DNA from: an uncultured Nitrososphaeraceae archaeon
Lineage (GTDB): Archaea > Thermoproteota > Nitrososphaeria > Nitrososphaerales > Nitrososphaeraceae
Length of the DNA: 64,000 nt
NCBI GenBank assembly: GCA_963825865.1
Contig: CAWGVG010000026.1
Coordinates: 128,001-192,000, forward strand
Direction of reading: 5' to 3'
Part shown: one piece after another, positions 1-64,000 of the stretch
Layout of the letters: every line of letters begins with the position of its first letter
How positions within the stretch are numbered: position 1 is the stretch's first letter
The notes under the pieces: generated by a model
The model's database searches: none
Told to the model about the DNA's origin: nothing
Seen by the model: the letters and a program-made list of their open reading frames with translations, nothing else
Program-made: the position numbers and the translations under genes

Positions 1-43
1 AAATTCAAGGTATAAACTTAAATCCTTGAGTAGACATTACTAT

Positions 44-285
44 ATTGTCCGGCTAGCCGAAAGAGATGAAAATCCGTCATTCAGATCTGCATAGTAGGTA
101 AAGGCCTGCTATGTTTAAAGAAATGATGTGTTGGCATCATATGAACTATAGGTATTCTGCTAGTCTGAGAGATTTAGCAAATAGTCCAATCGTGTGGTGT
201 TAAGGGCAAACCACAAGGCTGCGTGGAACCTGTGGGCTCAGTCTTGAATGGAAAGCCACATGTCTTCGAGTCTTAGTCGGATAAT
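44..285 (+). ncRNA. Putative large structured ncRNA, copy 1 (unknown family)
   Basis: 13-bp terminal stem (44-56/273-285) and several internal hairpins. Shares motifs GCCGAAAGAGA, AAGGG(C/A)AAACCACA(A/T)GGCTGC and AAGCCACATGTCTTCGAG with 21168-21402. No ORF. Confidence 0.75.
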
Positions 286-364
286 CTTAAATGTATTTTT
301 TGAATCTCGATACAAGAGTCAATATAGATTAATTAACAATAAAAAATTGGGCATAAGGGGTAGC

Positions 365-1493
365 CTAAGGTATTGCTTCTATGCTTGGTTTTTCTCCTCC
401 TATACTCCCTTCTATTATTGTTCCTAACCCTTTATCTTTGAGAACTTCATTCAGAATTGTTAAATCATATATTCCTGATAGATCAGGCCTCTCTTTTCCC
501 TTTGCCAAAAAACCAAGGTTATATGCATCATTTGCTGATTTGAAAAGTGAGACTTTTAACGGATCGTACGTAAATTCTATTCTTGGCCAAGCTTGTTGCA
601 ACTCATCTTCATTAATAGTGTGTCCAGTAAGTTTTTTGAGTTCAATATTGAATGCCTTTATCGCTTCTTCGCTATGACTATTTATCCATATGGTCTCGGT
701 TATATGTGCTGCCAAGTATTTTCTTTATTACATCTGGATTTTGTTGCAAATAATCTGTTCTGGCAACTATATTTGTCGTTACAAACTTACCGCTTGGCCA
801 TAAGTCTCTTTCATCTAGAAGTATTTTTCCATTGGCTTCTTTAACTAGTCTTGCAGCCCAAGGTTCCGGCACCCATGCACCGTCGATCTGTTTCTTTAAA
901 AACAAAACCAGTATGTCTGCATTTTCTGCTGGAATAACTTCAACATTTCCTCCGTTCTCTTTTGTTTTATATCCATTATCCTGCAAATATTTCCGAAGAG
1001 CTACATCTTGTGTATTTCCAAGCTGCGGCGAGGCGAATTTTTTATTTGCAAAATCCTTGGCTGAGTTAATTCCTGAATCATTTCTGACCACAAAAACTGC
1101 CCCTCCACTAGATGCACCTGAAATAATTCTGAGATCTTTTCCTTCAGATACCACATAACCATTGATTGCAGGATTAGGACCAACGTATGCCACATCTATC
1201 CTTTTTGCAATCAAAGCTTCAATCGCTGTAGGACCCGCGTTAAAGGTGTAAGTATGGATTTGTATGTCATTTCCTAAGGCTTTTTGAAAATTATTGTTAC
1301 CTAAACCTATCACAGCTTGAGCGTGATTTATGTTGGGAAAATATCCTATATTCAAAACCTTTATTTTATTACCGCTACTTCCTGTACTATTGTTGTTTAT
1401 AGTCTGTGCAGTCCCTATAGATGGCATGTGAATAATGGCTGCAATCAGGATCATTGACACAAGAGTTATTGTCAACTTTATTTTTGTATCCAT
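365..1493 (-). CDS. ssuA: Aliphatic sulfonate/nitrate-type ABC transporter substrate-binding protein (frameshift near 700)
   Basis: Signal anchor, IGYFPNINHAQA, SPQLGNTQD and WVPEPW motifs; ORFs 678..1493 and 365..715 join. Confidence 0.85.
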
Positions 1494-1538
1494 TGGTGTT
1501 AGTGAAAACGATATTCACTGAATATTATTGCTACCACA

Positions 1539-1594
1539 TATGCAGTTTTTGAGTTTTATATGCAAACCTATGCCAGTTAACTGGAGATTATGCA
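1539..1594. promoter_or_regulatory. Phased TATGC(A) boxes and palindrome CCAGTTAACTGG upstream of ssuA
   Basis: TATGC at 1539, 1559, 1569 and 1589; perfect palindrome 1573-1584; minus-strand TATAAAA at 1554-1560. Confidence 0.4.
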
Positions 1595-2409
1595 CGTTTC
1601 AACATATATTTCAATTTCAAATTCAAAAATATGAGATGGCTGCACTTCATGTTTTACACAAATCCCATAGCGCTTGTTAAAAAATCCATCAGTAATCAAT
1701 AAAGGCTTTTTCAGCAAACAATGCATCTATTCCTTTAATAGGATATGGAGAAGCAGTTGTATGGTTTATTTTTTCCTCGAGCGGTATCATTTATCACTAT
1801 AGAACCAAAAGAAAAAGTACCCGCAAGCCCATTGCTATCAAAACAGCGCCAATAGCATTGGAATTTTTGATTTCTTGCTATAATGCAAGAATGCAAGCAT
1901 AATACCAGCAAAAGGTCGTTTATCTTTTTCTTCCATGACATAATAGCGGTAAATATCCTAATTAACGGCAGTTACAATAGCTCCTTGCTCTTGATGTCTC
2001 ATCATATCTACTTTAAACTGTTTGATTATGTATAATTTCTGTAGATGCTTGGTAGAATAAGAATTAGAAGAGGCTTAAGAAGATCCTCTGTTCATTTAAT
2101 AACTGGAGCAGGATTCATAACACGATGGTTCATCGATGATGAAAGAAACATTGCACATTTTGACTGAAATGAGTGGATCAATTATAACAAGTGTTACTAA
2201 TGATTAGTAAAATTAATAAGCAAAACGCAGATGAAGGATCGCATAAGACCATAGAAGATTAAATTTATAGAATAGAGAATCAGTTTTCGAATAACTACCT
2301 ACGAAGCCTATATTCTGTAATCAGACTGTGAGACGTTCCATATGATGTATAGAGGTTCTCCAGAGATGATTCTCCAGTTAAATTATAACTATGATGGTTG
2401 ACGGATTGG

Positions 2410-3019
2410 CTAGCCTACATAGTCTAATGTGGAACCTCTCTTTGAATGTTCCATTTTTTTAATTTCTTGGAATAATTTGTAAAGATCATTTTGCAATACA
2501 GATCGTAAATTCCTATTATAAATTGCAAGCGGCAGGATGAATAGTTAGAAAGTATTTTTGACCATTTTTCTTTACAATTTTTCCTCGATTTGTAGTAATT
2601 GATTTTCCCCCAAGAATTGAGGAATATGCGGTAGCTCCCAAAATGCAAATGATTTCTGGTGCAATAAGAGAAATTTGTCTATCTAGATAAGGTCTGCATG
2701 CTATGCGTTCATCATCGTCAGGTACCCTGTTAGCAGGTGGTCGACATTTTACAACGTTAGTTATAAATATAAGAGATCTTTGTATTCCTGCTTTTTCTAA
2801 TGCTTCATTTAAAATCTGTCCTGCAGCCCCTACAAACGGCTTTCCCTCATCATCTTCATTTTTACCCGGTGCTTCTCCGATAAACATTAATTTTGCGGAC
2901 AGTTGTCCTTCTCCAGGTACCGCATTTTTTCTACTTCGTGAGAGTTTACAAAGTGGGCAGCCAATGACTTCTGTTGCAATTTTCTCTAACGAGTCGTTTG
3001 GAACATTACGAGTGGCCAT
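2410..3019 (-). CDS. udg: Family 4 uracil-DNA glycosylase (Fe-S), frameshift near C-terminus
   Basis: CPLC, GEAPG, KCRPP.NR and HPAA motifs; shifted frame continues IYNRNLRSVLQNDL to stop at 2410. Confidence 0.9.
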
Positions 3020-3197
3020 TTACCTTGATATGTGTTACATTGCCTGTAAAGATTTTATCTAATATTACTAAGTATACGTCATAAAAATGTGGTATTGTAA
3101 TAAGTGGTCTTTTAGGGATAGTGATTCTTTGCATAATTTAAATCCATGCGATAGATAAACAATGCATTTAATATCATAAGATACAAAGAATGATTTC

Positions 3198-3671
3198 ATG
3201 ACAATCAAAGAACCTTTTAAAATGATTGTATATATTCAGGAATTTGACAAATACGACAGTAATGGTAATTTATTATGTAGAAATACCATGTGTCCCAACC
3301 ATCCCAAATCACCATATAGAAAATACTGCTCTAAGAAATGTAATAAAGATTTTCGACGCTGGTATTATCATAATTTTTATTGGGAGCGTATTAGATCAGA
3401 TATTTTCAAACGTGATAATTATACCTGTCAGATCTGCAAAAGAGCTTATCCTTATACATACAGAAGGAAATTTGCAAGATCTAAAAATTTAGAGTGTGAT
3501 CACATCATACCCCGATCACTATATCGACAATTAGGCTACAAATATGATACAATTGAAAACAAAGTTAGAGCGACATTAGACTTCTTCCATAATCATAAAA
3601 ACCTTAGAACCCTTTGCCATGATTGCCATAGACAAGTAACATCAAAATATCTTAGCGGTAAACTCAAGTAA
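3198..3671 (+). CDS. HNH endonuclease family protein
   Basis: RDNYTCQIC, ECDHIIP and NLRTLCHDCH motifs; Cys-rich N-terminus. Confidence 0.85.
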   Translation: MTIKEPFKMIVYIQEFDKYDSNGNLLCRNTMCPNHPKSPYRKYCSKKCNKDFRRWYYHNFYWERIRSDIFKRDNYTCQICKRAYPYTYRRKFARSKNLECDHIIPRSLYRQLGYKYDTIENKVRATLDFFHNHKNLRTLCHDCHRQVTSKYLSGKLK

Positions 3672-4023
3672 TAACGAATACAAGTCAAATGTCAATTGAA
3701 TAGTAAATATCGGTAGTATCAAAAACATCAACAGCGAACAATGCAGCTGGTCACGGTCAAATTATAGTAAATCATGTAATCTGATAGGAATTCGGTTATC
3801 CATTTTTAGTTTAGAACAGTAATATAGAAAATAGCCTCTCCTTCTAAGCATACAAGGAAAAATATATTGAATGAAATTAGAAATGTTAGCAATCATTTCT
3901 ATTTAAAAAAGAGATGAAAGAATTATATATGCGCAGGTGCTCGAGATTTTTCCTGCCTATCTATCTATTCTAAAAAAACAGTTCAGAAGTAAATATGTAT
4001 GTATTATAATATACTGATTGACT

Positions 4024-4052
4024 ATGTTGTGACAGAAAATATGTCACAAAAT
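4024..4052. promoter_or_regulatory. Inverted repeat (operator-like) upstream of oligoendopeptidase F
   Basis: TTGTGACA-N7-TGTCACAA perfect 8-bp arms (10/11 when extended). Confidence 0.4.
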
Positions 4053-4101
4053 CGAAAAAAACATAGGTATAATTGGTTGTAAAAGTCAGTTATGACTATC
4101 T

Positions 4102-5911
4102 ATGGCTATATATGTCAAACCAAAAATTGGATCTTGGAACTTGAGTGACCTTATTAAAGATCCAGCAGGAAATGAATTTCAAGAATTTTTAGAATCTCTT
4201 GAAGAAGATGTAAGGCAACTTGAAAATAAGCGCAAAGACCTTCATGATAATCTTTCGCCAGTAGATTTTGAAAGTATACTCCACTCAATTGAGAAGATAT
4301 CAGAAAATGTCAATATAGCTGGAGGTTATGCTCATTTAAGATATTCAGCTGATACATCCTCCAATGAGGCGGCTGCCCTTGTAACAAAAATGGAAATTTT
4401 AGCATCAGATATAGCCAATAGGTTACTCTTCGTTGATTTATGGTTCAAAAAAGAAATAGATGAAATAAATGCACAACGTTTGATAGAGTCGGTACCTTCT
4501 GACTATAGAGAATATCTTAAACATAAGAGATTACTCGCAAACCACACTTTAACTGAGCCTGAAGAGAAGATCATCAGTACTCTAGAAGTTACTGGAACAA
4601 GTGCCCTTGTCAAGATCTATGATAGAATGACAAGCGGTTTTGAATATGTAGTGACTATTAAAAAAGGTAAGAGAGTAATCAAGAAAATATTTTCCAATAA
4701 AGAAAAGATGCTTTCGCTTATACGTAGCACAAAACCTGAGGAAAGAGAAGCTGCATACATGTCGCTTTTGGAGGTGTACAAAAAAAATAGCGGAGTATTG
4801 GGCGAAATATATCAGAACCTCGTAATTCAATGGCGAGATGAACAAATATCCATGCGTAGATTCAAATCGCCAATTTCTGTTCGAAATCTTTCCAATAACT
4901 TGGACGATGCAACAGTAGAAACACTGCTTTCTGTATGTAGAAGAAACGCGATAGTTTTCCAAGATTATTTTAAAGAAAAAGCAAAGATGCTTGATGTTAA
5001 AAAACTCCAGAGATATCATCTATATGCTCCTTTATCGTTAAAAACATCTGATCAAAAAAAATTTGCTTATACTAAAGCGGCGGATATTGTCCTCAAAACA
5101 TTTGATGATTTCGATCCATTATTCAGAGAATTTGCTGAACGAGTCTTTAATGAACAACATGTGGATTCTGAAATTAGAAATAATAAACAAGGGGGAGCTT
5201 TTTGTTCAACAATATCGCCTAAAAGAACTCCATATGTTTTATTAAATTTTGATGGTAAGTCTAGAGACGTCTCTACAATGGCGCATGAGTTTGGTCATGC
5301 TATACACAGTATGGCAGCTTCCGATAAACCGATAACTGTATTTCATGCCCATCTTCCATTAGCAGAGACTGCGTCAGTATTTGCAGAAATGCTTTTGCAT
5401 GACAAGTTGTCTAAAAGAATTACAAGAAAAGAGCGCAAGATACTACTGGCGGAACAAATAGACGATATGTATGCTACAATAATGCGACAGGCATACTTTA
5501 CTCTCTTTGAAATAAATGCACATCATGCAATTGCAGACCAGAATGCAACAATAGACAAAGTTTCTCAACTGTATCTAAATAATTTGAATGAGCAGTTTGG
5601 TAATTCAGTAATTATCTCTCCAAATTTTCAATGGGAATGGGTTTATATTCCACATTTTTACCATACCCCATTCTATTGCTATGCATATTCATTTGGAAAC
5701 TTGCTAGTATTGTCATTATACCAGCAGTTTAAGATGGAAGGAAAAAAATCTTTTATCTCAAAATATTTTAAAATACTCTCATCTGGAGGTTCACGAAAAC
5801 CTGAAGAGTTGCTTAAGGAAGCGGGAGTTGATATTTCAAAAGATGAATTCTGGCAACGAGGGTTTGAATTTAGTTGCAAATAAAATACAAGAGTTAAAAG
5901 AGATGAATTAG
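4102..5911 (+). CDS. pepF: M3 family oligoendopeptidase F
   Basis: HEFGH zinc motif, AETAS and HFYHTPFYCYAY; terminal frameshift extends to stop at 5911. Confidence 0.9.
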
Positions 5912-6018
5912 CTATCTTGAAGTTGGGATAGAAAAGTCGAATGTATTTTATAAGCGAGCATTTAACAAAAATATTTTGCAGATATAAAACCCTTTTTAAT
6001 TAATATATTAACTCAAAT

Positions 6019-7369
6019 TCAAGAGGGAACTATTCTATATATGGTTCCACTATATGTAAGAACATATAGATATCCATCATCAGGCCCAACTTGTATATCT
6101 GTAATAACGCCAAATCCACTTCCAAATACATTATTATCTTGAAGTTCATCTGGGGTATTTGCAACCTTATCTGAAAGCAGGCCAGTAAGATCTAATCCTG
6201 TTCTCTCCTGGTCTAATTTAAAATTGAATAGATTGCCGGTGTTGACGTCTCCTACAAACATACTATTTTCATATTGTTTGCCCAATTTATCAGAATTAAG
6301 GAACTTGAGTGCGGTAGGGCCATCAGTTTGTAGCCATGTAAACTCTGGAGATTTGTATTTGGCTTTGTTTCCAAAGTCTACCAGGTTATCAGGAGATTGA
6401 AAAATAGGTCCAGGGGACCCTCCACGAGCTTGCCACAGGCCCTGCACCTGCTGCCACCCACTATTGAATCCCGGTTCTACAAGGTTAATTTCATCCCCAT
6501 AAGTTGCTCCATTTTCTGTATCCCACAGTTTACCAGTTGCAGGATCAAAGTCCATACCAAAACTGTTGCGTATTCCATAAGCATAGTATTTATTTAAAAT
6601 GGGGTCTTCATCATTACCCAGGGGGCTATTTGGTACTACTGCATCACCATCCTGTGTAACTCTAAGAATACCACTTGTACCATCAAGGGGGGTTCCATCT
6701 TTTACATTTTGGGCTTGACCTTTGTGACCTCCAACGTCGCCAATACCAACATACACGTTGCTATCCGGACCAATCACGACTTTGCCGCCAACGTGATTAT
6801 TTTCAGCAGGAGGAGATGGATCAGGTGAAGTCGCTGGAAGGATTAAAAGTAATTTCGGGTTGATAAGCTGGTTATCTACCAGTTCGTATCGGTAAAGATG
6901 GTTAACCATGGATTGTGTATTATTTTCTTCCGTTACTCCGCTACCTTCTCCACCATTATTACTCTCAGGCTCAGTATAATACAAGAATACATAGGTAACA
7001 GGACGTTCATGTGATTTTTCATTCTTCGCAACAGCAATTCCTAGCATACCCCATTCTACTTGCTCTCCAACATTCACATGAAGTAGAGGCTGAGGGAGCA
7101 TTTGTCCATTTACAATTCTCTGTACTGTACCAGAATCTTTCTGTAAAACCAGAATATCGTTAGTACCCTAAAAATGCCATGCTTGTAGCGAGTCGAAGTC
7201 CTGTAAAGACCACCTCTGCTTTTAGATTGGGATCATTGATAGTTGGGCCTTGAGCAGATGGGATAGCCTTGGTATAAGCAGCATAAGCAAAATAATTTCC
7301 AGCTTGTATAAAAGAAGTCATGACGAGTGTTGTAACAATTAGAATCAATGTAGAATGTAAGAACAGCAC
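6019..7369 (-). CDS. PQQ-dependent glucose/sorbosone dehydrogenase family protein (frameshift near 7160)
   Basis: Signal peptide; NHVGG, YGIRNSFGMDFDP and ENG...DEIN motifs. Confidence 0.85.
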
Positions 7370-7554
7370 GCATATTATCTTCGTAGCCTTACCTATTTAT
7401 AATATTCGCAACATTAGTATCTATAATGCTTACTAATTATAATCCTATTAATAAATTAGAATGTTATTATAGTAGCATACAAGAGTTTTTCTTCTCACAA
7501 TCAAGCATAGTTTCATTACATTTAACTGGTTATAATTTCCTAGCGTATTAGAGA

Positions 7555-8224
7555 TTACTGGCCTTTTTGGAATATTTTTACACATTGTGGAGGACATACA
7601 TTTTCACAGGCCATGCAGAATATACAATCTTTTTCTCTAATCATAAATGGTTTCTTTTCCGATGCTGGATGTCCCGGTGTATCTAACCACTCATATACAT
7701 TTACTGGACAGGCTTCAATGCATGCACCATCTGCTACACATATGTCAAAATCTACACATACTTCTGTACCCCATATACCTAACTGACCCGGTGGATTTAT
7801 TGGACCCCATACTTTTATGTCCTTAAAGGTGCCTGTTACCTGCCTCTTTGACTTGAAATTTTGATCAATAGGACCATCAACCTTTGAATAATCGGTACCA
7901 GTTCCAGTAAGAGAAATAGTTGTATTATCGCCACTACCGCTACTACCACTACTGGCACCTGCCGCAAGTGAGGGAGCAGCCGGTTGCGCTCGCAACAGCT
8001 GGAGGGGAAGGAGCTGTCGCAATTGATGTTGTGACGGATGGTTTTTGAACCGATGCCGCTTGTTTTGGTGTAGCCGGGACAGCCTGCGCAGCCATTGATT
8101 TCTGTCTTGTGACTATACATAATTGTTTATGAACATCCTTCATACTTTCGAGTGTATTTTGATTACTATGTAGCAGAAGACATCCACAATCTTGGCAAAC
8201 ATATTCATTTAAAGTTGAAGACAT
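7555..8224 (-). CDS. Zfx-type dicluster ferredoxin with N-terminal CxxC/HxxxC domain and Ala/Pro/Ser linker (frameshift near 7980)
   Basis: [31 protein letters not shown] and [12 protein letters not shown] motifs. Confidence 0.85.
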
Positions 8225-8618
8225 AAGATATTATTAACATCCAGTTATTTATCAATTTTTTGTATAAAAAATGCTGTTTCGAGCAAGTATAAATGCCCTA
8301 ACATACAATGAGATTCTGTTTAGAGAAGAAATTATATGATATATTAATAATGTACACAAATTGACAAAATGCCGCTGATGATATCTATCATTGAAAAACA
8401 TTGCAATTCCTTATCTAGGAGAAAAGCTGACTCGAAAGAAAGAGTGGTTGAAATTATTAGAGGAAATCCTCTAAAAAATCAGCACTTAATATTTAGAATC
8501 AAGACACCAAGATTGTTTGTATTTATGGCTAATAATACTGATAATAAATTTAAAGACAATACAATTAACAAAAAGGTCCTCGTATAATAATCGACTCTTA
8601 CAACTTGGTGGTTAAAAC

Positions 8619-9320
8619 TTGTCAGGCCTGGGTCTGAGATACTGGTGGGAAGTAATAGAAGTGCTACGCCTCGTAATTCCAGTTTACGATAAAGTAAACA
8701 ATGCAATTTCTTTAGGTAAGGATTCCCAATTTCGTCTGCATGGCATTCAGGGCCGTATTTTTTCTGGTAACACGATACTAGATGCCGGTTCCGGTTATGG
8801 AAATATGTCTCGTGTTGCGCTGGGCGAAGCAAAAGGTGACGCGAAGATCATCATGTACGATCCAATACCAGAGATGCTTGCCAATATAAATAAACTTTTT
8901 GGGTCTAACGTACCAGGATATCTATCCTCCGGAGTTTTTGAATATATGCCATTTCAACAGAACACTTTCGACGTTGTAATGTGTGGTTATTCACTGCGTG
9001 ATGCAATTGAACTTAAGCAAGCAATTGCAGAAATGCATAGGGTGTTAAAACAAGGAGGAAGATTAATTATTGTTGATCTTGGCAAGCCAGATAACCTTGT
9101 TCTTAGAGCATTTGTTTCATTTTACTTAAGGTATATACTCGGAATAGTTGCTTTTATGGTGGCGGGAAAAGTAGGACTACAATTCAAAACACTTTACGGC
9201 ACTTACAGGAGATGGCCAAAAAACTCTGGTCTTTATACACTGCTCAATGAAAAATTTTCGAAGGTAGTATTTCACAAAATGATGATGGGTGGCGCCATTA
9301 TTGTTGTCGCATATAAATAG
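8619..9320 (+). CDS. UbiE/MenG-like class I SAM methyltransferase
   Basis: YDKVN..ISLG, LDAGSGYG and EMHRVLK.GG motifs. Confidence 0.85.
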   Translation: MSGLGLRYWWEVIEVLRLVIPVYDKVNNAISLGKDSQFRLHGIQGRIFSGNTILDAGSGYGNMSRVALGEAKGDAKIIMYDPIPEMLANINKLFGSNVPGYLSSGVFEYMPFQQNTFDVVMCGYSLRDAIELKQAIAEMHRVLKQGGRLIIVDLGKPDNLVLRAFVSFYLRYILGIVAFMVAGKVGLQFKTLYGTYRRWPKNSGLYTLLNEKFSKVVFHKMMMGGAIIVVAYK

Positions 9321-9676
9321 CATTACAACTAAAAGAAATTGGCTAGTAGGGGCAGTTAGTTGGTATCGTCAAATCCTAAAGATAGGATATTTTCGATGTA
9401 CTTATAAAAAAAGGATGCTCCTTCGCGCCTGGCAGCTGACAAAAGAGATGCGGCTATATTTAGGAGCTAGAGAAATCAGTAATAAACCCATTTTGTATAT
9501 ATATCTATATATATTATATGTGGATAATTTAAAAATCGATAGGCTAAGAGAAAGCATCACTCCCCAACAAATCGCGCCTTACAATCTTGCACTTATTACA
9601 ATATTGACAAAAGATAATTCAATACTCAAAATATTTTGTCAGTCACAAACTTAAGGATTTTCCAAACAATCAAAGA

Positions 9677-9952
9677 ATGAATTGGTTCAAAGATAGTAAC
9701 GGACACATTTTAGAATCTAAAAACAGGATGCATAGGCTGTTGTATTGTCCACTATGTCAAAAACTAATATTCAAAGCAAACTGTCAAAAATTAAGGCAAG
9801 ACAAACGGGGAAATCTCTATAAAGTCAAACGTTATCATTATGATAAATTATCCAAGCTAGAACGTGCAGAAATTAAAGAACAAAGAGAAGGAAAAAGATT
9901 GCAGGAATTACCCAGTATTGAATTGAGCAAAATAATAAGGCATATTCTTTAA
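9677..9952 (+). CDS. Small basic hypothetical protein with CxxC
   Basis: 91-aa ORF containing YCPLCQK. Confidence 0.55.
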   Translation: MNWFKDSNGHILESKNRMHRLLYCPLCQKLIFKANCQKLRQDKRGNLYKVKRYHYDKLSKLERAEIKEQREGKRLQELPSIELSKIIRHIL

Positions 9953-10229
9953 AGCACATCTGTCTGTCTTTCTATCTATATCTATTTTCTTACACAATAA
10001 AGTATGAATGAAGTTTGCATGTATGATATCCTTTAAGCGATTACACTAATTAAAATAATATTTTATCTGTTTACCTAATAGAGAACAAAAAAATAGTAGA
10101 GAATAGTTTTAGCAAAGGACGCTATCTGATTCAAAATAAAGCAATGTTGGGTAAAAGAATGTGCTTTTTTTATGGACAAGCTATTTAGTATATATTTGGT
10201 TGATGTAATGACATTGACTAGGTAAAAGG

Positions 10230-11159
10230 ATCACGACTGATATTCTTAATGTTGAGCTACATTGTCATAATATTTTTTCTAATTATCGGAACGGATCATC
10301 CCGTATTCCATTTGACTGTGGTGTCAGTATAGAAGAGCAATTAGAGATGGCTTTGAAGAGAAAAATTGATGTGCTATTCGTCACCAATCATAATACTCTC
10401 GATGGTTACCGGCAGGTGCTTGACTATCAAAAGGACCATTACAAATTAAGGAACATCAAAATTTACCCGGCGGAAGAAATTACGATAGATAACCAAGGCC
10501 ATGTCCTTGCATATGGTATTACTGAACAAATAAAATCTGGAATGACGCTCGAAGAGACTTTGGATGAGATAAAATGTCAAAATGCTATTTCTTGTGCAGC
10601 TCACCCATTTGCAGTTACTAATGGCATACGCGAAATGGCATCAAAGTGTAATATGATAGAGTCATTTAACAGCAACAATGTCGATCTTTTTTCAAACGTT
10701 GTAGCAGAAATTTTTGCAAAATATAATAATATACCAACGGTTGCAGGTAGCGATTCCCATATTGTACCAACCATTGGTAGATGTATTAACACTATCGAGT
10801 CAGAATGTAGCCTCGATTCAATTTTGCAAAGTATGCGTCGTGGTAAAGTTAGGATTGCTAGCGCAAATTATGCCTCAAAAGATGAGCTTTATCAACATGC
10901 ACACTACATACTCTCTAATTCTAAAGATTTACTCCTTTGCTACGCTTTGGAGCATCACCCGCGAGCTTATTGGGCTCTAAAATGGGCTCTGAACTCTTAT
11001 TCAACAAATCCTTATAGAAGATTTTGGAAAGCCCTTGGAACATTCACACTATACCTGACAAAAAGAGCTTCTGAAAAGGTCAATGTCAAAGGCTACAATC
11101 CACATGTTTTTGAACAAAGATCTTGGCGGACATTAATTTCCATGAGCCTTGTTCCGTAG
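10230..11159 (+). CDS. PHP domain metal-dependent phosphoesterase
   Basis: In-frame upstream extension contains ELHCHN (HxH motif); also TNHN, AHPF and GSDSH. Confidence 0.85.
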   Translation: MTTDILNVELHCHNIFSNYRNGSSRIPFDCGVSIEEQLEMALKRKIDVLFVTNHNTLDGYRQVLDYQKDHYKLRNIKIYPAEEITIDNQGHVLAYGITEQIKSGMTLEETLDEIKCQNAISCAAHPFAVTNGIREMASKCNMIESFNSNNVDLFSNVVAEIFAKYNNIPTVAGSDSHIVPTIGRCINTIESECSLDSILQSMRRGKVRIASANYASKDELYQHAHYILSNSKDLLLCYALEHHPRAYWALKWALNSYSTNPYRRFWKALGTFTLYLTKRASEKVNVKGYNPHVFEQRSWRTLISMSLVP

Positions 11160-11310
11160 GTTTTCTACTTGTTTAATCCTATTCCTTCTATCATGGAAAA
11201 GCCATTTTGTCACTAAAATTATTCCAAAAATCGGAAAACTTGCTATAAATAAGTACGGAAAAATAGCAACGTATATCGAAGGATCAAATATGCTCACTAG
11301 TAATCAACAC

Positions 11311-11553
11311 CTAAACAATTTCTGCTGTAGCGAAAGTGCTTCCTATCTGTGTTATCTTGACCCTGACGCTCTGTCCTACTTGTCCATTCTTTACAAAGAC
11401 TACAAATCCTTGTATCCTTGCAATACCGTCTCCTTTTCTACTGATTTCTGTAATCTGTACCTCATATTCTTTCCCTGTTTCAACAGGTTTTGGATCGGAA
11501 TCTCTATTTAGACTACCAGTCCTTCTTTGTTCATAACTCATATATAAGTTCAA
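11311..11553 (-). CDS. TRAM domain RNA-binding (cold-shock-like) protein
   Basis: PKPVETGKEYEVQITEISRKGDGIARIQGFVVFV. Confidence 0.9.
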   Translation of the reverse strand: MNLYMSYEQRRTGSLNRDSDPKPVETGKEYEVQITEISRKGDGIARIQGFVVFVKNGQVGQSVRVKITQIGSTFATAEIV

Positions 11554-11894
11554 AAATGTTGGCTGGTCATTCCCAATATAAACTCTGAATAATTTTGATT
11601 ATTATTATTATTAGTCGCTGCTTTATAAGTTATATATACATGCGCAAGTATATGATGATGATGGCGACTTATTTGACTCACTCTCTCTCTTAATGCTCAT
11701 TAATAAATGAATAGGAAAACAGGAAGTTCCAGTTATTGTTATAATATATGAGCTCTTTAAGATAAAAGCGACATTGTGTTGCTGTAGTAATTAAATGACT
11801 AATAAATACTTGTAAATAATTTAAACTAAAAAACTAAGAATAAAATTGAAATTTGAAGTACAGAAGCATTATAGACAAACATTATAGTCTACAG

Positions 11895-12383
11895 GGGGGT
11901 GTTCGATGGCAACACCGAACGATCAAGAACGTCGCCTCGCACAAGCGCGACTGGTAGTAACCGTGGGGTTCTTGAGGAATCATTCAAAACTACAAAGGTT
12001 GTGATGGACAGACGAACGTTCGACGTTGGAGAGGGAGATAACCATCAATTTCACGTGTCATGTTTTTGTACTTTTCTCATGATGTTTGAGAAAAGGCGGC
12101 GGCCAAGGGAAAAACGACGTTTACCTTTGTCACCGACGGTATCGAAAGTGCCCTTAAACAAACAAAAGCAGCCGCAGGTGACAAAAATGTCATTATGATG
12201 GGCGGCGCGAATACCGCTCAGCAGTATATAAAGGCTAGACTTGAATACAGATTCACCTCGCGCCCGTATTACTCGATGGGGGCATCGGATTGTTAGAGCA
12301 TATAGGCAATGAGCACTTTGGACGGGAAAGAACTAGGGTGATAGAGTCCCCTGGTGTAACATATCTTAGATTCGCTTCGTAAG
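11895..12383 (+). pseudogene. Dihydrofolate reductase / RibD C-terminal family remnant
   Basis: Multi-frame translation gives TFTFVTDGIESALKQ..AAAGDKNV, MGGANTAQQY, IQIHLAPVLLDGG and VIESPGVTYLRF; locally higher GC; no start. Confidence 0.75.
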
Positions 12384-12562
12384 TAAGATACATAAAAGGA
12401 AGTTGCCACCAAAGAAAAGATTGCAGACATACCATGACATGATTCGATCTGCCTCAAGGTTAACCAGAGCGTCCTCTAGGCTATTATCGTAGTGGTGGAT
12501 GTCACGCGAAAACTTGCATTATCTTAATGGACTAACAGGGGATGCAATCTATACCTATGGTA

Positions 12563-12709
12563 TGGTGCGGGAGGTGGGATTTGAACCCACGAATCCCTAA
12601 GGAACAGGGTTATAGGAGCCCTTTTTTATTTTCCTGACTCATTCTAAGCTTCGCACTCTATTTCTATAATCAGAGACCTGCGCCGTTGGCCAGGCTTGGC
12701 AACCCCCGC
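12563..12709 (-). tRNA. tRNA-Leu (anticodon read as TAG) with two introns and encoded CCA
   Basis: Reverse complement GCGGGGGTTGCCAAGCCTGGCCAACGGCGCAGG[27-nt intron]GCTTAGA[32-nt intron]ACCCTG, long variable arm, GGTTCAAATCCCACCTCCCGCACCA. Confidence 0.9.
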
Positions 12710-13330
12710 AAGTTATCATTCTGCATAATCAATAGCCAAATTTATCTTTATAAACAAACAGTCAGGAAGCCTTCAATAACATACACAATAACATAGCTGA
12801 AAGATATACGAAAGTTTTTGTCGAGCTATTTCGAAATAGAAATGGGATAGCCGGGGTATACGAACGAAGTAGAAATAATAATAATAATAATGATGCAGTA
12901 GATTTATGACTTTTCAATATTCATGATTATGTATAGAGTTATCGAAATGGAATATAATAAATACTCATTACAATGTTCATTGTTTGACAAAATGCTATTC
13001 AAATCAGACACAGTAAGAGCGCACATTTTTCCATATTGTCATTATTATTCCGCAAAGATAAGAAAGTACAGAAGAATAGACGATGGCTATAGTGCCATCA
13101 CAATAATCGCCCATGAAAGTTTTAAAAGATCTGTTTATGTATTTACAATCTATCTTCGGAATATTGGGAAGTTAAGCCTATGAATATAATGAAAGTAAAA
13201 GTTACAAACTATATTCACAGCAGTAGTAGTAGTGGCAGAATGTTGTTGTTTTCACTTGCCAACATCCAACCTTGTCTGAGGGCATGTATTTCTGCTCTTC
13301 CTATTTTTCACTCAAGATAATGTAGATAAA

Positions 13331-14725
13331 ATGCAACAAAAAGATAAGCCACGCCTATTTGGAACTAATGGTGTTAGGGGAATATTTGGAGAGGAGATTA
13401 CAATTGATCTGCTTATCAATCTTTCATACTCACTTGCAACTTACTTTAACAAAGGACCAATTATCGTAGGATATGATGGAAGAAAGTCAAGTCCAATTAT
13501 ATCAAAATTGGTTCGTTCTGTAATAAACTCTGCAGGACTAGATGTGGGAAACGCAAGACTTATCCCTACTCCTTGCCTGCAATATGCAACAAAGTATCTT
13601 GGTTACAATGGCGGGATAATGATAACTGCATCACACAATCCTCATGACTACAATGGAATTAAGCCTATTGCTCCTGACGGAGTGGAAATTTCGAGAGAAG
13701 ACGAATTAAGAGTTGAAGGCATTTATTATGCAAATAAATTTCCCAAATTTGATGGCTTTGGTCAAGATCATGTCAATGAATTCATAATCGATTCTTATGG
13801 AGATGCAGTATTGGCTCTAGTAGATGTTGAAAAAATAAGAGCGAAAGAGTTCAAAGTCGTTATGGATACAGGAAATGGTGCTCAAGCGACTGTTGCTCCG
13901 TTCTTGGCACAAAAACTTGGATGTAAGGTTATTACAATAAATGGTAATGTCGATGGCAACTTCCCAGGCCGTGGACCAGAACCAAATACGCAGAACCTCC
14001 ACCTCCTTTCTAGTATGGTAAAGGATGCAAAGGCTGATTTTGGAGTAGCTTATGATGGTGATGGCGACCGTAGCATATTCTGCGATGAAAAGGGAACAGT
14101 CCATTGGGGCGATAAGACAGGAGCATTACTTGTCAGACATTTGCTAAAAACGAGGCATAAAGGTGCAGAAGTTATTTGTCCAATAAATACAACAATGGCA
14201 GTTTCATTAGTGGCACAAGATGAAGGTTCGAAAGTAATCTATACGAAAGTTGGAAGCGTTGAAGTATCGAGGGAGATGGTATGGCGTAAATCAATCATTG
14301 GGTTAGAAGAGAATGGTGGATTCATGTATGGAAAATTAAATAAAGTCAGAGATGGTGTAATGACGACAGCCCTTGTATTGGATATGCTGGCATCACCAAC
14401 AACAACAACAACAAATAAACAACCAACATTCTCAGAGATGATCTCTTCGTTAACGAAAATATTTCAATACAAAACAAAGTTTGAATGTCCTACAAAGCAA
14501 GTGGCCGACGATATAGTTAATGTGTGCTTGAACCATGGCAGTCCTCAGATGATTGAAACTTTAGATGGCGTCAAAATTTGGATAGATGACGAAACATGGA
14601 TAATGGTAAGACGCAGTGGAACTGAGCCCTTGGTCAGAATGTATGCAGAATCTACGGACAAATCTCTGTTGAATTCAAAGGTTGAAGAGTATAGCGCATT
14701 AATTAAAAGCAGACTAGCTAGATAA
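13331..14725 (+). CDS. Phosphoglucomutase/phosphomannomutase (phosphoglucosamine mutase) family
   Basis: LFGTNGVRG, TASHNP, DGDGDR and RSGTEP motifs. Confidence 0.92.
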   Translation: MQQKDKPRLFGTNGVRGIFGEEITIDLLINLSYSLATYFNKGPIIVGYDGRKSSPIISKLVRSVINSAGLDVGNARLIPTPCLQYATKYLGYNGGIMITASHNPHDYNGIKPIAPDGVEISREDELRVEGIYYANKFPKFDGFGQDHVNEFIIDSYGDAVLALVDVEKIRAKEFKVVMDTGNGAQATVAPFLAQKLGCKVITINGNVDGNFPGRGPEPNTQNLHLLSSMVKDAKADFGVAYDGDGDRSIFCDEKGTVHWGDKTGALLVRHLLKTRHKGAEVICPINTTMAVSLVAQDEGSKVIYTKVGSVEVSREMVWRKSIIGLEENGGFMYGKLNKVRDGVMTTALVLDMLASPTTTTTNKQPTFSEMISSLTKIFQYKTKFECPTKQVADDIVNVCLNHGSPQMIETLDGVKIWIDDETWIMVRRSGTEPLVRMYAESTDKSLLNSKVEEYSALIKSRLAR

Positions 14726-14848
14726 TACATAGAGAAAAAAGAGAGAGAGAATATTCACACACAAATCTATAGACAACACTTTTAAAACGCCTGTTATTCT
14801 CTTACACAAGTATCAAGAAGATGATCCCAATGGGTGACAGGATAAACT

Positions 14849-15235
14849 ATGAGTAATAAACCATATTATGTGAAGTTTGAAACTCCTAAAGACCTTGTAA
14901 ATGCTGTTTATGAAGCCGTACGTTTAGCCAAGCAGAGTGGCAAAGTAAGGAAAGGTACTAACGAAACTACAAAAGCAATTGAGCGTGGTTCGAGTAGACT
15001 AGTTGTAATAGCTGAAGATGTAGAACCACCAGAGGTAGTAGCGCATTTGCCTATCCTTTGTGAAGAGAGAAATTCAGCATATGTGTTTGTGCCAAGCAAA
15101 CAACAGCTCGGAGTATCTCTTGGTATAGATGTAGGTTCTGCAGCTGCAACAATTCTGGATGCGGGCGAAGCTCAGCATATTGTTGATCAAGTAGTTGATT
15201 CAATTAAAAACATGAAAGGCAATAGTAAGGAGTAA
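14849..15235 (+). CDS. rpl7ae: 50S ribosomal protein L7Ae
   Basis: [13 protein letters not shown] and [13 protein letters not shown]. Confidence 0.97.
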
Positions 15236-15243
15236 CATTAGAG

Positions 15244-15462
15244 ATGAGTAAGGCATCTGCTGAAGAGAAGGTTATTCCTGCAGAGGTTATCCAGATTGTA
15301 GGTAGAACAGGAATAGCAGGAGAGGTTATTCAGGTTAGAGTTAAAGTCTTGGAAGGAAAAGACAAAGGTCGTATTTTAACTAGAAACGTCAAGGGTTCAA
15401 TTAGGTTGAATGATATATTGATGCTTAGAGAAACGGAACGCGAAGCTCGCAAGATAAAGTAA
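15244..15462 (+). CDS. rps28e: 30S ribosomal protein S28e
   Basis: [15 protein letters not shown]...RNVKG...ETEREAR. Confidence 0.97.
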
Positions 15463-15495
15463 TCCAACTATGAACAATGGAGATAATTGTAATAT

Positions 15496-15708
15496 ATGAG
15501 TAAAACAGCAACATCTCTACGTAACTGCTCGTTTTGCGGAAGGCATGTTGCCACAGGCCAAGGAATAATGCTTGTCAAAAATGATGGCTCGATTCAATGG
15601 ACTTGTTCTTCTAAATGCAAGAAGAATTTGCGCAAGTTGAAACGAGATCCAAGAAAATTAAAATGGACTAGTAAGTACGTAAAAGGCGGCATCAAGGTAA
15701 AGAAATAA
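15496..15708 (+). CDS. rpl24e: 50S ribosomal protein L24e
   Basis: CSFCG...CSSKCKKN...PRKLKWT. Confidence 0.96.
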   Translation: MSKTATSLRNCSFCGRHVATGQGIMLVKNDGSIQWTCSSKCKKNLRKLKRDPRKLKWTSKYVKGGIKVKK

Positions 15709-15743
15709 CAAACAACAGGAACATATTATTATTATGATTATAA

Positions 15744-16148
15744 ATGGCTACTGAACAAACTCTTATTGTTATAAAGCCTGATGGCTTCAAACGTCAATTG
15801 ACTGGAAAAATACTGGATAGATTCGAGGAGAGAGGATTTCGAATTAAAGATTTAAAGTCATATAATTTTACGAAGGAAAAGGCTGAAGATTTCTATTCGG
15901 TACATAAAGAAAAAACATTTTTTAATGAATTGGTATCATTCATTTCATCTGGTACTGTAGTATTATGTATTCTTGAAGGTGAGAAAGCAATTAATACGGT
16001 ACGAATTATGATAGGGTCGACAAAGTCATTTGAAGCAGCACCAGGGACCATAAGAGGCGACTTTGGACTTGGGTTTACAGATAATATTATTCACGCCTCA
16101 GATTCATATGAAAGCTTCATAAAAGAGTCTCGAGTCATTTCTAGTTAG
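15744..16148 (+). CDS. ndk: Nucleoside diphosphate kinase
   Basis: IKPDG, PGTIRGDF and NIIHASDS. Confidence 0.96.
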   Translation: MATEQTLIVIKPDGFKRQLTGKILDRFEERGFRIKDLKSYNFTKEKAEDFYSVHKEKTFFNELVSFISSGTVVLCILEGEKAINTVRIMIGSTKSFEAAPGTIRGDFGLGFTDNIIHASDSYESFIKESRVISS

Positions 16149-16154
16149 TTACAA

Positions 16155-17962
16155 GTGAAGCTCCGCCAACCAGTCGTAGTAGTTTTGGGTCATGTAGACT
16201 CTGGAAAAACTTCTTTATTGGATAGAATACGGGGCACTGCTGTCCAAGCACGTGAAGCTGGAGGAATCACACAACATATTGGAGCAAGCTTTTTTCCAAT
16301 TGAAACGATTAAGGACATTACCGGGACGCTTTATCAGAAACTTTCTAGATCTGAAACTCAAATACCTGGTTTGCTTGTTATTGATACTCCTGGTCATGAA
16401 GTCTTTGCCAATCTAAGAATACGAGGGGGCTCAGCAGCAGATATTGCAATTCTAGTTGTGGATGCAAATAAGGGGTTTGAGGCTCAGACAGTTGAAAGCA
16501 TAGAGATTCTAAGGAAAAGAAAGGTACCATTTGTTATTGCGCTAAACAAAGTAGACATGATTAGCGGCTGGCGAAAAAAAATCAATAACAACAATAACAA
16601 CATGCGTTTTATTAGTGCTCAACTTGCGACACAAGATATCAGTATCCAGGAAATACTGGACGAAAAAATCTACAATGTGGTGGGTTCTCTTTCAAGATCA
16701 GGTTATAATTCTGAAGCATATTGGCGCGTCAAAGATTTTACCAAAGAAGTAGCAATTGTGCCTGTGAGTGCTGCTACAGGAGTGGGAATTCCTGAATTGC
16801 TCGCGGTACTTGTTGGGCTGGCACAGCAATATTTGATAAAGAAATTAGAGACGGCATAATGGGTTTACAAGAGGAATTGTACTTGAAATCAACGAAGAAG
16901 TAGGTCTAGGGCCATCTGCCAACATTATACTTTTGGATGGAGTCTTAAAACACGGCGACAACATAGTAGTAGCAAAAAGAGACTCTGCCATTGTTACCAA
17001 AATTAAGGCATTGTTACTTCCAAAGCCCCTTGATGAGATGAGAGATCCAAGAGACAAATTCAAGCCAGTGAGTGAAGTAATAGCGAGCAGCAGGTCTAAA
17101 GATAACATCACCTGACTTGACTGGCGTTCTGGCAGGCAGCCCTTTATATGTGGTAGAAAATAAAGAAGATGAAGATAGGTTAAAACCACTAGTAGAGTCT
17201 GAAATTAAGAGTGCAATTATAAATAATACCGATTCAAATGGAGTTATTCTAAGGTGTGATACTATAGGCTCAATTGAAGCAATCATGGACCTTTTGAAAA
17301 AATCAAATATTCCAGTACAGAGTGCAGATATTGGGCAGATTACAAGGAGAGATGTAATAGCAGCTTCTGCAGTCAAGGAAAAGGACAGATATTTGGGAGT
17401 CATATTAGGTTTTAATGCAAAGGTTTTGGATGATGCACAGAAAGAATCACAAGAACGTGGAGTAATGATTTTCAATGAGCAAATAATTTATAATCTTGTC
17501 CGAACTTACACAGATTGGGTCACATATCAGAGGGAACATGAAGAATCAATTCTATTCAATGAAATACCTCCTGTCTGTAAATTTCAGTTTATGAAAGGGT
17601 TTATCTTCAGACGTAATGATCCTGCAGTATTTGGAGCAGAAATTCTAGTTGGAAAACTTCGACAAAAAGTTCTCGTTATGAACGAAGAGGGTAGAAAGAT
17701 TGGTGTTATACACCAAGTTCAGGAAAATGGTAAAGCAATACAAGAAGCCAGTAAAGGAATGCAAGTTGCAGTATCTATCAAAGAGCCCGTTGTCGGAAGA
17801 CAAATCAGCGAAGGGGATATTTTCTATACTGATGTGAACAGTAAACAGGCAAAAATGTTATTAGAAAGATTCAATCATCGGTTAAACGAAGAGGAAAAAG
17901 AAGTTTTCAACAAAATCCTTTTTCTGAAAAGAAAATCCGATTCCGCATACGGATATTTTTAA
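16155..17962 (+). CDS. infB: Translation initiation factor aIF5B/IF-2 (two apparent frameshifts)
   Basis: GHVDSGKT, GGITQHIGA, DTPGH and NKVD; C-terminal domains in 16933.. and 17117..17962; conserved synteny after ndk. Confidence 0.95.
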
Positions 17963-18037
17963 TATTAGCTATACTTCGATACATTATTTTTATTCTTAAA
18001 TAATAATAATCTACATTTGCAATGGTATTTATGTTTA

Positions 18038-18403
18038 TTATTGGTACTTTTGTACTAGTCCTTCTAGACCTTTCTCTCCAACTGCTCCGACAGCTCTATC
18101 AATAGCCTTGCCATTCATGAAGATAATAAAGGTCGGAATGGCATACACATCAAACCTCATTGCCACTCCTTGATTATCGTCCACATTGATTCTACCAAAT
18201 GTTATTTTATCACCGTATTTTTTGGCCAACTTATCAAAGATTGGGAGCATAAACTGACATGGCCCACACCATGTTGCCCAAAAGTCAACTAAAACAGGCC
18301 TGTTTCCGCCTACCGTTTCGTCGAAGTTTTTGTCAGAAAGCTCTATTAATGCTGAGTTGCTGCTACTGACATGTGTGCTAGAAGCTTTTATATCATCACT
18401 CAT
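18038..18403 (-). CDS. trxA: Thioredoxin
   Basis: DFWATWCGPC. Confidence 0.93.
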   Translation of the reverse strand: MSDDIKASSTHVSSSNSALIELSDKNFDETVGGNRPVLVDFWATWCGPCQFMLPIFDKLAKKYGDKITFGRINVDDNQGVAMRFDVYAIPTFIIFMNGKAIDRAVGAVGEKGLEGLVQKYQ

Positions 18404-18571
18404 GTTTCCTAAGGGTTAAAGGATGGATTTGCTATTTAAGATTTTTTAATTTCTCTTTCTAAATGGTATAGTCATAGAAAATATGTGTATGCGGGAAGAC
18501 AGATCTGATTACTATAATGTATATAGATTATTTACTGCAATACGTGGTAAATTAATTATTAATTAATTGAT

Positions 18572-19036
18572 TTAAAGGTCTAACAAAAATCTAGTAATGA
18601 CTTTATTTCTTTCTTGTATGATTTCCATTTCGTGATAAGTTACTGCTTTAATCTCTACTTTGTAATGGTGTTTTTTGAGATTGAGATACTCTCCCTTAGC
18701 AATTCCTGAAAGAAAATAACTATTGTCGTTGTTATTATTATTCTGATATATTTTGACTTTGAAAACTGAAATTAGGATATTCTCAACCAAAAGCGTTAGC
18801 AGAACTTTCTCTAACCAATCGTAAAGTAGACTTTTAAGGTCGTATCCCTTTGCTTGTATATTGATTTCTTGATTAGGCGAAACTCGCTCTATGTCAAACA
18901 TTGTGTTAACAAGGCCACAAGCTGAATTTTCAAAAGCCTCATCTAATGTGCAACCATATGCCTCTATAACAGCATCTGTCAGATGATCAAGGTATCGGAA
19001 TCGTCGATGAACTGATGACATATTTGTATGATTCAA
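18572..19036 (-). CDS. Archease
   Basis: YLDHLTD and EIKAVTYH motifs. Confidence 0.92.
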   Translation of the reverse strand: MNHTNMSSVHRRFRYLDHLTDAVIEAYGCTLDEAFENSACGLVNTMFDIERVSPNQEINIQAKGYDLKSLLYDWLEKVLLTLLVENILISVFKVKIYQNNNNNDNSYFLSGIAKGEYLNLKKHHYKVEIKAVTYHEMEIIQERNKVITRFLLDL

Positions 19037-19108
19037 AACTAACTAATTCAGTTTATTATATAATTGATCGTAAAATCTAAATGTCAACATCTACTGATTT
19101 CAAATGAA

Positions 19109-20416
19109 ATGATGAAATTAGAACTTCCTCGTGGAATGAGAGACCTTGCACCAGAAGAGTTCTATAACATTAATTATATTGAAGAAAAATTCCTTGAAAC
19201 GACATCCTTGTTTAACTTCAAATTTATGGAGCCGTCACCACTTGAGACTGCTCTGCTACTCTGGAGACAAAGAGTGGTGCATCTATTTCAAATGAAATAT
19301 ATAGTTTTATCGATAGGGGCTCCAGGAGCGTTGCATTAAGATTTGATCTTACAATTGGTTTAACAAGATTTGTAGGCAGCAAGAAGGGATTTGAAGATGC
19401 CAGTCAAAGTTGGAGCGTTCGCTGGTGTTTGGAGATATGACGAACCGCAGGCTGGACGATATCGATATTTTCATCAATGGGACGTAGAAGTTTATGGTTC
19501 ATTTAGTCAAGAGTCTGATGCTGAGGTAATTGAATTTATTTCGGTATTTTTCAAAAAGCTTGGGCTAGATGTAATCATTGAAATAAACGACAGACAACTA
19601 ATGGAAGAATATGTAAGGAACAGACTTGGTGTTTCAGATGAGCAAATGATCCTAGAAATGTTCAGAGCGGTCGACAAGGTCCAAAAAAAAGGTGCAAAAG
19701 GAGTTTATGAGGAATATAAGGATAAAATTGGGTCTTCAAAGCTACAAGCTCTAATAGATATATCGATGGTTAAGGGGAATATCGATGAAGTATTTAATTC
19801 AAAAAGAGATCTAATAGAGCTTGCAAATTGGAGTAAACTTGCAGGATTAATGGATTCATTAAAATCAAGAGGAGTCTATAATGCTCGAGTTAACCTTGGC
19901 ATTGTACGTGGACTGGACTATTATTCTGGAGTCGTGTTTGAGGCATTTGATCCCTCTTTACTTGATTCAGGTGCTCTGGTAGGTGGTGGCAGATACGATA
20001 GGTTAACTGATGCTTTTGGAAGAAAAGATATTGGCGCAACAGGTGCTGCTGGAGGAGTTGAAAGGATAGTGGGAGCCTTGCAAACCCATGGAATTTTAAA
20101 ATCAACGCCAAAGCCTATAATTTACGTTGCATATACATCGACTAATGCAAGTAAGGAGGCTATAGTAATAGCCTCTAATTTACGCAAGAGCGGAGTTATT
20201 ACTGACTATGACCTTCAAGGTAGGTCACTGGGAAAGCAACTACAAGATGCAAGCACAAAGGGTGCGCTATTAACAGTGATAGTGGCACCAGATGAAATTA
20301 AAAACGGACAGGTAACGCTTCGGTCAATGAAGGATGGTATTGAAAGTAAACAGAATGTAGAGGATCTAGCACGAGATCTGAACAGGATGATACCACCGCT
20401 GCTGCGACGTGATTAG
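19109..20416 (+). CDS. hisS: Histidine--tRNA ligase (frameshifts in 5' part)
   Basis: LPRGMRD, RYDEPQAGRYRYFHQ, VRGLDYY and GGGRYD. Confidence 0.95.
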
Positions 20417-21167
20417 ATAGAGAACCTGTTACCATAACACGAGCACTTTTCGTTTTTATAATCGCATTTCATCTTTTTTTATCATAAACATAAATTTCTA
20501 ATTACAACTTCTGGAGGGTGCGAAGCTCCCAAATCAACGATACTCATTTTTGCCTTCAATTTGAAACGGATTGCACTCCATAGATATGTTTGAGAGTGCG
20601 AACTGGCGCTCGATGAAGACCTGTTATATATATATCAAATCCACCTTTTGAACTAAAGAAGAAGAGTTGATTGAATTCATTTCTTTATTTTATCTAAATG
20701 CTGCATATAGTCATTATCAAAGGAAATCTTGTAGGTCATCTTACTCTATATTGAGATCATATTATTTCATTTATGAATCATGCATCATGGTTAAATCTCT
20801 ATAAATGATACAGTTTGAAACAATTTCTAAAAAAAAGAGCATTTTCTAACTCAAAAAGATATAAGGTTACATATATGATTTGTAAATATTATGAATTACT
20901 ATAAGTAAAAAATACAAAGAACAGATTGTGATAAATTCATTGCAGAAGATGGGGCTTCCTCAAATAGAGGAATTGAAGCATATTTTGTATTAGATGGAAG
21001 AAATGTGCGGTAGCGTTTTGTCAATATAATTAGAAGATGTTTATCACAAATTTGCTATGGGAGCTGCAATAACCTATTATTGCTTATGACGTCGTCAATT
21101 ATATTCAATCTTATTTATTAATTGGTTTGACAGAAAGACATAAACTCTGCAATGCATCTGTATTTAC

Positions 21168-21402
21168 TATCCGATTGGCCGAAAGAGAAGAACGATCCAC
21201 CAATTTGCGCAAGGCTGCAAGTTTAGGCTTGTAGTCTCTTCAGAAATGGTGTTTATCGTGATATGCCGTAGGTTAACTACAGCTTCACCTGTAGGGAGTA
21301 CATGCATATATAAAGCGATAAGGGAAAACCACATGGCTGCCTCGTAGCCTATTGAAGTAGCTGTGCAAGGGAAGCCACATGTCTTCGAGAGCTGGTCGGA
21401 TA
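21168..21402 (+). ncRNA. Putative large structured ncRNA, copy 2 (unknown family)
   Basis: 12-bp terminal stem (21168-21179/21391-21402); same motif order and helices as 44-285 with compensatory changes. Confidence 0.75.
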
Positions 21403-21599
21403 TTATGATTAATACTGTTCTTAAACTGAATAGGAAATAAAGGCTGACGATATATTCGAATTACTCCAGGAAAGAGACATTATCCAAAAAAAACCTTAAG
21501 TTATGTACGCATTTAATTACAAAAGTACCCGAAAATTGAGGTGCCCATTGCTATTGTAATTCACATAGACTATACGATTAATATTGCGATCTCGTGAAA

Positions 21600-21780
21600 A
21601 CATGGGACATGGTATTGATGTGCTAGAAGTCGCGACTGGTCTCAAAGTCGCATTAATAAATAGTGGACTTACTATCGAATCCCATACTTAATTTTGGACC
21701 TGTAGAAATTGCCTCGATAGTTGGAATAGATGTCTATGTAGCAAAAATTATCTCTTATGTAAAGTTTAAATTGGCATAAA
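21600..21780 (+). pseudogene. Remnant of small helix-hairpin-helix-like hypothetical protein
   Basis: Broken frame IDVLEVATGLKVALINSGLTIES...EIASIVGIDVYVAKII. Confidence 0.4.
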
Positions 21781-22018
21781 AAATTCACGAGGCAGTACAT
21801 CATACCACCATTACACCAGAAATACAGATTAACTATTATCATGAAGAATGCAAATTAAATGCAAATCTGTCTTTTTGCAAATAAGACGACTTTACACTCA
21901 AGTTTTTTGTTGATAAACAAGGCTTTCTTTTGCTGTAAGCCTTTGAATGATACAATCTAACAGCAACCTTTTGGAGGTGTTATTTAGCTTACTTATACTT
22001 TTTCTCTTATTTTTCAGT

Positions 22019-22810
22019 TTAAATCTTCATCCTTACCATTGATCTTGTTGCAATTAAAAATACTGCGGCGGCAAGAAAACTTATAATAAGTACCTCAATA
22101 TTAGTAAATGCATTTATCTGTGAAAATATTCCAGCCCTGCTGATGTCCACTATATATGTCAATGGATTAATATAAAATGCAACATATAAGGGCCCTGGTA
22201 GTCCTTGTGCAGGATAAAAAGATGAGCTAACAAAAGCAAAAAATAGGAAAAGACCGTTACTAATAACATTGTACCCTTCACTACTTTTGATCTTCGTTGA
22301 TAAAATTATTGTAAAAGAACCAAAGAATATTGAGCCTACTACTAGTGCGTATACAGTGTAAGGTATGCTCCACAAGGTAATGTTCACATTTCCGAACATA
22401 GTTGGGAAACCAATTATAATAATGACTGCCGCGCTGGCCAATCCGATTAGGATGATTGTTATAAGATTGCCAATAATATACTGAACCTTACTAAATGGCA
22501 TAACAAGTAACTGTTGAAACATGCCATTTCTCTTGTCATTCCAAATAATACTACCAGCTACACTACTGCCATTCATCACATTAAACCCAATCATACCAGC
22601 AGTTAAAAATGAAGTATATGTAACGGATAAAGCACCCATCTTAATATCTTGGTTTCCCATCATTGCAGAATAAGCGTACCCGGCTACAAATATGTAAACG
22701 ACAGGAAAAGCTACCTGCCAAATCAAGAATACCCTGTCAATCGCAGCAACAATGTTTCTGTATACTAATAATAGTATACTGTCTATCAACTTTAGCCAAT
22801 CATTCACCAT
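22019..22810 (-). CDS. ABC-2 type exporter permease
   Basis: About six TM segments; SSSFYP and INPLTY motifs. Confidence 0.9.
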   Translation of the reverse strand: MVNDWLKLIDSILLLVYRNIVAAIDRVFLIWQVAFPVVYIFVAGYAYSAMMGNQDIKMGALSVTYTSFLTAGMIGFNVMNGSSVAGSIIWNDKRNGMFQQLLVMPFSKVQYIIGNLITIILIGLASAAVIIIIGFPTMFGNVNITLWSIPYTVYALVVGSIFFGSFTIILSTKIKSSEGYNVISNGLFLFFAFVSSSFYPAQGLPGPLYVAFYINPLTYIVDISRAGIFSQINAFTNIEVLIISFLAAAVFLIATRSMVRMKI

Positions 22811-22819
22811 GTTTCTTGC

Positions 22820-23866
22820 TTAAATATTATTAACTATTGACAAGAAAACTTCTTCTAGTGATGGTGGATTGATAACAATACTTTCTATTTGTAGGCCATT
22901 TTTGTAAACAAGCTGTAATATATCGGAGATGATTTGCTCTGTTTTATTAACTGTAATCGTAACTGTATGGGTTCCATTAACATCAATATACGACTTACTA
23001 TTATTTTTATTATCCTCGACATTACCATCTCTTTTGCTGATTGTACTATTAAGCAGATCAATAATGGATTTATTTAGCATATCTTTGAAGGTAAGTTCAA
23101 TAGTCTTAGCTCGTCTTCCAAATTTCTGCTTTAGCCCTGCTGGCGTATCGAAGGCTATTATTTTCCCTTTGTCTATAATAGCAATTTCGTCACATAGATA
23201 TTCTGCCTCTTCCATAATATGTGTAGTAAAGAAAACTGTTAAGCCGGATTTAACATGGACTTTGATATAATCTAAAAGCAGTCGTCTAGCCGAAGGATCT
23301 AATCCAACCGTTGGTTCGTCAAGAAATAGAAGATCCATATCATGCATGAACTCCCGTGCAACTTGAACTCTTCTTCTTTGACCTATAGAGAGTTCATCAT
23401 TTTTGGCGTTTCTGATAGATCCTATCTCGAAGGTATCTAGGATTTCATTTACTTTTTCTTTTCTAATTTTCCTATCACGTAGTCCCCATAACCTGCCGTA
23501 TAGATCAAGTGCTCTTTCTACTGTCAAATTTGCTTCAAAACTAGGATTCTGAGATACGACTCCTATTCTTTTTTTAATGTCTGATTGATTTTTGACAAGA
23601 TCTTTCCCGAATACGTGTACACTTCCAGATGACAGATTAAGAAGGGTTGTAAGAATTTTTAGTGTTGTAGTCTTTCCAGCACCATTTGGGCCAAGAAATC
23701 CAAGGACTGTTCCATACCTAACATTAAACGTGATACTATTCACAGCATAAGCATTATTCTTGCCATATTGTTTTTTAAGATTAGAAACTGAAATGCAATA
23801 TTCATTTTCGTGAATGGACACTATATTTGACTTCCACATTATTTGTTGTCTTAAATTTGTTTCCAA
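22820..23866 (-). CDS. ABC exporter ATP-binding protein (DrrA-like)
   Basis: GPNGAGKTT, LSIGQRRR and LDEPTVGLD. Confidence 0.92.
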   Translation of the reverse strand: METNLRQQIMWKSNIVSIHENEYCISVSNLKKQYGKNNAYAVNSITFNVRYGTVLGFLGPNGAGKTTTLKILTTLLNLSSGSVHVFGKDLVKNQSDIKKRIGVVSQNPSFEANLTVERALDLYGRLWGLRDRKIRKEKVNEILDTFEIGSIRNAKNDELSIGQRRRVQVAREFMHDMDLLFLDEPTVGLDPSARRLLLDYIKVHVKSGLTVFFTTHIMEEAEYLCDEIAIIDKGKIIAFDTPAGLKQKFGRRAKTIELTFKDMLNKSIIDLLNSTISKRDGNVEDNKNNSKSYIDVNGTHTVTITVNKTEQIISDILQLVYKNGLQIESIVINPPSLEEVFLSIVNNI

Positions 23867-24628
23867 TCATGTAGCCTTCGCTAGGATTATAGTCCGACAC
23901 TGTTCATGCCATCTGCTCTACTTAATTCGTCTATACTATGGCTACTGTAGCTCCCTATTTAATATACTATTCGTAGTAAGGGTCAGGAGCGAGAGAAACT
24001 GTATTATTTTTAGTTGAATTAGTCATGGCTGGATATTTTCTATTTAGTTATAAGTGTGTAATACTATGATGCTTTTTTGTTTGAATCCCATTGTTATAGT
24101 GGTGGTCTTCTTTTGCTGCCAGCTTTTGAAAAGCTCTCCAGTTTTTGTATATCACATATTCTTTGTTGTCCAGAATATAATTTTCTGTATACTCTCCTAG
24201 TATAGCGAGTCTCTCTGGATTGTCATTAAGGAAAGAATTGAATCCTTTTATTTTTGTTCAGTTGGCTCATCATCTTTTGAAAGATATATTGGTATAATTC
24301 TTCTTTTTAAAAGCTGGATAATCTAGGTGACTTACTTAAAAGAGTAGCATTTCCTGAACTGAGAACTTTGGAAATGTGCCTGTAACATTAAAACATCAAT
24401 TACTATTTTGGTTAATTGTTGAATTGACGCATTTTGGGCGATGAAGGGAGAATCCCTAACTGATATTGTAAGCTTTGTTTTTTTCTATAATTATAATAAA
24501 AAATTGCATAAGCTAAAAAATATTGTCTTATTAGTTGTCAATAGTATTCGTTCTGAGTTGATGAGTTACATCCAGTGGTAATTATCATTTTTTATTAGCC
24601 ATAATTAGTATTTGCTATTAGTGCAATT

Positions 24629-26473
24629 ATGAAAAAGAACTCTGATATCTCAAAGACTCTAGGGCAAATCGCATTTCTATTGGAAATGGATTATGATAAT
24701 GATGCTGCTAACAGCAGACGGTCCTAGTAATAATAAAATCAAAAAACCTCAGCCCAGCCGTAGTGGCACGACTATTAATTTTAAGGCAAGATCATATAGA
24801 AAAGCATCCGATATCATAGCAAATTTATCTTCAAACATTGAAGAACTATACAGAAAAGAAGGTTTAGATGGATTATTACAGATACCAGCTGTTGGAAAGG
24901 CTATTGCGAGAAAAAATTGAGGAATATCTCAGGTACAGGAAAGATACAGTATTTTGAGGAATTAAAGTCTAAAACACCCATAAATTTAGATGAATTTTAC
25001 ACTTTGGAAGGAGTAGGTATAGGGGCCAAAACCGTTAAAGCTCTCTATGATAATCTGCGGATACACAATTTATCTGAGCTAGTAAGTGGCAGCGACAGAG
25101 GGAAGAATTCGAAAAGTTCCAGGTTTTTCACAAAAGAAAGAAGAAGTCATTTTGAGAAAAATTCAGTTCTTCAAAAAAGGGACAACTAGATTTCTTTTGG
25201 GTGAAATCTATCCTCTTGTAAAGCAAATAGAAGCTAATCTATCGAATTTCAAAGGAACAAAAAAAAGCTATAGTGCAGGCTCTTTTAGAAGAATGAAGGA
25301 AACTATAGGCGATATTGACTATTTGGTAATATCTGAAGCTCCTAGGAAGGTAATGGATTACTTTGTATCTATGCCAGAGGTAGCTGAGGTTATTGGCAAA
25401 GGACAAAGTAAAACGTTTGTAAGGCTAAACAATGGGATGGATGCAGATCTCTTGGTTGTACCCGAAGAGAGTTTTGGTTCGGCATTACAATATTTTACCG
25501 GTAGCAAAGAGCACGGAATCGCTATAAGAAAAGTAGCGCTCTCAAAAGATCTTCATCTTAGTGAGTGGGGTGTTTTTGATAAGAATCATAATAGAGTTGC
25601 AGGTTCGACAGAGGAAGAGATTTACAAAGTATTGGGTTTAGCTTGGATTCCCAGAAATGCGTGAAAATACAGGAGAAGTTGAACTAGCAAAAAAAGGAAG
25701 AAAAAAGCTCCCTGAACTCATAGGATACGACGATCTGAAAGGAGATTTGCAGGTTCATAGCAACAGCACAGATGGGACAATGTCAATAGAAGATATGGCT
25801 TTTGCAGCAAAAGAAAAGTTTGGATTAGAATACATTGCAATAACGGATCACACAAAAAGCTTGAAATTAACAAATGGGCTTGATGAAAAACAGCTGCCTA
25901 GACCAAGCACAAAGAATTGCAGAGATAAACGATAAAATGAAAAGACAACAACAAGAACGAGAACAATCTAATAACTTCCGGATTTTATCCGCTCCTGAAG
26001 TAAACATAATGAAGGATGGGTCACTTGACATACCAAATAATGTGCTAGATAAGCTCGATATAATAGGTGCAGCGATTCATTCAAATTTTGCACAACCAAT
26101 AGAACTGCAGACAGACAGATTGATAAAAGCAGCACAAAATCCTAGTGTTGATGTTATATTCCATCCTACAGGCAGACTAATAAATAAAAGAGAAGGATAT
26201 CAGGTTAACATGGAAAAATTAATCAATGCAGCAATGGATACAGGTACCATTCTAGAAATTGATGCACATTATAATCGACTCGATTTAAAAGATGATTATG
26301 CAAGAATGGCAGTACAAAAGGACGTCAAACTTGTAATTGATTCAGATGCTCATCATCCAATTCATTTCGAATTTTTAAGATTTGGTATAGCACAAGCCAG
26401 GCGTGGTTGGGCAACGCAATCAAATGTCCTCAATACGCTGCCGGTTTATGAGTTGCTAAGGAACCTCAAATAG
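24629..26473 (+). CDS. polX: DNA polymerase X / PHP exonuclease (several frameshifts)
   Basis: HhH GVGIG, AGSFRRMKETIGDID, YFTGSKEH; PHP motifs DLQVHS, TDHT, HPTGR, DSDAH and AQARRG. Confidence 0.9.
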
Positions 26474-27232
26474 CATAGCACTCAGCCTTACTTTATTTTA
26501 TAAATATAAAATAAGGTAAAACGAAGAGCTAATACCACCTGATACCAATATTATTATCCCTACTGTTACCAATGTATTTTTATTGACCTCCAAATAGAGG
26601 GTATTGCAACTTGATTTCAGACACGATATTTTTATTATACTTTTGTAGGTTCCGTTGTTGTTGTTGAAAAGTGATATTAATGATAATAATGCTGTATCCA
26701 CTTAGTTCTTTAACAAAGATTATTATCATACAAAAACAAATGAATTAAATAATAATTTAGTGTCTAATTGTAATCTGTCACAATAAAATAAATTACTACC
26801 TAATAAAATGTCAAATCATTAATCTCATTATATATTGAGTTTTTAAAAACCATGCGTGAAACAGCTTTTGCCATATAGTCAAACAATAGGTGTGTTTAGT
26901 ATATCTCCTTTCAAAGCAAGCAACCAAGATTGTCTAAGTTTAGAGTCTCCGGTTTAATGGAATATCTTGTATAGGCTTCATAGCTAAGCATCATTATCCA
27001 ATCCCAACAGACCATTATTATATTTTTTATCATCAAATATCATTTCAACAACATGAGAATCTGCAGCTCATAACACGCTCCAAAATCATTCGTATCGCAT
27101 AGTACTGCAGTAACAAGGGAAGAATTAGTTGAAATTGATATCTATCGTTTTTTAATTATTCTTTATATAACTGATTTCGATTGTTGTACCAATTCATTTA
27201 AATCGGTACATATCCAATGATTTTTAGTAGAT

Positions 27233-27640
27233 ATGCAATCAAGTAGGGCTTCACTAAAAGATGTACTAGTCAGTAAGCCCAAATTGTTTGCTGTTGTATC
27301 ATTAATAGTAATATCTGTGTTGGCAGTCCCAGTTATTTTACCACACATTAAACATCCATCTATGATCTATCATATTCTGATGCATATTGTAAGTGTCATA
27401 ATAGCCGTTTTTCTTGGTGTAATATCATTTCTTGCATATAATAGAAATGGTGGCACAAGACTGATATTAATGACTGGCGGTTTCTCTTTGTTAGCCATTA
27501 TTGAGTTTCTATATCTTTTTCACGCAACTGCAAATATTCAAGATGTAATAATTCCAATAGTTGATGTAGAATTATCTCATATTATACTTTTAGTAATGTT
27601 AACCTTGTTTGGCATAGGAGTATTAAAAGTGAATAAATAA
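27233..27640 (+). CDS. Four-TM membrane protein
   Basis: Hydrophobic 135-aa ORF, 2 nt upstream of the HTH gene. Confidence 0.75.
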   Translation: MQSSRASLKDVLVSKPKLFAVVSLIVISVLAVPVILPHIKHPSMIYHILMHIVSVIIAVFLGVISFLAYNRNGGTRLILMTGGFSLLAIIEFLYLFHATANIQDVIIPIVDVELSHIILLVMLTLFGIGVLKVNK

Positions 27641-27642
27641 AG

Positions 27643-28195
27643 ATGAAAATAGCAGCAACTGTAGCCTCAAATTATGAAGAATTGAATGATAACCAAAGCA
27701 AATTGGTGCAATATATAAATGAGAATCCTGGCATAAGATACAGAGAGTTATTAAGATTAACGTGCCTTGCTAACGGTGTTCTAACATATCATTTATCCGT
27801 ACTTGAGAAATCACATCAAATAAAAGTTGACAGAAGTAAGAACAGCAAAATTACGCGATATTATCCTATCAATGTTCCATCAGAAGAGTCAGAAATTTTG
27901 GGATATATTAGGGAAAATGTCGTAAGACAAATAATATTATTTATGCTTGAACATGATTTATGCACCTTTGGTGAAATTGTAGAACATACAAAGAAAGCAC
28001 CTTCCACTACATCTTGGTATCTCAAAAGACTTAAAGCTGGCAGCAATAATATCAGTTCATTATGGTCACGGTAAATATCAACAACTCTATAAATTGACAA
28101 ACAGAGATATAGTTGCAGAGATTCTATACAAATATAAGGAGAGCTTTGTAGATAAAGTGGTAAACAACTATACTGAAATGGTAGAAGAGCTTTAA
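27643..28195 (+). CDS. Double winged-helix transcriptional regulator (ArsR/HVO_0163-like), frameshift near 28040
   Basis: ENPGIRYRELLR...GVLTYHL and APSTTSWYLKRL. Confidence 0.8.
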
Positions 28196-28309
28196 TCAAT
28201 CAATCAATAATTTGATGTAATTATGAATATTTTCTGGGTCTGATAATCTATAAATTTTGTATCTTTATTAGCAAGGGACACGAAATTCTTAGTCTCATTG
28301 AATTCCTTT

Positions 28310-28600
28310 AGCACTTACTCTGGATATTTTGGCTGTTCTTTAGTATTTGGATAACCTATTGGGGCCGACCTTTAGGATTAATAACTGAAATAATATAACT
28401 TGCTTCCTTTGCGATACCTAGTTCCTTTTGGGCTTCCCCAGATTCTTTTGGCATTTCCAAAATATATGCTAATTCTGCATGATTTTGGTGTTTTACTATG
28501 GCATACTTGCCTTCACCGACTGGTCTAGCTGCTTCTGTGGGATTCTGTCCCCGCATGTATGGGGGTTCGGTTACTTCACATTCATTCCAGGACAAATAAT
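28310..28600 (-). pseudogene. Fragment of conserved hypothetical protein
   Basis: ARPVGEGKYAIVKHQNHAELAYILEMP...SYIISVINPK; lacks a plausible N-terminus. Confidence 0.5.
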
Positions 28601-28669
28601 ATTCAAATTCTCAAGTCATCTTCTTCTCATCATCTGGTCAGAATAGCGATAAAAATAGCCTTAGCGATC

Positions 28670-29673
28670 CTATTTATTTGTGCGCTGGCAAGTAGGACCC
28701 CAGAAAGTAACTCTTGCACTGGATTTATAATCTGTAGTTTCACATATCCCGCACGGCTGTACACCTCTTCTAAATACCCAATACCTATATTTCCATTTAA
28801 TATCTGTCTCGCATATGTCCTTATTCAATGGTCTTGTCCTTCCTGCATTCATATATCCAGTCTTTAGTACGGTTGGAATTTGTTGTAAGAGCGTCTTCTT
28901 TTCTTTTGGTATAAGATCTTTGGAAGTATCAAATGGATATAATTTAGGCAATATTTCTGATTTGTACTTATTACCAATTCCTGCCACAAAAGTTTGATCC
29001 AATAGTAAATCTGCCATCAATGGATCATTGCTTGCAAGCTTATGAGACTTGCTTGTAATTTGATTTAAACGTATGTGAACATTATTAATATCAAAATCAG
29101 ATCTTAGGATCTGGACCTAATCTTACAATAGGTTTAATGTATGCAGGGTTTCCAAAAGAAAATGTAATGATTGGACCATTAAATTGTACTGCTACTTTAT
29201 CTTTTGTAAAGAGGATGAGTCGTACTCTCGAATCATTATGTACGTCAGTAACATTATTATTATTATTATGACTATTATTTTTGTAGTGAATTTTTGTTAT
29301 ATTGATACTCTTACCCTTATTGTTAATAGTACGATTATGATTTAGATCAATACCATTTGCGCTACTACTACTGCTACTTCTTACTATCAATCTCTGTTTA
29401 CGTCGTGGAGGGGGTCTTGCCTTCCCTTCATCAAATTGTTGTCTACTATAGATTCCACATTAGCATAGCCAATATTCCGAAGATATATTCCATTTGAAAA
29501 TACAATAACGATATTTTTACCAAATGTTTCGATCTGTTTTACCTCAGATCCTATGACCTTTTTCCAAAATTCATTATTAATACTACTTATACAATAAACG
29601 TTATCAATTGTCTTTCTAAGAATAGCCTCAGAAATTTATCGGCAGTACGCTTTACTTCTGGGCCTTCAGACAT
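28670..29673 (-). CDS. Fpg/Nei family DNA glycosylase (frameshifted, possibly decayed)
   Basis: Start MSEGPEVKRTAD at 29673; FGKNIV, RLGPD, H2TH LLLDQTFVAGIGNKYKSEIL; C-terminal CxxC finger remnant. Confidence 0.75.
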
Positions 29674-29679
29674 TAGCAG

Positions 29680-30619
29680 TCATATTCGCCTTGTTTTCCT
29701 CAGAAGTTCTAATGCTATTAATGCACTCTTCTCTTTATCTTTTATTTCCAGCATTAAATCAAAATCCAGGCCTGCTGTTTCATTCAGGAACCTATTAAAG
29801 AGAATTTGATCAATTGTTGTTGTATGTTTTCCTTTCTTTGTTTTCCTTTTCATACTATAGTAATCAATATCCATAACATTCTGGCTCGCTATAATCGACC
29901 ATAGGTATTCCATCTTTATCTTTTTTCCACGTTGACGTAGCCTTCTTAAGTGCAGAAAACAATGATTTTTCTCTCGGTTTGAGACATTCATGGTGAAAGC
30001 TATCAAAAAGAATTGGAATATCTGTTTTTTGATTAATATAAATGCAATCTGATAGATTATAAAGACGATCATCATTTTCTATGACAAGCCTTCTTTTTAT
30101 ATTATCGTCAAGCAACTCATTATTGTCATTATTATATATTTTTACAAATCTATCTACTGCATCAACTTTATTTCCATATACACCTCCTACATGAATCTGG
30201 ATTTTTGCTGTTTCAGCAAGATTCATGCAATCCAAAACTCTACAATTGTATTTCAATTCATTAATACTACTATGTACTATTTTTTCACTTGGAGAGTTGA
30301 TTACTACAAACTGATCTGGATGCATAGATATTCGTATGCTATGCTTTTTGATATAATCTCCTATTTCTTCAAATTCTGATTGAAAATGCCAGTGCCAGTT
30401 GAATTTACATATTGGATGAGATGCAAAAGGCACAAGGTCAGAGCTAATTCTAAAGAATAAAAGATCGTGATCTACATTATATTTTAAAACTTTAGCAAGA
30501 TGCTTTAGGTTATCCTCAACAGTTTGAATTAGTCTATTTTCTGAATAAAAGGCTAATCTAAATGTTGAAGGAGTATCACGTTCAATACTGGTATTAATGC
30601 AAGGGTATCCTATTTTCAT
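29680..30619 (-). CDS. uvsE: UV DNA damage endonuclease (frameshift near 29870)
   Basis: GYPCIN, FRISSDLVPFASHP, HPDQF, HVGGVYG, IENDD, FDSFHH and MLEIKDKE. Confidence 0.92.
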
Positions 30620-30676
30620 TGTAATGGGATTACTATCCTAACTCAGAGCTATGTGACATCTCTACACTACTTCCAT

Positions 30677-31357
30677 TTACCAAATCTCTTTTTTGAACCT
30701 TATTGTCCTTGTAGTTGCATACGACATAAAGTTGAGTGGTGTTAAAATTTCAGATACTATATTGTTATCATATACAAGGGCCGGCAAGCCATGTCCTCTG
30801 TTCTTTAGAGCAGCAATGTAATAGTCGATTATGAAATCCTCTGCATAGTCGCAGAGAAGTCCTGTTACTGGTATTCCACCAAGCAATCCAATACTTGTCC
30901 TGCCTAGTGAAAGTATCTGACCCAAACTAGAATAGTTTAGATCTTTCATTTGCTCTCCTTTAACTTTACGGATAATATTTTTTGCCACTAAACGCGCCTG
31001 TCTTACCGCAAATTGAGCAAGTTGGGGTGCTAGCAGTCCATGTGAAAGAGTAAAGGCAGAGATGTACCCTATTGCAAAAATATTTTCAAATCCTTTTATC
31101 CTACTATGATTATCTACAAAAATTCTTCCTGATTTAGTCTTTTCAATTTGCTGGGTGATTTTGATTTCAAGTCCTTTGATACCTGCAGTCCAGTTTATTG
31201 AAAAGATAATTTCCTCCGGCCTTTTTGTACCTGATGCCACAAAATGGATTTGTTGTAATAACTGATGATAAGGATTTTTATCTATGAGTAAAATTTCCAT
31301 ACCTACATGCTTGCATAGGTTGGCTGCTGCCGAATACTCCTGCATAGCCAGCGCCAA
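30677..31357 (-). pseudogene. Type II NADH dehydrogenase-like flavoprotein with large internal deletion
   Basis: LIDKNPYH joined almost directly to WTAGIK; FAIG.I and PQLAQFA.RQA present; both GxGxxG regions missing. Confidence 0.65.
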
Positions 31358-31566
31358 GAATTACTATTTTCATACCGAGTAAATAAATGTCGATTAGTAT
31401 TTAACAATAATGCCAACATTTAAAGATAGTGCCTAACCAATTTATACAATAGTTTGCTATCGTCATATATCATTACATTTATCACATTTTGGTTCTTCGA
31501 TGTTCTTGACATCATTGTATGAGAGTTAGCACTAAGTATATCAATTGTCACTAGTTTATATATTAA

Positions 31567-31785
31567 ATGAGCCTTTCTAATTCTATGAGTATAAAAAACA
31601 AAATAATCTGGTCATTGGTATTGGCAGCAGAAAGTGTGACTGCAACAGGTGCCATTAGTGGTTGGCCAATAATGGGAGTTGCCAGCGTTATACTTGGAGG
31701 AACAGCTATGACAATGGCGTTGCTAGTCAAACAAAAAGTGGAAAAAATGAAGTTAAGTCCAAAATTAGCCATGGAATTACGGTAG
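31567..31785 (+). CDS. Small two-TM membrane protein
   Basis: 72-aa hydrophobic ORF followed by a T-rich tract. Confidence 0.55.
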   Translation: MSLSNSMSIKNKIIWSLVLAAESVTATGAISGWPIMGVASVILGGTAMTMALLVKQKVEKMKLSPKLAMELR

Positions 31786-31968
31786 CTTGACCTGATACCA
31801 AATATTTTATTTTTATTTTATTTGAGACAATAAGCGCACTTTTCTTATGATAGTAGCTTTCACGTATATGTATGATGTTTCCGCAAATGAAATATTAAGA
31901 GTTATAGTGCCTAATTAATATTACATAATGCTAACTCTTATAAACAATAATAGTCAAAATTTATTGAA

Positions 31969-32428
31969 ATGTCACAAATCAAATATGATGTAGAAATCAA
32001 TGCACCGGTGGAAAGAGTGTATGAGTATTATACAAACCCAGACAATATTAAAGAAGCTTGGCCTCAAGATATAGTAAAGGAATCAGAGAGCCTTTCTTCT
32101 TCTACAAAGAATGAAGAAGGATTTGAGATGAAGGTAAAAGGTAAATACATGGGAAAAGAAGAGGAAATGCGGCTGCAGGTAGTAGACAAAGAGCAAAATA
32201 GAAGACTAGTTACGCATCAGGTACAAGGACCATTTAAAAAGTGGGAGAGTATACAGGAATTTCAAGATAACGATAGTAGAACAACTCATATCCGACACAC
32301 AATTGACTATGAACTTCAAACTACAGGAAAGATTGCAAATATGCTTTCAGGAGCCAAGCAGATAACAAGATGCGAGAAGGATTACAGCAAGCAGCTCAAA
32401 CAGTAAAGCAAAAGTTGGAATCACATAA
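31969..32428 (+). CDS. SRPBCC/polyketide cyclase family protein (terminal frameshift)
   Basis: EINAPVERVYEY...GPFKKW. Confidence 0.85.
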
Positions 32429-32493
32429 GGCAGGCTTAGAATAAGCCACTCGCACAAGAAGAAGAATAAAAGAGGTAGGAGGATAATAACAAT

Positions 32494-32844
32494 ATGTCAA
32501 GAATAAATGGACAAAAAGTAGGGCATCTTGAGATACCAGCTGATAATGTAGAAAGTCTAAATGACTTTTACTCTTCATTGTTTGGCTGGCAGTTTGAAAA
32601 AGGCCAAACACAAGGATATTGGATGATAAAAAATGCTGGTATTAGTGGTGGTTTGATGCAAAAAGAAAATCCTAAACAGCTTTCAACGATGTTCATTGAA
32701 GTAGAATCTATAGAAGACTACACAGATAAGGTAAATGATTTAGGAGCTAAAGTAGTAAAGGATAAGCAAGAGATATCAGAGGGTTATTATGTAGTTTTAG
32801 AAGATCCTCAAGGAAATACGTTTGGTGTTTGGCAGAATAAATAG
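32494..32844 (+). CDS. VOC/glyoxalase family protein
   Basis: HLEIPA, FYSSLFGW and DPQGNTFG. Confidence 0.88.
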   Translation: MSRINGQKVGHLEIPADNVESLNDFYSSLFGWQFEKGQTQGYWMIKNAGISGGLMQKENPKQLSTMFIEVESIEDYTDKVNDLGAKVVKDKQEISEGYYVVLEDPQGNTFGVWQNK

Positions 32845-32905
32845 CTGCGTTCAAATTCTTTGTTATATTGTATTGACATACAGATAATGAAGTGACTAAA
32901 AAAAG

Positions 32906-34329
32906 ATGCAACAACAAGAACAAGAACAACCAAACACATTAAATCACTTAATCACTAACAGCTCCAGAGGACATAGCTTGAAAATTCTGATAACAGGTGC
33001 CAGTGGTTTTATTGGAAGTCGCCTGGTTTCTAGACTGTGTTCTTCTCCTTCATTTCACTCAAAGAAACACGAGATCATATGCATAACAAGAAATGTAGAC
33101 TCACTTGCTGGACGCTTCAATGAACAAGTAAAAATCATCAAAGCAGATGCTAGCAATTATCTCGAATTACTAAAAGCCATGACTGGGATTGATGTAGCAT
33201 TTTATTTAATACATTCGATGGAAGGATCTTCAAAAGATTGGAAGAAATTTGCAGAACGCGATAGAGTTGCTGCCGAAAATTTTGCCAAAGCTGCTACTGA
33301 ATGTCGAGTTAAGAGAATTATTTATCTTGGCGGTTTGAATAATGAAAAAGATATTGATAGCATATCTGGTCATATGCGAAGTAGAGCTCAGGTTGGAGAT
33401 ATATTAAAAACGTCATCCGCAAAGGTCACAATATTTCAGGCTGCCGTCATTTTAGGCCAAGGAGGAGGCTCGTTTCAGATGCTACAGTATCTTGTTGAAA
33501 GACTTCCAGTTATGATCTGTCCCAAATGGGTTTTGACTAAATCACAGCCCATATCAGTAGATGACGTCGTTACCTATCTAGTTCAAACTATTGATATACC
33601 AGATACAGAGAGTAGATCCTTTGATATTGGTGGACCTGATGTGCTAAGTTATCTGGACATGATGCAAAGATATGGAAAGATGATAAATAAATCAATCAAA
33701 ATAATAATAATTCCATTTCTAACTCCAAGACTTTCTTCTTATTGGGTTGACCTAATTACTCCTCTAAAAGCCTCCCTTGCTAGGCCATTAATTGATAGCC
33801 TCAAACATGAAGCAACTGTAAAAGATGATTCAATCAAAGACATCCTTCCTCTTAAATTAAAAAGCTTTGAAGAGTCAATCAAAGCAGCAAAAGAAGAGCA
33901 AATACGAAAAGCCAAGTATACTAAAAAAGAACATGTACTTCCCATTCTCTAAATAACAAAATCCTTCTGGTATCATTATTTACTATGGCTGCCATAGGAT
34001 CGGCTTACTATATGTTAGATTCTAGACCAGAGATATTTCATGCTAACTGGCTTGTTCTAAGCGCCTTATGGTATTTTGGTATTGCATTTTCTATATACTT
34101 TGTTTCAAAGAGTGCAAGACTTGGGGCTATGACGGCAGGTATAATCGGCTGGATAACACTAGTTTTCTGGTTAACTGACAATATCTATACTATATCAAGC
34201 CACTCGTTAATTGCTAGTTCTCCAAATATGATGATGACTATAAGGAATTTCATTGGTGTGGTTATTGCAACATTTGTTGTGGCAGCATCACATAACATCT
34301 TCCATAAAATAAGGATTCATGATTTATAA
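32906..34329 (+). CDS. Atypical SDR NAD(P)-binding protein with C-terminal membrane domain (probably one gene, frameshift near 33940)
   Basis: ILITGASGFIG, YLIHSM and SQPISVDDV; hydrophobic 33985..34329 continues directly. Confidence 0.8.
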
Positions 34330-34393
34330 AGTTAGGCACTATATTCATGTTTAGACACTTGTTTTTATACTATATTTGTATTATTAACAGAAT

Positions 34394-34972
34394 ATGGAAT
34401 GGCAGATGACGACGACACCTAAAATATTCATAGTGTATTGTACTATCGCTGGTTTTATATCAGCATGGGCAATTTCTGGACTTCTTGTAGTAATAGACCT
34501 GATATCAGGGATGCCAGCAGGTACATTCTTTGGTGTAATTGGTACTTCCTTAGGATTTACAGATCCAACCAATGCTGAATACGTAGGATTTGCTCTGCAT
34601 GTATTAACTGGAATGGCTGCTGGAAATATCTTTGGACAGATTGCATTGTTTTGGCATAAAGTTATACCATATAATTCAAGACATGGAATAACAAGCGGGA
34701 TGATAGTTGGTATGGCATTATGGATTATTCTATTTGTACCCCTTGCAACATTTGGTATACAGCCCAGATTAGACTCATATTCAAAATCAGCACCAAATCA
34801 ATATATCTATAATATAGCAAATCATTTCCAGGGCCTGTATCCTGTCATTATTGCAGGTTCATTTGTATTTCATATCATATATGGTGTATTGATGGGATTT
34901 ATCTCAGGAAGGATGGCAGAACTAAGGACATTTGCAAAGTTAAAATCTACTGCTGCAAATAGTTTACCATAA
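34394..34972 (+). CDS. Four-TM membrane protein with intramembrane His residues
   Basis: GFALHVLTG and FHIIYGVLMG. Confidence 0.75.
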   Translation: MEWQMTTTPKIFIVYCTIAGFISAWAISGLLVVIDLISGMPAGTFFGVIGTSLGFTDPTNAEYVGFALHVLTGMAAGNIFGQIALFWHKVIPYNSRHGITSGMIVGMALWIILFVPLATFGIQPRLDSYSKSAPNQYIYNIANHFQGLYPVIIAGSFVFHIIYGVLMGFISGRMAELRTFAKLKSTAANSLP

Positions 34973-35512
34973 CTTTTTTTGATAGCATCATGATCACACG
35001 TTACTGCAACAAGCGTCACCACATGTCGTTGCCATCAATTTTACAGCATAATTCAAAGTAGGTTATTTTCAAAAGATGGTATATATAAGAAATAAGAACG
35101 TAAAGGTGGACCAGCAGTAAATGGAGTTAACAGTTATGACACAATAAATGTTAGAGTAATGCAAAATGCATCAGCTAAAGAGCTAGTGACGTTAATAAAC
35201 AATATGTATTAAAATAGATTTAATGAATAGCACAGCACTTTGTAGTTGCTAATTCTGTAGCCATATGTGCTGGATCTTTATTTCCTGTCTCTTCAAATAT
35301 TAAATCACCTTGTTTTCACTCTCCTCTAATGACATGCTATGATCAAACCATTTATGAAAAAGATGCACAATTTTTATAATTATCTGAAAACATTTAATTT
35401 TTCTGTCAAGTAACGGATCATGGATAATAGCCGGTGAAGTTGTCTTCAATGATTTTTAATTACAAAAGGTAGTAGAGAGTAAAAAATGTTTATATTGCTA
35501 TGCTGTCAATAT

Positions 35513-35526
35513 ACTGACTGGTCAGT
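35513..35526. promoter_or_regulatory. Probable TetR operator
   Basis: ACTGACTGGTCAGT (12/14 palindromic) about 20-25 nt downstream of TTTATA (35489), ahead of an operon containing tetR. Confidence 0.55.
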
Positions 35527-35567
35527 TATGTTTATTAATAGCCTTTACTAATATTACTTAATCAAAA

Positions 35568-36722
35568 ATGATGCTCAATAACAGAATTAACAGCCTTATG
35601 AGATCTCATCCTATAACTGTATCGGTGGCGGTATTGATTATAGCCACAGTAGGAGCTTTTCTCCAGACAGTAGGAGCAAGTTGGGATGTTACATCTCACT
35701 TGTTAAGACGTCCTGAAACCTTCTTCACACCTTCACATATTATGCTTTATGCAGGTGTTGGTTTATTGATTATATCTGCGATAATTAGTTCACATTTGTT
35801 GCTAAAGAATAAAGTAATTCGTACCAAGTCATTTAGCACCGCTTTCAAATTGCTTATAATAGGATCTGTAATATCACTTGTAGCCGGCCCCTCTGACTAT
35901 CTGTGGCACCAGACATTTGGAGTTGACGGATTGCTTAGCCCAACTCACCTAACTTTAGTTACGGGTATGTTGATTAATTCTATTGCCATAGTATTAGGAC
36001 TTGCTAGGATAGTTGTACATTTGCCAACAGCAAGAGAAAGGAGATTGATTAAAGCTTTAATGATTCCTGCATTCGCAGTTATGTGGCTTATGATGATATG
36101 GTATGTCTATATGTTTGCTTTACCACTTTCTAATGGAGTGCACTTTAACTTTAACCTAAATCCAGTTTATGAATCAATAATTGTTATTATTGCTTTACCT
36201 ACGATTGGTTCGATGGTTTTTATAACCGCATCTAGAACTATTGGAAGATTTGGAGCAGCTAGTGCAGTAACTGCACTATTGCTAGGAATGAACTCATTTG
36301 CAAACATAGTACCATCTAATCAATTAATGCCTTTTCTACCCTGGTATCTGATGCTTATAATACCTGCAGTAGTTTCAGATCTAATATTAAACAAGTCCAT
36401 AATAATTAGAAGATCAAAGACGATACTGAAGACGGAAAGACCTGTGATAATTTCAGGTGCAATAATTGGCTCAATGTTCTATATCCTCGGTTATCCAATG
36501 CTTCCAATAACATTTGCAGAACCGCTAAGCTATACTTTCCATTCAATGAATGATATATTAGTGAACTTTGTAAGAACCCTTCCATTGGTACTCGTTTTCA
36601 CTACAGTTCCTGGAGTCACAATGGGAATCACTGGCGCGATTATATCGACAAAGAAAATAAAAATACTACAGGCGAATATTCCAAGCAATACATTATCTGA
36701 AGTGAAAAATAATGAACTATAA
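35568..36722 (+). CDS. Polytopic membrane protein with two D-x3-H-x12-H metal-binding motifs
   Basis: WDVTSHLLRRPETFFTPSH and SDYLWHQTFGVDGLLSPTH; multiple TM helices. Confidence 0.85.
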   Translation: MMLNNRINSLMRSHPITVSVAVLIIATVGAFLQTVGASWDVTSHLLRRPETFFTPSHIMLYAGVGLLIISAIISSHLLLKNKVIRTKSFSTAFKLLIIGSVISLVAGPSDYLWHQTFGVDGLLSPTHLTLVTGMLINSIAIVLGLARIVVHLPTARERRLIKALMIPAFAVMWLMMIWYVYMFALPLSNGVHFNFNLNPVYESIIVIIALPTIGSMVFITASRTIGRFGAASAVTALLLGMNSFANIVPSNQLMPFLPWYLMLIIPAVVSDLILNKSIIIRRSKTILKTERPVIISGAIIGSMFYILGYPMLPITFAEPLSYTFHSMNDILVNFVRTLPLVLVFTTVPGVTMGITGAIISTKKIKILQANIPSNTLSEVKNNEL

Positions 36723-36755
36723 CAATAGTAGAACATAAGGAATAGGAAAAAAGAC

Positions 36756-37355
36756 GTGTGTCCAAAAGTTACCTCACGATACAAGACAGATATAAGAGAA
36801 AGAATAGTTCAATCTGCTATTGAATGTTTTTCCAAATATGGGTTTGATAGAACTAGGATGGATGATATATCTCAGACAGCAAATCTAAGTAAGGGAACAC
36901 TATATCTCTATTTTAAAAGCAAAGAAGATTTGTTTTATGCAATTTGTGAAAATAATCTTAAAGTGCTAAAAGAGCAATTATCTCAGATATTTGTAACAAC
37001 AAAAGATGATTTATTGTTTGATGCAGAACAGTTTTACGATAACCTCCACAAGCTGGAAAAGAGGGGGAATGAAAAAGTATTTTTTGAAATAGTAGCTGAA
37101 TCATCCCGTAATCCAAAATTACAGAGAATACTATATGAGCAAAGAACAAAAATATTTGATGTTGTTAAGGAGTATTTAGATCTTCAAGTTCAAAAGGGAT
37201 TTTTTAGAAAAGATATAGACACAGAAGCTATAGCATCAGGACTAGTAGCTCTTTATAACGGGTTAGCTGTATGTAAATTTTTGGGAATAAGTGGAAATTG
37301 GAACAAAAAGGCTTGGGTTGGAACAGTTAAAGCTATTATTACTGGTATAAGTTAA
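36756..37355 (+). CDS. TetR/AcrR family transcriptional regulator
   Basis: GFDRTRMDDISQTANLSKGTLYLYFKSKEDL. Confidence 0.93.
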   Translation: MCPKVTSRYKTDIRERIVQSAIECFSKYGFDRTRMDDISQTANLSKGTLYLYFKSKEDLFYAICENNLKVLKEQLSQIFVTTKDDLLFDAEQFYDNLHKLEKRGNEKVFFEIVAESSRNPKLQRILYEQRTKIFDVVKEYLDLQVQKGFFRKDIDTEAIASGLVALYNGLAVCKFLGISGNWNKKAWVGTVKAIITGIS

Positions 37356-37390
37356 CGCCACTATACTGGAAGTATCTTATTAACAGAAAT

Positions 37391-37912
37391 ACCAGATAGG
37401 CCAGACAGAGGTTACAATCGGTATTCCGCCAGGATGGGGAGGGACTCAAAGACTGTTAAGAATTGTTGGTCCTGCAAGAACAAAAGAACTTATCTATACT
37501 GGTAAAATGATTACAGCATGGGAAGCAGAAAGAATTGGTCTTGTTAATAAATTAGTTAGTTTGACGCCAGAAGAAGAATTAAGCGTACTAAGCGACAAAG
37601 TAGCCACTACTGCCAGAGCAACCACCACTACAGCTTCAAAAGAAGAGCAACAACAAGAAAAACAAATAGCAGATAGTAAACTAGCAAAAATTCTAAACAA
37701 AAAGTTAATGGACGAATGTCTTTGCCTTTTCAAGAGAGATTACAAAGAATAGTTTTGCTGCTGTTAAAACTAGCAAAATGTTAATCAACAAAGGAATGGA
37801 TGCAGACATTGATACGGGATTAAGGTTAGAGATTTATGGTTGGGCATTATGTTTTGCACATGAAGACAGACAAAAAATGATGTCATCTTTTTTGAATAAA
37901 GGAAAGAAATAA
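37391..37912 (+). pseudogene. 5'-truncated enoyl-CoA hydratase (3-hydroxypropionyl-CoA dehydratase/crotonase-like)
   Basis: [24 protein letters not shown]...[11 protein letters not shown]; C-terminus INKGMDADIDTGLRLE...HEDRQ; N-terminal half absent. Confidence 0.8.
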
Positions 37913-38772
37913 AGAGAGAAAGGTCTTCCTTTAGAGTAATTATTTTATCTTTCTCTATCTAAGTTGTATAATTTGTTTACAGCATGTGACCAGTGACAGG
38001 GATGGTACAGTCACACGCTCAAAGTGTTATATCGCTGGGCACAGAGTGTCATATTTTAATTAGATACGTTTCTGTGTGTTATTACAAAATCAGAAGGCAA
38101 CAAGGAGGAGATATATTTTAAATATTAACAATTACAATATTCACAAAACCATAGTTCCTTCAAATCATATGCGTGTTAAAATGATGCGTGCTAAAAATGA
38201 GCAATTCTAAGATAATACTTTTTATAGTTCCCTTTTAGAAATTCAATTGTGTCACCACTTAAAATTAAGTGTCGATTCCTCGCTATATCCATACCATATC
38301 CTATAGATGTGATTTACTTCTATGGTGAGTATTTCCGCAAACAGGTGAGACCTTTTCCCTAATTCCTTCAATAGATATTGGTCTGACAATATCAGCCTTT
38401 CAAACTCTTTGAGAAGATCCATGTTGTAAAAGTTAAGTGAAATATTACTTTCGAATTCATGATAAGGTAAATTATTTTTTCTAATACTACGCATAATACT
38501 TAAAAATTTTTCGCCGCTCTGCCGCTCTCATCAACCTTTGCAGGAATTTTGTTTTCAAAATCCATACCAATTCATTCAATGATTGTTTCTGCTTGGACAT
38601 CATCTAGTTGCGTCGCACCAAAATTTTCGAAGGTACTTCCTTCTGATTTGATCGTTATTTACCATAAAACATCAGACATCCTAAGGCTAACTATATACCA
38701 AATTATCAAATGAAATTGGTAAAAATTAAGAATTGGAAATTATGCCTCCACCCTCATTTATTTAAACTATTG

Positions 38773-39491
38773 TTAATTATTTAAATCAGTAGTCTTACGC
38801 AAATACTCAGTAATTCTATCATCAAGCATTTTATATTGATTTTCGTTTATGTCTCTCTTTTGCAACAGGTATATAATATCACAACGCAAAGCATCCAAAA
38901 AGTCCAGATATTCATTTTTGTTTTTGTCTTTGTTTGTAGGTTTTGTTGTTCTACAAAGTTCGTCATATTTATTATGGATTTTTAATAAATATGTGCCCAG
39001 GAATTTTGACTGCTTTCTTCCCCTTAAAAAGCCTGGTACGGTCACTATAGCTCCAGTAGCCGCTGCTCCAGTTCCTATAGCAGTTGAGATAGTAGATAAG
39101 GAAAGGAGTTTAGTGTTATTATTATTATTTTCTTGTTGTTGAGCAGTGCCTACTACTTGGATACGGTCAAAGGGAGAGTAGGCTGCTACGGTTCCGATAA
39201 CAGATAGGGAGAATATTCCCATCATTATTATTATTTTATTCTTATTGCTACTTTTCTCTATCTTGGCGGCAAAACTGAACATAAAGCAATTCCATTATTC
39301 TCTATTAGTTCTCCCAAAATATAACCTGCAATAAATATTGATATTTGAAATTGGAAGGCTTTGATACTCTTGGATCTGAGTGCAAGCCACACAAATAGGA
39401 CCAATGGTACCAAAGACAGAATGAATGTAATACCACGCATAGAATGAAGAAAATCAGCGGAATTACTATTTACCAGCATTGTTATTTTCAA
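38773..39491 (-). CDS. Hypothetical membrane protein (frameshift near 39270)
   Basis: Two overlapping ORFs with TM segments and a helical C-terminus. Confidence 0.6.
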
Positions 39492-40229
39492 ATATATTTA
39501 TCATGTCTTAAGTTCCTCCTGCTGTTGCTGTTTTTTTAACTTCCGCGTACTAATAAGATATATTGCTCCAAAGAAAAGCAATGCCACTATCGATAATGGT
39601 TCTAGGAATCCTTTTGCCAATAATCTAAAGCCAATGATTGAAGCAATGTGGTAGATAACCTGCACTAAAATAAAACCTACAAAGTTACCATTGTTAATTT
39701 TCTTTCTTGATTTTAAAATAAAGTAACTGGAATTATAGCAGCAATGAGATAAACAATAGCATCAATAAGGTTATAATAATATTGAGTTTGTAGCATTTTA
39801 AGACTGGTTCACCACTATTTAACGACCAATGCTTTATAATGATATTGAACATTAAAAGGCGAATTGCACTGAATATGATTGTTCCTCATTATGGGTCAAT
39901 AGGGTCAGTACATGAGCGTAGTGAGAAATATGAATAATACTACAAATTTATCTAACTATTAAGGACATTCTTCACCAAATCTTCTTTGTCTCACTTCTCA
40001 CCTTTTTCACCTTATGGTCCTTCCGGAGTAAGATGCTCAGAACGCGGCTGAGGCTGGAGAGGCTGCTGCAGCTCAAGATAAATTTGGAAATGCACGATTA
40101 TTTGTTTGAACATCACTAGATGATAGCCATTTATTGAAATAAGCACAAAAAGTAGGATTGAGTATTGAGAGATTCATTCGTTCATTCTAATAACAATCAG
40201 AGAATGTAAAGATATTTTCTTCACAAGGA

Positions 40230-40790
40230 CAATATAATAAGGGATCAGAGTAAAAGAAGTTTTACTTTGAAGACCTTCTGTTCCTTCTTTTTAATGTTAT
40301 CATTTAAAGCTCTAGTATTAGTTCTGTTATTCAACGAAGTTTTTATGAAACCCCTTGTGTCAATTTTGTATATTCCTTACACATTACTCAGAAAAGACAG
40401 ATTTCCCGTTGCATTGGCGTCAAAAATTGCAACACCATAGTTTCCTATTGCCTCAAAAGTATAAGTTGCTTTTCAACTCTGTGTGTCATTCGCTGCTGCT
40501 ATAAAATCTGCTCTTCCTTTAACATAAATAACATCTCCTGGTCTTGGAATAATTAAGCCTTTTCCTGCACTGGTAACGCTTATACCTTTTGTAGTTCCAT
40601 TACCAGAGAACATTGCGTCTGTTACTTTAGTTCCATTAACGGTAACCTCCTTTTGATTAATAATCTTGAAATGCTCTCTGTATAAAGGCCAGAAAAATCC
40701 GATTAATAGTTACCAAATCTTCTTCTGTGAAGTTTGCTGTCTTTCGTTCTTCTTTTGGCTCTCACATCTTGCAAGTCTCACATTGTGAAA
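40230..40790 (-). pseudogene. Degenerate secreted-type hypothetical protein
   Basis: Broken frames EVTVNGTKVTDAMFSGNGTTKG and ATYTFEAIGNYGVAIFDANATGNLSFLSN. Confidence 0.4.
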
Positions 40791-40871
40791 ATGCTTGTAT
40801 TTTTGTTTCTGAATGATGAGCATCAATCATCCTGGTAATTTTCAGAAATACTCATGTGATATTATTCTTTT

Positions 40872-41519
40872 TCATTCTTCGATACCAATTGCACGTATAG
40901 GTGAACCTGAAGCGCCAACAAGTTTTAGTGGAGTGATTAAGAGCGTAAATTTTTCATTGTTGAATCTGCATAAATTACATAAATTTTCTATTACTAGAAT
41001 TTGATTTGATAGGAGCGTTTTATGAGCTATGAATCCGCTATCAGTACCTATATCAATGCTCGGACAATCTATTGCTACGGCATTAATTTTTTTCTCGACC
41101 AAATATTCTGCGGCGTCCTTTGATAAACCTGGATTATTTTTCATATAGTTATCTTTTTCCTTAATTTGCTTTTCCCATCCTGTTGAAAAGACAACAGTGT
41201 CTTTTTCTTTTATTTCATATTTACTGTTACATATTATATCATGGCTAGTAATCATTTGATTGGAATTTTTCTGTATTTTTATGAGTATGGTATTATTACA
41301 AATGTATCTATAGACTTCAACTTGATCTATGGTTGGGCCATTTGGATTGAAATGAAACGGAGCATCCATGTGTGTTCCTGTATGAGTGCTCAAGAACACA
41401 ACTTCTGAAACATATCCTTGAGTCTCAAATTTTGACCATTTTATGAAAGTAGGCACTGGATATCCAGGGAAGGTTATCATATCCGGGGTGATTTCAAGTG
41501 TAAGGTCAACTATTTTCAT
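40872..41519 (-). CDS. Cyclase / kynurenine formamidase family protein
   Basis: HTGTHMDAPFH, IENL and GSPIRA. Confidence 0.9.
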   Translation of the reverse strand: MKIVDLTLEITPDMITFPGYPVPTFIKWSKFETQGYVSEVVFLSTHTGTHMDAPFHFNPNGPTIDQVEVYRYICNNTILIKIQKNSNQMITSHDIICNSKYEIKEKDTVVFSTGWEKQIKEKDNYMKNNPGLSKDAAEYLVEKKINAVAIDCPSIDIGTDSGFIAHKTLLSNQILVIENLCNLCRFNNEKFTLLITPLKLVGASGSPIRAIGIEE

Positions 41520-42104
41520 ATTTTATTACGACATTTTACTACTATTATTATTTTCATTCGTCATTACCTATCTACATCACAAGCCATGATCTTAGTAGAC
41601 CTTCCTTTGAAAAGTTAAGTTTATTCTCTGTCCGGCTATTTTTAGACTTGAGTAAACTATGTAGTCAATTCGTTTGTGTAGCATCTTTCATTATAAGCAA
41701 ACTGCCATGTTCGTACAACTGAAATCGTTTGTTTAGTTTGCTCATGCTTAAATGAAAATTTTTGTTCTGCTCCAAAACTCAATGGCGATGTACTATTTTT
41801 TCTAATGTTTTTTCATCATTACTATGCACGCTATACCTCCATTTCCATTGTTATATAAGTTCGACAAACAGGAACTGAATTTTGTATTGAATTGTATAAA
41901 GAATCAGAAGCAGATGATGTAATACATCGTCACTACATATGATAATTTTTGATCTTTCATGTGCACGTCCAGAATAAATACTATCTTTTGGAATTATAGT
42001 GCGATGAATACAAAAACAACAATGGCCAAAACCCATAGAAGGTAATGGCGCAAGAAGAATACTTATAGCAAAGTAGGATGAAAACAGGAGGAATTATAAC
42101 ATTA

Positions 42105-42256
42105 ATGTATAACAAAGAATCATGCAAGGCATGTGGAAGTTATCTGACTTCTGTTTCATGTGTGAGGATTGCGAGGAGCAAATTTCATGGGTATGTAGTA
42201 AATGTGATAGAATGTATGATGTAACTCACGCGCACAATGTATTGGTTCTAAAATAA
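42105..42256 (+). CDS. Small zinc-ribbon protein (one frameshift)
   Basis: CKACG..CEDC..WVCSKC...H-x-H. Confidence 0.55.
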
Positions 42257-42426
42257 CGTTAAATGGCAACGGATAATTTACCTACTTGGAACAAGCAAAA
42301 CAACAGCAACAACAGCAACAGATGATTACAAGACTGCAGCAGCAGTAAAAGCAGTTAACCCAAACCAGTCAACTGACAAGGAATTCTGGATGACAAACTA
42401 CAAATTGAAAAGACTGGTTCTGGTTT

Positions 42427-42610
42427 TCAAGTTGATTGGGACGTAAACGCTGTTGACTGACCTCCGAGAGTAAGTTGAGGACGTAGAGAAGACTCTTTTA
42501 GATCGAGTTCGACGGGTCCAACTTTAGCTTTCCTTATCTAGGTACTAGGAAAATTAAGACTGCAAGTCCTACGATGATTAGATAATATTCAGGGATCTTA
42601 ATTGGTTTAC
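42427..42610 (-). pseudogene. Displaced 3' end of the TPR membrane-protein gene
   Basis: KPIKIPEYYLIIVGLAVLIFLVP..RKAKVGPVELDLK; rejoins 43654+ in frame when the IS is removed. Confidence 0.7.
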
Positions 42611-42612
42611 TA

Positions 42613-43651
42613 TACTCACTAACATTAATTCGCTAACTCACATTCCTCGATAGATACTTGACTATGTCTAGTTTGAAACGCTTTGTTCTATAGTAATTAG
42701 CTATAGCACATGTTAGATCTTGAAATCTAGGATAGTATTTTGATACAAGCAGATCATATTTTCCCTGTCTCCAGCATTCTTCGACGGCATTGAATTCAGA
42801 CGAACCTTTTGGAAAGTATATCACTTTTAGGACATCTTTACTTTTCTCTATGTATTCCCTTACAATCTCGGAGCGATAGTGTTGACGTGCTCTGTCTATA
42901 AACAGTATTAGTTTTCCACCAAACTTCTTTTGCATTTGTATGAGATAATCCAGAAAGGAGTATTGGTTAAAGAATTCATATTGACGAAAGAATTGTCTTC
43001 CATCTATAGATAGGGCACCAAATACACATGTCCTTTGATGCGATCCGGTCATTGTTACAATTGGTCGCATTCTATCTGCAGTCCACATCTTTCTTCGAAC
43101 TAACGAATCATGTATAAAGATGGATTCGTCCATAACTGTGGCTGTAAAGCCTTCAGGTATATGCGAGATTATCCTTTTAGCCTTTTTCGAAATTTATCTT
43201 TCTCTTGCTTTGATGCAGCATTAACAAATCTCATTCTGGGTACTTTAGGACTGAAACCCCATCTATGTAATAGTCGGTAGATGTGAACTTCATGATATTT
43301 GACTCCTGTTCTTTTATATATCAAATTCATCACTTCTTTAGCCATCCATCCTGACTGATTTTCTGATAGCTCTCTTCTTATCCTAGTAGATGTTTCTTTT
43401 GATACTTCTGGAGGTCTACCGGTTCTAACTCTATCTTTCAATCCATTCAAACCTTCCTTATCAAATCTCTTGAGCCATTTGTAAGCCCACCATCTAGATC
43501 TATGGAATTCCTTTTCAGCTACACTGGATGCTTCTTTCTTATCTCCTCTAACACGCCTTGCTAGTAGAATTCTTTCCCGTACGTTAGCATTCTTTTCTTT
43601 TCTATAGGCTTTGTTCAAAATTGCAGTCGACGTCAAAGCGAATACAGAGTG
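42613..43651 (-). mobile_element. IS630-family insertion sequence
   Basis: TA dinucleotides at 42611-12 and 43652-53; short imperfect ends TACTC/CACTC; HTH ORF plus DDE ORF (DES, FIDRARQH, EFNAVEECW). Confidence 0.88.
42633..43636 (-). CDS. IS630 transposase split by a -1 frame change at an A5G run near 43185
   Basis: ORFs 43169.. (HTH, GRPP) and 42633..43133 (DDE). Confidence 0.85.
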
Positions 43652-43653
43652 TA

Positions 43654-45175
43654 CTCGTAACAGACTCAAGCTAAATTGGTGTTGACCAAGATCCTTAGAC
43701 AGTTGTATCAAATTATGTTAAGCAGTCTAGTAATAGTGGTATTTATTGTTGTGCTCCAAATTTTTGTGATGTTTTGATCGATTTCAGATCCATAGTAAAG
43801 TGGATAATATAGGGTTATACCCAAGACACCTAATCCTAGAAGTACATGCGACAATTCTTTTCGGCCACGAAGCACCCCAGAAATCCCAAAAGCTTTGCTT
43901 AACCTTACCAATTGATAAAGCTATTTTTGCTAGGTTTTCATGAGCTTCGGCCAGTGTGGGTTTTATTTCTACAGCCTTCCTGACCTCCTTCATGGCCTCA
44001 TCATAATTGTCTTTTGAATATAATGCTCTGGCTTTGGAATTATGAGCCTCTGCAAATCTTAAGTTATGTTTCTTTGCAAGATCTAATGCACTATCTAAAC
44101 ACCTTATTGCATCATCATATTTTCCTTTTTCGGAATAAACATTTCCCAGATAATACCATGCATTTTTGTCATTAGGATTCTTATGTACAGCACAGCTCAA
44201 GATATCCAGAGCTTTATCATATTTGCCCATGTTGTAACATATAAGTCCTCTAACAACTAACGCATTGGCATAATTGTCATTTCTTCCTAGTGACTCGTCA
44301 TTCAGTGCTTCTGCTTCCTCATTCCTACCCATTCTTGCAAACAATAAAGCTTTCCAGGTCAATATTATAGGATTATCGGGGGATTTTTCCAAGGCGGTGT
44401 CATAGCATTGTATAGCTTCTTCATTCTTTTCATCTCGCTTTAAAGCGGCAAGGGCTTCACCCTTGTTAGCCAATGCATAGGGGTCTGATCATCCATTTCT
44501 ATAGCTTTTATTAAAGATTTAAGACCTTAATCGTACTTTTCCAGTCCGCCAAAAGCGGCACACCTGTTGGCCCAAGCTACCGCATTATTCGCATTCAGTG
44601 CTATAGCCTTGTCATAATATTTAATAGCATCATCGTACTTCTCTAAATAATAAAAAGCGTTGCCCTTGTTAATATATAGAGTATCATTCTTTATATTAAT
44701 GTCAGTCTCTTTTATTACTTTTTCAAAGTGTTTAATGGCCTCGTCATATTTACCTAAGTTCCTATACTCTGTACCCCTGTTCAACCACACAGAAGCCCTG
44801 AATACAACGCGGAAAATTGGTGACAAATCAGCCGGCGTTGCTTCGATTTTCATTTTCTATTATTCCTAAAGATTCATCATAGTATTTGACAGCCTCTTCA
44901 TATTTTCCCAAATTGGAGAGAGCTCTTCCTTTACCATTCAATGCAATAACACAGTCAGACTTTAAATCCAGGGCTTCATCAAACCATTTGACAGCCTCTT
45001 CATATTTTCGTTGGCCCAAAAGAGTCAAAGCTTTATTTGCAAACGGACTAGGGTCAAGATTTGGGCCGGCTACTACATGTACAGGTTCCATAGATTTTTT
45101 GTTTATCTCTATGGTTTTATCAAAGCATATGATAGCCTCATCGTAATTTCTGAGGTTATTCCAAGAATCCTGCAC
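43654..45175 (-). pseudogene. Tetratricopeptide-repeat membrane protein, IS-interrupted and frameshifted
   Basis: Many NKG.AL..LGKYEEA..YDKA repeats over several frames; C-terminal TM region. Confidence 0.85.
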
Positions 45176-45181
45176 ATGACA

Positions 45182-45593
45182 TCAAGGACGTTTTAAAGAG
45201 AATCGTAGACAGAATCTATTTCCTTCTGTTCCATGTTCAACACTTAAAAAGCTAGGGCCAAAGTTTAATGGAATTTGTGTCCAAGGGGAACACCATTTGC
45301 CTACCATAAACTCATTTTTAACAATCTTTACTTGCATCGTGCCAATTGGTAAAGTCATACATATTCATCTGCTCTGGTGTTAGGACAACTCTTGAGATCC
45401 CCTTCAATAAACCTCCAAAAGTATATTCCATCTGTAGTTTACCGATGTTGTCTTTAGTAAAGTTAAACACCTGGGTTACAGGTGTTAAGGCAGTGTCAGA
45501 AACCAACTTGCCATTCCATTTTCCAATAACTTCATCAACATTTGGTGCTTTGGCATATTGTTGATAGACTGTCTCATGATCCTCTTCTGTCAT
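45182..45593 (-). CDS. Hypothetical protein fragment downstream of GH5
   Basis: ORF 45318..45593 continues by frameshift (MVGKWCSPW...RFSLKRP). Confidence 0.45.
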
Positions 45594-45597
45594 AATT

Positions 45598-46980
45598 TTA
45601 AGTCAAAGAATAGAAGGTATGGCTCAGGCGGCTATATTTAGGATAAGGTCGAGCCGTTATATCAATATGACGAGGTATTCTCTTTGGACCAAGCAATGAA
45701 AAATTTTCTAAATTCCAGTTATCCCTGTCATCTACTGTATTATAAAGATCATAATTCCAGTAGGTTGCATTGAGGAGATGTGCTTCTACTTGTTGAAATT
45801 GAAGATCCATATAGGCCCGTATCTGCTTTGCCTGATACGCTTCTTTTGGTTGGATATCTGTATAAAGCTGTTCCCAGTCATGGCTTCCACCAAATTCAGT
45901 TAGAAATGGAACAAGTCCTCTTGAAATGGCAGCCTCATGAAGTTCATAAAATATTTTTGGCCACTCTTTTTGTTTATTGTGCATGTTATCTGGAATGTTA
46001 AACAATGCATAAGAGATTGTCCAAGGATCATAGTAATGAAAAGAAAAAATTCCTTGTGATTTATACTGCTCTATGAATTTAGAATCCGCAGGTAACCATG
46101 TATGAAATTGTAACTCTAAACCGATGTCAGTAGCAGGGTAGACTGTCCAGTCCAAGCGAGGTTCAATGAAAACAAATGCCTTGTTATCAAATTTGTTAAT
46201 TTCCTTCAGTATGTTAGAATAAAATTCTTTTAAAATACTTTCTTCAAAAAATTGCTTGCCCAGACCAACTGGATGAGGTTCATTGAATGGAGAAAAACCT
46301 AATATTGCAGGATGCCCATTTCCATTATTAAGAGCCTTAAAAAATTTTACAGTCTGACCAACTGTTTTTTCTAAATGAGTACGCACTGGATAATTATCAA
46401 GACCCATATCTGTATTTTTTAAACTATTTTTCCAAAATGATTGCAGTGTATTTCTCACCAAGTAATTAAGATAGTACCCTGTTCGCCCAGTCTCTAATAG
46501 TATTGGGAAGACGAGTAGGTCTTACATGAAACTCATCTATTGCCAATGCCCAATCTGGAAAGCCATCTCCTCCATAATCTCGTGTGCAATATCTTGATGA
46601 AAATCTATAATGACAAATAGTCCATATGAATAAAGCACATCTAAGATTTCCTTAACAAGATTAAGGTAATTCTCTCCTTCTGGCAGAAGTTGGTCGAGGT
46701 TAGGATTGGGTGTTGGTTCTATGGCCTTCCATATGACTAGAAGTCTAACAATATTAAAGCCTAATTCTTTTAGAAGCTTGATTTCTGGCTCAACTACTCT
46801 CAATTCCTTCTTCAATTCTTGTGATGTAAGGCTTTTACTTTGAAGAGGTGATATTGGAAGATAAGGAGGTAGTTTGCTCCACGATGCAAAATTGACTCCA
46901 CGAAATAGGACAAATCTACCTTGAGTATCGCGGAACCATATGCCATCCTTGACAAAATTACGTGTGCTCAGATTTTCCAA
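45598..46980 (-). CDS. Glycoside hydrolase family 5 (endoglycoceramidase-like), frameshifted
   Basis: FRGVNF, DFHQD, NEPH acid/base, FHYY and TEFG nucleophile. Confidence 0.8.
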
Positions 46981-47331
46981 AGATAGGTGTAGCCATTATC
47001 TTCCTAGATATAAAGTGGTAGGTATATATACCAAGTTCAATTTTTCATGCGTCAAAATTTGATTGGAGATTAGGATAATCATCGTAACAAGTAGGGTAAA
47101 GTCAATTTACTTACCAATTTTGTTACTATGGTATAGCTCTGCTAGCCGCATGTTTTGAAAATGCAATATGGAAAAACTACTGCTGGAGATAACACGCATT
47201 AGCCCTGGAATGGTGGTATGATATCTTTAATATATTGCTAGCTTCAACAACAGTAATAAAGCATAAAGCTAACTCTCACCAAGTATACTTTGCGTGAAAA
47301 TTAATAACCCTTCTATTCCACGAGGGAAATA

Positions 47332-47846
47332 ATGAATAATTTGAGCTCATCGGTGAATAGCCTTGAATGGCGTAGAACGAAAATACAGGAGCTGGCAAGT
47401 CAGGGCTATAACCAATCAGAGATTTCTAGGATATTGCAAATAAGCCAACCTACCATTAACAGAGATATAGCATATCTCAGACAACAAGCCAAAACTAACA
47501 TCAGAAAATACATTGACAAGCCTACCAGAAGAATATGAGAAATGTCTGGTCGGATTGACAGCAATACTTAAGAGAAGCATAGAATACTTCACAGCAGACA
47601 GAAGACAGAAGAGAAAAGATTCAAGCCTTGTCTTTAGCAAAGGAATGCTATGCAATGAAGCTTGATCTATTAACTAACGTTACCGTAGTTGACGATGCAA
47701 TTAGATTTGTATATGAGAAATCATCATATAGCAGAAATGAGGATGTGAAAGAACCGAAGGAACCTGACTATAAAGATAAAGAGAATCTAGTTGAAAAACA
47801 ACAAGACGAGGAATCATCAATCATAACCATCAATCAAGTCTTCTAG
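47332..47846 (+). pseudogene. HTH protein of a Nitrososphaeraceae multi-copy family (terminase small-subunit-like), frameshifted
   Basis: WRRTKIQELASQGYNQSEISRILQISQPTINRDI...KIQALSLAKECYAMKLDLLTN. Confidence 0.6.
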
Positions 47847-48479
47847 GAATGAATTAAACGACATTATATATCTGGAGCATATAGTTGGTGATACCTTGGT
47901 TCTGTAACAAGTAACAATATAATCTCATTTTATAGCTGTAAATTATCGACTAATGATATGTAGGCCTATCTAACAGAGCTAGATATGATACATACAAAAA
48001 ATTGAACTAGCTGCTTCTTCATAAGCCTTACTATATTTCAGAGGATAAAAAGATTTTTTGAGAGCTTACCAGGCATAGCCAAATATAGTTGGTCAACTAA
48101 ATAGTGATACTTTCCATAATATTTTATTACTCTACAGTCAACAACGGCTCGAAATTTTACAGTAAAAAAATTGTAGAAAAACTCTGACATTTCGTCCAAA
48201 CAAATAACAGATAACTAGAGCATTTATAATTAAATGAATCAATGCTTCTATACCATTCCCTACAACAATTTGAAATAAGTAGGTATGTATTTTGAGATCC
48301 ATAGTATTTTTTCCTAAGTTTCCATAAAAAATGGCATCGATAGAACTATTTCATAGATTCTTCAGTCTTAGAGTGCTGCACAGTGTAACGCTTTGCAGTA
48401 CCATTTCACTCAAAAGAAAACTAAAATGTTAAGTGTTAAAAAGATAGACAATCTTATTTCCACTAGCATAATGCAGAAT

Positions 48480-49410
48480 GATTGGAGGTGCTAACTATCA
48501 AACTTGCAGAACCACTATCAAAAGGTAACAGTATTTGCATTACGATCAAATACTCTGCAGGTATATATGACGGTAATTATGCTCTTGGTCGTAAACCCAG
48601 AAGTGGATTTCATTTTGTACAACCTCCTTATATTAATCAACTCATATGACATGTAATACACATAACGCTTCTTTTATTCAGAACATGGAAGCTCTTCTTT
48701 TGCTGAACGATATTAAATATATGGATATGAAAATGGATCAGCGACATCATGCGCAAAAGGCATATCATCTTTATGATTATAATGGCTGCAGTACCATTGT
48801 CTCAATACAGAATCTTTGTGGGTCAAATCTGTTGCCCTGCAGATCATAGCCAGCACCACTAAAAACATTCGAACATGCACGAATACCAAAAAGAGGGTGC
48901 TCTTGTTCAAATTGTAGATCCCTTCCTCCACTTAGAGGATATGTCTTGCAGCATCCTTCACACTCTACGCTTCCATCTTTACCAAAAGGATGGTCCGGTT
49001 TTGGAGACAGACTGTTCTGAAAAACGTCCTTCAAATTCACTTCGATCTCCAATTGCAGGGCGAATTTCATTTTTGTGAAAGCCGCACTCTGGACCTCCCA
49101 ATCCGCTGTTGACTATCATTTGTGGAGATGAGTTACCATCCTTTAAATAGACGAATATTGGTTCATAATCATAGGTATGTGATGCCATCATACAGCTTTG
49201 ATAACCCCAGTAAAAGAAATACTGTATACATGTCTCTCGTGTGTCATCTTTTGCAACAAATCTATAATATGCTCCGGCAGGATCACCACTCAGACACTCA
49301 TGCGAGTAAACTATTGGTTTGTATTTAGTTGCTATTTCGTAATCAAAATATACTCTATATCGAGGAAGAACGTAGAGTTTGTTATCATTCATGTTGCTAT
49401 TAATACCCAT
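48480..49410 (-). CDS. Hypothetical protein (several frameshifts)
   Basis: Successive ORFs: CIQYFFYWGYQ..HTYDYEPIFV and HDVADPFSYPYI. Confidence 0.55.
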
Positions 49411-49647
49411 GGTTAGTTCAATACAAATGGTAATTTTATTAAAGTATTGCTACATAGTCCGAACCAACGGGCTTAATGCGCAAGGATATGATATCTTTTA
49501 TTATGATCATCATGTTTAACTCCAATTCTGTAAAGGGCTTGCCAATGCCTCTTGTCATTTATCTTATTCTTTAAATCTGTCTTCGTTATCGACAAGAAGT
49601 TCATGACCTCTAGTTCCTATTCCATGTGAACCTTCAATGATTGCATC

Positions 49648-49920
49648 TCATACTAACAGCTGTATATTCCATTTGTCAATATGATATACTTTAGAATGGA
49701 AAAGTCTTAGAGCACTCTCATTTAGTCCTATAAAATGTAAGATAAAGTGTGTAACTCCAATATCTGTATAGGTCCCAATACCCCTAGATATCTTTTCAGG
49801 ATTTCCTATAGTAATGCCTTGGTGATACACGTTCCGTATGCAAGGTTTCAACTAAGTTAATCTCTCCAGCCTGCCAGTGTATAGAGCAACACATCCAGTT
49901 CAACATCACTTTCAATTAAC
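49648..49920 (-). pseudogene. C-terminal fragment of LLM-class (F420/flavin) oxidoreductase
   Basis: IGNPEKI...YTDIGVTHFILHF....LRLF.SKV. Confidence 0.55.
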
Positions 49921-49934
49921 ATGCATGTATTACC

Positions 49935-50228
49935 ATGGGGACAGTGTTTAGATTTAAGGATTTGCCAGGTAGCTGGAGAAAAAGAGTTCAAGAGTCTATA
50001 AAGGATTTTTCTCCTGACACTAAAGACAGTGTCCTAAACATAATAGATTCTTGGCAAGATACAAAATCAGAAGAAAAACTAAAAGAACTGTTAGGTCATG
50101 ATAAGGCTGAAAGTTTGATAAAGAAGATTACTAGAAGAACAACAACAACAAAAAACAAATCTGCATTAACTTCTGACCAGCAGAATCAGGTAAAGGATAT
50201 GTTCAGAGAATCCCTGACCTTTGACTAA
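49935..50228 (+). CDS. Hypothetical protein
   Basis: Intact 97-aa ORF with protein-like composition. Confidence 0.6.
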   Translation: MGTVFRFKDLPGSWRKRVQESIKDFSPDTKDSVLNIIDSWQDTKSEEKLKELLGHDKAESLIKKITRRTTTTKNKSALTSDQQNQVKDMFRESLTFD

Positions 50229-50231
50229 ACA

Positions 50232-50388
50232 CTATATTTCTGTGGTAATCCAACGATATTGATTAAAGTAGCAATCTCCATTCGTTCTAACATCCTCATG
50301 CTTGTGTTCCTCGATATCCCACATCCAAAATGGTTTGTTTTGCAATCTTTCAGACAGTTTAGATTGTTGTAATGTTGCCTCTAGGGTT
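50232..50388 (-). pseudogene. N-terminal fragment of terminase-large-subunit-like protein
   Basis: RLQNKPFWMWDIEEHKHEDVRTNGDCYFN; family recognised from memory, unverified. Confidence 0.45.
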
Positions 50389-50890
50389 TCAGTTGGTTGA
50401 GTTTGAGCCATGCTTCCACCCAAGGAATCCCCAGTTTGACCAACCGTTGTTTGGGGCTGTTTGCCATACATTGAAAATCTCATTAGTAAAGCGTTCTGCA
50501 AAAACCTCTAGCCTCCCATCAGCATTTGAACCTATAGCCGGCTGTCCTCCTATTCTAAAGCTGTTCAAAATTGCCCAGTTTGACCAACCGTTGTTTGGGG
50601 CTGTTTGCCAAATATGATGTTTAGTTCTATCGTTTCGTACAACAAATACCTCCAATCTGCCATCTGCATTATGACCAACAGCTGGTGGAACTGAAAGCAG
50701 CAAGTCCAAGACCCAGGGAATCCAGTTAGACCACCCGGACTGGACTTGTCTGCCAAATTTGATAAAGATTGCCATCTGACCAAATTGCAAATACCTCCAA
50801 CCTTCCGTAAGTTCCTTCCTACAGACGGAGTTGAAGATAAATTTCCGCCCAAAGAAGCCCATTGTGTCCATTGTGTCCATCCAGTCACTT
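50389..50890 (-). pseudogene. PLL-type beta-propeller lectin repeat remnant
   Basis: Repeats NADGRLEVF...WQTAPNNGWSNW; DNA direct repeat CCCAGTTTGACCAACCGTTGTTTGGGGCTGTTTGCCA near 50430 and 50574. Confidence 0.7.
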
Positions 50891-51521
50891 CACGTGTACC
50901 TGGGATCGATTACTAAATAAACATTGATGATGAAAATTATTGTATAACGTAATGACCATTGCAGAAGCTTACCTTTATTGTATAGTTCCAGAATTACTGG
51001 CTTTAAATTCGTATGTTCAAATTGTTATGGCGAGTCCTTACATTATTAGTAACTGCCAAACAAAAAAATAGGAAATGCCATAGTAGATGAACATAGAAAG
51101 CCTGAGTCAGCATTTCAATTAACTGGACATAATAACATAGTTGACAAAAATAAATTAAGTCAAAGCGAACGTAATAAAGAAGAGACTGCATGTTCTAGGT
51201 CAACCTTGATAGAATAACATGGGTACTCATAATTGCGCTTTCCATCTTTGCTGTTGTCTGTTTCAAATTCGTCGCAGTAATATCATAACTAAGCCGACTA
51301 GATGAAAAATACAAAACTTCAGAACGAGCTTTATTTTCTTACTCTCATTCTGCCACCATCATTTTTCCATATTATTGGTTGAAGGATCACAACATGTTCA
51401 CCCTGTAAGGTATGTAAAGTATTGTTCATATCGTTTGGAGCTCTATTTTGAGCACGATTTTCACGTGATAGAATAAGCAACTCTTAAGAACTGATGGTAG
51501 CCTTTCTATAATAGAATATCT

Positions 51522-52741
51522 ATGAAAAGGTCTTCTCATTCTTCACAAAAGGTGTCAGCCAGGATTAGTCATATCCTAGGCAATTGGGTCATCGGCGCCC
51601 AGGAAGAACGAGCATCACTCAATCAATCTTTCCAACTAGAAAGCTTGCTCCCACATTTTACAGATTTGCCCCCACCTAAAAGTAACGCTCCATATCATCT
51701 TGATCTAGCAGACGTTATATCACAGGACGAAATAAAGTCGATAAATGAAAATGGCAATATTTCTTTTCATGCTGTTGGTGATACAGGTGGGATCAATAAC
51801 GCAACATATCAACAAATCAACGCAGAGGCTATGGAAACAGATTTTTCTAACCAAACAAACAACAACCCACTTTCTTTTATCATTTAGGAGATGTAGTTTA
51901 CTATGCCGGTGAAGCTAACCATTACTATGGTCAGTTTTATGAACCATATCAATATTACCCAAAACCAATATTTGCAATACCTGGTAATCATGACGGACTC
52001 ACACTTGGGGATCCCTCTAGTTCTTTAGCAGCATTTATTGACAATTTTTGTGCTGATGAACCTCACGTTACTAAGGATGCCGGTAGTATTACACGAGATG
52101 CCATGACGCAACCTTATGTTTACTGGACACTTAATGCACCATTTGTCACCATTGTAGGTCTATATTCAAATACTGATGAATTTGAAGGCGATTTTGATCA
52201 GAATCAAGTAAAGTGGCTTGTTAATGAGCTAAAAACAGCATCGAAAAACAAAGCATTGATAGTAGCTGTACACCATCCTGCTTATTCTGGAGATAGTGCT
52301 CGTGGTGGCAGCCATAAGGTTGCAAAAACCTTGGATGATGCTTTCGACCAGGCTGCTAGAAGAGCAGACCTAGTGTTATCTGGACACGTTCACAATTATC
52401 AACGCTTCACGCGTGTTTTCGATGGAGAACAAGTACCATATATTGTAGCTGGTGCAGGCGGATATCCTGCTCAACATTATTTGTTGAGAGACCCTGATGG
52501 AAACAAGATCGAAGTCCCTTCGAATTTCAGTAGCAGAAATGGAGTGAACCTAACCTTGGAAAATTATTCAGACAATCGTTTTGGCTATTTGCTCTTGCAT
52601 GTAACAGATAAAATCATAAAAGGTGAATATACTGCAACAGCGTATCATAATGAAGCATTTCATGCAGAGTCTGAACAGGTTGATAATTTTGAACTTGATT
52701 GGCGGCACCACAAATTAAAGAGAGGTGGTTCTATACCCTAG
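51522..52741 (+). CDS. Calcineurin-like metallophosphoesterase (purple acid phosphatase-like), frameshift near 51880
   Basis: VGDTGG, HLGDVVY, PGNHD, HHP and GHVH. Confidence 0.87.
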
Positions 52742-53145
52742 ATATTTTTTCCCAGGAAAATATCCAGAGCTCATTCCGATCTTCAAATATACTTGGTTTG
52801 GGCTGCCTTCCTCTTCACGGTAAGTTGTACTAATACCTTAACATGTTTTATTTCATGATCCTTTGCGTGATGTCACAAACACAATATTCAGATGAGCCAT
52901 CAGTGTTATCAACAGGATATATTAGTTTTTTAGTTTTATAGTTTGGTATAAGCCAATCATAATTAAGCAAAATCCTAAACGTCAATATGAAAGTGCAGAT
53001 CAATATAGCATATGACATCAGAATTAAGGAATAAGTGGATAAGTATAGAATGAAACCATTATACACTATATTAATTGTTGACAGCATTATTACTATCATT
53101 ATTTAATGCCCTGCAATACTATGATTATGATGTGAACTGTGTATC

Positions 53146-54110
53146 ATGCCTGAAGAAATAATATCAGTTACCCCAAAGCTCATCCGAGAGATTTTACCTC
53201 CACGTCTAGTATACTCGAAAAAAGGAGACAACGGCATAGTCCTTGTCATTGGCGGAAGTGGAATCTATCACGGTGCACCATTGCTTAGCACCTTAACTGC
53301 TTTGAGATCGGGAGTTGATCTTGTTTATACAGCAGTTCCAAAGTCAAATGTTGCACTTCTGAGATCTTTCTCCCCTAATGTCATAGCCTTGCCTTTTCCT
53401 AATGACAGATTTACCAGGCGATCTGCTAAGCAGTTGCTAAAAATGCTCCCAAAGAAACCAGATGTTGTTGCTATAGGAATGGGTATGGCTATAGAAAAGC
53501 CAGCATCTTTGGTATATATGGTAAAAGAATTAAAAAACAGGAAACAAAGTTACTGCTAGATGCTTCTGCTCTTATACCAGAAATTCTTGATCATATATCT
53601 GGAACTGATACAATTGTCACTCCACACTTTGGAGAGTACAAAAGACTATTTCAAAAGGAGAAGAATTATTGTGATGAGATAATGGATACAACAACAACTA
53701 CAATACAGGAACAAGCATCAAATGCATACAACTTGGCAAAAAAGTATGGAATCACAATAATTCTCAAAGGAAATAATAATATTATTTGTAATGGTAGTCA
53801 TCCAGAGAAGCATGATGAGGAAGAGGAGAAACCTTTAGCAGTGATTAAGAGGACTACGCCTGCAATGACTGTAGGTGATTGTGGCGATGTCCTATCTGGT
53901 GTAGTAGCAGGATTGCTTACAAAGATGCAAGATTCTTTTTCTGCATCAATTTCAGGTGTTTATCTTTGTGGAATAGCAGGAAGTTTAGCATATAAAAGAG
54001 TAGGATTGCACATGGTTGCAACTGATTTGATAGAAGAATTACCTAATGCTATGAAAACATTTGACAAAATCAATTCTAAACCGCAACCTTTTTCTAAAGT
54101 GAGAGAATGA
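53146..54110 (+). CDS. nnrD: ADP-dependent NAD(P)H-hydrate dehydratase (YjeF C-terminal), frameshift near 53545
   Basis: KGDNGIVLVIGGS..YHGAP, LDASAL, TPH.GE, ILKG and GDVLSG. Confidence 0.87.
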
Positions 54111-54312
54111 GACAGGTATAATAATAAAATCAGCTAAGAGGATTTTCAGTTTTTCTTAATAATATCCACGCAATTAGTCTTTGGCATTATCCTTTGAGAA
54201 GTATTATGAAACGCCGTACTACAATACAATCTCCAGTCAACATAATAGAATTATACAGCTAGCTGAAGACACTATTTAACATACCATCATCATTAATTAG
54301 TTGTGCCGCCAT

Positions 54313-56332
54313 TTATGAGATAACGATTCTTGCATCAAGTACTTTACATCCCATTCCTTGCTCGAAAACTATTAGTGGATTGATTTCTATCTCTTGTATT
54401 TCGGAAAAATCTGTAACAAGTTGTGACATACGTTGTATGCATTCAACTATGGATTCTATATCTGATGGTTCCTCTCCTCTTGCTCCTAAAAGGATCTTGT
54501 TGACTTTTGTTGATTCTATCATATGGCGTGCACCCAATTCCTTTATTGGTGCAAGTCTAAAAGAAACGTCTCTAAAGATTTCTACATATATTCCTCCTAA
54601 TCCAAACATAAGCAAAGGGCCAAACTGATGGTCACGTTTCATTCCTATGATGACTTCCTTGCCATTTCTTATGAACTCCTGAATGTTAATTCCTACTATA
54701 CTTGCATCAGCTTTTGCTTTTCTAACATTCTGCATTATTCTTTGAAATGCATCTCTTACTTCCTGAGCATTTCTCAAATTAAGTTCAACACCTCCGACAT
54801 CAACCTTGTGCACAATATCTGGCGAAGATATTTTGAGTACAACAGGATAGTCAATCTCTTCAGATAAATTAACGCAATCGTCTTCATTGGTCGCTAACCT
54901 GGATTTAGGAATCTGAAATCCATAAGATTTTACTATTTGCATTGCTTCAGTTTCGTGTACATAATTTCTTCCTTTTTCCTTGACTTTAGCAAATAATGTT
55001 CTAACCTCATCTTTGGAGACGTCAAATTGTTTGATTCCTGTCCTTGGTCTTGCTATCCAAGATCTGTATTCTTGCATAGCAACAATAGCTCTTGCTGAAG
55101 ATTCAGGAAAAGAGTACTGTGGTATTTTATTTTCATCAAGTTTCGCTAAGGCATTTTCAATTCCAGAAATTGCCATCATACAAGACAAAATTGTTTTTTC
55201 TTTGAATTCCTTGTTTATCTTTATCGTGATTTCAGCCAAGGATTCCATATCAAGCATCATCTGCGGAGTAGATATGACAATGCATGAATCCACGTTCGGA
55301 TCTCCAAGTACAGCTCTGAGTGCATTTTCATATCTCGTATGATCTGCATCGCCAATTATGTCAATTGGATTGATTAGTGATGCTGTTTTTGGAAGCATTT
55401 TTCTAAGTTCATTGATAGTCTTTTCGCTTAATTTGCTCAGCTTCAAATTATATTTTGCTGCCGCATCTGCAACTATTATGGCAGGACCTCCTGCGTTTGA
55501 AACTACTACGGTACCAACACCTCTTGGAATTGGCTGGTACGCAAACGCTATTGCATAGTCAAATAACTCTTCTAAAGTTTCAACCCTTAGGACCCCGCTC
55601 TGCGCAAAAATCGCTTTATATGTTTCTTGAGAGCCTGCTAACGCACCTGTATGTGATGCGATAGATTTAGCTCCAATAGTGGATTCTCCTACCTTCAGTG
55701 CAAGTATAGGTTTTCTTTTCTCTATTTCTCCCGTCACATAAGAAGAAATTTCTATAAATTTTCTACCATCGACCAGATCTTCAATGTACATTAAAATGAC
55801 TTCCGTAGAATCATCATTTCCAAGCATAGTAAGGAGATCATTTTCGTTCAGATCTGCCTTGTTTCCTAAACTAATCACTTTTGAGAATCCCATATTCCTC
55901 ATTTTTGCATATTCGAGCATAGCGACACAAATTGCGCCACTCTGAGAAACAAGTGCTATGCTACCAGACTTTGGCATTCCTTTGGTAAAACTTGCATTTA
56001 ACGAAACATACTTTGAATCCAGCAGAAATTATGACTGCGGCCCTTACTCCTTTCTTACCACAGTCTTCCGTTACTTGAGGCACAATACTGCTTGGAGTAA
56101 CTATTACTGCAAGATCGATAGGGTAGCCTATATCAAGTATATTTTTGTAACACTTTAAACCCAATATTGTATCACTTGAAGGATTAACAGGATACAATTT
56201 GCCCTTGAAACCTCCAGACAAGATATTAGCTATAACAGCATTGCCAACGCTGCCTTCTCTATTTGATGCACCTATAATCGCCACACTTGTAGGAGAGAAT
56301 ATATTTTCAACAGTCATAGATAGATAAGACAA
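54313..56332 (-). CDS. ADP-forming acyl-CoA synthetase, fused alpha-beta (acetate-CoA ligase family); internal deletion/frameshift near 56010
   Basis: IGASNREGSVG, SQSGA, SLGNKAD, SHTGALAG, NAGG, NPID and ATP-grasp HKVDVGGV/FGLGG; GPNC segment missing. Confidence 0.88.
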
Positions 56333-56694
56333 TCCTTATAGTATAAATTAGTTAGATAAAACTAGGATGAGTTCCAAAAAGTTATCTTTAAATTTTGCTC
56401 TTTTTCAGTCTATGCTCAAGATTTTAAGGCTCAACTTTATACACATGCGGAAGTTTCTGGTACATCTTTCTTTGAATCGTAGTTGATAAAAAGAGTAAAG
56501 GCACAATTAGAATAATAATAATAATGCCAATAGATACAATACAAGTTTATGTTTTTTTTAGAAATCATTAGTCTGGTTTTTGTCTTAATTGTTATTCCCT
56601 TCTAAAGTCATTCCTTCAATAGTCGTGGTCTGTAATAACCGCTTCGATAAGAAATCATAATCTAGTTACAATTATCACATACGCTTGCAGTGCA

Positions 56695-57201
56695 ATGCAC
56701 AACATTCGAATATATGTCATTATAGAATCAAATGATCAGAATAAGAGTGTGAGTATTGAATCAATTCCAGTATCTAGTCTTATGAGTAAAAGCGTGAAAA
56801 CAGAAACATCAGATCAAAATATCCGGGCAGTTTGTAGAATAATGCATGAAAACAATATTGGAAGTGTAGTTATTGTAAATCATGGTAATGACGACAAAAA
56901 CAGCAATAACAACAATAAACCAGTAGGCATAATCGCAGAAAGAGATATTGTACGGATAATAGGAACACTAGAGCCATCTTTACTCAAAGTACCTGCACAT
57001 GAACTAATGAGCAAACCATTGATTACAATATCCCCAAATAACTCCGTTAAAGAGGCAATGCATACTATGCAAGTGAAGAATATCCGTAGAATAGTAGTAG
57101 TTGAAAAAGAAGGAAAAGGTAATAATAACAATAAGATGGTTGGAATAATCACCAATAAAGACATATTCAAAGCAATAATGAAAAATCAGTCTGATACCTA
57201 G
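56695..57201 (+). CDS. CBS domain protein
   Basis: MHENNIGSVVIV..VGIIAERDI and NIRRIVV..GIIT. Confidence 0.85.
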   Translation: MHNIRIYVIIESNDQNKSVSIESIPVSSLMSKSVKTETSDQNIRAVCRIMHENNIGSVVIVNHGNDDKNSNNNNKPVGIIAERDIVRIIGTLEPSLLKVPAHELMSKPLITISPNNSVKEAMHTMQVKNIRRIVVVEKEGKGNNNNKMVGIITNKDIFKAIMKNQSDT

Positions 57202-57345
57202 TATATTAAACGTTGAATTACTAACACAACACAAACCTGTGTATGAACAATTTACTGAATATTGGTTTGGTGACATTCTTCATAGGCGCAGATATCATTT
57301 AACATACTTAAATAATCCTAAATAGCCTATGAGTAAGGTAGCATA

Positions 57346-57660
57346 ATGTCTAAAACCAGTTCTGGTTCAGATCAATACAATAAAAGTGTATTTCCTTTTT
57401 ATAGTAGATTTTCCATAAATATCTTTAAAGCTTTTGCTCGAGCGTTATCAAACTCAACACAATTTAACACAGATGTTGTGGCTGAAAAGGATGATCTAGT
57501 AGCGCCAAACTCTAGTAAGCCTCTTAATAGTGCATTAACAGAAAGTCATGACAAAAGCCTGATTGAATTTAACTCAGGACACGTTGGCCTGATGATAGGA
57601 AAAAAAGCTCATAAAGAACTCTGGCCCAAAGTAGGAGAATGGATAAAGAACCACTCATAA
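57346..57660 (+). pseudogene. phaC: C-terminal fragment of class III PHA synthase PhaC
   Basis: VVAEKDDLVAP...GHVGLMIG..AHKELWPKVGEW (Asp/His of triad); lipase box absent. Confidence 0.65.
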
Positions 57661-57859
57661 ATAAGATCGCATTTTAATATAAGATGGCATTTTCCCACCA
57701 AGATTGTGAAGAACGCCCTTTTTATAACCGTAGCATTAATTGGAAATAAAATTTTTAGATTACCAAATCGCTTTTTAGAGGAGAGTTTAGATTGGGTACT
57801 TGGCATTGAGATGGAAGTTATCTTCAATGGCTAATGAAGATGAGAAGTTATTGCTGGCG

Positions 57860-58010
57860 AAATAGTGCAGACCTCAGAGAGAAGAATCTCGATTTGATGG
57901 TGGTTGGAACAAGAGGAAGATCAGGATTTAAGAAACTATTACTTGTAAGTGATGCATTTTCAGTAGTAACTTATGTACATTGTCCTGTTATAGTAGTAAT
58001 GCGACTGGAA
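57860..58010 (+). pseudogene. Universal stress protein C-terminal fragment
   Basis: DLMVVGTRGRSGFKKLLL.S.A..VVTY.HCPVIVV. Confidence 0.7.
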
Positions 58011-58035
58011 GTGGTGATGGTAATGGTCATCATTA

Positions 58036-59058
58036 CTAATGTTGCGTTGGAGACACAGACAATACTTGGATTCGGCTATTATCACGATCGACGAGGTATC
58101 CTTTACCAGCTAACCCTAAGTCAAAATCAACTGAATTATGTAGATGACCACTAGTAGCTATGCCAAGAGGCCCCAATTTATTGATGAATTTGCCATCTTG
58201 ACTAAATTCCTGTATGCGATCATTGCCACTATCAACTACCCACACATGACCTATTGCATGATCTACAAATACATCAGTTGGAAAATACAGCTGACCATTA
58301 CCTCTACCAAGAGAACCCCAAGACATAATGAATTTGCCATCTGGGGTAAACTTATCAATATGGTTATTGCCAAAGTCAGCTACATATACATTACCAAATC
58401 CATCAACATCAAGACGACTTGGGTTAACAAATTGCCCTTCTCCTGTACCAAAAGAGCCGAAAGACATAATGAATTTGCCATCTGGGGTAAACTTATCAAC
58501 ACGGTTATTTCCAGTATCAGATACGTATACGTTACCTGTCTTAAGATCTACTGCAATACCGGTAGGAGTGATAAACTGTCCTGGGCCAGAGCCAGAAGAA
58601 CCCCATTTTGTAATGAACTTACCATCAGTTGCATTAAACTCCTGGACTCGTGCATTAGCTCCATCTGTCACATATATGTGACCTCGACCCTCATCTATGG
58701 CAGCCTCTATTGGGCTATTGAACTGTCCTGGGCCAGAGCCAGAAGAACCCCATTTTGTAATGAACTTACCGTCTATTGCATTAAGCTTTTGTATACGGTT
58801 ATTTCCAGTATCAACTACATACACATTACCTTTAAAGTCTAAATCTATACCTGATGGACTATCAAACTGACCATTACCTGATCCACGGGAGCCCCACGTA
58901 TTAACAATAGTCAGCGCATAAGCATATGAGGACATAGTAGCTGTAATTAAAAGCACAATTTGTACTATTGCTACTGCTCCTGATAATAAGATCCGCCTGG
59001 TGTTATTGTTGTTAAATTTTTCTGTTGATTTAGACCATAGAAGATAATCTATAATCAT
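58036..59058 (-). CDS. Secreted NHL-repeat beta-propeller protein
   Basis: Signal/TM segment, then repeats WGS.GSG.GQF..P.GI.VD..GNVYV.DTGNNR. Confidence 0.9.
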   Translation of the reverse strand: MIIDYLLWSKSTEKFNNNNTRRILLSGAVAIVQIVLLITATMSSYAYALTIVNTWGSRGSGNGQFDSPSGIDLDFKGNVYVVDTGNNRIQKLNAIDGKFITKWGSSGSGPGQFNSPIEAAIDEGRGHIYVTDGANARVQEFNATDGKFITKWGSSGSGPGQFITPTGIAVDLKTGNVYVSDTGNNRVDKFTPDGKFIMSFGSFGTGEGQFVNPSRLDVDGFGNVYVADFGNNHIDKFTPDGKFIMSWGSLGRGNGQLYFPTDVFVDHAIGHVWVVDSGNDRIQEFSQDGKFINKLGPLGIATSGHLHNSVDFDLGLAGKGYLVDRDNSRIQVLSVSPTQH

Positions 59059-59605
59059 GTGAATATAAACAATAGGGTAACGGTGTTCCTCTTTGATTAG
59101 CGATGAATTAGTAGAATTTGTAAGCGAAAGAACTCAAGACTGGAAAAGCACTAGGATTTAGAGAAGAGCCAACAAATTCGGCTTGCGCAGGATTGGAAGG
59201 TACTGAAGGAGATAACGGATATGATCAGGGGTATGTAGGTGCACATGTTCACATATCAAATTTAATATCTGTTCCAATATTCATTCTTCTTGGTGGTACA
59301 AGAATAGGTCTCTTTGCTGGAGCATTATCAGATTATTATTGCCTTCTTCTCCTCTTAGGAAGATTTTCTAATAGTATTTGCTATTTGATAAACAATTAGA
59401 CCATTCGTTGTCAGAGACATAAATGTTCATCTGTTTGTATAAGTTGATAGCCTACTCGTCATTTTAATGTATTTCTTTAAAATTATCTATGCATATATGT
59501 AAATAATAACAATAACAAGTAGATACACTACTAAATATCAAGAATAGATAGCATGCCAGTGCAATAAGTAAATATGATGAACATCTTAAATTTGCAATAA
59601 GAATA

Positions 59606-59708
59606 GTTAACCTTCAGCAATATCCATAAGCCGTAAAAGGATTCTCCAAATCTGCCATGACGTTTTAATCTATCGTGAGTATCGTCACCTACTCTTATCA
59701 TTTTCATT
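59606..59708 (-). pseudogene. Small ribbon-helix-helix/antitoxin-like protein remnant
   Basis: MKMIRVGDDTHDRLKRHGRFGESF. Confidence 0.4.
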
Positions 59709-59769
59709 CATAATGTATACACCACACGATAAGGAGTATGATTTTAGTGTCTTGCAATACAATACACTG

Positions 59770-60045
59770 CATAGATGTGGTGTTCTTCCACACTTTGGTT
59801 TATCCTTTAATCCTACCATACCTTCTTTGTTATATCTGTCAAGTCAATATGAAGCACAAGGCTTACTTCTATGGAGTTGTTGTACTACATGAGTAGGTAC
59901 TTCTCCATCAACTTCTACTCTCAGAGTAAGCAATAATCTCTCCTTCACCTTGGGATTATATTCTCTTTTGTATAGCTCTGTTAATTCTTTTTTTGAAACA
60001 GTCAAACAAATTTAGCAATGTGATGTAGCAAATAGCTTTTCCATG
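59770..60045 (-). mobile_element. IS630-family transposase 5' remnant
   Basis: ELTELYKREYNPKVKERLLL...LHRSKP.AS.*LDRYNKEG..GLKDKPKCGR, similar to the ORF at 43169-43636. Confidence 0.75.
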
Positions 60046-60103
60046 CAAGATAGTCAAAAATTATCTAAGAACATCTGCTAAGTGGTATATGAAAACACAA
60101 CTA

Positions 60104-61123
60104 CTACAAGAATTCAAGATATGACTCTGCTAGTTTTAAATGGTCTTCTGATTCTCTAACATATTCCATTCTTTTGTTTGTGAATATTTTTTCGTTTCTT
60201 GCACTGAAAAGAGATACTTTGGCTCTTACACACGCTTTGTAACACATTAAAAAGTAAACTAATCCTGATAATTTAACATCATTGCTTTTCATTATATACT
60301 GTGAAATGAAGTATTTCCTAAGGTCGTCTCTTTTGTGATAGTCCAAGTCCATAGAAAGATGCGCCACATCTTCTGCAACGTCCGCATATCTTAAAAAGTC
60401 ATTGAATTCTATTCTATCATATAGATAAAATTTATTTTTTATGATGAAAATATTTTTCAGATACAAATCACCATGTATATCGCGAATTCTGTTTCCTGCA
60501 ATTCGACTATAAAATAAGGCATCATTATTTTTAATAAATGAATTTAGTTTCTTCTCAAACTTTGAATCGACTGTTGACTTTAACTTTGCAAGAGTCTGAA
60601 AATTCTCAGCAATCTTTTTTTTCATGAACTTTGGCTGACCAAAACACTTAATTGTATCATTTGTTGGTGTCAGGCGATGGAATTTAACTAGTGTTTCTGT
60701 TAGGTTTCCAACAGTTTCTAGACCAACTTTGCCTGCAGCAATAAGGTTATCCATACGAAATTCCTGCGGCATCTGTCTCATCTTAAGCGCATATTCTACT
60801 GCTTTTCCGCTTTCTTGTAGATTTACCATTTTAACAATGTTACTATTTTCTTCTTTGATGATTTTTACAACTTCTATATACATACTGCCACACAGGGTTT
60901 TGTTTAATATCAATTCTTTCTCACAAGTTTTTCTTCTCTTTGCCAATGTGGAAAAATCGAGAACTTTACCAAATTTTAGTGCCTTTTTTATCTTATATGC
61001 GTAGGATCCGGTAAGACATACCCAGGAGATATGAGTTTCTTCTATCTTGATATTTGATACCTTATGGGAGTATACACTTTTTTCTAGAAGAGCTGAAATT
61101 AATTTTTGTTGATTTGAACTCAA
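60104..61123 (-). CDS. Aminoglycoside-phosphotransferase-like kinase domain (N-terminal half of Rv2004c-type proteins)
   Basis: ETHISWV.LTG.YAYKIKK, HGDL...NI, DRIEFN and RAKV. Confidence 0.87.
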   Translation of the reverse strand: MSSNQQKLISALLEKSVYSHKVSNIKIEETHISWVCLTGSYAYKIKKALKFGKVLDFSTLAKRRKTCEKELILNKTLCGSMYIEVVKIIKEENSNIVKMVNLQESGKAVEYALKMRQMPQEFRMDNLIAAGKVGLETVGNLTETLVKFHRLTPTNDTIKCFGQPKFMKKKIAENFQTLAKLKSTVDSKFEKKLNSFIKNNDALFYSRIAGNRIRDIHGDLYLKNIFIIKNKFYLYDRIEFNDFLRYADVAEDVAHLSMDLDYHKRDDLRKYFISQYIMKSNDVKLSGLVYFLMCYKACVRAKVSLFSARNEKIFTNKRMEYVRESEDHLKLAESYLEFL

Positions 61124-61632
61124 TTTTTTGTTTCATTTTTTAATATTCGATTCGCTATATCTATTGAGTTCTTATTTGCAGACTGTTGACTTGTATCAAC
61201 TACAATATGCTTTTCTTTTATTGATTGATATCTCATTCTCATCTTTTTGTAGATAGAAATATCGGCATCTGAATAATCATTTTTTCTGTTTCTCAGTCTT
61301 GAAATTGCAATATGTTCAGGGCAAGTGCATTCAACGATACTTATTTGTGGTGATGAGATCAAATTCAACTTTTTCTTTAACTCTTTTCGAGATTTTTCTG
61401 TATTGAAAGTAGCATCAAGGATGCAATTTATTCCCGCATCATTCAAATATTTTGCTAACAACAACATGACATCGTAAATTAACTTTTTTTCCTGTTTTCT
61501 ATAGGTTGGCTTTGATATCAGTTCCTTTCTGATCTTATCTGTAGATAGAATAACTGCTCTAATTAACGGTGCGAGCTCCTTTGCTAGACTGGTCTTTCCG
61601 ACGCCAGGCAAACCACAAACAATAATTATCAA
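61120..61632 (-). CDS. AAA_33 P-loop kinase (C-terminal half of Rv2004c-type proteins)
   Basis: CGLPGVGKT, STDKIRKEL, ILDATF and SDAD. Confidence 0.87.
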   Translation of the reverse strand: MIIIVCGLPGVGKTSLAKELAPLIRAVILSTDKIRKELISKPTYRKQEKKLIYDVMLLLAKYLNDAGINCILDATFNTEKSRKELKKKLNLISSPQISIVECTCPEHIAISRLRNRKNDYSDADISIYKKMRMRYQSIKEKHIVVDTSQQSANKNSIDIANRILKNETKN

Positions 61633-62007
61633 GTTCCGTTAAAAAATACTGTTCTGTTAACTTATTTAGGGTACTCACAAATTAAAATATTGTATTTAGA
61701 AAAGACGACTACTATAACTTCGTAATGTGATGACAATTAAATGTCAGATATTATATCAAGAGCTGACGTTAAATATTTTACTTCAGATAATGCTATAGAA
61801 TCTTTGACAACTGCAATAGGAATCAAGTCTTATTATTATTATTCGTCTGCATTGCAGTTTAGATGATCTGTCATTATATTAATATTTATCAGGTATGCTG
61901 GTATCCTAGCAGGATATGAATTTTAATTAGAGCTTCTTTTTAACTAAAAATGCGTATGTCCTGTATTGGTAGTAAAGTGAATTAGATAGTATACCACAAA
62001 TCTTTGC

Positions 62008-62439
62008 CTATCTTACTATGACAACCGGGCACTTTGCATAATGAGTAACCTTATATGAAGCACTTCCCATGAGAAATTCTTTGGAAGCTTTAACTCCTCT
62101 GCTACCTATCACTATTGTATCTACTTTTTGTTTATCTGCTATACGTAATATCTCTTCTGCAACATCATTTCCTCTGGACTCGATGACATCGATAGAGGTA
62201 ATTACTGATGATTCCTTTGCTCTTGACTTGTATTTTTGCAACATCTCTAGATCTCTTTGTTCTAATTCTTTCAAGATCGAATGGCCAATACTAACGAATT
62301 CTTCGAGCACATGTACAATTAGTAATCCAGATCCACATTTTTTAGCCAGATAAGATGCATATTCAAAAGCCTTTTCTGCGTACTCAGAACCATCAACAGC
62401 AACAAGAATTTTTGATATCATTTGCTTATTATTTTGCAC
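62008..62439 (-). CDS. Universal stress protein
   Basis: ILVAVDGS, IGSRG and MGS..KV.HYAKCPV. Confidence 0.92.
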   Translation of the reverse strand: MQNNKQMISKILVAVDGSEYAEKAFEYASYLAKKCGSGLLIVHVLEEFVSIGHSILKELEQRDLEMLQKYKSRAKESSVITSIDVIESRGNDVAEEILRIADKQKVDTIVIGSRGVKASKEFLMGSASYKVTHYAKCPVVIVR

Positions 62440-62570
62440 ATCTAGCAGATATATGTGTGTGAATTACATATTATAAATTTAATTTGAGTTAATTTGCTTT
62501 CTTCTCACTCACATTCACATCTATACTATATGGTCAAAGTAAATGTGCAATAATGTAACCTGTAAGCAGT

Positions 62571-63152
62571 TTACCATTGTCTCCTATCTCCTTCAAGCAG
62601 ACCACTACCAATGTGAATTCTATCTATATGTTTTGACATTTCAGCTTTATCTTTGAACTGTGATTGACAATAAGGACAAATTATTTTTGTTGCCTCTCCT
62701 TCAATTACATTAGCAGGCAATTCAACTTCAGCAAGGTCTAACTTATCGCTTGGAACATTTCCTACTATGGACTTAAGGGTTATAATTCCTGTAATACTAT
62801 TTCCTCCCGCTTTCTTTACTGCCAATCTTCTAATGTGTTTGGTTCTCATCAATAGTACTGCATCTTTAACGGATTCTTCTTCAGCAATGGTAATTAGTGG
62901 AGAACTCATTATGTCTTTCAATGTGACCTTAAAGGGGCCTTTATTTTCAGCTACTACACGATATAATATGTCCCTTTCAGTTACAATTCCAATCGGCTCA
63001 TTTGAATTCTTGCTAGTAACCAGAACACTCAAAACATCTTTATCTCGCATTAATTTTGCTGCTTCAGCAACAAGGGTGTCTTCAGATAGAGTTACATAGT
63101 TTTTTTCAGCAATACTTTCAACCTTTTGCGATAGATAAGAATTAGCATACAT
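62571..63152 (-). CDS. CBS domain protein with C-terminal C2H2 zinc finger
   Basis: Two CBS repeats plus CPYC...HIDRIH. Confidence 0.88.
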   Translation of the reverse strand: MYANSYLSQKVESIAEKNYVTLSEDTLVAEAAKLMRDKDVLSVLVTSKNSNEPIGIVTERDILYRVVAENKGPFKVTLKDIMSSPLITIAEEESVKDAVLLMRTKHIRRLAVKKAGGNSITGIITLKSIVGNVPSDKLDLAEVELPANVIEGEATKIICPYCQSQFKDKAEMSKHIDRIHIGSGLLEGDRRQW

Positions 63153-63464
63153 CCAATAAATATCATGATAATTACCTTATATTATTATATGCGTTTTTGC
63201 TGTCCAAAACATATATTACAAAATCAGATCCTTGCATTGTCATTGTCATAGACTTACTTCCTAACACTTTATGATATAGTCTTTACTAGTTACTATGGGA
63301 TATTAATAATGATGAGAATGGTAGCAATATAATATATAATTGAGGCTTGGACATAATTCTAGATTCGTATTTTTGGCAATGTTGCCATAGATAAGTAAAA
63401 AACAAAAAGATGTTTCCAATCTGACATTACTTAAAAATTCAAATAAAAATACTTCACAGATTCT

Positions 63465-63995
63465 CTAATGTACAATCAGTACACAGGGCAGCTAGACCTC
63501 TCAGCAATAGCTCTAGATATACTTCCTAATACCTTAATCTTTGATATTCCACTTAAGCCTACAGCTCCTACTACTATCAAGTCTACTTTTTCTTTATCTG
63601 CAAATTCAGTTATAGTATTTGGTATAGAAATTCCTCTGCCTCCAACAAAAACTTCTGTTCTTATAGTAAAATTACTATTACTACAGTTTGTCTTACTCTC
63701 ATATTTTTTCTTTCTTTTAGCTAGTATTTCTATCGCACTTGACTTTATTGATTCATGCATTTCTTCAATATAATCAGAAAGTGAAATCTTTTCACCAGTT
63801 TTAAGTGAACGCATTGGTTTTTCAAATCCGAGTGGAACAGGAAAGATCTGGAATAACATATAATATTATAATTTTTGTCTTGTTATTACTACTACTAGTG
63901 TTACTAGACGTAGATTTTACAAGGTTAATCGCATGCTCTAGGGCTTTATCTGCTGGCTTGGAACCATCAATTGGAACTAGGATTTTACTATACAT
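63465..63995 (-). CDS. Universal stress protein (frameshifts)
   Basis: MYSKILVPIDGSKPADKAL at 63995; VDLIVVG...LGSISRAIAERSSCPV. Confidence 0.85.
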
Positions 63996-64000
63996 GGGTC

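Follow-up and report, generated by a model that had tools for sequence, protein, structure and literature searches.

A conserved family of structured RNA genes in Nitrososphaerales archaea with a circular product excised at a bulge-helix-bulge motif

Two copies of a structured RNA and their relatives in the genome

The window, meaning the whole stretch of 64,000 nucleotides that was analysed, contains two copies of one structured RNA family, copy 1 at 44–285 and copy 2 at 21168–21402. An earlier note, made from the letters of this DNA, had described the two stretches as sharing motifs in the same order, and pairwise alignment confirmed this: the listed motifs are collinear, and the mean column identity is 79%. 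The note's multi-copy family is likewise real, but two copies were too few. BLAST within the genome found a third copy on contig C4 (75% identical). We also built a covariance model, R1, from alignment A4, which consists of 20 full-length relatives from one family. In this genome, R1 gave five full-length matches and one 47-nt fragment, as follows.

C4:560–805, full-length match
Window 46–284, full-length match, copy 1
Window 21168–21403, full-length match, copy 2
G000:C29:77237–77452 (+), weak decayed copy without the bulge-helix-bulge (BHB) motif
G000:C41:1674–1931 (−), weak decayed copy without the BHB motif
G000:C17:1–47, 47-nt fragment at the contig start

The decayed copies on C29 and C41 scored 50 and 43 bits, respectively, with R1. 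On C41, the copy and the 3′ end of an ORF for a short-chain dehydrogenase overlap.

The promoter-like boxes, the helices and the possible terminator lie at the following positions of the window.

11–16 (+), copy 1, TATA-like box TATAAA, ~31 nt before the processing stem
65–69/263–267 (+), copy 1, P1b, capped by a GAGA loop after ligation
75–81/122–128 (+), copy 1, P2
90–99/104–113 (+), copy 1, P3, with an invariant AAAG loop
131–139/195–203 (+), copy 1, P4
148–153 (+), copy 1, candidate pseudoknot strand AUAGGU before P5, pairing with 228–233
~159–178 (+), copy 1, P5, a variable hairpin
205–207/255–257 and 211–212/250–251 (+), copy 1, P6
215–222/238–245 (+), copy 1, P7
228–233 (+), copy 1, candidate pseudoknot strand ACCUGU in the P7 loop, pairing with 148–153
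295–300 (+), copy 1, T-run, possible terminator
21140–21145 (+), copy 2, TATA-like box ATAAAC, 28 nt before the processing stem

A purine-rich stretch lies directly upstream of the TATAAA of copy 1, and an ATAAA(C/G) box is present at a like distance (about 28–31 nt) upstream of copies 2 and 3 and of many relatives. Beyond this promoter-like box (~45 nt), the flanks are unrelated between copies, and those that form the outer helix of the processing stem keep pairing only. Since the flanks are unrelated save for the TATA-like box, each copy probably has its own promoter, and we take the box to be a putative archaeal promoter. The neighbours of the copies in this genome encode FGE-sulfatase-like, ABC substrate-binding, UDG, HisRS, archease, ABC transporter and histidine kinase proteins, and 14 loci of the family had no neighbour gene in common. 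A riboswitch or cis-regulatory leader was rejected because copy 1 is followed by genes on the opposite strand and no downstream gene is common across the loci.

RNAalifold on 20 family members predicted 49 pairs, and compensatory changes occur in 32 of these. When the candidate pseudoknot was included, 92.8% of the cells of A4 were paired, compared with 29–45% in controls whose partners had been slid by 1–3 columns. Both sides change in 33 of the 55 pairs, and none of 500 shuffles reached the observed values in any of five measures. The minimum free energy z-score was −5.3 for copy 1 and −3.4 for copy 2, and in small AT-rich genomes the G+C content of the RNA is 58–64%. Judged by these comparisons, the structure of the RNA family is real, and the invariant junctions and covarying stems seen by the earlier note are borne out. 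Its helices 44–56/273–285, 75–81/122–128, 90–98/105–113 and 131–139/195–203 were recovered by RNAalifold on three copies and on 20 members, whereas its GGCT/AGCC pairing in the 3′ domain was vaguely specified and corresponds loosely to P6/P7.

Invariant elements include the P3 loop, which is RAAG (AAAG or GAAG) across the family, and the joiners AGGGCNAAC and GAAAGCCACAU; exact matches to GAAAGCCACAU were found in 63 of 129 loci, every one of them at family members. The P7 loop, which reads ACCUAU in the family, is able to pair with AUAGGU. For this pairing, 85.8% of the cells are paired and both sides change in one of the six pairs, which is suggestive of a probable pseudoknot between the P7 loop and the junction strand. 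A brute-force search of the column pairs for additional tertiary pairing gave output dominated by noise.

We compared the RNA with known families. The whole window had no match in Rfam 15 at the gathering score, and in sensitive mode copies 1 and 2 gave nothing better than E = 0.4, which is chance level; the copies were scanned in genomic order, that is, with the circle described below unrotated. Thus, the Rfam scan of both copies that the earlier note had suggested yielded no significant family. No family was matched at E ≤0.01 on 11 distant members, and the scan of these members and of locus L109 gave, on the RNA itself, only weak matches or unrelated families. RNase P RNA was rejected, since RF00373 matched neither copy (E ≤10) nor the 11 distant members and the canonical gene lies elsewhere, as was the case in 10 of 10 genomes tested. 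SRP RNA was rejected as well: RF01857 matched neither copy, and its gene lies elsewhere in five of five genomes tested, four of the matches being above the Rfam cut-off and that in G017 below it (88.9 versus 96.5 bits). The note had excluded both RNAs by eye, and rightly so. Also rejected was an omega RNA, the guide RNA of TnpB or IscB, as the Pfam-scanned neighbours, which encode proteins of metabolism or housekeeping or the protein F0 described below, included no tnpB or iscB, and as there is no guide segment and no Rfam match. An unstructured, hypervariable, guide-like segment was not seen among 24 paralogues, whose differences amount to drift that preserves the structure and falls mainly in J4/5, P5 and P7.

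Excision at the bulge-helix-bulge motif and the circular product

The terminal stem of the earlier note corresponds to the outer helix of a BHB motif and lies outside the mature RNA. A canonical BHB consists of a 4-bp central helix and two 3-nt bulges on opposite strands, followed by an inner helix. Its elements in the two copies, with the circles that they delimit, are as follows.

48–57 (+), copy 1, 5′ strand of the outer helix, pairing with 272–281; removed 5′ leader
58–61 (+), copy 1, 5′ strand of the central helix, CGAA, pairing with 265–268
62–64 (+), copy 1, 5′ bulge AGA, predicted EndA cut between 63 and 64
64–270 (+), copy 1, mature circle of 207 nt, joint in four of four RNA runs
265–268 (+), copy 1, 3′ strand of the central helix, UUCG, re-pairing within P1b in the circle
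269–271 (+), copy 1, 3′ bulge AGU, predicted cut between 270 and 271
272–281 (+), copy 1, 3′ strand of the outer helix; removed 3′ trailer
21168–21179 (+), copy 2, 5′ strand of the outer helix
21180–21183 (+), copy 2, 5′ strand of the central helix, CGAA
21184–21186 and 21388–21390 (+), copy 2, bulges AGA and AGA
21186–21389 (+), copy 2, circle of 204 nt predicted from BHB geometry
21384–21387 (+), copy 2, 3′ strand of the central helix, UUCG
21391–21402 (+), copy 2, 3′ strand of the outer helix

A strict script found the BHB in 49 of 64 aligned members, two of the 49 being apparently spurious. The first outer pair of copy 1, C57·C272, is a mismatch; with one outer-helix mismatch allowed, the BHB was found in 59 of the 64, and among the five members that lack it are the two decayed copies of this genome. 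In alignment A7, which comprises 28 sequences spanning the order, all 10 pairs of the outer helix show changes on both sides, with 96.4% of the cells paired. The central helix is paired in 98.2% of the cells and three of its four pairs covary, its variants being CGAA/UUCG, CAAA/UUUG, CAGG/CCUG and CGGA/UCCG. Slid controls of A7 had 26–46% of the cells paired.

We searched RNA data for the product of copy 1. Words of 31 letters from window 1–400 occurred in 17 RNA runs, of which four, from four different studies, were assembled on the locus; the remaining 13 had small word shares. Each of the four assembled metatranscriptomes yielded one matching contig (206, 237, 237 and 237 nt), 95–99% identical to copy 1, and each of the four contigs contains the joint 268→62 with a 2-nt ambiguity. 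Owing to an AG dinucleotide repeated at the junction, this joint equals 270→64 and denotes the same circle. The length of 237 nt is 207 + 30, from which we infer a closed cycle that was read with 31-letter words. No RNA contig in the four runs fell on window 1–61 or 271–400, a gap that carries no inference by itself.

BHB motifs are cut after the second nucleotide of each bulge, a rule that comes from the literature on tRNA and rRNA BHBs. The observed joint agrees, within its 2-nt ambiguity, with cuts at these positions. Thus, the mature product is a BHB-excised circle, 207 nt long for copy 1, the evidence being assembled metatranscriptome contigs from RNA data on copy 1. A tandem or permuted DNA form in the sampled populations is a possible alternative source of the joint. 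The earlier note was correct in calling the RNA structured, but the ~240 nt that it assigned to it gives way to a mature circle of ~207 nt, and in place of the discrete ~240-nt transcript that it foresaw, all four RNA contigs carry the circular joint. If the product is a circle, a linear species of ~240 nt is not to be expected in a Northern blot.

Ligation brings four bases together in a junction loop, to which the central helix contributes its last base, the 3′ bulge its first two and the 5′ bulge its third. The loop sequence is GAGA in 33 members and GAAA in another 16, so that 49 of 59 have a GNRA tetraloop; nine of the other 10 have an alternative register with a UCGA/UCGA central helix. 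The bulge bases kept in the circle are conserved and those leaving with the flanks are variable, a pattern consistent with selection for a GNRA loop that is formed only by the ligation.

The genome encodes two EndA-type ORFs (PF01974; 99.9 and 76.4 bits, both above the cut-off) and one RtcB (PF01139; 578 bits). Archease is an activator of the RtcB ligase, and an archease gene (PF01951; E 4.6e-39) is located at window 18572–19036 (−), 2.1 kb upstream of copy 2, a proximity that may be due to chance. For archaeal circular RNAs, PMC12558985 describes a route in which EndA cleaves at BHB motifs and a ligase such as RtcB then joins the ends.

Distribution of the RNA and the neighbouring protein F0

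R1 found the RNA in 69 of 151 genomes of the family to which this archaeon belongs, in 14 of its 18 genera. These counts include the unpublished genomes G034 and G100. It was absent from genera g2 (0/21), g5 (0/21), g13 (0/21) and g6 (0/2). In the order, 38 of 151 genomes had R1 matches, always with one full-length match per genome outside the family, and one genome of another order of the class was also positive; its locus, L113, has the motifs and the BHB. The covariance-model search that the earlier note had proposed thus uncovered further homologues, and the note's undescribed archaeal ncRNA family stands, with R1 matches across Nitrososphaerales and no entry in Rfam 15. In family f13, matches were found in 0 of 23 and 1 of 80 genomes, the single match looking false, and in families f15 and f19 in 0 of 15 and 0 of 6; absence in these three families is as judged by R1, a one-family model. 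A pattern search covered 185,579 species genomes, and among the 80 loci listed at least 12 were confirmed by the covariance model. The titles of the confirmed loci are of the Nitrososphaer-/Thaumarchaeota kind, 'Thermoproteota archaeon' or 'uncultured archaeon'. The 68 bacterial loci among the 80 were rejected as chance, having no covariance-model match. A scan of viral contigs with a 19-nt motif gave no match. A restriction of the RNA family to Nitrososphaerales-type archaea is supported by these searches.

Most carriers have one copy, as do 17 of 21 genomes of genus g15, and a few soil genomes have 10–14; G076 has up to 14 matches and G017 has 10. The expansion in soil genomes shows recent duplication of a ~300-bp unit containing promoter and gene, which does not imply a mobility mechanism. 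Contigs G016:C113:1–237 and G016:C76:1–237 (L024 and L035) begin with the same RNA and diverge downstream, and contigs G015:C276, G032:C295 and G026:C130 start or end inside or at the RNA gene. Near-identical paralogues seem to break assemblies.

At 15 of 20 loci from other families, a gene for a conserved 220-aa protein (ORFs of 219–244 aa), F0, lies within ~2.5 kb of the RNA and is usually adjacent; at these loci it is directly upstream on the same strand, or adjacent. A block of a DEAD/DEAH-type helicase gene (500–590 aa), a rhomboid protease gene, the RNA and F0 was observed at L089–L092, L098 and L100. F0 had no match among Pfam, NCBIfam and PDB sequences, and its matches in a protein atlas were 'hypothetical' clusters only. 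Of its 4,871 homologues in the protein collection, the best 120, where named, are called 'hypothetical protein' or, by one source, 'integrase'. Saccharolobus islandicus L.D.8.5 has a distant homologue with 30% identity, the 205-aa hypothetical protein P0211, indicating that the F0 family extends outside ammonia oxidizers.

The AlphaFold model of F0 (pLDDT 92.2) has a PD-(D/E)xK core (alpha-beta-beta-beta-alpha-beta), and nucleases of this fold are the top Foldseek matches. The core gave Z values of 9.6 to 3dnx, 9.2 to 2okf (XisH-like) and 8.9 to 1y88. Residues D80, E93, E95 and K118 are invariant, the acidic ones being on strands 2 and 3. On this model, F0 belongs to the PD-(D/E)xK nuclease superfamily fold, and catalysis is at most predicted.

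The occurrences of F0 and the RNA coincide at the level of genera. Twelve genera have the two together, and g2 (0/21), g5 (0/21), g13 (0/21) and g6 (0/2), which amount to 65 genomes, most of them >95% complete, have neither; g11 is the sole discordant genus. The genus tally includes the unpublished genomes G034, G100 and G122. It may be that the four genera lacking the two form one clade, in which case their absence would reflect a single loss event. In the order sample, F0 was found in 37 of the 38 RNA-positive genomes. Its distribution is wider than that of the RNA, with F0 in 15 of 23 genomes of f13, 6 of 15 of f15 and 3 of 6 of f19, none of which had the RNA by R1, and 40 of the 77 F0-positive genomes among the 151 of the order sample had no detectable RNA. 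When 15 RNA-negative genomes were searched with filters off, no RNA was found within 2 kb of F0 in 14 of them, L127 being the only hit. The motif pattern gave one chance-like match in five complete f13 genomes. F0 is single-copy where the RNA reaches 10–14 copies and is 41–88% identical across the families of the order; it behaves like a vertically inherited core gene.

In the present genome, F0 (G000:C25:2571–3203, +) is followed ~0.8 kb downstream by the RNase P RNA gene (C25:4028–4309, +; L109). F0 also precedes RNase P RNA in G017 (0.7 kb), G102 and G014 (1.9 kb), the range being 0.7–1.9 kb. The place that RNase P RNA has beside F0 in these genomes belongs to the circular RNA gene in other families.

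Proposed function, rival explanations and known systems

Our proposal is as follows. Each copy would be an independent gene, with the putative TATA promoter, a primary transcript of ~250–260 nt and a probable oligo-T terminator. Leader and trailer would pair into a helix of 9–12 bp that continues into the BHB; as the motif and the presence of the genes suggest, EndA would then cut both bulges and RtcB would join the ends of the excised piece. The UUCG strand thus freed could re-pair with GAAGA, a purine-rich sequence just inside the circle, to give P1b, and the ligation junction would become a GNRA tetraloop. The closed RNA is predicted to fold into P2–P7, with the RAAG loop on P3, the probable pseudoknot and the joiners AGGGCNAAC and GAAAGCCACAU. 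The only conserved product would be a circular structured ncRNA of ~190–217 nt.

The RNA is a genuine, conserved and expressed gene family of ammonia-oxidizing archaea. As the best overall explanation, we consider it probable that these are conserved genes for BHB-excised circular ncRNAs whose likeliest role is in a ribonucleoprotein (RNP) with F0. On the role itself we are more tentative: that the circle serves an RNP with F0 as its RNA subunit or as a tightly binding regulator has somewhat less than an even chance of being right. Still more doubtful is an obligatorily circular RNP that folds only after the GNRA ligation and either directs, activates or restrains F0 or is itself a ribozyme.

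We weighed four other explanations. The RNA might be an antitoxin or inhibitor of a toxic nuclease F0, or a part of a defence module, by analogy to type III toxin-antitoxin pairs, in which the antitoxin is an RNA. The nuclease fold of F0, the presence of CdiA-CT toxin nucleases among its structural matches and the position of the RNA gene directly beside F0 in many lineages speak for it, but F0 has the single copy and the cross-family identity of a vertically inherited core gene, and it occurs without detectable RNA in over half of the F0-positive genomes of the order sample; we therefore regard this as unlikely. A smaller probability still attaches to a non-autonomous mobile element or retro-element whose RNA spreads via an RNA or DNA intermediate, the alternative that the earlier note had raised. 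The high copy numbers in G076 and G017, the copies at contig ends, the two G016 contigs that share the RNA and then differ, and the decayed copies on C29 and C41 would suit such an element. Set against these are the single copy in most g15 genomes and throughout the other families of the order, the position beside F0 conserved across families, the flanks sharing nothing past the ~45 nt of promoter, the lack of transposase, reverse transcriptase and TnpB genes among the scanned neighbours, the old paralogue subfamilies common to several genera and the viral contigs without a match. An RNA that is mostly single-copy, syntenic with F0 and accompanied by a promoter-like box alone does not look mobile.

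The two remaining explanations concern the circle itself, and we give each of them very little weight. In one, the circle would be a stable excised 'intron', and the ligated leader–trailer hairpin, or the processing as such, would be what functions. It is true that BHB excision also ligates the flanks and that the outer helix covaries strongly; however, all sequence conservation, including AGGGCNAAC, GAAAGCCACAU and the P3 loop, is inside the circle, the flanks keep pairing only, and the RNA contigs that match carry the circle. In the other, circularisation would rejoin a divergent or circularly permuted form of a known RNA such as RNase P RNA, SRP RNA or another Rfam family. There is a precedent in the permuted SRP RNA that, as described in PMC4731332, BHB circularisation restores, and within the family of this archaeon RNase P RNA follows F0 where other families have the circular RNA. 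Yet RNase P RNA and SRP RNA were found elsewhere in 10 of 10 and five of five genomes (one SRP RNA below the cut-off), and the unrotated scans gave no Rfam match with E <0.4 on the copies and none at E ≤0.01 on the 11 distant members.

Ammonia-oxidizing archaea are among the most abundant microbes of soils and oceans. To our knowledge, the RNAs annotated in their genomes are rRNA, tRNA, RNase P RNA and SRP RNA only. The present family would add a circular RNA that is as conserved and structured as these, made by the tRNA-splicing machinery as a stand-alone product and tied to the conserved protein F0. It would be the first large orphan structured archaeal RNA with a circular mature form, could provide a natural scaffold for stable circular RNA expression and gives the conserved 'hypothetical protein' family F0 a testable role. 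If the obligatorily circular RNP proved true, ammonia-oxidizing archaea would have an RNA machine without counterpart elsewhere. In the literature searched (supplements aside), neither this RNA nor any circular RNA of these archaea was found described, and preprints from 2026 on non-coding discovery are silent on the group.

OLE, GOLLD, ROOL and raiA are large, conserved and covarying bacterial ncRNAs, sometimes with one protein partner. The present RNA is like them in being large, covarying, conserved and abundant in environmental RNA, but it is archaeal and circular and, in a comparison made by Rfam only, has no match to their models. The omega RNAs of IS200/IS605 elements and their circular isoforms, as described in PMC12558985, are also structured archaeal ncRNAs of ~200 nt with a nuclease gene nearby. 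Here, by contrast, no TnpB or IscB neighbour and no guide segment were found, and the neighbour has a PD-(D/E)xK rather than a RuvC fold; in what PMC12558985 presents of the omega-RNA circles, a BHB is not reported for all of them.

Nearer in biogenesis are the small circles that, in the sources consulted, arise by the tRNA splicing machinery and ligases, namely circular tRNA introns, tricRNAs and circular C/D box sRNAs. Compared with C/D box sRNAs and typical tRNA introns, the present circle is 3–10 times larger and has a complex conserved fold. In addition, and unlike tRNA introns and C/D sRNAs, it has no tRNA or C/D-box host, and it is the circle that is conserved, not the exons. The permuted SRP RNA of Thermoproteus, as reported in PMC4731332, is likewise a stand-alone ncRNA gene requiring BHB cleavage and circularisation; that case, so far as the report describes it, is a permuted gene of the known SRP family, whereas the present RNA belongs to no known family and the canonical SRP RNA is encoded elsewhere. 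Archaeal pre-16S and pre-23S rRNAs share with it, according to the account in PMC12558985, a long flank helix with a BHB from which the RNA is excised and circularised. The rRNA circles are intermediates that are reopened, whereas the circle is the form found here in all four RNA runs (one contig each); the present RNA is also only ~207 nt long, non-ribosomal, encoded outside rRNA operons and endowed with a conserved GNRA loop that results from ligation. Thus, its biogenesis follows a known archaeal pathway, while the RNA, its circular design and the link to a PD-(D/E)xK protein are new in the literature searched.

Follow-up and report, generated by a model that had tools for sequence, protein, structure and literature searches.

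The DNA analysed here, hereafter the window, is a stretch of 64,000 nucleotides from the genome of an uncultured Nitrososphaeraceae archaeon, and it carries two copies of a structured RNA element, both of which are convergent with their downstream gene (Table 1). The covariance model R1 matches copy 2 with 185.7 bits over model positions 1–251 and copy 1 with 229 bits, and the two copies are 62% identical across 244 columns. The structured RNA that the initial annotation had flagged at copy 2 is present, as judged from the R1 score and from covariation in 61 distinct homologues. The element is also multi-copy, as had been proposed: six R1 matches were counted in the source genome, i.e., three strong, two degenerate and one fragment (both window copies included). 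Copy 2 has the lowest score of the three strong copies and its P2 apical tetraloop is UUAG, which departs from the otherwise conserved AAAG found in most homologues; it could be a drifting paralogue. We consider it very probable that copy 2, as one of the six matches in this Nitrososphaeraceae genome, is a non-coding RNA gene in its own right, and that its transcript follows the circle-forming pathway described below.

Table 1. Features of the two copies of the RNA element, in window positions.
Feature	Position	Strand	Basis or remark
Promoter-like A/T-rich box (AAAGACATAAACT), putative archaeal BRE/TATA	21134..21146	+	Upstream-flank comparison
Copy 2, whole precursor as matched by R1	21164..21408	+	185.7 bits
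BHB outer helix, 5' strand (ATCCGATTGGC)	21169..21179	+	Sequence; pairs with 21391-21401
BHB central 4-bp helix, 5' strand CGAA	21180..21183	+	Helix 2
Bulge on the 5' side (AGA, 3 nt), predicted to be cut after 21185	21184..21186	+	3-4-3 core; joint of the orthologue
Copy 2 predicted circle (mature RNA), 204 nt	21186..21389	+	Homology to the 206-nt circle of G094
P2, long hairpin with internal loop and conserved apical tetraloop	21198..21251	+	Helices 3-5, alignment
P3, long hairpin with variable apical stem CTACAG/CTGTAG	21253..21321	+	Helices 6 and 8
P3 internal loop GUAGGU, pseudoknot strand	21268-21273	+	Pairs with 21347-21352
P4 domain, with the best-conserved core in the family (GGGNAAAC-C ... 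GRAAGCCACAU)	21322..21380	+	Invariant columns; pattern scan
P4 apical-loop segment GCCUAU, pseudoknot strand	21347..21352	+	Helix 7
BHB central helix, 3' strand UUCG, kept in predicted circle	21384..21387	+	BHB parse
Bulge on the 3' side (AGA, 3 nt), predicted to be cut after 21389	21388..21390	+	BHB parse
BHB outer helix, 3' strand (GCTGGTCGGAT)	21391..21401	+	Sequence; helix 1
Copy 1, paralogous precursor	42..289	+	R1 match, 229 bits; sequence; BHB parse
Copy 1 outer helix	47-57/272-282	+	C-C mismatch next to bulge
Copy 1 central helix	58-61/265-268	+	BHB parse
Copy 1 bulges	62-64 and 269-271	+	BHB parse
Copy 1 predicted circle, 207 nt	64-270	+	BHB parse

Pairing was evaluated in 64 homologues (61 distinct) over 63 base pairs, i.e., 3,771 pair cells. 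Standard pairs fill 92.8% of the cells, compared to 81.4 ± 0.3% in shuffled controls and 34.7–41.7% when partners are slid, and changes on both sides are found in 49 of the 63 pairs, with a shuffle mean of 33.6. None of 500 shuffles reached the observed value for pairing or for covariation, so that the structural conservation, for which the initial annotation had suggested this control, is not equalled by shuffled sequences. Single-sequence folding of copy 2 only modestly beats shuffles (z −2.69), one of 200 being equally good. The pairing frequency is 92.6% when the + strand is read and 81.9% for the opposite strand, and as G-U cells exceed A-C cells (513 vs. 95) the + strand represents the RNA. 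It had further been stated that every listed helix carries compensatory changes. Six of the seven are part of the covariation-supported consensus, i.e., the terminal stem (21168-21179/21391-21402), CACC(A)ATTT/AAATGGTG, GGCTGCAAG/CTTGTAGTC, TTATCG/CGATAA, ATATGC/GCATAT and CTACAG/CTGTAG. The seventh, TGGCT/AGCCA, is absent from it: AGCCA falls in the invariant AAAGCCACAU block, and the partner of GGCUGC is GUAGCUGU. In the mature RNA four helical domains would surround a central junction, and a pseudoknot would join the P3 internal loop to the P4 apical loop. The pseudoknot (helix 7) is 91.8% paired, with both-sided changes in four of its six pairs (U-A to C-G or A-U; G-C to A-U). The core of the circle, GGGC-N-AAC ... 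GAAAGCCACAU, is almost invariant, and the P4 core columns are invariant in 29 sequences drawn from several families.

The terminal stem together with the conserved CCGAAAGAG/CUUCGAG loop has the architecture of a canonical archaeal bulge-helix-bulge (BHB) splicing signal. Neither this reading nor a circular mature RNA was part of the initial annotation. Cleavage of a BHB takes place after the second nucleotide of the bulge. The 3-4-3 core, which corresponds to the definition of the BHB as a 4-bp helix and two 3-nt bulges in the passages of PMC4090602 that treat it, is found in 56 of 61 distinct sequences. The outer helix (helix 1), which has 10–11 bp in the family and 11 bp including three G-U pairs in copy 2, is 94.2% paired and 10 of 10 pairs have changed on both sides. 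The central 4-bp helix (helix 2) has 97.5% of its cells paired; at its second pair 37 sequences have G-C and 20 have A-U, and one-sided changes are absent. In a diverse set, 27 of 28 sequences have all four central pairs, and the six sequence types found are each fully paired. The inner helix has two pairs of invariant type, is 90.2% paired and is hence uninformative on covariation; in 11 of 61 sequences its second pair is open. Mismatches beside a bulge are present in some lineages, C-C on the 3' bulge side in copy 1 and C-A in the group of L174, and genus g56 has a C-A mismatch inside the central helix. Of the bulge positions, those that stay with the circle show conservation (A, R ... A) while the discarded ones are variable, and it is from this conservation and the joint of the orthologue described below that the cut position in copy 2 is predicted.

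Processing can be envisaged as follows. The promoter-like box would give rise to a precursor of about 245 nt, the ends of which would pair as a BHB in which the outer helix, the 4-bp central helix and the short inner helix are separated by 3-nt bulges, the first on the 3' strand and the second on the 5' strand. The tRNA-splicing endonuclease (EndA) would cut both bulges and the RNA ligase RtcB would join the ends of the excised piece, leaving a circle of about 204–207 nt, whereas the short leader and trailer, including both outer-helix strands of copy 2, would be thrown away. EndA and RtcB are the probable processing enzymes; the source genome encodes RtcB and two EndA-domain genes. Following excision the freed 3' strand of the central helix would re-pair with the first bases of the circle to form a 5-bp hairpin with a GNRA tetraloop (GAGA or GAAA) spanning the ligation joint. 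In copy 2 the predicted hairpin is UCUUC-GAGA-GAAGA and includes the UUCG of the central helix (21384-21387). A GAGA or GAAA loop is predicted for 57 of 59 sequences and, within the diverse set, for 27 of 28; covariation of the stem extends across the class Nitrososphaeria (UCUUC/GAAGA, CUCCU/AGGAG, GUCCC/GGGGC).

Circularity was examined in a relative, G094 (organism B), using three raw-read RNA runs (X21–X23) together with a contig of a further run, X13, which belongs to another study, with the single-copy orthologue L202:6001-6247 as reference. These libraries are short-read, prepared without RNase R treatment or DNA control, and represent one species. The read depth is 6,590–12,950 across 6012-6215 and 0–283 in the flanks; overall the depth is 25–100 times that of the flanks. 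A back-splice joint, 6226->6021, which goes back 206 nt, is present in 6,761, 5,885, and 11,139 reads in the three runs and is carried by 33–60% of mapped reads. The joint has four ambiguous letters and the canonical BHB cut is among the possible positions, giving a circle of 6023-6228. First mates map to the - strand, which in most stranded libraries means that the RNA is from the + strand. It is well supported that the single-copy orthologue of G094 is a roughly 206-nt circular RNA with its joint at the position predicted from the BHB, and copy 2 itself is, by homology to it, probably expressed and circularised as well. A reverse transcriptase switching template at the 4-nt microhomology may create such a joint as an artefact, but the joint is carried by a third or more of the mapped reads and lies exactly at the BHB.

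The circle could also be a by-product or a decay intermediate, the functional form being a linear RNA or the short hairpin made from ligated leader and trailer. There are precedents, as circular 5S rRNA and some ORF-internal RNAs of archaea are interpreted as degradation or processing intermediates in the relevant part of PMC3326292, and circular pre-rRNAs are reported as intermediates. On the other hand, G094 flanks belonging to a linear precursor have a depth of about 17 in the third run and of 0 in both others, compared to 6,600–12,900 inside, a leader-trailer (exon-exon) joint is not among the joints reported for the G094 runs, and the reads across the back-splice joint make up a large part of the total. 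In addition, the hairpin that depends on ligation and its GNRA loop are conserved and covary, and all conserved structure is confined within the boundaries of the circle. A by-product is consequently very unlikely in our judgement, and a BHB-processed circular RNA gene is the best explanation overall, one that we regard as highly probable.

The gene appears to be an independent unit of transcription also when its surroundings are considered. The box upstream of copy 2 has its centre about 28 nt 5' of the outer helix, a TATA-like A/T-rich box was seen by eye at about −30 in 57 distinct upstream flanks, and T-rich tails are found 3' of the copies. Homology between copies stops about 40–70 nt upstream and about 10 nt downstream. 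The TATA-like box and T-rich tails suggest that the element is its own transcription unit. There is no universal neighbour gene among 18 loci of the family Nitrososphaeraceae. The initial annotation had argued that a cis-acting riboswitch is unlikely, and this is borne out by the convergent orientation of both window copies relative to the downstream gene and by neighbours that vary between lineages; a riboswitch or cis leader was rejected as neither copy is upstream of a conserved gene on the same strand.

The number of copies varies from 1 to 13 per genome, many of them sit at contig ends in draft assemblies, and some copies of the same genome are 96–99% identical, all of which could point to a selfish, intron-like or otherwise mobile RNA element spreading in the genome. 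Against this, most genomes, including three single-contig genomes, have exactly one copy, in several families the RNA resides within a conserved block of housekeeping genes, no copy interrupts a gene, and each copy is preceded by 40–70 nt of its own promoter-like sequence. Mobility was also not reflected in the flanking genes. Co-occurrence with a reverse transcriptase, with TnpB or with mobile elements, as raised earlier, was not borne out, since Pfam domains of transposases, integrases, reverse transcriptases, homing endonucleases or TnpB were found in none of 27 flanking ORFs at 15 loci, and a search for target-site duplications, also suggested at the outset, revealed no bracketing direct repeats at copy 2. 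Partner domains of guide RNAs or retrons (nuclease, recombinase, reverse transcriptase) were absent from the 17 window ORFs scanned. TnpB/IscB omega RNA, IS110 bridge RNA and retron RNA were rejected as the cognate gene is absent beside the copies and the models of HEARO and related Rfam families are unmatched. Nine viral contigs contain an 18-nt motif of the RNA but none matches R1, which speaks against a mobile element and led to the rejection of a viral origin. Among the matches listed from a scan of contigs with this motif are many chance ones in bacteria, and the three that were tested (L049, L112, L118) all fail to fit the model. Taken together a mobile element is very improbable.

Orphan large structured RNAs such as raiA, OLE, ROOL, and GOLLD are bacterial and linear. 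The present RNA resembles them in its elaborate conserved fold, strong covariation and independent gene, but differs by being archaeal and circular, and it has no match in Rfam. In Rfam 15 no family reached the gathering score in the whole window, nothing was found at E<=10 over 20900-21700, and nothing at E<=1 for five homologous loci. The 4,227 models scanned presumably include raiA, so the likeness to the raiA motif noted in the initial annotation finds no counterpart in these searches at any of the three thresholds. A search of full-text literature, supplementary tables aside, did not find a published description of the RNA, and the gene family appears to be previously undescribed and to match no Rfam family. 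Several known identities were considered and rejected. RNase P RNA and SRP RNA both have canonical full-length matches elsewhere in the same genome. As for a tRNA host, the window contains no tRNA according to ARAGORN, and a tRNA half would not fit into the short leader. Box C/D, H/ACA and k-turn readings failed on inspection of the alignment, where the candidate motifs either fall within strands of covarying helices or are without the GA pairs needed.

Two further explanations would account for the element without a new family of circular RNA. The terminal inverted repeat, the intergenic position and the proposed likeness to raiA could all be taken to indicate a cis-regulatory element (riboswitch or raiA-like) or a repeat at the DNA level, i.e., a MITE with terminal inverted repeats. 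The excess of G-U over A-C cells is, however, not expected of a DNA repeat, the orthologue in G094 is a discrete and very abundant RNA, Rfam is unmatched, and neither the orientation of the window copies nor their changing neighbours fit a cis element; such an origin is barely conceivable. A known RNA could also escape linear Rfam models if its gene were circularly permuted, and in Thermoproteus a circularly permuted SRP RNA gene is made functional by BHB circularisation, according to the passages of PMC4731332 that concern it. Permissive Rfam scans that allow partial matches were nevertheless empty at six loci (unrotated sequences), the helices nest in the order of the gene and its ends close the structure, and full-length canonical copies of RNase P RNA and SRP RNA are encoded elsewhere in the genome. 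A permuted gene is for these reasons most improbable.

The circular RNA proposed here shares individual features with several known systems. As far as the relevant part of PMC4731332 describes it, the permuted SRP RNA of Thermoproteus likewise derives from a stand-alone gene that encodes neither tRNA nor rRNA and whose transcript becomes a functional, circular structured RNA through BHB cutting and ligation, but it is a rearranged member of a universal family, whereas here the gene order is unpermuted, the RNA belongs to no known family and canonical SRP RNA is found elsewhere. Archaeal tRNA introns are also excised at a BHB and circularised, and the circle can have a function of its own: the excised tRNA-Trp intron is a box C/D guide RNA in the sections of the sources that deal with it (PMC12558985, PMC3326292). 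In contrast, the present gene has no tRNA host, its "exons" are discarded flanks of about 20 nt, and its circle of about 205 nt lacks C/D boxes and comprises four helical domains plus a pseudoknot. Circular pre-16S/23S rRNA and circular 23S rRNA are similar in that a long BHB-bearing processing stem flanks a structured RNA and that cleavage and ligation yield a circle, as recounted in the pertinent parts of the reports (PMC7038931, PMC12918454, 10.64898/2026.03.23.713588). The present RNA is, unlike these, non-ribosomal, has its own putative promoter, is found in only part of the class and is multi-copy in some genomes. Finally, metazoan tricRNAs are abundant and stable circles made by the tRNA splicing machinery. 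They are eukaryotic and reside within tRNA genes, and the portion of PMC4536317 concerned with them does not describe a comparable conserved higher-order structure.

The RNA was found in 60 of 121 Nitrososphaeraceae genomes and not in the other 61. It is also present in several other families, but is rare in the largest family searched (f13), where it was detected in 8 of 223 genomes by pattern and in 2 of 150 by R2, a core model of 76 positions with only five base pairs. As the RNA was not found in many relatives it is not essential, and a non-essential, patchy RNA sits uneasily with a core housekeeping role. In other families a protein gene, c0, is located within 0–2 genes of the RNA in 14 of 19 loci. 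The adjacency may be old synteny, because c0 and the RNA share their conserved block with several other genes, i.e., a 3-hydroxyacyl-CoA dehydrogenase, a phosphoribosyltransferase, a Tsr3-like gene and RNase P RNA. In family f13, c0 is encoded in 150 of 223 genomes, compared to the eight that have the RNA by pattern, and the RNA was not found near c0 at seven loci of this family. Pfam and NCBIfam give no matches to c0. Its structure model (pLDDT 88.9, pTM 0.86) aligns in VIA-align with Z-scores of 9.3 (3dnx_A, rmsd 2.7, 105 aligned), 9.0 (2okf_B), 8.1 (1y88_A), and 6.9 (NucS, 2vld_B), with a best Foldseek E-value of only 2.2e-3, and it has invariant residues D81 and E94-x-E96 but no canonical Lys in position. 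The model suggests that c0, a conserved protein, may have a PD-(D/E)xK fold. It is a weak candidate for a partner of the circle.

With respect to function it is possible, and put forward tentatively, that the circle functions in trans as a structural RNA bound by protein and resistant to nucleases, which is predicted to serve as scaffold or cofactor of an RNP. A circle that is itself catalytic, or acts as a decoy, is less likely than an RNP scaffold. A more specific proposal, which we regard as unlikely, is that the circle forms the RNA subunit of a Nitrososphaeria-specific RNP with c0, either as part of an RNA-scaffolded or RNA-directed nuclease or as a new catalytic RNA with its active site in the invariant GGGC-N-AAC/GAAAGCCACAU core. 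Should this hold, archaea would have a first gene family dedicated to a BHB-made circular functional RNA as its sole product.

Ammonia-oxidising archaea of the class Nitrososphaeria rank among the most numerous archaea of soil and hot springs, and to our knowledge their non-coding RNAs are almost unexplored. If the interpretation given here is correct, a circular folded RNA that belongs to no Rfam family would be among the most abundant non-ribosomal transcripts of a relative of the source organism, and the tRNA-splicing machinery would have a dedicated client that is neither tRNA nor rRNA. The flanking "exons" would serve only to be discarded, and the final fold with its GNRA hairpin would be possible only after ligation, which would make the gene a natural compact design for stable circular RNAs. 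The circle would at the same time provide a testable way into uncharted archaeal RNA biology.

The terminal stem of the element runs on into two conserved blocks, CCGAAAGAG (5' side) and CUUCGAG (3' side). The outermost part of the ends is a helix of 10-11 bp. Next comes a 4-bp helix (CGAA/UUCG) between two bulges of 3 nt, the outer one on the 3' strand and the inner one on the 5' strand, and a short inner helix completes the series. The ends of the element are an archaeal bulge-helix-bulge (BHB) splicing signal, i.e., a 4-bp helix between two 3-nt bulges as the motif is described in a passage of PMC4090602. The exact 3-4-3 core is found in 56 of 61 distinct sequences, and at the second position of the central helix 37 sequences have a G-C pair and 20 an A-U pair, with no one-sided changes. 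Among 28 sequences from several families the central helix occurs in six types and is fully paired in 27.

In G094, a relative from the same family with a single-contig genome and one copy of the gene, the mature RNA is a circle. RNA data covering L202:5400-6900, the locus of the orthologue, came from three rRNA-depleted raw-read runs (X21-X23) and from contigs of X13, which belongs to a different study. In X21-X23 the depth over L202:6012-6215 was 6,590-12,950, while the flanks were uncovered in two runs and reached a depth of no more than 283 in the third. First mates lay about 50-100:1 on the - strand, which in most stranded libraries corresponds to + strand RNA. The dominant joint leads from 6226 back 206 places to 6021 (6,761, 5,885, and 11,139 reads per run), and the same back-joint is carried by an X13 contig with a depth of 7,401. 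The joint is ambiguous over four letters (AAAG), which match on either side, and the true cut is therefore 0-4 places beyond the positions given; a canonical BHB cut, behind nucleotide 2 of each bulge, corresponds to an offset of +2 and gives a circle of 206 nt. The leader and trailer had hardly any coverage, and no leader-trailer joint was found among the joints listed. By homology, copy 2 and copy 1 should likewise give circles (see table).

In the circle the 3' strand of the central helix would lose its partner, the 5' strand being discarded, and together with the bases before it would pair with the five bases that open the circle (UCUUC/GAAGA), a hairpin that only ligation makes possible. 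The loop of this predicted hairpin has four nucleotides, among them the final G of the central helix and nucleotide 3 of the 5' bulge. It reads GAGA or GAAA in 57 of 59 sequences, and likewise in 27 of 28 in the multi-family set; the stem covaries (CUCCU/AGGAG, GUCCC/GGGGC, UCGCC/GGUGA). Bulge positions that the circle retains show conservation (A, R, and A), whereas discarded positions vary (G, A, C, or U at position 2 of the 5' bulge; A, U, or C at position 3 of the 3' bulge). Cuts behind nucleotide 2 of each bulge are the only register that fits this pattern, which also argues for selection on the RNA in its circular form. It is unlikely that the circle is a by-product of processing.

Locations of the features discussed (window coordinates unless a contig or locus is named)
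Feature	Location	Strand	Remark
Copy 2 outer helix	21169-21179 / 21391-21401	+	
Copy 2 central helix	21180-21183 / 21384-21387	+	
Copy 2 bulges	21184-21186 and 21388-21390	+	
Predicted circle, copy 2	21186-21389		204 nt
Predicted circle, copy 1	64-270		207 nt
Circle, G094	L202:6023-6228		
Third full copy	G000:C4:556-810		
Degenerate match	G000:C29:77232-77458	+	49.9 bits
Degenerate match	G000:C41:1669-1935	-	44.1 bits; overlaps short-chain dehydrogenase ORF
Truncated match	G000:C17:1-47	+	26.6 bits
JUMPstart match	20976-21017	+	17.9 bits (gathering 35); E 0.48
Archease gene	18572-19036	-	PF01951, E 4.6e-39
Split aIF5B	16155-16859 and 17117-17962		
Split SsuA/NMT1-like binding protein	365-715 and 678-1493		
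Split HisRS	19064-19339 and 19391-20416		
Split 3-hydroxyacyl-CoA dehydrogenase	L292:1320-1874 and 1849-2475		
Intron-sized tRNA match, G141	L239:2616-2715	-	
Circular-RNA gene, G141	L239:3001-3248	+	
SRP RNA gene, G141	L239:4122-4431	-	
c0	G000:C25:2466-3233 (locus L292)	+	~218 aa, highly conserved
c0 homologues	L237:2260-2943, L238:3300-3956, and others		

RNAalifold placed 58 pairs on 18 sequences, 40 of them with compensatory changes. In 64 model-aligned homologues (61 distinct) with a structure of 63 pairs, standard pairs made up 92.8% of 3,771 cells, against 81.4 +/- 0.3% in shuffles (0 of 500 as high) and only 34.7-41.7% when partners were slid by 1-3 columns. Changes on both sides occurred in 49 pairs (shuffle mean 33.6; 49 reached in none of 500). 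The alignment was fitted to the covariance model, a bias favouring structure, and the structure is robust despite this, in view of how far pairing falls with slid partners and how many types of pair occur. The initial annotation had claimed seven helices; six are part of the covarying consensus and TGGCT/AGCCA is absent from it. A pseudoknot between the internal loop of P3 (AUAGGU) and the apical loop of P4 (ACCUAU), added by hand and proposed by none of the folding programs, is paired in 91.8% and has four of six pairs changed on both sides. G-U cells exceed A-C cells (513 versus 95) and the + strand is therefore the RNA. The strands at the base of P4, GGAAAACCACATGGCT (21323-21338) and GGGAAGCCACATGTCT (21369-21384), are near-repeats with 81% identity, which makes the invariant core look pseudo-symmetric.

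Copy 1, at 42-289 of the window, and copy 2, at 21164-21408, both on the + strand, are homologous (62% identity across 244 columns), and a third full copy lies on a different contig. Counting copies genome-wide, as had been suggested, with R1, a covariance model from 18 homologues, gave six matches in the genome, which has 4.98 Mb and is 82% complete. Three were strong (260.9, 229, and 185.7 bits, the last being copy 2), two were degenerate without an intact BHB and one was a contig-end fragment; the weaker three have likely decayed or are in part spurious. The apical loop of P2 in copy 2 (21222-21227) has UUAG versus the AAAG tetraloop of nearly all homologues, and this subtype, with pseudoknot strands GUAGGUU/AGCCUAU, is also found in six other genomes (G007, G016, G056, G061, G067, G078).

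That the RNA is a permuted form of a known RNA is unlikely. Rfam 15 gave no match at gathering score in the entire 64 kb, two at E<=10 in window 20900-21700, both off the element, and none overlapping the element at E<=1 in five homologous loci, and ARAGORN found zero tRNAs in the whole window. RNase P RNA and SRP RNA were rejected as identities, both being present elsewhere in the genome as full-length matches. A weak JUMPstart match upstream of copy 2 is probably due to chance.

Homology among copies extends 40-70 nt upstream, where an A/T-rich TATA-like box is seen by eye at about -30, and about 10 nt downstream; T-rich stretches, also judged by eye, lie 3' of the outer helix. The neighbours are ordinary genes, for copy 2 L7Ae, NDK, aIF5B, thioredoxin, archease, and HisRS upstream and a convergent ABC-2 transporter downstream. 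Several housekeeping genes appear to be split into adjacent ORFs, which suggests assembly frameshift errors or pseudogenes. Upstream of copy 2, at a distance of about 2.1 kb, is the gene for archease, a cofactor of the RtcB ligase; its adjacency is probably a coincidence as it was not seen at other loci. Structured-RNA genes are clustered in some genomes: in G014 and G085 roughly 4 kb separate the circular-RNA gene from RNase P RNA, and in G141 the gene lies between an intron-sized tRNA match and the SRP RNA gene. It is unlikely that the RNA is a selfish element. The suggested co-occurrence with reverse transcriptase or mobile elements did not hold, as none of 27 ORFs beside 15 multi-copy loci had a transposase, integrase, or reverse transcriptase domain; nor were direct repeats found bracketing copy 2, and none of nine viral contigs with the motif matched the RNA model.

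The RNA family is old within class Nitrososphaeria yet patchy. Public records with the RNA include, among the matches listed, Nitrososphaeraceae archaeon, Candidatus Nitrosopolaris, and Candidatus Nitrososphaera. R1 was positive in 60 of 121 Nitrososphaeraceae genomes (including unpublished G050 and G092), mostly with one copy (4-13 in genus g18, 1-7 in g17), and in 16 of 41 genomes at the order level (families f4, f6, f7, f9, f10, f12, f18). A strict core pattern matched 45 of 401 genomes of the class (reversed control zero), with one match in another order (f24); 13 of 13 loci drawn from these matches gave full-length model matches (36-74 bits) and share the BHB and the junction hairpin. In family f13 the pattern was found in 8 of 223 genomes, all of genus g56 (three unpublished), and R2, a 76-position core model, in 2 of 150. 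Absence, as with R1 in f13 (0/39 genomes at E<=0.01) or in genera g2 (0/14), g5 (0/14), g13 (0/13), and g6 (0/2) of the Nitrososphaeraceae (f1), is relative to the genomes searched and these models.

A protein termed c0 lies 0-2 genes from the RNA in 14 of 19 loci (f4, f6, f7, f9, f10), in varying orientation, and one gene away from it in G014 and G085 of f1. It has no Pfam or NCBIfam family match, and its 5,427 homologues are named 'hypothetical protein' or, in one source, 'integrase'. The predicted fold is confident (pLDDT 88.9) and its core resembles PD-(D/E)xK nucleases (Z 9.3, 9.0, 8.1; best Foldseek E-value just 2.2e-3), with invariant motifs CD..KGD..IVEIETGF.PPE and KINHS. c0 is common in the class and often adjoins the circular-RNA gene or lies near RNase P RNA; the shared block includes a 3-hydroxyacyl-CoA dehydrogenase, a SLOG protein, a phosphoribosyltransferase, a Tsr3-like gene, and RNase P RNA. 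In f1 genera without the RNA c0 is absent (g2 0/15, g5 0/16, g13 0/8, g6 0/2). Among 64 f1 genomes in both scans, which are related and not independent, 20 had both, five c0 only, one the RNA only, and 38 neither. The same six f10 genomes and the same single f24 genome have both. A functional tie is spoken against by f13, in which c0 occurs in 150 of 223 genomes and the RNA hardly ever. Linkage alone could explain the adjacency and joint loss, and c0 is a weak candidate for a partner of the circular RNA.

The RNA would be transcribed from its own promoter-like box as a BHB-flanked precursor, excised, circularised, and refolded, a route that is well supported; genes for RtcB and for two proteins with an EndA domain are present in the genome. 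The BHB processing pathway itself is already known. No description of the RNA was found in the main text of open-access papers, and a dedicated gene family with a BHB-made, highly structured circular RNA as its sole product is, as far as could be found, new. The circle may possibly be a catalytic RNA or a decoy. As it is abundant, exonuclease-proof, and mostly single-copy, with an invariant core, a pseudoknot, and a GNRA loop, it is tempting to speculate, as a best guess held at somewhat under even confidence, that it is a stable protein-bound structural RNA working in trans.

What the first reader, a model, noticed from the sequence alone, without database searches (positions are those of the whole stretch)
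21268..21352. Conserved candidate pseudoknot in the RNA family
Seen: GTAGGTTA (21268-75) is complementary to TAGCCTAT (21345-52) with G-U pairs. In copy 1 the equivalent TATAGGT (147-153) pairs with ACCTGTG (228-234). In both copies the 5' strand lies inside the central arm and the 3' strand in the 3' domain, so the pairing is non-nested. Inference: a compact tertiary fold, as in ribozymes or ligand-binding RNAs.
Basis: partly seen in the sequence, partly recalled or inferred. Interest (0 to 1): 0.7.

Follow-up and report, generated by a model that had tools for sequence, protein, structure and literature searches.

The report
Pseudoknot in a circular archaeal RNA
The proposed pseudoknot is real and conserved, and the RNA that carries it is an undescribed, widely conserved archaeal RNA that is cut out of its transcript and joined into a roughly 200-base circle.

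Summary
The complementarity is at the stated coordinates in both window copies. It is a conserved non-nested helix. In 101 homologues of the same taxonomic family, 93.6% of cells in a 6-pair core form standard pairs, and 5 of 6 pairs change on both sides. Six other families keep a helix at the same place with different sequences.

The host is a ~250-nt gene family with no Rfam match. It is distinct from RNase P and SRP RNA. It was found in 66 of 151 genomes of the family and 46 of 151 of the order.

The terminal stem is a bulge-helix-bulge motif, with 4/4 central pairs in 125 of 141 sequences. Metatranscriptome contigs from three runs join 21387 to 21184, which gives a 204-nt circle cut at the two bulges. 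Ligation creates a 4-5 bp hairpin capped by a GNRA loop in 127 of 141.

The pseudoknot ties the internal loop of arm P3 to the terminal loop of arm P4.

A ~220-aa PD-(D/E)xK-like protein gene lies within 1.6 kb in 35 of 46 RNA-positive genomes. Function is unknown; an RNA-protein particle is my guess. Nothing tested here bears on a ribozyme or ligand-binding role.

The parts
21166..21415 (+). RNA gene copy 2 (precursor, full covariance-model match)
   Evidence: R1 match 185.3 bits, E 4e-51; a linear 235-nt metatranscriptome contig covers 21169-21403 (run X16)
21184..21387 (+). Mature 204-nt circular RNA of copy 2; the joint can be placed up to 4 nt further on because AGAG stands on both sides
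   Evidence: Joint 21387->21184 ('goes back 204', both=4) in 234-nt contigs of runs X15, X17 and X20. 234 = 204 + 30, as expected for a circular path at word size 31 (my reading)
21170..21179 (+). Outer helix P1, 5' strand (pairs with 21391-21400); removed on excision
   Evidence: 9 pairs, 95.7% of cells paired, 7 pairs with changes on both sides
21391..21400 (+). Outer helix P1, 3' strand
21180..21186 (+). Bulge-helix-bulge, 5' half: central helix strand CGAA (21180-21183) and 3-nt bulge AGA (21184-21186)
   Evidence: central helix 4/4 paired in 125 of 141 sequences, with types CGAA/UUCG 73, CAAA/UUUG 24, CAGG/CCUG 12 and others; the joint falls here
21384..21390 (+). Bulge-helix-bulge, 3' half: central helix strand TTCG (21384-21387) and 3-nt bulge AGA (21388-21390)
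21198..21250 (+). Arm P2 (lower stem, internal loop, 10-bp upper stem with a conserved loop)
   Evidence: helices 4-6: 73.8, 89.4 and 93.5% of cells paired; the U-G pair closing the loop is present in 95 of 101
21253..21321 (+). Arm P3 (central arm): 12-bp proximal stem, internal loop, distal hairpin
   Evidence: helices 7 and 9: 92.0 and 91.0% paired; 11 of 12 and 6 of 6 pairs change on both sides
21268..21275 (+). Pseudoknot 5' strand (GTAGGTTA), in the 5' side of the P3 internal loop
21323..21376 (+). Arm P4 (3' domain): GGN/NCC base, AAA/AAA internal loop, 10-bp stem, 14-nt terminal loop
   Evidence: helices 10-12: 93.3, 97.0 and 86.0% paired
21345..21352 (+). Pseudoknot 3' strand (TAGCCTAT), in the P4 terminal loop
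44..296 (+). RNA gene copy 1 (precursor)
   Evidence: R1 match 229.9 bits; MFE z-score -4.39, 0 of 200 shuffles as stable
147..153 (+). Copy 1 pseudoknot 5' strand (TATAGGT)
228..234 (+). Copy 1 pseudoknot 3' strand (ACCTGTG)
58..64 (+). Copy 1 bulge-helix-bulge, 5' half (CGAA + AGA). Predicted circle about 64-270 (207 nt); not tested with reads
   Evidence: prediction only
265..271 (+). Copy 1 bulge-helix-bulge, 3' half (TTCG + AGT)

Best explanation
The 8-bp complementarity is a conserved pseudoknot. It is a long-range helix between the 5' side of the internal loop of arm P3 and the terminal loop of arm P4, in a ~250-nt non-coding RNA gene family of an archaeal order whose protein relatives are labelled Nitrososphaerota. 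[quoted passage not shown] I infer the enzymes to be the tRNA-splicing endonuclease and an RtcB-type ligase. Ligation re-pairs the junction into a 4-5 bp hairpin capped by a GNRA tetraloop. The mature circle therefore has four arms around one junction. P3 and P4 are neighbours at that junction, and the pseudoknot clamps them side by side into a compact body. Shown here: the pairing and its covariation, the BHB motif, and the circular joint in RNA libraries. Inferred: the enzymes, the 3D arrangement and the function. My best guess for function (about 0.4) is the RNA subunit or scaffold of a particle with the neighbouring ~220-aa PD-(D/E)xK-like protein.
For: PSEUDOKNOT. In 101 sequences aligned to a model in which the pseudoknot columns are unpaired, the 6-pair core is paired in 93.6% of 591 cells. 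Five of 6 pairs change on both sides. The covariation score is 0.288 against 0.237 +/- 0.008 in shuffles (0 of 500 reach it) and 0.027-0.128 when the partner is slid. The best single pair is U-A 78, U-G 10, C-G 9, A-U 1, other 1. An unbiased mutual-information scan makes columns 138 and 253 reciprocal best partners (rank 200 of 31,517 column pairs), and column 250's best partner is 143. The pseudoknot is as well paired as the nested helices, which range from 67.3 to 98.5%. In 32 sequences from 7 families, 30 have at least 4 contiguous pairs in the homologous windows, with family-specific sequences: GGGGG/CCCCC and GGAGG/CCUCC; CGUGG/CCACG, UGCGG/CCGCG and UUGUGG/CCACAG; AUGUGG/CCACAU; CGUAG/CUACG; GCAGGU/ACCUGC.

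CIRCLE. Contigs from 3 metatranscriptome runs join 21387 to 21184. The joint lies in a BHB whose central helix has 4/4 pairs in 125 of 141 sequences and covaries. The ligation-specific hairpin pairs are formed in 136, 115, 132, 121 and 124 of 141 sequences, with several pair types each. The junction loop is GNRA in 127 of 141.

STRAND. G-U pairs are near-invariant: U-G in 95 of 101 and G-U in 82 of 101.

PROTEIN LINK. Protein X is present in 44 of 46 RNA-positive genomes and in 33 of 105 RNA-negative genomes of the order sample. Its gene lies within 1.6 kb of the RNA in 35 of 46. These are my tabulations. The genus pattern is the same in the family sample.
Against: PSEUDOKNOT. Within the family the strands are mostly conserved, so much of the 93.6% is conservation. 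Only 20 cells carry double changes. Two of the four count-type measures are reached by 12 and 25 of 500 shuffles. Pairs 137-254 and 144-249 vary only between A/G-U or U-A/G and carry no mutual information. Sixteen and 15 of 101 sequences are unpaired at those two edges. In the distant families the register was found by a best-helix search inside windows, which biases upward. Only 16 of 32 beat shuffles at p <= 0.05. Two family f4 sequences have a C.A mismatch in the middle. Foreign loops do as well as the molecule's own loop in 15-19% of comparisons.

CIRCLE. It rests on assembled contigs, not raw reads, for one copy only. Runs X17 and X20 may belong to one campaign. No DNA run was laid, so a tandem DNA form is not formally excluded. 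The copy 2 MFE fold is not exceptional (z -1.60).

PROTEIN LINK. Protein X also occurs without a detectable RNA (f13 15 of 23, f15 6 of 15, f19 3 of 6), and no RNA was found beside it in 17 such loci. In the window's own genome X is on another contig. Kin are not independent, so the co-occurrence may reflect few events.
Confidence: 0.8

Rival explanations
1. The RNA is a mobile, intron-like BHB element, comparable to archaeal rRNA/tRNA introns that survive as stable circles. The fold and pseudoknot then serve its own stability or spread rather than a cellular function.
For: It is multi-copy in some soil genera: up to 13 matches per genome, 6 in the window's genome. Many copies sit at contig ends. 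Some lie near a phage-integrase fragment (L132) or a DDE transposase fragment (L101). Its context varies within the family. It is excised at a BHB and circular.
Against: It is single-copy in 37 of 39 RNA-positive genomes outside family f1, the exceptions being G056 and G226 with two matches each, and it sits at a locus syntenic across families. It is not inside any tRNA or rRNA gene (neighbours). It has no ORF. None of 11 viral-contig loci sharing a 17-mer matched the model. Paralogues within a genome are diverged (about 75% identity) and keep the structure through compensatory changes, which is not expected of recent transposition.
Confidence: 0.12
2. One reading: the RNA is a ribozyme or a ligand-sensing RNA, and the pseudoknot builds its active site or binding pocket.
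For: There are invariant junction nucleotides: 32 invariant columns in 30 sequences, and GAGGGC-AAAC and GGAAAGCCACAU blocks across the order. The fold is compact and pseudoknotted.
Against: No Rfam ribozyme or riboswitch family matches. No conserved downstream gene on the same strand would make it a riboswitch. Excision is explained by a protein-recognised BHB, not self-cleavage. A trans-acting circular RNA is an unusual format for a sensor.
Confidence: 0.08
3. The complementarity is not a pairing. The two strands are conserved single-stranded motifs, such as protein-binding sites, or pair in alternative nested structures, and they look complementary by chance or shared ancestry.
For: Low variation within the family (entropies 0.3-1.0 bits). 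MFE folds use part of the 5' strand in local pairs. Shuffle tests on single sequences are often weak.
Against: Both strands change together between families, into at least six different complementary pairs at the same structural place. There is reciprocal-best covariation within the family. Sliding the partner drops pairing to 25.9-45.0%.
Confidence: 0.05
4. The repeat is a DNA-level element (a MITE-like sequence with terminal inverted repeats), not an RNA gene.
For: Terminal inverted repeat (P1), about 250 bp, multi-copy, at contig ends.
Against: Strand-specific G-U pairs. Covariation in every internal helix. Abundant RNA contigs confined to the element and circularised. Single copy at a syntenic locus in most families.
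Confidence: 0.02

Closest known systems
Archaeal BHB-dependent circular RNAs (excised tRNA introns, circular pre-16S/23S rRNA intermediates; circularised SRP RNA of Thermoproteus, recalled)
   Same: Two 3-nt bulges separated by a 4-bp helix, with the excised part joined into a circle. This pathway (EndA cleavage, then ligation by RtcB or another ligase) is described in passages I read of PMC12558985.
   Different: This is a stand-alone gene in intergenic DNA, not part of a tRNA, rRNA or SRP gene. It has its own conserved four-arm fold, a pseudoknot and a ligation-created GNRA hairpin. It is conserved across an order.
Circular isoforms of IS200/IS605 omega RNAs in haloarchaea (PMC12558985; passages read)
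   Same: A structured non-coding RNA with a pseudoknot, circular forms, and a nuclease gene next door.
   Different: Those circles lack a BHB motif according to that paper, and they belong to TnpB transposons. Here the BHB is canonical. No TnpB or IscB domain was found among the 113 neighbouring ORFs scanned. The neighbour is a PD-(D/E)xK-like protein without a Pfam family.
RNase P RNA and SRP RNA of archaea (Rfam RF00373, RF01857)
   Same: Similar size, a multi-arm fold with long-range tertiary pairings, single copy in most genomes. In four genomes the protein X gene lies within about 2.6 kb of the RNase P RNA gene.
   Different: Both are found elsewhere in the same four genomes, above their Rfam cut-offs. 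No Rfam model matches this RNA.
Large bacterial structured RNAs of unknown function (OLE, raiA, ROOL, GOLLD; recalled, not tested beyond the Rfam scan)
   Same: Conserved, complex, pseudoknotted folds found by comparative analysis, with function initially unknown.
   Different: This RNA is archaeal, shorter and circular. None of those Rfam models matches.

Membership tests
Conserved RNA pseudoknot (tertiary loop-loop helix) | Watson-Crick/G-U complementarity between segments that are non-nested relative to the supported secondary structure | tested here: met
   the 5' strand lies in the P3 internal loop and the 3' strand in the P4 terminal loop. 114 of 123 distinct loop pairs have at least 4 contiguous pairs and 97 have at least 5.
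Conserved RNA pseudoknot (tertiary loop-loop helix) | Covariation that keeps the pairs | tested here: met
   5 of 6 pairs change on both sides; score 0.288 versus 0.237 (0 of 500 shuffles); 138-253 are reciprocal best; different complementary sequences in 7 families. R-scape was not available.
Conserved RNA pseudoknot (tertiary loop-loop helix) | Physical formation (protection in probing, rescue by compensatory mutants) | not testable with these tools
   Needs a bench experiment.
Archaeal BHB substrates / BHB-derived circular RNA | Helix, 3-nt bulge, 4-bp helix, 3-nt bulge, helix | tested here: met
   4/4 central pairs in 125 of 141 sequences; outer helix 4/4 in 104 and 3/4 in 26; the bulges begin with A (AGA, AAA and others). 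One search gives the pair types of the central helix. The inner helix is short (2 pairs: 134 and 96 of 141).
Archaeal BHB substrates / BHB-derived circular RNA | RNA joined head-to-tail at the two bulges | tested here: met
   joint 21387->21184 in runs X15, X17 and X20, with a 4-nt ambiguity that covers equivalent positions of both bulges. Based on contigs only, for one copy only; no DNA control was laid.
Archaeal BHB substrates / BHB-derived circular RNA | Cleavage by the splicing endonuclease and ligation by RtcB or another ligase | not testable with these tools
   Inferred from the motif. An archease gene (a cofactor of RtcB; recalled) lies at window 18575-19036, but that is not evidence for the reaction.
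Archaeal tRNA/rRNA intron | Lies inside a tRNA or rRNA gene | tested here: not met
   0 tRNA genes and no rRNA match in the window. The neighbours are protein genes.
Any Rfam 15 family (including RNase P, SRP, HEARO/omega RNA, riboswitches, ribozymes) | Score at or above the family's gathering threshold | tested here: not met
   0 matches in the 64-kb window; nothing over the RNA up to E = 10.
OMEGA/TnpB-IscB guide RNAs | Encoded at the end of a TnpB, IscB or IsrB gene | tested here: not met
   No such domain in the 46 + 67 neighbouring ORFs scanned with Pfam.
PD-(D/E)xK nuclease superfamily (for neighbour protein X) | Restriction-endonuclease-like alpha/beta core with acidic/lysine motif residues | tested here: inconclusive
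   The model is confident (pLDDT 92.2, pTM 0.88). Most of the Foldseek hits are PD-(D/E)xK nuclease folds, but all are weak (best E 5e-4, TM <= 0.33 normalised by the query). Invariant D80, E93, E95 and K118 fit such a motif only by my reading. No Pfam, NCBIfam or PDB sequence hit. The nearest named Atlas cluster is PDDEXK_14 at 0.85, a lead only.

The most novel reading that the evidence does not exclude
The circular RNA and the neighbouring PD-(D/E)xK-like protein form a previously unknown archaeal ribonucleoprotein, a nuclease that uses a covalently closed, pseudoknotted RNA as scaffold or specificity subunit. The expansion to many diverged RNA paralogues beside a single protein gene in large soil genomes would then supply alternative RNA modules. 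The evidence does not exclude this. The two genes are linked in 35 of 46 genomes in several different arrangements, and they disappear together from four genera of the family and from 8 of 18 genomes of one genus.
Probability: 0.2. Interest if true: 0.9.

Novelty: new variant of a known kind. Interest (0 to 1): 0.8.

Why it matters
Ammonia-oxidising archaea are among the most abundant microbes in soil and ocean, and to my knowledge almost nothing is known about their non-coding RNAs. This is a conserved, abundant, structured RNA with no database family. It uses the tRNA-splicing machinery to make a stand-alone circular RNA whose ligation junction itself builds a structural element, a GNRA hairpin. 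That is a defined, testable example of a purpose-built circular RNA in archaea. It also comes with a candidate protein partner of unknown function. The pseudoknot gives a direct handle for mutational tests of the fold.

I found no description of it. Seven searches were made and passages were read in four papers. Subscription journals and supplements were not searched.

Tried and rejected
- **Rfam:** nothing at gathering thresholds over the whole window, and nothing over the RNA at E <= 10.
- **RNase P or SRP identity:** rejected. Both are found elsewhere in four genomes.
- **Viral origin:** a 17-mer of the most conserved block hit 11 viral-contig loci, and 0 of 11 matched the model at E <= 0.001. 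This is one motif only, so viral copies are not excluded.
- **Riboswitch-type context:** no conserved downstream gene.
- **Locating loops in distant sequences by refolding sub-domains:** gave inconsistent loops and was dropped. It was replaced by alignment windows.
- **Best-helix search over the first 45 nt of P3:** the helix starts at positions 13-20 in 104 of 143 sequences, but only 49 of 143 beat shuffles at 0.05, because the window is wide.
- **Full-length order-wide model:** A model of the 3' two-thirds (R2) was used instead.
- **Search with filters off:** failed internally and was repeated with default filters.
- **RNA beside protein X in families f13, f15 and f19:** 0 of 17 loci matched, and there was no GC-rich island or conserved block. 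The RNA may be elsewhere, too diverged, or absent.
- **Parts of the 601-nt stretch without RNA cover:** not used as evidence.
- **Complex prediction of RNA with protein:** not attempted, because the tool handles proteins only.
Full report
**1. The observation.**
- Copy 2: 21268-21275 GTAGGTTA pairs with 21345-21352 TAGCCTAT (8 pairs, 2 G-U).
- Copy 1: 147-153 TATAGGT pairs with 228-234 ACCTGTG (7 pairs, 2 G-U).
- The two copies align over about 250 nt at 76% mean column identity.
- A third copy lies on another contig of the same genome (L002:558-817). Its helix is UAAUAGGU with ACUUAUUA.
- Against 200 shuffles of the partner loop, the window's two helices are unusual. Copy 1 gives -11.1 versus -3.4 kcal/mol (0 of 200 as good). 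Copy 2 gives -8.8 versus -4.3 (fraction 0.025).

**2. The RNA family.** No Rfam 15 family matches. There were 0 hits at gathering score in 64 kb and nothing over the element up to E = 10. There are no tRNA genes in the window.
- BLAST found relatives in 18 of 61 genomes, counting the window's own.
- I aligned 30 sequences (A3). RNAalifold predicted 44 pairs, 30 of them with compensatory changes.
- I built covariance model R1 with 255 positions and 65 pairs.
- R1 matched in 66 of 151 genomes of the taxonomic family. Four genera had none (g2 0 of 21, g5 0 of 21, g6 0 of 2, g13 0 of 21).
- R1 matched in 37 of 151 genomes of the order.
- A second model of the 3' two-thirds, built from 25 sequences outside family f1 (A9, R2), matched in 42 of 151.
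- The union is 46 of 151 by my tabulation. The three order samples have the same per-family denominators, so I take them to be the same genomes.
- Outside family f1, 37 of 39 RNA-positive genomes have a single match, and G056 and G226 have two. Inside f1 there are up to 13 matches per genome, and 6 in the window's genome.
- The family tallies include the unpublished genomes G034, G100 and (only) G122, in genera g9 and g12. None of their DNA was fetched.
- The RNA is neither RNase P nor SRP RNA. Both are found elsewhere, above their cut-offs, in G000, G014, G102 and G130.
- The organism is an archaeon, as shown by its archaeal RNase P and SRP RNAs and an archease gene. Atlas clusters of the neighbouring protein are labelled Nitrososphaerota.

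**3. Secondary structure.** 101 matches with E <= 1e-10 from 100 sources were aligned to R1 (A4).
- Of 71 pairs, 90.9% of 7,049 cells are standard pairs, and 58 pairs change on both sides.
- The covariation score is 0.472 against 0.232 in shuffles (0 of 500) and 0.063-0.095 for slid partners.
- The arms are: a closing stem P1; P2 (a 7-bp stem, an internal loop, and a 10-bp stem with a near-invariant loop); the central arm P3 (a 12-bp stem, an internal loop, and a distal hairpin); and P4 (a short base, an AAA/AAA internal loop, a 10-bp stem, and a 13-17-nt loop).
- Near-invariant G-U pairs fix the strand as +: U-G in 95 of 101, and G-U in 82 and in 74 of 101.
- An order-wide MAFFT alignment of 32 sequences from 7 families gives 43 consensus pairs, 37 with compensatory changes.

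**4. The pseudoknot within the family.** The pseudoknot columns are unpaired in R1, so A4 is not fitted to them.
- The 9-pair version, with lineage-specific extensions, is paired in 77.3% of cells.
- The 6-pair core (A4 columns 137-140 and 143-144 with 249-254) is paired in 93.6% of 591 cells.
- Pair types are:
  - A-U 43, G-U 34, G-C 4, other 16
  - U-A 78, U-G 10, C-G 9, A-U 1, other 1
  - A-U 95, G-U 3, G-C 1
  - G-C 76, G-U 18, A-U 1, other 3
  - G-C 91, A-U 4, G-U 1, other 3
  - U-A 59, U-G 25, other 15
- Five of 6 pairs change on both sides, in 20 cells. The covariation score is 0.288 against 0.237 +/- 0.008 (0 of 500). Slid partners give 25.9-45.0% pairing and scores of 0.027-0.128.
- Two count-type measures are weaker: 25 and 12 of 500 shuffles reach them.
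- A mutual-information scan with average-product correction, blind to structure, makes columns 138 and 253 reciprocal best partners (rank 200 of 31,517). Column 143 is the best partner of 250. The other four pairs carry little information because they hardly vary or vary on one side only.
- Over all 146 aligned sequences (123 distinct loop pairs), the longest own helix averages 6.06 pairs against 4.24 for shuffled loops. The duplex energy averages -6.9 against -3.4 kcal/mol. By energy, 58.5% beat shuffles at 0.05.

**5. The pseudoknot across families.** This is the stronger evidence. The strands at the same structural place have other sequences and stay complementary:

| Family | Pseudoknot helix (5' strand / 3' strand) |
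|---|---|
| f9 | GGGGG/CCCCC, GGGG/CCCC, GGAGG/CCUCC, AAGGAGU/ACUCCUU |
| f4 | CGUGG/CCACG, CCGUGG/CCACGG, UCGUGG/CCAUGG, UUGUGG/CCACAG, UGCGG/CCGCG |
| f12 | AUGUG(G)/(C)CACAU |
| f10 | CGUAG/CUACG |
| f7 | CGUAG/CUACG, UAUGUAGA/UCUACGUA |
| f6 | GCGG/CCGC |
| f1 | AUAGGU/ACCUAU, ACAGGU/ACCUGU, GCAGGU/ACCUGC, GUAGAUUA/UAGUCUAU, AGCAGGU/ACCUGCU |

- In fixed alignment windows of A7, 30 of 32 sequences have at least 4 contiguous pairs. The two exceptions, both in f4, have a C.A mismatch inside an otherwise 5-pair helix.
- Sixteen of 32 beat 500 loop shuffles at 0.05. Loops from other families do as well as the molecule's own loop in 15.4% of comparisons.
- With duplex energies on 137 of 146 sequences the figure is 19%. 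I dropped nine poorly aligned or truncated rows (L058, L147, L153-L159); none failed the loop-length limits of 8-45 nt. The own-family value is the best in its row for f1, f4 and f9, but not for f6, f7, f10 and f12, which share motifs with neighbours.
- These searches pick the best helix, so they lean towards finding one. The shuffles and the foreign-loop comparisons are the controls.

**6. The RNA is circular.** Six RNA runs hold 27-34% of the words of the 601-nt stretch around copy 2.
- I laid four of them. Runs X15 (soil, 2020), X17 and X20 (freshwater sediment, 2018; possibly one campaign) each give one 234-nt contig whose two pieces join 21387 to 21184 ('goes back 204', with 4 letters fitting either side).
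- The first and last 30 letters of each contig are the same stretch. That is what a circular path gives at word size 31 (my reading).
- Contig depths are 905, 52 and 214. The only other cover is a depth-2.3 contig at 21448-21600 in X15. I use depth only as a hint.
- X16 gives a linear contig at 21169-21403 (depth 4), which is compatible with the precursor.
- No DNA run was laid.

**7. The joint sits in a bulge-helix-bulge motif.** In copy 2:
- Outer helix: 21170-21179 with 21391-21400.
- Central helix: 21180-21183 CGAA with 21384-21387 UUCG.
- 3-nt bulges: 21184-21186 and 21388-21390, both AGA.
- Short inner helix: G21187-C21383 and A21188-U21382.

The five possible placements of the joint are cuts at equivalent positions at or within the two bulges (four of the five) or one place beyond them. 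That fits cleavage by the splicing endonuclease; the exact canonical cut position is recalled, not tested.

Across 141 analysable sequences (5 of 146 had gaps in these columns):
- The central helix has 4/4 pairs in 125, with covarying types: CGAA/UUCG 73, CAAA/UUUG 24, CAGG/CCUG 12, CGGA/UCCG 3, CGGG/CCCG 2, CAGC/GCUG 2 and others.
- The outer four pairs are complete in 104.
- The predicted circles are 180-258 nt, and 138 of 141 are 189-223 nt.

**8. A helix that exists only in the circle.** After ligation, the 3' strand of the central helix can pair with the nucleotides that follow the 5' bulge. In copy 2 this gives UCUUC, loop GAGA, then GAAGA.
- The five pairs are formed in 136, 115, 132, 121 and 124 of 141 sequences, each with several types (for example U-A 87, U-G 28, C-G 15).
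- The four-base loop made by the joint is GNRA in 127 of 141: GAGA 75, GAAA 51, GUAA 1.
- Examples from other families are CUCCU-GAAA-AGGAG, GUCCC-GAGA-GGGGC and CUCUC-GAGA-GGGAG.
- These nucleotides have other partners in the precursor. Their covariation is therefore independent support for the circle as the selected form.

**9. Neighbourhood.** Neighbouring ORFs are unrelated among the copies in family f1. Outside f1 a locus recurs that contains 3-hydroxyacyl-CoA dehydrogenase, a ~220-aa ORF ('protein X'), the RNA, a rhomboid protease, a DEAD/ResIII helicase and a phosphoribosyltransferase.
- Protein X is conserved: 15 sequences, 42-83% identity to the first, 46 invariant columns.
- It has no Pfam, NCBIfam or PDB sequence match.
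- Its model is confident (pLDDT 92.2, pTM 0.88). Most of the Foldseek hits are PD-(D/E)xK nuclease folds, though a few unrelated folds are listed. They include a CdiA-CT toxin domain (E 5e-4), XisH, FokI, SfsA, Bax1, NucS/EndoMS and Can2. All are weak, with TM <= 0.33 normalised by the query.
- The nearest named Atlas cluster is PDDEXK_14 at 0.85, a lead only.
- X is present in 81 of 151 family genomes. It is found in none of the four genera that show no RNA match (0 of 65) and in all but one of the genera that do; the exception is g11, where a single genome has only a weak RNA match.
- X is present in 77 of 151 order genomes.

By my tabulation:
- X is present in 44 of 46 RNA-positive genomes. 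The exceptions are G255 and G053.
- X is present in 33 of 105 RNA-negative genomes.
- In genus g27, 10 genomes have both and 8 have neither.
- The RNA lies within 1.6 kb of X in 31 of 39 RNA-positive genomes outside f1, and in 4 of 7 in f1.
- The arrangements differ: X then RNA on the same strand, 50-200 nt apart (f4, f9); convergent (f6, f7); RNA, phosphoribosyltransferase, then X (f10).

Against a strict partnership:
- X occurs without detected RNA in f13 (15 of 23), f15 (6 of 15) and f19 (3 of 6). I found no RNA in 17 loci around X there.
- In the window's own genome X is on contig C25, beside the RNase P RNA gene.
- Related genomes are not independent observations.

**10. How it most likely works.**
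- Shown: a gene with a BHB closing stem, a circular 204-nt product in RNA libraries, four covarying arms, and a covarying pseudoknot between the P3 internal loop and the P4 terminal loop.
- Inferred: the splicing endonuclease and an RNA ligase make the circle. The circle is protected from exonucleases. P3 and P4 leave the junction 1-2 nt apart, and the 6-8-bp pseudoknot fixes them side by side. The new GNRA hairpin may dock elsewhere. The compact circle then serves as the RNA part of a particle, most likely with protein X (about 0.4).
- Rivals are a mobile, intron-like element (0.12), a ribozyme or sensor (0.08), no pairing at all (0.05) and a DNA repeat (0.02).

**11. Literature.** Seven full-text searches found no description of this RNA. 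I read passages of four papers:
- PMC13475601 names only SRP and RNase P RNAs as abundant non-coding RNAs of a cultured relative.
- bioRxiv preprint 10.64898/2026.10.21.760802 does not mention this lineage.
- PMC12558985 describes archaeal circular RNAs, BHB processing, and circular omega RNAs that lack a BHB; it does not mention this lineage.
- PMC5069720 describes a different 229-nt RNA of marine Euryarchaeota.

Supplements were not opened, and subscription journals are not covered.

**12. Verdict.** The finding sits in a larger and more interesting object, a conserved, purpose-built circular RNA with a candidate protein partner.

Noticed in passing
G000:C25:2571-3218 (L202) and G000:C25:4028-4309; also G014, G102, G130: The protein X gene lies within about 2.6 kb of the RNase P RNA gene in all four genomes checked (0.8 to 2.6 kb by the coordinates). 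In G014 the order is RNase P RNA, helicase, X, dehydrogenase, circular-RNA gene.
   Followed up: partly
window 18575-19036 (-): An archease gene (Pfam PF01951, E 4.6e-39) lies 2 kb upstream of RNA copy 2. Archease is a cofactor of the RtcB ligase (recalled). The proximity may be chance.
   Followed up: partly
window 19064-19339 and 19391-20416 (+): The histidyl-tRNA synthetase looks split into two ORFs in different frames. The second has the HisRS core and the anticodon-binding domain. The first has no Pfam hit but reads like the N-terminus (my reading). This could be a frameshift, an assembly error or a real split.
   Followed up: no
window 20416-22019: A 1.6-kb stretch without a convincing ORF surrounds RNA copy 2. 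It contains a weak JUMPstart-like match at 20976-21017 (17.9 bits, E 0.48, below the cut-off of 35), probably chance.
   Followed up: no
G000:C41:1662-1933 (-), G000:C29:77238-77454 (+), G000:C17:1-47: There are further weak or partial matches to the RNA model in the window's genome (E 1.8e-10, 5.3e-9, 3.6e-4). In the C41 and C29 copies the pseudoknot windows show at most 3-4 pairs. They may be decaying copies.
   Followed up: partly
L158, L159 (G078:C37:42672-42975, G078:C65:5704-6008): Two copies keep the 5' half and the BHB, but the P3/P4 region is replaced or expanded (predicted circles 257-258 nt). This may be a variant subfamily or a disrupted gene.
   Followed up: no
L141-L146, L148, L151, L152, L160 (genomes G064, G016, G108, G095, G075, G035): A second, diverged subfamily co-exists with the main type in several soil genomes. 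Its pseudoknot is AGUAGGU/ACCUACU (AGCAGGU/ACCUGCU in one). Its BHB region is less regular: central helix 1-3 of 4 pairs as aligned.
   Followed up: partly
window 58148-58831, 44719-45150, 50430-50615: There are direct repeats with periods of about 141-147 nt (three plus two copies at 58148-58831) and of 102-154 nt elsewhere. They are probably repeats within coding sequence; I did not examine them.
   Followed up: no
L002:1181-1399 (+), downstream of the third RNA copy: A 72-aa ORF reads like the N-terminal part of a tyrosine recombinase (my reading; no Pfam hit). A phage-integrase fragment (L132) and a DDE transposase fragment (L101) lie near other copies.
   Followed up: no
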